A DNA stretch of 29,412 bases. It comes from Paramoeba atlantica (taxonomy: Eukaryota > Protista > Discosea). Of this stretch, positions 1-29,412 are shown piece by piece. The position numbers and the translations under genes are program-made. Positions within the stretch are counted from its first letter, which is position 1, and the number at the start of each line of letters is the position of its first letter. The stretch covers positions 1 through 29,412 of the forward strand of contig CDRNVI010000068.1 in NCBI GenBank assembly GCA_977017575.1, read 5' to 3'. The notes under the pieces were generated by a model. It was not told where the DNA came from, did not search any database, and worked only from the letters and a program-made list of their open reading frames with translations.

Positions 1-337
1 GATGGGGAGGGGAGGGGAGGGGAGGAGATGGGGGGGGGAAGGGGAGGGGAGGGGAGGGGAGGGGGATGAAAAGGGGGAGAGGGTAATGGAAGAGGGGAGT
101 GTGGGGTGAAAAAGGGGAGGGGGTAATGGAAGGGGGGAGTAAGGGGTGAAAAGGGGGAGAACGTGATGGAAGGCGGAAGGAGGGGGTGAAAGGGGTAGAG
201 TGGGGCGAAGTGGAGGAAGGGAAGGAGGGGGGGGGGTATGCGGTTGGAGAGGGTGAAGGGTAGAGAATGTGGGGGACAAGGTGGTGTAGGTTTCGTTTGA
301 GGAGGGTAAGGATGGTGGAGTCAGGGAACACAGGCAT
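1..337 (-). CDS. Possible 5' end of a divergent Pro/Leu/Ser-rich gene running off the left edge
   Basis: ATG at 337, 3 nt after a CAG, reads MPVFPDSTILTLLKRNLHHLVPHILYPSPSP and stays open to position 1. The C/T-rich strand is trivially stop-free, and the 40-bp repeat period is not a multiple of 3. Confidence 0.25.
   Translation of the reverse strand, partial: MPVFPDSTILTLLKRNLHHLVPHILYPSPSPTAYPPPSFPSSTSPHSTPFTPSFRLPSRSPPFHPLLPPSITPSPFSPHTPLFHYPLPLFIPLPSPPLPFPPPSPPLPSPPH
62..205. repeat. 40-bp-period G/purine-rich minisatellite (~3.5 copies) inside a G-rich tract (1-300)
   Basis: TGAAA starts at 67, 107, 147 and 187. GGGTAATGGA occurs at 81 and 121, with the variant ACGTGATGGA at 161. Many G3+ runs. 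Confidence 0.75.
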
Positions 338-600
338 TTTCTGTGTGTGGTAGTAGGTTAGAGAAGTCAGGTGGCGGTAAGTTACCTGGTAGGTAATATG
401 AAGTTTTGGAATATCTGAGTGTCAGAGAATGTTGATTGGCGTTCGATGTCGTGTGCTATGCTTCCTGATTAAGTGTGCGTTTCATAAAGGAGATGCAACT
501 GTAATTATGAAATGTGTGCTATAAATTCTCAGGATGTAAAATTGATGTCTTGAACTTCTGCACTTCTGAATGTTTGCATCTAGAAAAGTTCGTGCAAGTT

Positions 601-616
601 CCTCCCTGTTTTTTAG
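601..616 (+). promoter_or_regulatory. Candidate polypyrimidine tract + AG trans-splice acceptor for U2A'
   Basis: CCTCCCTGTTTTTTAG ends 48 nt upstream of the ATG at 665. Confidence 0.35.
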
Positions 617-664
617 GAAACATTACATATAAATTTGTAATTATCTCTCTACTTCACTAATTCC

Positions 665-1441
665 ATGACTCGCTTAAGCTTTGAGTTGCTCCACAGCCGC
701 CCACATTTTGTTAACCCGATTAAGCAACGAGAGCTGGACCTACGGGATTGTGAACTGTCCCGACTGGAAAACCTTGAATGGGCTCGTGATGTGGACACGA
801 TTGACCTAACGGGAAATGGCATTCGAAAATTTGACAATCTCCCGAGTGCTCCAGGCGTATTGGTTAGAGTCAAAACGCTGATTTTGCATCGTAATCCGAT
901 TGAAATGTTTTCAAGCCATCTCGCGGATGTGTTTCCATTTCTACAAACCATCATGATCCACGGGGGGTCGATTCGCGAAGTAAAAGATTTACACCCTTTA
1001 GTAAAATGTACAGGGCTAAAACATCTTTCACTGATCGGGAACCCAGTATGTAGTGCGGGGGTCGATTACAGGAAAGAAGTGATTGAGCTGCTTCCTCAAT
1101 TACGGGTGTTGAACTTTCAGCGCATTCGGGAAAAAGAACGGCCCACAGTAAAGCCGACGTCAACGGGTGAAGATTGGGAAGGGGCAAAGTTGGAGAGCAC
1201 TGTGGAGAGTGGTGCATTGGTAGGTGATCAACAGGGTGAAATCTGTGAGACCACGGAGATTGTGACAAAACCGGGGAAACGCAAAGGCAGGGAGGTGAAA
1301 AAGAGGCCGGTAAAAAAGAGGGCTACAGAAAAAATTCCTGATAGAGACGTACTGCTTCGTCAACTGCAGCAGGCGAACCAAAAGGAAGAGGTAGATCGTA
1401 TTCAAGATTTGCTGGAGACTCATTATCCAATAGAAGAATAG
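665..1441 (+). CDS. SNRPA1: U2 snRNP protein A' (LRR)
   Basis: N-terminus RLSFELL..RPHFVNPIKQRELDLR...LENL, LRRs, and an LRRcap LSLIGNPVC...YRKEVIELLPQLRVLNFQRIREKER, all matching the U2A' family. ATG to TAG, no intron. Confidence 0.9.
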   Translation: MTRLSFELLHSRPHFVNPIKQRELDLRDCELSRLENLEWARDVDTIDLTGNGIRKFDNLPSAPGVLVRVKTLILHRNPIEMFSSHLADVFPFLQTIMIHGGSIREVKDLHPLVKCTGLKHLSLIGNPVCSAGVDYRKEVIELLPQLRVLNFQRIREKERPTVKPTSTGEDWEGAKLESTVESGALVGDQQGEICETTEIVTKPGKRKGREVKKRPVKKRATEKIPDRDVLLRQLQQANQKEEVDRIQDLLETHYPIEE

Positions 1442-1485
1442 TACGTTTAACAACTATGAACATATTTTTATTTCTTTTTGTAGAT

Positions 1486-1539
1486 TTTCCGTATAGGTTA
1501 CCTATACGGAAATACGAATATACCGATACGAATATCGGT
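1486..1539. repeat. Two adjacent hairpins/palindromes downstream of U2A'
   Basis: TTTCCGTATAGGT-T-ACCTATACGGAAA (13-bp perfect arms, 1486-1512) and ACCGATA-CGAA-TATCGGT (1522-1539). Confidence 0.8.
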
Positions 1540-2146
1540 TTGTAGAAAGTACTTTTACTGTATCGTGCTGTTTCACACTACTCTGATTTTTAATCGTTTT
1601 TGTTCATCTTCCTACTGATTCCTTTGATGTGCGCCTATATGCATCGAAAGTCATGAGAGCGTTTCGCTTTCGTTCGCAGGTCTAAAAACCAATGCACATT
1701 CGAAAAACTGGTACTTCTCCGCGGTGTACCCACCCCCCTCCCGAGGGGTGAAGTCGTTTCGCCTGTTTCATGGCCGGAGGAGCCGTCCATATATTGCATT
1801 TATGCATACAGCATAGTTCGGCGGCGCATCAGTGACGACATCGTTCTACGTGTACGCTGTTCTGTGGATGATGTGCTGGATTTCTAGGAGTCGCGTCAGG
1901 CATTGGCGAAGAACTAGTGCTATCTTTGCTGTCAGCATTGTCGTACCCATGATTGGCGCAGCATGTTGGCCCCCGTTTGTTGGTCCGTTTTAGCTAGCAC
2001 TAAGAATACGGTAAAAGTTTATAACATTGCGCACGGCCCAACCAGCCAAAATAACAGCCTTTCGTAGGGAGTCAGTGACTCCGAGTCACTATCGTTGTCG
2101 TTGAGCCAATTAGACCAGAGGGTGAGTGATTGAACCGTAACAGCAA

Positions 2147-2548
2147 TCATCCCTTTCGAGTATTCAAAAGAACCATTTTACCCTCTACACGGGACAACAG
2201 TTGATAAGTCCTTAGTACATTTTGGCACAGCTTGTCAACAGTGTGAACTGCAAGGAAGCACTTAGGACCGCAAAAGCGCTTCCATTCATCCTCATGAATG
2301 AGAGAACGTTCAATGGTGCTATCGAGTTCACAAGCAACCTCTTTCCTCTCACGCGCGGATATCCGATCGTTAGTAGCCTCTTCCTGCTCCTGTCGGACCT
2401 TTCTTGAGCTGCTTATGGGGGGAGTATCCTCTGAGAATAAACCAGATGGTGTTCCTCGACCACCGGTGACTTGTGAACACGGTGTGGCGCGAGGGACAAC
2501 AGACGGACGACGAAAAGTGTAATAAATAATCTGTGTTAGGAGCTCCAC
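2147..2548 (-). pseudogene. Coding-like remnant without ATG; weak resemblance to the Sin3 C-terminal domain
   Basis: LDSTIERSLIHEDEWKRFCGPKCFLAVHTVDKLCQNVLR resembles the remembered Sin3_C pattern LD..ID.S.YED.......AY.AFTMDKLIQSIVR. GTG start; flanking frames are broken. Confidence 0.25.
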
Positions 2549-3232
2549 CGTTGTCTTGCCTTTTCAAAGTTGGCGCCCACCTCACTGGGTGTCGGCATGA
2601 GTTCTTGGAAATGTGAAGCTCTGTCTTTTAAACGAAACCTAGAAGTAGGTTTCAGATTTCATATATCAATGGGAGGTCCCCGCATTACATCGTGTGCCTT
2701 CATTCCTTCTGCGTTATACACTACTTAGACACATAGCTGTACAAGGCCTACAACTTAGGTCTACTACTAAGGGCCAACTATTTAGTCAAATAAGGCTGTT
2801 CGGTACTGGCGAGTCGGCATAAATGAACAATTTTTATATACAACGACATTATGCACAAGACTTTGACGATCTTATTAAAAGAGCATTTGCAAGGGCTAAC
2901 TGGCATTTTACTGGTCCTTAAACGTAAACTAAAATCTGAACAAATGACAAAAATCAGACTTTTACCAGAGTTTTCCAATATCAAATTCAGTACACGTAAT
3001 GTTTTCTCAAGATGCCGCATCATCTTCAAAGGAGACAATGAAGCCACACAGTGACAGAATACATGGTACTGAAGAATAAATAACTCCAATGTTAGTAGAA
3101 ATGGCCTCGATTTAAACAACGTCGCTAAAATCCTGCAAGTATTAAACACCATTAGGATAATCAAAATAGATTTTGTCAATTTTTATAATCATGCATATTC
3201 GTTAGCTTTCTCCACTCCAATTTGCAGATATT

Positions 3233-4132
3233 ACGGAGCCCTTGGCAAAGCGAAGGAAGACAGAAAATCAGCAGCCGAAAGATCTTCTAATTACGGAGGA
3301 GTACGAGCCCTATACTGCACAACAGAGTACTCGAACAGGTAAAGTTCGAGGAGCACGTTTGCCACAGGAATACGAACTCGCGCAACTCGTTAAAGAAATT
3401 AAAGCAATTTCACTGGAGCCTTCATGGACCACAAACACACCTGCATGTGAGTGGGATGGAGTAGCTTGCGATGAAGAAGACGACGTAACCGAACTCAACT
3501 GGGCATATTACGATCTTTCCGGCGCCATGCACTGGGACTCTTTACCACAAACGCTCGAAAAGATTGATATCGCGAATAATAATCTCACGGGAGCACTGCT
3601 ATGTGACATCCTTCCGCCATGGCTTTTTTCTCTTTGGTTGTATAAAAATCGGTTGAGCGGGGCGCTGGATTTATCGCATCTACCTGATACCACAAACGAA
3701 CTTTGGTTGTCAGATAATAAGTTTGAGGGGAGCATCGATTTAACAAATCTTCCCGATTTACGCGCATTGCGAATTCAACGGAACAACTTATCGGGAGAAG
3801 TTTGTCTTAGTTGCTTACCAAACTCATTGAGAAATCTCAATTTAAGTGAAAACAAGTTTACTGGGCCACTTGATCTTCAAAATTTACCACCAAACTTGAT
3901 AGAGCTTGACTGTCATCAGAATTGTTTTGAAGGGCCAGTTTTGTTCGACCGTCTTCCCGGAACCTTGCACATATTATATCTTTCGGAATGTAAAGGACTT
4001 TATGGACAAATACCTAAATATAATACGTTTTTTATAAAGCACACGTGGCATGGAACAATGATTGAAATAAACGAGGCGGACGAAGAAATACACAGTAAAA
4101 ATAATACGATCATGGACAAATACCTAAAGTAA
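3233..4132 (+). CDS. Leucine-rich repeat protein (Perkinsela-type LRR family), no ATG at the apparent start
   Basis: About 8 LRRs of the form LPxxLxxLxLxxNxFxG, with N-cap PACEWDGVAC and GKVRGARLPQEY. In-frame TAG at 3203; AG acceptor at 3226-3227; in-frame ACG at 3233 and TTG at 3242. The first ATG falls inside the LRRs. Confidence 0.8.
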   Translation, partial: TEPLAKRRKTENQQPKDLLITEEYEPYTAQQSTRTGKVRGARLPQEYELAQLVKEIKAISLEPSWTTNTPACEWDGVACDEEDDVTELNWAYYDLSGAMHWDSLPQTLEKIDIANNNLTGALLCDILPPWLFSLWLYKNRLSGALDLSHLPDTTNELWLSDNKFEGSIDLTNLPDLRALRIQRNNLSGEVCLSCLPNSLRNLNLSENKFTGPLDLQNLPPNLIELDCHQNCFEGPVLFDRLPGTLHILYLSECKGLYGQIPKYNTFFIKHTWHGTMIEINEADEEIHSKNNTIMDKYLK

Positions 4133-4232
4133 AAACTTTTCTTATTATGCATACGTGACATGTAACATTGATTGAAATAAAGGAAGGCGAAGAAGAAAAA
4201 TACAGATAATATAAAATTTAGTATGATCATGA
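4002..4232 (+). repeat. Imperfect 110-bp tandem duplication spanning the LRR stop codon
   Basis: ATGGACAAATACCTAAA at 4002 and 4112; TGATTGAAATAAA at 4059 and 4169; GCACACGTGGCATG vs GCATACGTGACATG. Confidence 0.85.
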
Positions 4233-4429
4233 ACGCATCTGTTCTGCGAGGTAAACAATTTGTTAACGTTTTAAGAACGTACTCAAGTATTCCTATTTTC
4301 GCTCAAAAGCAAATTTTGAACAAAGCACTCTAAGAAACCCAGATGTTATCAGTAGTAGTGTTACTACTAATAATATTTCTTCATCCACTTATACAGTGCG
4401 TATTAGTGAAGCCATTTTCTCTAAATACA

Positions 4430-4700
4430 GGGCGGGACATCTAATGCTGGGGGGGTCTAAAACTTGTAAAATTTGGCCAATTTTGGAAAATAATAGCGCA
4501 CCCTAAATTTCCTTAACAAGGTGGCCAGGGCCTACACATCTGACAAGAACGGATGCCTTTCCCACATCCTTATGACCATAGGGGTGGCCATACAGAAAGG
4601 CAACTCTCAGATCGTTCAGGCGGCGGTAAAAGATTGGTACCGTCGCGGTGTTAGGGGGTAGGCTTTCGGTGGGCCTAGGGGGTTCACACCAAAAAAAAAA
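4430..4700 (+). mobile_element. GC-rich structured block ending in A10; possible retroposon 3' end
   Basis: Stem GCGGCGGTA/TACCGTCGC (4620-4646). GGTGT...ACACC (4647-4690) encloses TAGGC/GCCTA. A10 at 4691-4700. No TSD identified. Confidence 0.3.
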
Positions 4701-5442
4701 TATAATCTATAAACCATATAATCTATAACCTTTTTACTTTATCATTAGAATTATAGTTTATAATTATTAATCAGATTCGATATGTGATTTTTTCTTATTA
4801 TGGACTTCAAATTCTTGATTTTCGAGACACTTCGTTCAACTTGGAAACAATTTTTAGTGCAAAGTATGTCGTACAGGTGTCTTTCTAGATAAAAAATGAA
4901 GAATTTGAGGTTTATAATTATAGAAGTGAGACTCAGAATTATAATCTCATTAAATTTCTATGAACGAACCCTTTAGTGAGTTTCGGAGGTTTATAATTAT
5001 TAATGAGAGGGGGAGTAGTGTAACAATAATTTGTAAAACAAAAATTAGTAAATTTTTCATTAGTAAAATATTTTGGAAAATTTAGAGTCTGCCATACTGT
5101 CCTGGACGTGGTGGTGCATGAGCTCGACCGTACTCAATGCTTCGATGGAGCATGCTTCCCAACGTGTCGCCAAGGTCTCGTGTCGTGTGGCCTTCCCTTC
5201 TAGGGGGAGGGGAGTGGTGCACTGGAAAAGACAAGAAATTTCTTTTCTGGGAAAAAATTGGTGTATTGGTATTGACAATCCGCTGAGTGGCCCTTGGGTT
5301 GCAAATCATGAGATCACATCGTAGACTTTACGATGAATACGAAAATGTCGAACAAGACTGTCAAAATTCATTAGTATTTGGTTTGGTTAGCAAACAATGC
5401 TTTTGAGTTATTTTGACCAGAATTTTGATTCCGAGCTTCTAC

Positions 5443-5528
5443 GTGATGAACTTTGTATAATAGGTTGACATTGCAAAAAGCGAAGCATACTTTTTGCTTT
5501 TGCTATTGATGCACGAAATACATGCTGA
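5443..5528 (+). ncRNA. Candidate box C/D snoRNA, copy 1
   Basis: C box GTGATGA (5443) and D box CTGA (5525). Internal TTGA (D'-like, 5465), 8-bp stem GCAAAAAG/CTTTTTGC and TTGATGC (C'-like, 5506). 86 nt; 5 differences from copy 2. Confidence 0.55.
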
Positions 5529-5769
5529 TTAGCGCTCTATACTACCCGAGTAACTTTTTTGGCTGTGTCTCTACTTCGTTGAATATTCAACGAACGGGTT
5601 TTTAATTTTTACACAACCTATTTTCTTACCGAACAAGAATTCCCTGAAATTTTCGAATCTCTAGCTTTCTCGTCTGGGGGCAAAGCCCGACTGTGAGCCC
5701 CTGTTTGCAAGCAAGGCCCACCTGTGAGCACTGAGAAGCGCTGGAGCGCGCGGGTCGCGCACTGAGAAC

Positions 5770-7480
5770 CTGTGTCTACCCCATGTGCGTAGTCGACGCG
5801 TTAGAAAAAGCTAGGACAAAACGTTTTATGGCCTTCGGGGGACCTCGACTGCTGGATTTATTTTCCTGAATATGTAGAACAATGTATGTAGAATAATGTT
5901 GATAATAAATGTCGTTCGAATATATTCATTTGGAAACTAGTGAGATGATGTGGCTCCCTCTCATCATACCTGGAGATATCCCGCCCAATTATTCGCGCCT
6001 CGTACACTTAAGCGAAATCCAGCTGCTGTACCATAGTGTCCCACATTATGATACCTAGTACTCGCTGAATATCTCGAACAGTAACTAACTAGTCTTTTTG
6101 GAAGGAGCTCCACTTGGTAACGATCGCTTCCGTGTGTTTCCAAGTAAACATATGATATTCCCACCGGAAGTCTATGCCCGATATCGTGGCCGATAGAGCA
6201 GGTTCACGCAAATCCTTCCAAACAATTTGCAGCCCCATTGGAGACGGTTTTGCACACTTCTTAAGGTTTGAATACATTTGATGTAGTAGGGAGGCTCTGC
6301 ACGATGTGATAGAGATGTCATACTATAATAGTAGAACTGCCATCTTTTTAGTTGTTCTCTTACTCACTATCCACAGGAATCCGGGAGGCATTTGTGTAGT
6401 ACTGCGTACTATTTGAGCATCGTACCCCGTTGGAACACAACGTAGTAATATGATCCATGCTGTGCACTGAGCAATGTATGGGGCCCATGAAAATCCCATT
6501 GATAGTACCCTCATTTCGAATATTCTTCCGCAACATCTAATGGAAAAATATTTTCCCACTAAGTTTGGAATCCTAATTTGATGAAATCAATGTCTGAGGT
6601 CTGTGGTGAGGAAGCTTCCATTCGGAAAACAAGAAAGGACATGAACAATCTCTTCCAAAGGGGGCAAATTAACTCCTGGTGGAGGCGCGCACATCTCGTT
6701 CTTCGTTCGCGCGCATGGCTTGTTTATTTTAATAGGTGTGCTTTGAAAGAAGATCATCTTTAGCTAAAGAGTGACAGTAGTGTACTGCACAGTTTCGCAA
6801 TGTATCTTCACGATATTCTAAGTCGTTCTCTTGTTTCAGTACTTTATTCATTGTATACGAGGGGCATGACCTGCTTCGTACTGTCTTGGACATTCCACAT
6901 AGCGCATCTTTCTTCACGTCCACAGCTTCGCAGCTGCTAATCGCGTTCCACCATGGCGCAAGGTGTGCGTTCCATCAAACTTAACTCCGGTGGACCAATT
7001 TAAATCCTTTGCAGCCTTTTAGATCAAGTTCCCCATAGTCTTTTTTCTATACGATGGGAATACTATTTTCCTGTGCGAAACCCATTCTAACGCCTCTTCT
7101 AAGCACTGTGCTGCCTTTTCGTGTAGAGGCTTGTGTTGTTTGGCAAATGCTGTTCAGCATGTGGCCAATGTAAGACAAAAGTATTATAGAGGGAACTCGA
7201 GCTGCAATACCCTGCTGAAGAGCAACCGTGTCAGAGACTCCAATGGGGAAAATTCTGTCATACATGTTATACAATACTGTATATTCGCTTTAGGAGGTCC
7301 TTGCAATCGTTTCTAGCCACATGATTGACTGAATTTCCATCAGCGATCATCAATTTTAGCTTCAACAAACGTTGCGCTCCAAGATTGGCCTGTAGAGCAC
7401 AGATTAGCTGCTCTGCCATAGTTTTTCCATCGAATGCTCGATGTCCCGATGAATAAATGGGAGGTAGTACGTACACTCCA
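5770..7480 (-). mobile_element. Decayed tyrosine-recombinase retrotransposon (VIPER/TATE-like; order YR, RT, RNase H)
   Basis: YR: LI*KAAKDLNW...GTHTLRHGG (HxLRH at 6967-6947). RT: TDLRH*FHQI (6604-6575), SMGFSWAPYIAQ (~6500), LLL*YD (~6325), then GIDF and TVRDIQRVLGIIMW. RNase H start LAFSNAS (~5811-5794). Multiple stops and frameshifts; boundaries approximate. Confidence 0.8.
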
Positions 7481-8774
7481 GGCCACATTGTCGGCCCCCC
7501 AGGCCACAGAGTACACCGTGAGAGCTTTTGACCTAATTCCTTCGGAATTCGACAGATCTCAAAAAAGTGGAACGTTTTCCGTATTGTTTTCACATGTGGA
7601 GCCCCCCACATGAGTAACGGGTCAAAAAGACATGGAAAAAATGGAATTATTTTGAAATATTTCACGAAAAGTACAATTTTTAGGTGTTTCTTGCTATAAA
7701 ATGGCATCTCATCAACATGCTATTTAGGAAAACCCCCTTTAAATCAACTGAGAATCTTATTCCAACACAGCCCCGAAAGAAACCCATTTACGCACACGGT
7801 ATCCCGATGCGAACTCCCCAAACGTCTTGAAATCATTCGTCAGTACAAAAAGAAATTTAGTCAAAGAAATTTTGAAGCCTGAAAATGAGAAAGAGCTTCG
7901 GGTGGCCATTATAAAAGCTTTTGTGATGATTAAGCGCAGTCCCTATCAGCGTCAGGTTCTGAATTGTATGAATTCAATGACCAAACGCACGTAAATTGTG
8001 CAGCGTGTAAGGGGGGGGGGCATACAGGGTACCGGTTTGTCGCTTCAAATAAGTATTTGTGGTGGTTTTTTTCATTTTTTTGTCTAAAAGAAATATTTTT
8101 TTTTTCACTCGAGCGACCCCCTACCCCCCTTATCGAGATAGGGGTCAAAATGAAGGCGAGCACGATTTTCGAGGTAAATTTTTGAATATTTATTTTGTAA
8201 AACAGTGACTTGAAAGCCAGATAAGAAGTATGTAAGCAGGTAGAAAGCTCGTGATTAGTGCTCAGTTAAGTGTCTCTTTTCTTTCTCGCCCTCCAAAAAT
8301 TCTTGGGATGGCTTTGCAAAACGTTTTCAGGCAATTCTGGTTCATCCCGAAAATTATTCAGAAAAAAGGGGGGGTTGTGGAAAAAATTGGACAAAATATT
8401 AAGAAAAATATTTATCGATAATGATAGCGCTTCTAATAGGTGGCAAAAGGTGTGCATATCTCATGACGTACGTGTCGTGCAGGAGGACACACGGGACGAG
8501 ATAGTTCGGTCGTGTAAAAGCGAAGAAGAGTGAAAAATGACGCAAGAAATAGGTGTTCCGTAAAAATCATGGTTTTTAGCCCATTCTTTTGCGGTTTCGA
8601 CATGAACCAGTTTTCCGCGAGTGAAAAGGACCTCGGATTCGGAACGATTGGGTCGAAAAACGGTGGTATACCAATATGTACAAAATCGGAGAAAATACAA
8701 GACCTGTAGGGGGGGGGGTACATATCGTTGCCCACCACTGTAACTGACAACAAATATGTTTACTTCTGGCAATC

Positions 8775-9970
8775 ATCCTTGGCTGCGCGTAACCACACGA
8801 TGCAAGTCCATCGGGACATAAACCCGTGAATCCGCGCTGATGAGTCCCACACTAAAGCGGGCGGACTCCACACACAGTAATCGTGCTTCTTCACTGTATT
8901 CCCCCTTTACCAGGGACCAGTAAGCCAAAAGGTGCGCGCTGAGGTCTAGAAGGAAGTGATTCGCCCCGATGCGGATCGCTTCACTTGCTAGTGAGCCAAT
9001 AATCCAGCTGGAAGTGTGCAAGTACGTTTGTCGGCTAGAGCAACATTGCTAGATTTCTCTCCTCTGTATTCAACGCCTCTCTCGGCCAATTTGTTGTAAG
9101 CGATGCCTGTTTTGTCTATAGTGACGACAAATTCCTCGTTAAGAGTTCTATGTTGTGCACATGAAACAAGATGCACAACTCTCAAGAGCACATCTCGGCC
9201 TTGGCCCTCCCAATTCGGAGGAAGCGAAGCTTTGTGAGCGCGTTTGGCGGATTTAAGAACTACGCCAAAGTCCTTTAACCAGATCACAAAAGAAGGATAC
9301 GAGGGTGTCCATATCTCTTTCGTATCCCTTTGAACCGCCCTCAGCTCCTCAACTAATTCAGCCGAATCAGAATCGCCGTCAGAATCATTAAAAATGGATT
9401 CTCATACCAACCTTCAAAGATAAGCTTTTCCGACGGGGGTATCGAAGAAGTGACACTCGTCGGCACGTTTTTTAATTATTGACTCGAGGTTTGTTTCAGA
9501 GAGGACCTCGCATTTGACCCAGTCAATTCTGTTAAGCCTTTGTTGCTTTTGTCTTGGCGAATCTGACGCCAACTTCTTATCTTTTGATAAGACAAATGTT
9601 CAGAAATAGAAGTGAATATTAACTTGATTTCCTTCTCTAGGCGATGGAAATTTGGGTCATGCCTTCCAGGACCCTCATCTACATGAAAGTAGAGAACAGT
9701 TGAGACTAACCGATCAATAGCATCGCATACGTTGACTTTAGCTTCTGCTTACATTTGTTTCGTGCGTTGGCGAGTTTCTACTTCTTTTCCAGAGTTAACC
9801 CTTGTAAACTGAACATCAAACATCAAACTTCCATTTAAAGAGAAAACAGGGCCTTGCTCCGTAGTCGCATAAAGCTGTGCAAAGATAAAGGGCTGAAGCT
9901 GATACCAACTAACGTTTTGTCGAAGATTTAGATCGGTGCGAGAACTTGCTTCTCGCTGACAGCAAGGCAT
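8775..9970 (-). mobile_element. Decayed pogo/Tc1-mariner-superfamily (DDE_1-like) transposase
   Basis: One frame reads WTPSYPSFVIWLKDFG..KRAHKASLPPNWE..LLRV..VVTIDKTG (D at 9116)..GEK..DKRTCT..ALVWDS (8858-8841). An upstream frame has the HTH-like LSYQKIRSWR. Internal stops; third catalytic residue absent (truncated at ~8775). Confidence 0.65.
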
Positions 9971-10082
9971 CGAAAAAAGTAATAAAATTTGTTTCTCTCA
10001 ATTTATCTAAAAGACGAAAGTCGGCCTGAACATAATCATCAACAATCCTGTGTAATGCTAAACAGTGTTCCTCGACGTTTGT

Positions 10083-11462
10083 TTCTGAGTGATTGCGAAC
10101 AAACTTATTTTTCCGATTCTGCTCACGATCGGCAATGCGCTAATGAGAAAAAAAGAACGTCAGAGCAGCGCTCTCTGGTACGACGATGTAAATAATTTAT
10201 GCTTCGCAGGCATGCTGAATTTCTTACGTAGTTTGAAAATTGTTCGAGAGATGATAGAGCTGATATTGGGGGTACGAACTCGGAATCACGAAACAAAACA
10301 TAATGTTGATAAAAAATATAAACTGTTTCTGAAAAATTAGAAGTCCAAGAAAAAATGTCCAAGGAAGAGTAAGCGTTTTAGTACTGTATTAATACAGTAC
10401 AGCATGTGGTACATGAATGAGTATGTAATGCACCTCAAACTTTCAGGAACTGGATGAGCAATTCTTTCGTCATGATGTACACTATGTACTCTGTGTCTGA
10501 GTATTGATGTAACAAGCATTCACCACCTTTCGACTGAAGTTATACGGTATGGAAAAAAATACACTACATTTTCTTCTAAATAACAACGTTTCCTCCAAAT
10601 AACTGGAATATTCGATGCTTCTATTTCTATTGACACACAATGATTCGGTTTTGCGCATTCTTCTGCATCATCAGTATTACAATTTCTATTATTTTTTGGG
10701 TTAACGGCAGCATACCGTATCAGGTTCCCATATCACAATATGCCATATCACAACACAAGTTACTTCTGAGTGATTGCGAACAAACTTAATTTTCCGATTC
10801 TGCTTCTTCAGATTCTGCTCCCAATCGGGAATGCGCTCATGAGAAAAAAAGAACGTCAGAGCAGCGCTCTCTGGTACGACGATGTAAATAATTTATGCTT
10901 CGCAGGCATGCTGAATTTCTTACGTAGTTTGAAAATTGTTCGAGAGATGATAGAGCTGATATTGGGGGTACGAACTCGGAATAACGAAACAAAACATAAT
11001 GTTGATAAAAAATATTAATTGTTTCTGAAAAATTAGAAGTCCAAGAAAGAATGTCCAAGGAAGAGTAAGCGTTTTAGTACTGTATTAATACAGTACAGCA
11101 TGTGGTACATGAATGAGTATGTAATGCACCTCAAACTTTCAGGAACTGGATGAGCAATTCTTTCGTCATGATGTACACTATGTACTCTGTGTCTGAGTAT
11201 TGATGTAACAAGCATTCACCACCTTTCGACTGAAGTTATACGGTATGGAAAAAAATACAGTATGTTTTGTTCTAAATAACAACGTTTCCTCCAAATAACT
11301 GGAATATTCGATGGTTGATTTCTATTGACACAATATGATTCGGTTTTGCACATTCCTCTGCATCATCAGTATTACAATTTCTATTATTTTTTGGGTTAAC
11401 GGCAGCATACCGTATCAGGTTCCCATATCACAATATGCCATATCACAACACAAGTTACTTCT
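10083..11462 (+). repeat. Tandem duplication, 681-bp + 695-bp units, with TTCT at all three junctions
   Basis: Units start TTCTGAGTGATTGCGAAC at 10083 and 10764 and end CAAGTTAC-TTCT. Copy 2 has a 15-bp internal duplication (TCTTCAGATTCTGCT) and a 1-bp deletion. Each unit holds the perfect palindrome GTACTGTATTAATACAGTAC (10381, 11077). Confidence 0.95.
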
Positions 11463-11550
11463 CTAGTATATCATCGGATAGGTATCATCCGAGTATAAAA
11501 TCACAAATCTTGTAAAGGGCACAATAAAACCAGAGCCTACCAATATTTTT
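10089..11550 (+). pseudogene. Probable decayed hAT-type (DUF4371/ZMYM1-like) transposase fragment, duplicated
   Basis: One frame in unit 1 carries RQSSAL..D (10158), NFLRSLK (10218), FSTVLIQ, LSIDVTS (10497), VIRY (10539), QRFL (10584) and VL..L..GL...R..PYHN (10728). These follow the order of RQGLAL.GHD / NFLELLK / YTS..IQ / ADETTD / VIRY / ERFL / YDxAS. About 6 stops in 227 AT-rich codons. Confidence 0.5.
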
Positions 11551-11596
11551 ATTTTATTTAGGTAAGTGTGATCGCAATTTGATTCAGAGATTCGAC

Positions 11597-11682
11597 ATGA
11601 TGAATTTTGTATAATAGGTTGACATTGCATAAAGCGAAGCATTCTTTTTGCTTTTGCTATTGATGCACGATATACATGCTGA
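11597..11682 (+). ncRNA. Candidate box C/D snoRNA, copy 2
   Basis: C box ATGATGA (11597) and D box CTGA (11679); same 86-nt spacing as copy 1. Similarity drops outside the boxes. Confidence 0.55.
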
Positions 11683-12000
11683 TCTGTTACCTAAAGTACC
11701 CCGGGCACTTTATGATGTGCGCTCTTCTTAATGCAGAAGGTAGAACATGGGATCCATTTTTCAAACATTTCCCAATGATAATATATGATATTTGCCAATG
11801 AACTGTAGCAAACAAAAAGTTTGGTCGCAGCGTGTTCAGCGTTCCCGAAAAACGCTAAGCGCTATTCATAAATTTCTTCCCTATTCATAAATTTCTTATT
11901 AAATCCATGGTGCATAAACTACGACGCTTCCACACATTAACAAAATTTTTAAAACCCTGATTCATATTTCTTTCTTCATTTTTCTCCCCTTCAACCCCTT

Positions 12001-12915
12001 ATGAGCATCCTTCTCCTCCTCTGCCTCTTCAGTCCTCTGCTCGCCGCAACCGTTCCCCCCGCCCACCTCGCACGCCAATACGGCACCCCCACCTCCTCCT
12101 CCGCATGCTACTTTACCCCTTCCTCCTCGGAGCCCCTCCCCGAGCCCTCTTCCTCGGTTCGGCCTCGAAAACCCAAAACCCCCCCACGACGACGTACGAT
12201 TCCGGAACCTCAACTGCATTATCCCCAACGGGTTCATACAGCTCCGAAACAAGCGCAGGCGAAATTCCAGGGGTCAAAATTCCAAGAAAAAGCAAAAGCT
12301 AATAAGCCGCGTGATCCCTTTACAAACGCAAACACGAGATCAGCAAGCTCTAAGCCTCCTGCGGCCCCTCCCCTGCCCTCCCTCGATGAAATCTCGGATC
12401 TTGTAAATTCATTTTTAAAAGATCCGTCGGTTTCTACCGAGATCGAAAACGAGTTATCCCCTCTGGTGGATGAACTCACGAAAACGTTAAAGTCTCCCGA
12501 GTTTGAAAACGAGATGGAGAACGTGGCCACGATGGTGAACGAGGCCAGTGGAAAGATAGCCAAGATGCTGGAAGGCGTCAAGGCGTTTGTGCGGGTGGTG
12601 AAAAAGATGGCCTCCGGGGTGATGGGGCTGGTGTCGTGGTTGGACACCTCCGAGGAGGCCCAGGCCTCGTCCTCTTTTGTGACCAAGATGGTACAAAAGT
12701 GGTTGGTACCGGAGTCGCTGAAAAAGGGGTTCGGGGAGCCCCTGGGGGATTTGCAGCGCTTGATGAAGCAGATGCAAAAAGCGGGGGAGGGAGTGCAAGG
12801 AGGGGAAGCGATGGGGGAAGAGTATGCTGAGGAAGAAGAGGCTGCGGAGGAAGAGGAGGCCCGGGGATGGGGTCATCACTTCCGACGCTGGGTTCCCAGC
12901 TGGCAACGTGAGTGA
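12001..12915 (+). CDS. Hypothetical secreted/surface protein: signal peptide, Pro/Ser-rich linker, amphipathic helical region, acidic tail
   Basis: ATG start after a pyrimidine tract; hydrophobic MSILLLLCLFSPLLAA; 304-aa open frame. No family recognised. Confidence 0.75.
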   Translation: MSILLLLCLFSPLLAATVPPAHLARQYGTPTSSSACYFTPSSSEPLPEPSSSVRPRKPKTPPRRRTIPEPQLHYPQRVHTAPKQAQAKFQGSKFQEKAKANKPRDPFTNANTRSASSKPPAAPPLPSLDEISDLVNSFLKDPSVSTEIENELSPLVDELTKTLKSPEFENEMENVATMVNEASGKIAKMLEGVKAFVRVVKKMASGVMGLVSWLDTSEEAQASSSFVTKMVQKWLVPESLKKGFGEPLGDLQRLMKQMQKAGEGVQGGEAMGEEYAEEEEAAEEEEARGWGHHFRRWVPSWQRE

Positions 12916-13523
12916 GGAGAAAGGTCTCAACACGTTGGTGGGAATGTTGAAAGTGTGTTGCTTTATTCTCTCAAAAATTTATTTTCAAAATGGATTGGAT
13001 GTGCTTTGAAGCCTTTTTATACACGATTTGAAAATTATGTTCGCTACAGCCGTGTACAAAGGGTGTTTTTATGATGTGAGTATTATAACAATAACACACT
13101 TGAATACATAATGTTTTCTCTCGAACAAGGCTGTGTGAGTACGCTATATAAAATTTGAGGTTGTTGATGTCACTTGGGGTTCTTGAATGTGAACGTCAAT
13201 ATTACGATTTTTGAGTCGTTCAATATATTTTTATGAGCAGCGACATTGTACTTTCGCTGTTTGTTCCATAGCACATTACCATAAATATTTATGTGCTTCA
13301 TATCTTGAAACGAGCTCTGTACACAAGAATTATCCCTTCTACCAGAAGAAAATGATTTACAACTACAGTTTATTTTCCTTTCATGCGCCCAGCCTTAGCA
13401 TTTTCTTGATCCCTGCTCCTCTTCAGCGAAGCGAACGTTGTGCCTGACAAAGGCACTTGTACATAAAAAAGCCCTTATCAAAGTGATATTTTCTATTGCA
13501 CCATTGCTTTGAGCTGTTTCACT

Positions 13524-16500
13524 ATGCAGTTTTCTCCTCGACGTAGCGTGGCGCCTCGCCTCTCATCCTCGTTAAATCCCGAAGCCACGACGGATAGTGG
13601 CATTAGAACAACTCTCAATCACATGAAGAGTACTGCGCCCGATGCGCCAATTACTACAGGCGGGCCAAATTTAAGTACGGTATCCTCCAATCCACCTCGT
13701 ACACACACAACTGTACAATTCAGTAGACCTGCAAAACCGCAACTGACGTTTATCCAAAATTCGCACTCTGAAACGCACATACTTCTTCCAAATCCTACCA
13801 GCAGAGCTGTGTCGGATATAATGGTCCAAAACACGAATCCGAATCCTCCATTGCAAAATAGGAGCAGCGTTGACCTAACAAGCTCTCATGAATCTTCTAC
13901 CGCAGCAAATTCTTCAAGGGCTTTAAATACAACCTCATCGGAAAGAAATAGATTGCCACATCTGTATTCATCTCCTCCGAAATTCTGTAAAAGATGCGCA
14001 TCCTCGATTCAGTTTCTTACTTGTCGTAAAGGGGAGAACTGCGGAAAGCATTTCTGGGCGTGCTCCAAAGATGAGATTGGAATTCACACACAGCCGACCA
14101 ACACGTTTCGACGTCCTGTTTCGCATTATTTCGCTTGGCATGGAAATAACCCGTTGCCGGACCCCGCGTGGTTAGAAGAGCGCAGAGTCGAGTTTGAAGC
14201 CCTGAAAAAAGTAAAACATCGTGTTTCGAATCATCAAAACGGAAAAGGAGGTGAAACACAAGGCATCGAACAACCACTTTGTACCGTAATAATCCATATG
14301 GAAGCTGCTATGCTACTGCCCGAATTTCCTGATGCGTTGTGTGTGGCTTTTCCGAATAACGGAGCCCCCGGGGCTGTGATTGACGCGATCTTACGAAAAG
14401 AATTTGAAAACGAATTTCAAGTTCTTTATGAAAATGTGACACAAGATAGCGAGCACCCGAATGCTCTATCACAGTCAAATCCTCTGAGTGCACTCTCTGC
14501 CTTTTCCCAACGAAAACGACGTGATCTTGAGAAATTGAGAAAAAGAATGCAACCAGCGGGAGGGGTCTATTATTTTCCGCTATTACCCTATGACCACATT
14601 TGTCGGGCATTAGAGCAAATCCCGAAGACGGAGTGTACTCGTGTGGTGATCGGTTACCTCCCACAGCATGTGCGCGACGCAGCGGAGCGGATTTTACGTC
14701 TGGAGGCAATGCTCTCAGCAGAACAGGAGGCTGCAAAGGAAGTAGTGCTGAGTCAGAGAGATGGCGAAGGGTTTGAAACTGAGGTGCGAAATCGGAGGGA
14801 CGAAGAAGAAGAAGTCTTCAGCAGAAACCCCCAGCGGGGAGAAGATCAAAACCTCACCCCATATTTGCAGTTGGTGCAGGGACCACCAGCTACTTCGGCG
14901 GGGTGTGATGCGGACGGAAATACTTCCTGTACGTTAGAACCCGAAAATCAAAACCATATTACGGATCACAGCAGTATCCTGGCCTCCTTCGACAATTCGT
15001 TTGAAAACGATTCCAACCCGATCCCCTCCTCCCACGACCACCACCCCCTCGGCACCCCTCCCCCTCCCTCCTTTTCCCAATACGATGATGTTCTTCCCCC
15101 TCCCCCCTCTCCCGCCTCCTCTGTCCCCTTCAACATCCCCGACTCCCTTTACTCCCAACTGCTGCCGTATCAAAAAAAAGGCGTTCAATTTGGTATCGAG
15201 CGCCATGGCCGAATTCTTCTGGGGGATGAGATGGGGTTAGGCAAAACTCTCCAGGCCCTCGCGATTGCGCTACACTACAGTAAAGAGTGGCCACTCTTAG
15301 TCCTGTGCCCCGCCAGTTTGAAACAAGTCTGGCGCATGGAAATTAAACGATGGCTACCCGCCATAGGGGAAGATAAGGTGTTTGTCGCTCAACCCAAAAC
15401 AGGAAAATCCAACAAAGTAAAAAATACTTTTTCGAACACCAACGAATATCAGGTTTGCATTATCCCATACAGTTTAGTAAGTCCCTGGAAAGAGACTTTG
15501 CTGCAAAAACGTTTTCACGTGATTCTGTTGGACGAGTCGCATTATTTAAAAAATGTCAAAGCCCAACGTGTGGTCGCCACCCAAGAGATTTGTAAAGCGG
15601 CCAATCGTGTCGTGCTGCTCAGTGGGACCGCGATCCTGGCCCGTCCAATTGAGTTGTTCCCGCAAATCGATTTGTTATGTCCCGGGTGGATGAGTTATCA
15701 TAAATATGGTCAGCGGTATTGTGATCCGGATGCGGTGTGGCAACGGAATATGGTGGCGCAAAGTTCGAGAAATGGCTATCAAACGCCAGGAAGGAAAAAG
15801 CTTAATTCGTTTCGTCCCTATGAAGGGCACAGCTGTGTTGCCGGGTTGCATTGGTTTCTTCACCGTCAATTTTTCCTTCGTCGACGAAAATCTGACGTCT
15901 TGCCGCAGCTTCCCCCGAAACGACGGCAAGAAATTATGCTCGAGATTAGCGAAAAAGAAAAGGAGGGGATGCACGAACAACTGGAGGCGTTAAAAGAGGC
16001 CCAGGAACGGGAGAGAGGGGAGCTTGAGCTGACATGGGAGAATGGATCTTTTCAAGGCAATCCAAATGCCACAGCATTGTATTACACCACAAGTCTAGCG
16101 AAAGGACCTGCGGTTTGTGAATACCTGAGTTATTTACTTGATGGAGGATTACAGGAGATGACAAGCGTAGAGGAAGATTGCGCTACGCAAGGCATCGAAT
16201 ACAGCCCCGAGAACGCTGCAGAGAATCGGGTTTCCGAGGTACCGACGAAATTCCTGTTATTCGGGTATCATCGGGAAATGTTAAACCGTATCGAGGCCGT
16301 GGTCCAGGAGAAGGAGAAAGAGTGGGACCGACGTCGTGCGCAATCCCATGGAGCTCCAACGGAAGGAACCGAAAAACAAAAGTCCGGGGGTCGTAAGCGC
16401 ACATCGAATGGTGTTTCTGGGGAGGCTGTATACAGTATCCGAAATCTGCGTGATTTACCTGATCAAACCTCCGAGTCAGGAAGTATGTACTATAGTTCCA

Positions 16501-17606
16501 CTTCGAGTACTCCAGGTAATTTCGAGGATGCCACACAAGATCCTATTTTGGTTGGGCCAAATTATTCTGAAATTGGATCCTCTCTTTCCTACATTCGTAT
16601 TGACGGCGAGACCCCGATGGAGAGTCGATCCGTGTTGGTCGAAAAATTCCAAACAGACCCGAATTGTCGTGTGGCTATTTTATCCCTTGCTGCAGCTGCG
16701 ACAGGGCTGAATTTTACCGCCGCCAGTTTTGTCGTGTTCGCTGAACTGTTCTGGACCCCTGCGGTGATGCTGCAAGCTGAGGACCGGATTCACCGCATTG
16801 GTCAAAAAGCGTCCCATTGCACAATTCAGTATTTACTCGTACCCGGGACAATGGACGACGTGCTGTGGCCGATGTTAGTGAAAAAAGTGGCCGTTACGAG
16901 TTCCGTGTTAGACCAGAATCCACAGCCTGGGTTGGAGGTCCATGAGGAGAGTAGAGTCGTGCCACGAAATAGTATTTCGGAAGATGGACAGGAAGGATCT
17001 ACTATGCAAAATGAAAGTGAAAAAGGCGTTCCAAGTGGAGAAAAACAACAACTTGTGGCTTTGTCGGTTCAAAACGTTCCATCACGCCACATGGTTAGCT
17101 CTGGTCCCAATTCAGGATATTCGATGTTAAGGCAAAGCCCGGTGAAGGTTGTAGCCCCGAAAGAATCCTTGGATGAGTGGATTCGGAAGCGTTCGCTTCC
17201 AAACGCAGAACGTTTGGAAGACGAAGCGGACTCATCGAAAATGAACGTACTAAGTCATTCTTCTCGAAACGGCGATATGATCAAGCCCCGAGAACGTCTT
17301 GTCACACGTAATCTGAATGGCGCAGAGTCTTCTATACTCGTTGATCCGTTGAACACGTCAGCGAATAGAAAGGTCTCCGAGTCAATGCCGAATGACGTGC
17401 GAAACGAAGACGGAAATGCATTACATGATGCTCGTGAAAAACGTTTACGGCATCTTCATGCTTGTATGAGCGTTTCAGATGAGCCTCCCGAAAGGAGCGA
17501 GGAGATTCAAGCGCTCGAAATTGGGGAATCACCCAAAAGGGTACCTGTTCGCCATGAAAAAACGTGTGATGGCCTCGGTCTTTTGGACATGTTTATGTAT
17601 GAATGA
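13524..17606 (+). CDS. SMARCAL1: SMARCAL1/ZRANB3-like SNF2 annealing helicase with N-terminal GRF-type zinc finger
   Basis: Motifs GDEMGLGKT, LLDESH, LSGT, YIRIDGETP, ATGLNFTAA..ELFWTP and QAEDRIHRIGQ. CKRC...RKGENCGKHFWAC...HYFAW is GRF-like; YYFPLLPYDHI is HARP-like. First ATG at 13524 (the ORF track starts at TTG 13509). Confidence 0.85.
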   Translation: MQFSPRRSVAPRLSSSLNPEATTDSGIRTTLNHMKSTAPDAPITTGGPNLSTVSSNPPRTHTTVQFSRPAKPQLTFIQNSHSETHILLPNPTSRAVSDIMVQNTNPNPPLQNRSSVDLTSSHESSTAANSSRALNTTSSERNRLPHLYSSPPKFCKRCASSIQFLTCRKGENCGKHFWACSKDEIGIHTQPTNTFRRPVSHYFAWHGNNPLPDPAWLEERRVEFEALKKVKHRVSNHQNGKGGETQGIEQPLCTVIIHMEAAMLLPEFPDALCVAFPNNGAPGAVIDAILRKEFENEFQVLYENVTQDSEHPNALSQSNPLSALSAFSQRKRRDLEKLRKRMQPAGGVYYFPLLPYDHICRALEQIPKTECTRVVIGYLPQHVRDAAERILRLEAMLSAEQEAAKEVVLSQRDGEGFETEVRNRRDEEEEVFSRNPQRGEDQNLTPYLQLVQGPPATSAGCDADGNTSCTLEPENQNHITDHSSILASFDNSFENDSNPIPSSHDHHPLGTPPPPSFSQYDDVLPPPPSPASSVPFNIPDSLYSQLLPYQKKGVQFGIERHGRILLGDEMGLGKTLQALAIALHYSKEWPLLVLCPASLKQVWRMEIKRWLPAIGEDKVFVAQPKTGKSNKVKNTFSNTNEYQVCIIPYSLVSPWKETLLQKRFHVILLDESHYLKNVKAQRVVATQEICKAANRVVLLSGTAILARPIELFPQIDLLCPGWMSYHKYGQRYCDPDAVWQRNMVAQSSRNGYQTPGRKKLNSFRPYEGHSCVAGLHWFLHRQFFLRRRKSDVLPQLPPKRRQEIMLEISEKEKEGMHEQLEALKEAQERERGELELTWENGSFQGNPNATALYYTTSLAKGPAVCEYLSYLLDGGLQEMTSVEEDCATQGIEYSPENAAENRVSEVPTKFLLFGYHREMLNRIEAVVQEKEKEWDRRRAQSHGAPTEGTEKQKSGGRKRTSNGVSGEAVYSIRNLRDLPDQTSESGSMYYSSTSSTPGNFEDATQDPILVGPNYSEIGSSLSYIRIDGETPMESRSVLVEKFQTDPNCRVAILSLAAAATGLNFTAASFVVFAELFWTPAVMLQAEDRIHRIGQKASHCTIQYLLVPGTMDDVLWPMLVKKVAVTSSVLDQNPQPGLEVHEESRVVPRNSISEDGQEGSTMQNESEKGVPSGEKQQLVALSVQNVPSRHMVSSGPNSGYSMLRQSPVKVVAPKESLDEWIRKRSLPNAERLEDEADSSKMNVLSHSSRNGDMIKPRERLVTRNLNGAESSILVDPLNTSANRKVSESMPNDVRNEDGNALHDAREKRLRHLHACMSVSDEPPERSEEIQALEIGESPKRVPVRHEKTCDGLGLLDMFMYE

Positions 17607-18614
17607 GGAGCTAAGGCCAAATTTTCTGTAGAGTGGTGATTTTCCCTGTATATAGAATCAGCACATGATGGTATATTATTACTGGAAAGCTCAGTAATCG
17701 AGGGTAGAGCAGTAGTCATTGCTGTCTTCCTGGTCTTGAGGGAGGGAGGGAGTTCCTCCTTTATGTAAGCCCCCTGGGATTGTGGGGCGTTGGATTGTTC
17801 GCCCGTAGGTAGGTCTTGGAACGCCTAGCCGCACATCTGGCGAAGGGGTGCTTTGTCCTCTACGGTAACGAGGTAACGCTCGCGTCGCTCCTGTCTGGCG
17901 TCCTGATAGAGAAAAATCATCCCGAATCCGAAGGTGGCGAGAAAATCGGAAACCTGTAACACAACGTCTGTCGTGTTACAAAAAATAATAAGTTTTGTAT
18001 TTTCAGGAATCGTACGTAATAAAGCGTTGATATAAACAAACAGAGACGGTCAAGCCGCTTAAAGTAAAGGTCGTGACAACCTTGTCCCTCATGCTCTGCA
18101 GTTCAGCTTTCCGCTTCCGAACGGCACACGCGAGCCATCTCCTCATCCAAGGGAGGGCCCACGGGAGGTAGATCAGGCTCGAGAATGCGAGCGTGCGGGG
18201 GTAGTTCTACGCGAGGGGGGCCGTGCTCGTGACGTGTGAGTGCTCTCCAAACCGGGAAGGGCGCAGGTATTGTCACCGCTGGGCGGAGTATGTGTTTGTT
18301 GGAGAGCTCTGTCGTCGGGAGCTGTGCTCGACACATCCTGATCATGGGCGGTGAGCCTGGGGTTGAAAGGCCGGGCGAAAAAGTAGCACGGCCGGCTGCT
18401 GGGAGAGGTGAAGCTGGTCTCTCTCAAGGGAGGGCTCCACAAATGTCCGCTATTCGAGGGCCTTTGAGAATCGGGAGTGTCCCAAATACAGTTCCGGAAA
18501 CGGTGCCGGTTGTGGAGGAAAACTTTCGACACAACCGGTGGGAGGGGCGGATCCTTCCGCCCGTGGATCATATTTAGAGCCACACTAGGCGTGTGCACGA
18601 GTCCCTTAAGGGGG

Positions 18615-18643
18615 GTATCGTGTATCGAACCGATACACGATAC
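18615..18643. repeat. Perfect 13-bp hairpin
   Basis: GTATCGTGTATCG-AAC-CGATACACGATAC, 24 nt left of the 900-bp element. Confidence 0.85.
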
Positions 18644-18667
18644 ATAGTAGTCCTATTTGATGAACTA

Positions 18668-19568
18668 TTTCTTTTTTAGGCTCTTCGTTAAACGCGGTGG
18701 TTGTTTTCAACTTAGAAGTCACTCATGCTGCGCGCTTCGCGTTGAAAACTACCGCCGCGTTTAACGAAGAGCCTAAAAAAGAAAATTTAGCCTGGAAAAC
18801 GGAAAGATTATAGCCAAAAAATAGCCGAATTTCGGGTAAAAATGGGGTGAGTTTCGCGTATTTTTCCTCTCAGAGCACTAAATCCGACATTTGCTGGGAA
18901 ATCACTTGTAGGCATGAATGGAAGCCTACCGAACGTATTGAGTAGAGAATGCGACTCCAACCGTACCATTCTTTCGACACAAAAATGCCCCTTTAGGTCC
19001 GAAAAATACTTTTTCACCTTTTTTATTCCAAAATGGGTCATTTTGAGGGGCGCACCACGGTCACGCAAGTGATACCTTGCGAAAACAACTGCGGAGAAAG
19101 CTAGTGTAGGTCCCAAACTATCAAAATACAATAGGGGAAGCAATTTTGGAAAAATATTTTTTTTGTCATTTTTTTCGCCAAGTTGAAATTTTTTTCAAAT
19201 TTTTTTTCCGCAAAAATCCGAACTTGGCGGACCCGTCCTGCGGATACGCGGGGGGGTCACCCCCGGGTAGGGGGGTGGAAAATGCGCGCCAAGACTCCGG
19301 CTACCCTTTCTGCGGTTTTTTTTCGGAAACTAATTTTTTCGAAAAAATTTGCTCGACCATGAACCCCCCCCCCTGGACCCCCCCCTGGACCCCCCCCATG
19401 GACCCCCCATTTTTTTCAATTTTTTTTTTCAGTTTTGGTCCACCGGAGCCCCCTTTTATATTTTTTTCTTCTATTATATTACTGTGTTCCCCTTTATATT
19501 TTCACTGTTTTTGTTCACTTTTTTTTCAATAATCGAGGGTAGAGCGGTAGTTTTACAACCACCGTAAT
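18668..19568 (+). mobile_element. ~900-bp non-coding interspersed element, copy 1 (terminal foldback, G-run VNTR, terminal mini-hairpin)
   Basis: Reverse-complement match to 27305-28238 over its whole length. 30-bp perfect IR at 18668-18697/18755-18784. End hairpin GCGGTAGTT-TTAC-AACCACCG at 19544-19564. No TSD seen. Confidence 0.85.
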
Positions 19569-19574
19569 TAACTA

Positions 19575-19901
19575 CTATACCCCCCCTGCTTATGAGTTCC
19601 CCCAATTCTGGTACGGTTATGAGTTCCTTTTTCTAAGGCGAATGTTTTTGTACCAACTTTTCGCGAAACAATGTTTCTTCGAACAGAACAAAAATTCATA
19701 ATTTTCCCAACTACTGTACGTCAGGCTGCTGTATAGACTTGTACACTAAGCGAACAACCTTTTTAGTGCCAGTATCATTGTGAAGGAGAACCCGCGGGCC
19801 CTAATTTTCGCTTTTCTATGGCTCGATTTCAGGTCTGGTACGCTTATGAGTTCCTTTTTCTCAAAACGAGGGAACTCATAAGCAGGGGGGGGGGGGTATA
19901 G
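19575..19901. mobile_element. 327-bp MITE with TIRs and TA target-site duplication (Tc1/mariner-pogo type)
   Basis: TA|CTATA-C7-TGCTTATGAGTTCCC ... GGGAACTCATAAGCA-G12-TATAG|TA. Internal 27-bp direct repeats at 19608-19634 and 19835-19861 contain the TIR core TTATGAGTTCC. Confidence 0.85.
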
Positions 19902-20070
19902 TATTTGTTTGAGCGCCAGTAATGACGCTCAGAGCTCCCGTGTGCCCCGTCAGAAAAGAAGACATTGACTGATTCGAGCGATCTGACACGTCGTCCAACA
20001 TTAGCTTCTCCAGTGTTTCGGCTGTCACATAGGTATTTTCGTGTTTTAATTGAAACGGTGGAAGCGCGGC

Positions 20071-20563
20071 GCCCAGCTTAATTTAAATATTATCCTGCAA
20101 GAGAAAACGATTTAAATATTAATGTGCAAGCAGGTTAATATTTAAATTCCAGAATATTTTTCAAGGTATGATCCTTTTTTGCGAAACGAGGAGCTGCGGG
20201 TATGATCGCGCGTGATCTCGTTTTGGGTCTCACTTCACTTTGCATGTCATTGTCAAGATCCGAGATTGGACAAGATACACTTTCTTCTGTACTTTCGGAG
20301 CTTCCGGAGTCACTCTCAACACCGTTATCATCTGAAAGGGACTCACATCCCGATTTAATTTCCCAGGTAACGTCCGCGGATGACCGTTCAGTTGAATGTA
20401 TCTTGACACTTTCTTGAAAATGATCTACAAGAAAGGTTTCCGTAGGAAAAAAGCGATTTAAATATTAATCTGCATTTAAATATTAATGTCCAAACAGGTT
20501 AATATTTAAATAAAATTTTAATATTAAAGCGAATTAAAATATTAATCTGCATTTAATATATTT
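20071..20563. repeat. Two clusters of the AT motif ATTTAAATATTAAT, including a duplicated 38-bp hairpin
   Basis: ATTTAAATATTAA-(12 nt)-TTAATATTTAAAT at 20110-20147 and 20474-20511 (2 loop mismatches). Extra half-sites at 20071, 20456, 20516 and 20533. Confidence 0.85.
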
Positions 20564-20579
20564 ATCCGCACTCCGGGTT

Positions 20580-21670
20580 ACATAGGAGAGCCCAAACTCC
20601 CAGGCGCACGCCCACTAACTCCAAGGCGGTAAGTGAGCCAGGAGGGACTCACAGAAGAGCTTTGAGTAGTACACCGCATTAGGGCGGGTACCGACGGCAT
20701 TGCGTACCGCCTGCTTCACCCTCTGGAATAAGCCAAGTTGCAGCGCAGAAACCAATGTGCGTCAGACACTGGTGCAATGCTTCAGAGCATCTTCCCGTGT
20801 CCCCATCGCGGAGCAAAAGGCCGCTTGCATCTCTTTGAGCACGAGGCCCCCTTTGCGATGTTCTTCTCAGTGGGGGGATGAAGGTGGGGTATCTCGGGTG
20901 GTGAGGGCGTCCTTGTAAACATAGATATAAGCGGTCGCGTAGAGCCACAAGAACTGGCTGCGGGACCTCGCGGCTACAGAAATTGCCGCTTTTCAGTGCA
21001 TTCACGGCCCGAAGGATATCTTGTGCTCCGCGTTCTGTGTCCACTTCCTTCCTTTGAGGAAGCTTCTCCCAGCAAAGGTGTCGTAGACATGTACGTCTTT
21101 ATGCATTCAAGTGCGCTAGGAAGGAGTTGTACGAGCTTGTCCCGGAGCGACAATAACCAACTAAGTTCGTTATTTGGTTAGTTGGTTAAATTTTTCAGTG
21201 CATTGAATCCGATATTTGCACGTGGGAAATCACTCGGAGACCTTACTTTCCCATTTTTCCCCATTTCTTTTACTTTTAACCCCCCCATATTGAGTTTGTG
21301 TCCAGCTGCCGGAGAAAGTTGCTTTCACAGAAACGGTACCTTTATCGTTTGAGTGGCTTTCCTACCGTATCTTCCATGTTTGGTATCACTGCGATACTTT
21401 CACCGTTTGGCCGCAGGGAAACAGCAACCTTACTGGTATTAAAAGTCTCAAAAGACCTTTTTTTATTCAGTAACATATGGAAAAATATATTGCAGAAGGA
21501 GATAGTTTTAAAATTACCGAGACGAATCAAGTAACAAAGAAATGCTTCATATTTAAAGAAATACTTCGTATCATCCTTAGGATGATCGCAGTCAAAATAA
21601 GTAGAGTACTTCTTCTTAGAGTCTTGAAAAAAATCCAGAATTAAATCACCCAGAATGGTTTGCAGGTGTT
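20580..21670 (-). pseudogene. Unidentified degraded coding sequence(s)
   Basis: Long stop-poor, protein-like frames without ATG: ~108 codons at 21670-21345 (HLQTILGDLILDFFQDSKKKYSTYFDCDHP...) and QFLWLYATAYIYVYKDAL...LFCESLLAHLPPW at ~20960-20590. Confidence 0.3.
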
Positions 21671-22238
21671 AGGTGACTTATCCTCTCTACTTTTTGAAAA
21701 AGAGGCTAAATCATGGGAGTAACTTTATGAGTTGTCATGGGAGTAACGTTAAAGTACCTGCCTTTGCAGGATTTGAAACTATGTGATACAAGACGATAAG
21801 GTGTAACTGTGAATCTAAATGAGTGGAATCACCGGACCAGGATATACTTTGCCGGCCTTTTCGTCTTGCGTTCCCAACGTGATATGGGGACTTGAAAGTG
21901 GGAGAGAGGAAAGAAAAAAAAACAGTATCAAGACTTTTTTTATATTTTGATCTTTTTTGGATATACGACTTTTGGTGCCTTTGTTCGCATTTATGCTTTA
22001 ATTTTTCAACAGCTGAAGCCCTTAGCATACTTTTTCATTAATCCGCTTCCTCCAGAAATCACTTTTGCACCATTTATTTTATCAATCTTTGTCACACACC
22101 CTCGAAAGAACTCCTGCAACATGGCCGGAACACTACTGTACTGCAGAAATTTAACTACTATCCCAACTTACAACATTACTATTTACTACAACATTAGTAT
22201 TTACTACGAGAAAATTAAATCCACACATACTCTTTCCT

Positions 22239-24977
22239 ATGTCGGCCTTTGGAATTGACTTCGGTAACGCACATTGTCGTGTCGCTGTCACACGTCGCGG
22301 TGGTGTGGATGTTCTACTCAACGAAATCTCCAAGCGTGACAACGCCACCTATGTAAGCTTTAGCCCCACCGAACGTCACATCGGGGAGAAGGGTCTGGAT
22401 CATGCCATTCGAAACGCGAAAAACACCATTCACAATTTAAAAAGGTTTATGGGTATGAAAGGGGACTCCCCCATGCTGGTCTGCGAGCGGCAAAGGGTGT
22501 TGTTCGAAATTGAATCCGCCGAAGATGTAAACGTTTCGTTCGCGGTCTCCTACCAAAATGAGAAACTCAACTTCTCCCCGCCGCAAATTCTTGCCATGAT
22601 GCTCACGCAGCTTCGTGAGATCGTGGAGAAGGATAGCGTGGAGAGTGCACAGGTGATTTCCGGGAACGTTGGCTCGATGTCCGCGACCCAGGCTTCCGAT
22701 TGTGTCGTCAGCTGTCCGGCGTATTACACCATTCCTCAGCGCCGAGCGATTCTACAGTCCTGTACGATTGCCGGGCTGAACTGCATGGGGTTGCTCAATG
22801 AGACCACCGCCGCGGCGTTGGATTATGGTATTTTTAAATCAACGACGTTTCCAGAGGAAACAGTAACCCCGAAAGCCCCCGTGCAGTCAAAAGAGAATGG
22901 CGATGCATCGAAAAAGGAATCAGCTTCGGAATCTCCCGCTCCGTCCTTTCCCACATTAGGCCATCTTGTGTTTTTTGTCGATATTGGGCACAGCGCGACG
23001 ACAATTTCTTTGGTCTCTTTCTGGCGCTCGAAAATGAAAGTGATTCATACGGTCTATGATGTGGATCTCGGTACGCGAGAGATTGACTACCTGTTGCGGG
23101 ACCATTTCGTGCAGGAAATTCGGAACAAGTATAAGTTGGATGTGCTGGAGAGTGCCAAGGCAAAGACTCGATTGCTACATGCATGTGAGAGGCTGAAGAC
23201 CATGCTGTCCGCAAATAGTAGCGCTCCTCTCCACCTGGAGTGTTTACTGAACGATGTGGATGTAAGCTTCTCTGAGAACAAACGAGAACTGCTTGAGAAT
23301 TTGATTGAAGACCCCTTTCTTCAAAAGTTTACCACGTTGTGTGAAAGAGCTTTTCAAGGATTAACCCGCTTGGTAGAATCTTTGGGAGGCGAGGGTCTGC
23401 CCTCATACAGTGTTGAGCTTCTAGGCGGTGGTTCACGTATTCCAATTCTAAAATCGGTCTTGGAGAAGATCTTTAATATTGTTCCGAGCGCCACTCTCAA
23501 TGCCACAGAATCCGTTGCGAAAGGATGTGCCATCTTTGCCGCCATGCAATCTCCGAAATATAAGGTGCGAAATTACGACATTCAGGAGTCACTTCCGTGG
23601 GGGATTCAGATCGGGTACTACAGTGCGGCCATCGGTACTCCTGCAACTCTTCCCCCAAATCTTCTCTCTTCCCGATTTCAAGATATTAACAAAGTTTTAC
23701 TGCTGTTTAAACCTGGGGAAACCTACGCAAAGTCCCTCGACCTAACCTTTGAACGTGATGACAGTTTTCGTCTCTGTTTCGCGTACGAGCCGCAGAGCGC
23801 AGAAGAGATTTCACATCGATTAGGTCCCCATGCGGGTTATCTCGGCGAGGTGACCCTAGGGAAGCCCCCGATTGCGACCTTTCCTGAAAACGCCGAAAAT
23901 ATTTCTAGAACGAACGTCCGGGTTCGATTTCGGTACTCCCTGAAATATGGCACCCTTGAGGTAGACTCCGCGCACAGCTCTTCTAACTATGAGACGGAGG
24001 AAAAAATTATTCCCAAAGAAACAGTAAAAGAAAAAGAGAACGAAAAGAAACCGGAGTCCACAAATTCAGAGACAGCGGAGGACTCCAAACCAGAAGAAAT
24101 GGCAGCAAAACCTGAAGAAGTACCTCCTCCTACGCGAAAGGTTCGTCGAGAGTCCAAGAAATTACCTCTGACGCTGGATGCTCACTATACGACTTCTCTA
24201 AGTCCCGAAGAAGTGCTCAATGCTACCACCGGGGAGAAACGAATGCATGCCAGTGATCAACTCGTACAAGAAACAATCGAAGCTCGAAATACCCTCGAAA
24301 GTTACTTTTATGAAGTCAAACACAAAATCGTGGAGCCTTCCGGGCTGTGGCACGCCTTCACCTCTCCCGAAAACATCCAAAAATTTGAACAAGACTGCGC
24401 TACCAGTGCCTCCTGGCTGGAGTCTGAGCAAGGTGAGGAAGCCAGTAAAAAGGAAATTCTTGCACGACTCACGCCTTTGCAGGAAATCGCGAATGCGGCT
24501 TGCTCACGCTACCGAAATGCCGAGGAGATTCCCTATCGCGTGAGTTGTTTTGAAAAAGAAATGGAACGACTTGCGGCAGAGGTAAGAAAATTAAAGCCCG
24601 AGGCCGCAGGGGGGTGGCACACCGCAGAGGAGCTGGAAAAAGCTCATCAGAGTATTCAGGACGCGAATCAGTGGGTGGTAGAGACGCGAGGGAAGTATGA
24701 GTCCAGTGCTCGTTATCTCACACCCTTCTTTACGCCTGAGATGATGCAGAAGAAAGTGATTGAGGTGGAACAAGGTCTACGTCCGATCTTGAAAAAGGTC
24801 AAGCCACCTCCTCCGAAGCCAGAGACTCCGGAAACGAAGAAAGAGACAGAGAAAACAAACACAGAGAGCAAAGATGACATGCCGGAAGTGACGGAAGGGG
24901 AAGAAGAGACCTGTCAAGCTGAAGGAAACGTGTCCGAATGTGCGAAGACGACACCGAGTGCGATGGATATGGACTGA
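22239..24977 (+). CDS. HSP110: Hsp110/SSE-family Hsp70-like nucleotide exchange factor
   Basis: GIDFG, RRGGVDVLLNE.SKR, LLNETTAAALDYG, FVDIGHS, VELLGGGSRIP, TLNATESVAKGCA and EARNTLESY motifs; acidic C-terminus ending MDMD. Confidence 0.93.
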   Translation: MSAFGIDFGNAHCRVAVTRRGGVDVLLNEISKRDNATYVSFSPTERHIGEKGLDHAIRNAKNTIHNLKRFMGMKGDSPMLVCERQRVLFEIESAEDVNVSFAVSYQNEKLNFSPPQILAMMLTQLREIVEKDSVESAQVISGNVGSMSATQASDCVVSCPAYYTIPQRRAILQSCTIAGLNCMGLLNETTAAALDYGIFKSTTFPEETVTPKAPVQSKENGDASKKESASESPAPSFPTLGHLVFFVDIGHSATTISLVSFWRSKMKVIHTVYDVDLGTREIDYLLRDHFVQEIRNKYKLDVLESAKAKTRLLHACERLKTMLSANSSAPLHLECLLNDVDVSFSENKRELLENLIEDPFLQKFTTLCERAFQGLTRLVESLGGEGLPSYSVELLGGGSRIPILKSVLEKIFNIVPSATLNATESVAKGCAIFAAMQSPKYKVRNYDIQESLPWGIQIGYYSAAIGTPATLPPNLLSSRFQDINKVLLLFKPGETYAKSLDLTFERDDSFRLCFAYEPQSAEEISHRLGPHAGYLGEVTLGKPPIATFPENAENISRTNVRVRFRYSLKYGTLEVDSAHSSSNYETEEKIIPKETVKEKENEKKPESTNSETAEDSKPEEMAAKPEEVPPPTRKVRRESKKLPLTLDAHYTTSLSPEEVLNATTGEKRMHASDQLVQETIEARNTLESYFYEVKHKIVEPSGLWHAFTSPENIQKFEQDCATSASWLESEQGEEASKKEILARLTPLQEIANAACSRYRNAEEIPYRVSCFEKEMERLAAEVRKLKPEAAGGWHTAEELEKAHQSIQDANQWVVETRGKYESSARYLTPFFTPEMMQKKVIEVEQGLRPILKKVKPPPPKPETPETKKETEKTNTESKDDMPEVTEGEEETCQAEGNVSECAKTTPSAMDMD

Positions 24978-25416
24978 TCAAAAGAGAATGACCAACTTTG
25001 ATTTGTGTACTCATATTTCGTTGCTGTTTTTCAGTGGGCGTACAATATAGAACATTGATCAACTCCAAATCACGTGAGATAATTTACGTAAGAAGTGAAT
25101 TCTAATGATTGATGGGACTTATTGTTTACATTCTCTCAAATCTACCACATGAACCATATTATTTTTATCACAGAAGTCTATCACATGCCTCGGATATTAT
25201 GGAACAATTTTTCGGTTTGCTAGATTTCGAGTTAACAAGAAAACCGCATACAAAATGTAACCCCGTGCTTAGGATCTACACTACTAGTGAGATCCGCTTG
25301 ATCTAGACAAACCATTTTTCATAGAAACGTAAACACACGATTATCCCCTGCTTACCTATCCTTCCTATACCTCTTTTTACCCCATCCCTACAAATTACTC
25401 CCCTCTCCACCCCACC

Positions 25417-27161
25417 ATGCCAAACCCAACGCCCCAAGAGCTCAACCCCCCCACTACCCCATCCCAAACCGAAATTTCCACAAATCCACTCCGCAACCCT
25501 CCAAAAATGGATCTTCCCCCCTCTCCCCCACCCTCTTCTTCTTCTGTTTCTGCTTCCGAGGCCGCCAACACCGCCAAGGCCCTCGGCAACCAATGCTACC
25601 ACTCCGGGCACTACCCCGAAGCCCTCACGCACTACTCCCGCGCGATCCAACTCGATCCCACCCACCTAAGCGCCTATCTCAACCGCGCCCTCATGCACTT
25701 AAAGCTGGAGTGTCCCGGGGCCGCGCTCTCCGATGCGGAGGCCGCGCTGGCCTTAGATTACACTTCGGCCAAAGCGCACTACCGAAAAGGCTACGCCCAT
25801 TACCTGCTGGGGCATTACAAGAGCGCGCTGCCGGCGTTTGCCGCGGCGGTTCGTATAGAAACGCAAGAAGAAAATAAGAATAAGGATAATAAGAATAAGG
25901 ATAACCATAATAAGAATAAGGATAATAAGAATAAGGATAACCATAATAAGAATAAGGATAAGACGAATAAGAATAGGAATAGGAATAGGAATAAAGAAGC
26001 CTCGCAGATGTATGACCTCTGCGAAAAGGAACTGGCCCGGGCCAACTTCCTTAAAGCGATTGCGCTCCCCGAGCGTGCCCGCCCCTATGAGGTGGTGCAG
26101 TGGCAGGGGATTGAAATCGGGGAGGGGTCCACGGACTATACCGGTCCCCGATGGGAGCAGGAGGAGCCCATCCCCTCGAAAACGTTCCTCCACCAAATGA
26201 TGGAGGGCTTCTCCCTGGGCCGGTTGCTCCACAAAAGGTACGCGATCCGGATTTTACTCGAGGCCCGGAAACTTTTCGCGGCCTGTGAAAACATTCACCG
26301 GGTGGATCGACCCGTAGGGGAACACATTACGGTCTGCGGGGACATCCACGGGCAGTACTTTGATTTAGCCAACCTTTTTACCCTCAACGGGTTCCCCGAG
26401 GGGGTCTCCAACCCCTACCTGTTTAACGGGGACCTGGTGGATCGCGGGAGCTACGGCGTGGAGTGTCTGCTCACGCTGTGCGCGGTGAAGCTCCACGACC
26501 CGGCCGCGGTGTTCCTTAGCCGCGGCAACCATGAGGGGCTCAACCTCAACAAGGTCTATGGGTTCGAGGGGGAGGCGAAGGCGAAATACGGGGAGGGGTT
26601 CTACGAACTCGCCCACGATGTGTTTCGCGCCCTCCCGCTGGGGCATGTGTTAGGCACGAAAGTGTTTATCACCCACGGGGGGCTGTTCGCCCAGGATGGG
26701 GTCACGGTGGAGGGGTTGAACCAACTCAACCGCTGCCGGGATATCCCCGAGGAGGGGTTGATGTGTGAGATGCTGTGGAGTGACCCGCAGGAGGGGGAGG
26801 GGAGAGCGCCGAATAAACGGGGCGTAGGGGTGGCGTTTGGCCCGGATGTCACCGATGGCTTTTTAAAACACAACGGGTTCAATTTGTTGATTCGTTCCCA
26901 TGAGGTGAAACCGGAGGGGTATGTGGTGGAGCACGGGGGGAAGTGTGTGACGGTGTTCAGTGCGCCGAATTATTGCGACCAACTGGGCAATAAAGGGGCG
27001 TTTATTCGCATGACGCGGGGTGAGAAGAGGAGGGGGGAGAAGACCGGGGCAGAGGAAGGGGAAGAAGAGGAACGGAGTACTGGATTCCCGCGTTTACGAG
27101 CTTTACGCACGTGCCGCATCCGGGGGTTAAAGCGATGCAATATTCTCCGTATATGATATAG
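25417..27161 (+). CDS. PPP5C: Protein phosphatase 5 (3 TPRs + PPP catalytic domain); C-terminus frameshifted relative to the called ORF
   Basis: TPRs (KALGNQCY, YLNRA, KAHYRKG) and GDIHG, GDLVDRG, RGNHE, SAPNY motifs. The conserved tail FTSFTHVPHPGVKAMQY is encoded in a different frame, open 27024-27161. Confidence 0.92.
25873..25995 (+). repeat. In-frame 123-bp AT-rich minisatellite encoding (NKNKD)n/NR in PP5 TPR3
   Basis: AATAAGAATAAGGAT units; a 36-bp higher-order unit occurs twice; 41 codons. Confidence 0.95.
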
Positions 27162-27304
27162 CGTAAGGAAGCAGCGCAGGGTTGGTGCGGTAACGATCAA
27201 ACTAATATTATCGTTCGTACTACTGAACTGGAAACATTTTAGTAAATGGAAGAATGCAGAAACTGAAATGATATTGAAACAATGTCGCAATAGTTTGCAC
27301 CTTT

Positions 27305-28238
27305 ATTGCGGTGGTTGTAAAACTACCGCTCTACACTCGATTATTGAAAAAAAAGTGAACAAAACAGTGAAAATATAAAGAGGAACACAGTAATATAATA
27401 GAAGAAAAAAATATAAAAGGGGGCTCCGGTGGTCAAAACTGAAAAAAAAATTTGAAAAAAATGGGGGGTCCATGGGGGGGGTCCAGGGGGGGGTCCAGGG
27501 GGGGGGTCCAGGGGGGGGGTCCAGGGGGGGGGTCCAGGGGGGGGGGCATGGTCGATCAAATTTTTCGAAAAAATTAGTTTTCGAAAAAAACCGCAGAAAG
27601 GGTAGCCGGGGTCTTGGCGCGCATTTTCCACCCCCTACCCGGGGGTGACCCCCCGCGTATCCGCAGGACGGGTCCGCCAAGTTCGGATTTTTTCGGAAAA
27701 TTTTTTCGAAAAAAATTCAACTTGGCGAAAAAAATGACAAAAAAAATATTTTTCCAAAATCGTTTCCCCTATTGTATTTTGATAGTTTGGGACCTACACT
27801 AGCTTTCTACGCAGTTGTTTTCGCAAGGTATCACTTCTTCGAACTGTGGTGCGCCCCTCAAAATGACCCACTTTTGACTAAAAAAGGTGAAAAAGTATTT
27901 TTCGGACCTAAAGGGGCATTTTTGTGTCGAAAGAATGGTATGGTTGGAGTCGTATTCTCTACCCAATACGTTCGGTAGGCTTTCATTCATGCCTGCGAGT
28001 GATTTCCCACGCGCAAATGTCGGATTTAGTGCTCTGAGAGCAAAAATATGCGAAAATGACCCCATTTGTACCCGAAATTCGGCTATTTTTGGCTATAATC
28101 TTTCCGTTTTCCAGGCTAAATTTTCTTTTTTAGGCTCTTCGTTAAACGCGGCGGTAGTTTTCAACGCGAAGCGCGCAGCATGAGTGACTTCTAAGTTGAA
28201 AGCAACCACCGCGTTTAACGAAGAGCCTAAAAAAGAAA
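27305..28238 (-). mobile_element. ~930-bp non-coding interspersed element, copy 2 (inverted)
   Basis: Reverse complement of 18668-19568. Foldback at 28119-28241; hairpin at 27308-27329; six G-run/TCCA units versus three in copy 1. Confidence 0.85.
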
Positions 28239-28300
28239 ATTATAATTACGATATACCTTTAGATTTGAGATATTCCTTTTATTGCTTCAGTATTCAGCTT

Positions 28301-28999
28301 ATGATTGCGATATTTCGGGGGATCAGCCACCAGGTTCTATCTCGTGATGGCGTATCTCAACTAAGTAAAGTACGGGGAGCGATTTTACCACAGGAATACA
28401 CGCTGTCCCGATTTGTTAGTAGTCTAACGGAGAAGGATGCGTCATGGAGTGATCGAATACCGGCATGCGAAACACGTCGAATGCGATTCCCATAGGCAAA
28501 TAGTTTCTTTAGAATGGAATATATGAACATTCGATTCGACAATGTTCGATTCGATGGGATATTCGATTCATCACGCCCTGACTATCTGTCCTTAGAAGGG
28601 TCACTCTTGTGGGAACGTATCCCCAGACGCTGATTTCATTTCAAGCCTCTTCGCAGCGTTTGATAGGCCCAGTCGCACTTTCTCTATTACCACCTCTGCT
28701 TCGGAGGTTTAATCATTAGTCTCAATGCGTTCAACGGGGAATTGGGCTTGACTCACTTACCCTGTAAGATTGAAGTAATTATCTTGAACGGAAATCAATT
28801 TACGGGGGAAATTGATCTTACATCTCTTCCCGCATCAATACAAATAATAAACCTTGCCCGTAATCAACTGTGCGGAAACCTGGACCTGTCCAAACTCCCT
28901 GCTAACTTAATTCAGCTGGTTCTTTCTGAGAATATGTTTGATATTCCGGCGTTCTGTGCTGAAAATGTCGAGCTGCGGAGTATTCCCCAAATGTTCTAA
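28301..28999 (+). pseudogene. LRR pseudogene, paralog of 3233-4132
   Basis: ATG at 28301. KVRGAILPQEYTL...SW...PACE parallels KVRGARLPQEYEL...SW...PACE. Frameshifts and stops follow, then intact LRRs (LP.KIEVIILNGNQFTGEIDL) to TAA 28999. Confidence 0.8.
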
Positions 29000-29412
29000 A
29001 CAGTACTATGAGGGGGGCCACCGCCAAAGCGGCACTATTCTGCCATATTCTGCCGATGGCAGGGGTTTCGTCCTTTGGAGGCGTACTTTATTTTCGGAAC
29101 CGGCCCCCGCGCCGCGAAGCGTCGCGCTTTTTTTTTGGTCAGAAGCTTTCTTTCCTTTGGCGGTTATATAGCAGTGGTTACTAGCGGCTACTCTGTATAT
29201 AGCGACTACTATTAGTTTTGAATGCATATGTATACATGTACATGTGAGGGGCTGCGGGTGGGGATTCGCTGCGGTCTCGGTGCGGCGTACGCACTTATCT
29301 CAGTGCAAGAACAGAAAGTGTGGAATGGGTGGGGGGTGGGGGCAGGGGCGTAGAAGGCGAAGGCGAGGCTACATGATTGGGTCCATTTTTGGAGAGGAAA
29401 TCTCAATGAAAT

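Follow-up and report, generated by a model that had tools for sequence, protein, structure and literature searches.

What kind of mobile DNA ends in a long foldback on one side and, on the other, in a short sequence that equals the inner arms of that foldback joined together with the loop left out? This question is raised by a stretch of about 900 bp within the window, which is the whole 29,412-nt piece of DNA that we analysed. An earlier note, made from the letters alone, placed the element at 18668-19568, pointed to Helentron/HINE elements and to the DIRS group as possible relatives, and regarded it as the best candidate for an undescribed mobile system because it seemed to fit neither. We arrive at a different answer. 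With a probability of roughly 0.9, positions 18668-19567 are a non-autonomous element of the HLE2 group (Helitron2, endonuclease-free) that is mobilised in trans by the 2965-aa RepHel protein of a 12.9-kb master element, where the role of this protein in mobilisation is suggested by the ends that both elements share. The features of the window are as follows.

18668..19567, minus strand: probable non-autonomous Helitron2-type element, one full copy of 900 bp (at least 50 full-length relatives, an empty-site paralog, termini shared with the 12.9-kb RepHel elements)
18668..18784, minus strand: 3'-terminal long hairpin, presumed termination signal (RTS), with 44-nt arms and a 29-nt loop (folding)
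18694..18704, minus strand: 3' ATIR (minus-strand sequence ACAACCACCGC; when reverse-complemented, identical to the 5' ATIR at 19555-19565)
18745..18755, minus strand: partner of the 3' ATIR in the ascending arm, minus-strand sequence GCGGTAGTTTT (read from the sequence; conserved in copies)
19544..19567, minus strand: 5' terminus, composed of TT, (G)CGGTGGTTGT (5' ATIR) and AAAACTACCGC, a 9-bp mini-hairpin (same start in three autonomous copies)
18667, no strand: host base next to the long hairpin; on the minus strand, T of the A^T target (empty site and flank statistics)
19568, no strand: host base next to the mini-hairpin; on the minus strand, A of the A^T target (empty site and flank statistics)
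27306..28239, plus strand: second, more diverged copy of the family, 934 bp, 90.7% identity in a BLAST search of the element against the window, with the 5'-end motif at 27309-27329
13509-17606, plus strand: SNF2-family helicase gene, 1365 aa, the largest ORF of the window and not a retroelement
22239-24977: ORF of an HSP70-like protein
25417-27156: PP5-type phosphatase gene
665-1441 and 3242-4132: ORFs of LRR proteins

Ends and insertion site of the element

The long foldback reported by the earlier note is real. Its arms at 18668-18711 and 18741-18784 are 44 nt each and 95% complementary, enclosing a 29-nt loop, and the resulting 117-nt hairpin is predicted to fold as single-stranded DNA with -50.5 kcal/mol (z = -12), a stability that none of 200 shuffled sequences reached; the value is about -50 on either strand. 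The inner parts of the arms contain the pieces GCGGTGGTTGT (18694-18704) and AAAACTACCGC (18745-18755). The far end at 19544-19565, when reverse-complemented, is the exact fusion of these two pieces (11 + 11 nt), and the resulting 22-mer folds into a 9-bp mini-hairpin of its own (-5.9 kcal/mol, z = -4.5), which is kept in the copies and in the master elements. The observation that the far end equals the rejoined inner arms and is itself a small hairpin thus holds to the nucleotide. In most copies the first half of the mini-hairpin agrees with the inner arm in 10 of 11 positions, with 11 of 11 in the window copy, where a C-to-T change gives the 5' terminus ACGG, not GCGG.

These rejoined arms are a pair of asymmetric terminal inverted repeats (ATIRs). 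The 5' ATIR, GCGGTGGTTG(T), begins 2 nt in from the 5' end, after TT. The 3' ATIR forms part of the long hairpin's descending arm; its distance from the 3' end is 26 nt in the window copy and 26 to 30 nt among the copies, varying with the length of the tail. The ascending arm contains the partner piece GCGGTAGTTTT, to which the second half of the 5' mini-hairpin is complementary. The 5' repeat being a small palindrome in its own right, inverting it at the 3' end likewise gives a hairpin, which there is split by a 37-nt insert and enclosed in an outer stem of 26-30 bp. The complementarity from end to end (10-11 + 11 nt, exact) is higher than that inside either hairpin (9/11). Full-length copies with these ends number at least 50, which excludes a chance origin of this architecture.

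The 900-bp unit is non-coding, in agreement with the earlier note. The only persistent reading frame lies on the pyrimidine-rich strand and has no Pfam match. In most copies it is open for about 130-149 aa, and we rejected it as an artefact of the pyrimidine strand, its translation being of low complexity and rich in F and P.

The boundaries are defined by a paralogous empty site (L053, C54:425364-428577), the one true empty site in the data set (n=1), which lacks exactly positions 18668-19567. It aligns with the window at 17000-17882, 18223-18669, and 19567-21026 with 91-93% identity. This empty site stems from a segmental duplication of about 92% identity that covers window positions 17000-21026, namely, the 3' end of the SNF2-family gene and the intergenic region downstream of it. 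The empty-site sequence reads ...GATGAACTA-T-TAACTACTATACC..., with ...GAACTA[T]TAACTAC... around the insertion point, and the filled/empty pair has no target site duplication (TSD), a single T being ambiguous. The absence of a TSD noticed earlier is hereby supported, and so is the start of the element at 18668; its end moves from 19568 to 19567, 1 nt shorter, when the insertion is placed between A and T.

Four further insertions lie inside short tandem repeats and hence act as their own empty sites (L012, L016, L028, and L030). Together with L053, they give five informative cases, all of which fit the A^T placement, one of them with a 3-nt filler; a T^T placement fits at most two of the five, and at a single site the placement is ambiguous by 1-2 nt. 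The flank logo, compiled in the transposase sense from 43 to 47 independent ends, shows an A at position -1, the base before TTGCGG, in 41/43, a T at position +1, the first base after the hairpin, in 41/47, and a T at position +2 in 29/47. Insertion is precise and free of TSDs, with a host A on the 5' side and a host T, often TT, on the 3' side. The flanks of the element are A/T-rich, and the flank statistics confirm what had been noticed from the window copy. A MITE-like element of about 335 bp (19570-19906), with 32-nt TIRs (AACTACTATACCCCCCCTGCTTATGAGTTCCC and its complement) and internal direct repeats, abuts the Helitron copy; it is older than the Helitron insertion, as it is also present at the empty-site paralog.

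A dispersed family and its autonomous partner

Searching the 45.7-Mb assembly from which the window derives yields more than 50 full-length matches with 90-96% identity to the window copy, which start and end at identical positions and have unrelated flanks. The earlier note had considered that only the two copies of the window might exist, as part of a local inverted duplication, which is refuted by at least 50 full-length copies in the genome. The 22-mer of the mini-hairpin end has 697 genome matches with at most one mismatch, and a 27-mer from the hairpin arm has 901, some hairpins being counted twice; both reversed control sequences have 0. The 34 copies that we extracted are 891-941 bp long with a mean pairwise identity of 97%. 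The family is high-copy, young, and dispersed, with some 700 5'-end motifs and at most about 900 hairpins in the genome, and its roughly 700-900 non-coding passengers occupy in the order of 1-2% of the genome. The second copy in the window (27306-28239) has the opposite orientation and lies directly 3' of the PP5-like phosphatase gene. A further non-coding subfamily, about 740 bp long (L021:38-775, L022, and L026), combines the same termini with an unrelated body. A search for the exact 22-mer in a metagenome collection gave no match.

Some copies form head-to-tail arrays of 4-7 units (C21:734304-739625, C41:240253-243771, and a further one on C91), in which the hairpin end is fused directly to the mini-hairpin end of the next unit with the junction GAAAA|TTGCGG. 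On the sense strand, the joined ends form two abutting hairpins, and an A^TT site falls at the last base pairs of the long stem. The junction, seen in genomic arrays, is compatible with a circular intermediate but falls short of proving it. The arrays could also stem from repeated insertion at the A^TT of a resident 5' boundary and not from rolling-circle read-through. A different tandem array with a period of 3420 bp (L046, C71:39500-46900) is built from units in which the first ~700 bp of the element, containing the hairpin end, are fused to about 2.7 kb; the latter part has two minus-strand ORFs of 326 aa (no assignment) and 273 aa (weak match to the endonuclease/exonuclease/phosphatase domain).

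The earlier note proposed to look for long copies with the same ends that carry Rep and helicase genes, and this search was successful. The Helitron_like_N domain has 29 matches in the genome, and three elements of 12.9 kb, on C43, C41, and C52, are 99.6-99.7% identical over about 10 kb. These masters open with ATTGCGGTGG... after three different 5' flanks, their shared 5' start being ATTGCGGTGGTTGTAAAACTACCGC, and each stops within the same long hairpin, in its right arm, again next to a flank of its own. The C52 locus was also considered as a separate Helitron family, which was rejected, as it is another master of family 1. An 8.6-kb long copy (L041, C3:23500-33400) was rejected as a candidate master; it is an ordinary copy in which a LINE (APE-RT-RNase H) is nested. 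This non-LTR retrotransposon comprises a 740-aa ORF1 and a 1535-aa ORF for endonuclease, RT, and RNase H.

The C43 master carries an uninterrupted RepHel ORF of 2965 aa (L047:213-9110, corresponding to C43:152912-161809). Its Pfam matches are DUF6570 (PF20209, residues 1350-1475, 43.5 bits with the cut-off at 24.3), Helitron_like_N (76 bits), and PIF1 (88 bits), and the motifs of both activities are intact, namely, HUH (HFH at 1816), YxxKYxxK (YLIKYMSK at 2031), and Walker A (GGPGTGKS at 2539). DUF6570 is described as a marker of HLE2 in the HELIANO paper (PMC11417382), and we assign the protein to HLE2 by domain content, not by tree. In the PDB, the helicase part matches PIF1 helicases and Helraiser, the latter with E = 2e-7 for the helicase part only. 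About 1300 N-terminal residues have no family assignment and include 267-bp tandem repeats that differ in number between the masters. A second ORF of 259 aa with an RRM lies downstream of the RepHel ORF, and neither of the two ORFs has a Pfam match to Exo_endo_phos. An exact look-up of the RepHel protein in a public protein collection gave no match.

The RepHel gene is read in the sense of the window minus strand. Therefore, the long hairpin, which the earlier note took for the left, that is, the 5' end, is the 3' terminator, and the 5' end is formed by the small hairpin. Of the long hairpins in the master, only the one at the 3' terminus is complete; two internal units keep the left arm only and fold with -9 and -16 kcal/mol, whereas the terminal one reaches -40. 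Joining the first 5' unit of the master to this complete hairpin gives the 900-bp element, as would be expected of a deletion derivative. The lead towards Helentron/HINE elements was right in kind, as we are dealing with a non-autonomous element of the HLE2 group, but the master has no endonuclease and is not a Helentron in the strict sense.

Transposition model and alternative explanations

By analogy with Helraiser and the Helitron2 literature, we suggest the following course of transposition. The Rep domain would nick the sense strand at A^TTGCGG, 2 nt ahead of the 5' mini-hairpin, and the PIF1-type helicase would peel off the strand in the 5' to 3' direction until the 117-nt hairpin halts the unwinding. 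The second tyrosine may then cut at the foot of the hairpin, in the frayed A-rich outer arm, and a cut at this position would explain the 3' tails of 5-12 nt. Joining of the ends would lead to a single-stranded circle with the two hairpins abutting around A^TT, which could insert at a host A^T(T).

The 3' end is indeed ragged. Among 47 ends, the tail after GAGCC is 12 nt long (TAAAAAAGAAAA) in 22, 11 nt in 11, 5-10 nt in 13, and 0 nt in 1, and it differs even between masters that are 99.6% identical. We favour imprecise cutting in the frayed A·T outer stem in combination with the A^TT target as the cause, because the tails are only ever shorter than 12 nt and the bases that follow are the host T or TT. 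One of the 47 ends (L006, C29:645959-646105) differs in that the outer arm of the hairpin is prolonged by 24 nt, which are the reverse complement of the element's own internal sequence. This case leaves room for a fold-back step, rare as it is among the 47 ends; self-templated extension as the general cause of the ragged end was rejected, with one truly extended end in 47.

The alternative that survives best also starts from a Helitron2-type element but assigns it non-standard ends: during transposition the 3' hairpin would be a free, self-priming end that is either shortened by trimming or lengthened by fold-back synthesis, and the end point would be set by docking of the 5' end into this hairpin in its opened form. 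The variable tails of near-identical copies, masters included, and the 24-nt extension copied from the opposite strand of the palindrome speak for it, as does the complementarity between the ends, which exceeds that within the hairpins; pairing of the ATIRs as an end-point signal was already proposed by Bao and Jurka (PMC3627910). However, nearly all apparent extensions past GAAAA are the host TT of the A^TT target, and the remaining tails are only shorter, for which imprecise cleavage in a frayed A·T stem suffices. The one real self-templated extension may be a later replication error at a palindrome, and the minimum-energy fold of the joined ends consists of two separate hairpins, not of a docked junction. 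The repeats vary too little within family 1 for a covariation analysis. Altogether, we consider this alternative improbable, at odds of somewhat worse than one in eight; if it were true, the end processing would be a natural read-out of HLE2 termination.

Far less probable is a cut-and-paste MITE or foldback element of a DDE transposase, for which the hairpin would be a degenerate TIR structure. A short, non-coding, high-copy unit at A/T-rich insertion sites, with an inverted repeat (pair I6) connecting both ends, would suit such an element. The earlier note had itself named an ordinary MITE with clear TSDs and symmetric TIRs as the case that would speak against its reading, but the empty site is without a TSD, the ends are asymmetric (a 117-nt hairpin on one side and a 22-nt mini-hairpin on the other), and the only long elements with these ends encode an HUH Rep/PIF1 helicase and no DDE enzyme.

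A derivative of a tyrosine recombinase (YR) retroelement of the DIRS/VIPER type would explain the complementary ends as an ICR-like junction, and kinetoplastids do carry VIPER (PMC12278014). We regard this origin as very unlikely. These ends are not associated with any gene for RT, RNase H, or YR; the partner encodes RepHel and the small RRM protein, and the sole RT that we found belongs to the nested LINE. The DIRS/ICR analogy of the earlier note is likewise not supported, as the neighbouring large ORF is the SNF2 helicase; the YR retroelement that the note placed in the window was not located. Just as implausible is a satellite-like unit that is scattered by recombination without being a transposon, as suggested by the arrays of 4-7 units on C21, C41, and C91, given that most copies are solitary with identical sharp ends and unrelated flanks and that one filled/empty pair is precise.

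Host lineage and comparison with known systems

The non-autonomous Helitron2 reading places the element in an unexpected host. KMP-11, a kinetoplastid marker, is found with 151 bits on two contigs (C2 and C12) that both also carry the repeat, which identifies the host as a kinetoplastid. Published surveys report kinetoplastids as a group without Helitron transposases. In a survey of 57 genomes, trypanosomatids are without class II elements, the only one cited being Merlin from Bodo and Perkinsela (PMC12278014); a Diplonema paper mentions Helitron-like ORFs in passing. We found no report of Helitrons in bodonids in the literature.

The genome also contains a second RepHel lineage (L054/L055, C99:9000-26999, minus strand) with a 2130-aa ORF that is 24% identical to the first. 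Its sharp 5' boundary, ...AATAATT|TATTGAGGGAGATACGGAGTATC, is again a small hairpin and is common to at least 30 copies of a unit of about 1.55 kb elsewhere in the genome; we looked for a clear 3' end of this family and did not find one. The genome carries at least two deeply divergent Helitron-like lineages. An intact gene for a 2965-aa transposase and about 700-900 young passengers change the picture of the kinetoplastid mobilome, which also matters when genuine PIF1 paralogs are counted in kinetoplastids. Furthermore, the clear architecture, with a complete giant hairpin confined to the true 3' end, half-hairpins in the interior of the master, and a 5' mini-hairpin mirroring the inner stem, makes the family a convenient system for studying end recognition and termination of Helitron2.

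The element is of a known kind, being notable mainly for its oversized end hairpin and its host lineage. The claim of an undescribed mobile system does not hold, as the architecture matches the definition of Helitron2, which requires two end hairpins, ATIRs of 8-15 bp, and a 5' T, with the 5' ATIR 0-2 bp from the 5' end within the 5' hairpin and the 3' ATIR about 20-30 bp from the 3' end (PMC3627910). Mite and Culex Helentrons are likewise known to have palindromic subterminal repeats, and the number of terminal Ts is variable in Helentrons and HINEs (PMC4067079, Thomas et al.).

The closest relatives are the Helitron2 elements of Bao and Jurka (2013), with Helitron-1_CRe and the non-autonomous Helitron-1N1/1N2_CRe, and FoHeli1/2 of Fusarium oxysporum. 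Both systems have a RepHel protein without an endonuclease and hairpins at both ends. They also share an ATIR, here of 10-11 nt, whose 5' copy lies 2 nt from the end in the 5' hairpin and whose 3' copy lies 26-30 nt from the 3' end, a 5' T, the absence of a TSD, plentiful short non-autonomous derivatives with 95-98% identity, and occasional tandem copies. In contrast, the 3' hairpin described here has arms of 44-47 bp (117 nt) and is not a short stem-loop, and the 3' ATIR lies inside its descending arm, not just upstream of a short hairpin. The target is A^T(T) and not TTTT^T/C or T^T, although published HLE2 families also deviate from T^T, as FoHeli1/2 insert at TNAT^A (PMC5148889). The 3' end is ragged, the RepHel protein is very long (2965 aa), and the host is, by its marker gene, a kinetoplastid.

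Helentrons and the HINE/DINE-1 elements (Thomas et al. 2014) share subterminal inverted repeats that can be palindromic, as in mite and Culex, a 3' stem-loop, the absence of a TSD, a variable number of terminal bases, tandem copies, and short deletion derivatives with the ends of the master. Unlike Helentrons, the master described here does not have an apurinic-endonuclease domain, and thus it is not a Helentron in the strict sense; in addition, the family lacks a central microsatellite core, does not insert within TT, and has a far larger hairpin.

With canonical Helitrons (HLE1, e.g., Helraiser), the family has in common an HUH/Y2 Rep fused to a PIF1-like helicase, a 3' hairpin terminator, insertion between a host A and T, the absence of a TSD, and circle-like junctions of joined ends. 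However, the 5'-TC and 3'-CTRR termini of HLE1 are absent, the ends being 5'-TTGCGG and ...GAAA(A)-3', and a hairpin that reaches the terminus stands in place of the 16-20-nt hairpin located about 11 bp from the 3' end, whereas ATIRs, a 5' hairpin, and the HLE2 marker DUF6570 are present. Lastly, the proto-Helentron of Phytophthora and the "HLE2-reverse" elements (FoHeli3-5) likewise combine an HLE2-type protein with an atypical end architecture, and the proto-Helentron also inserts between A and T (PMC4067079), but in the family described here the long stem-loop is found at the 3' end relative to the RepHel gene.
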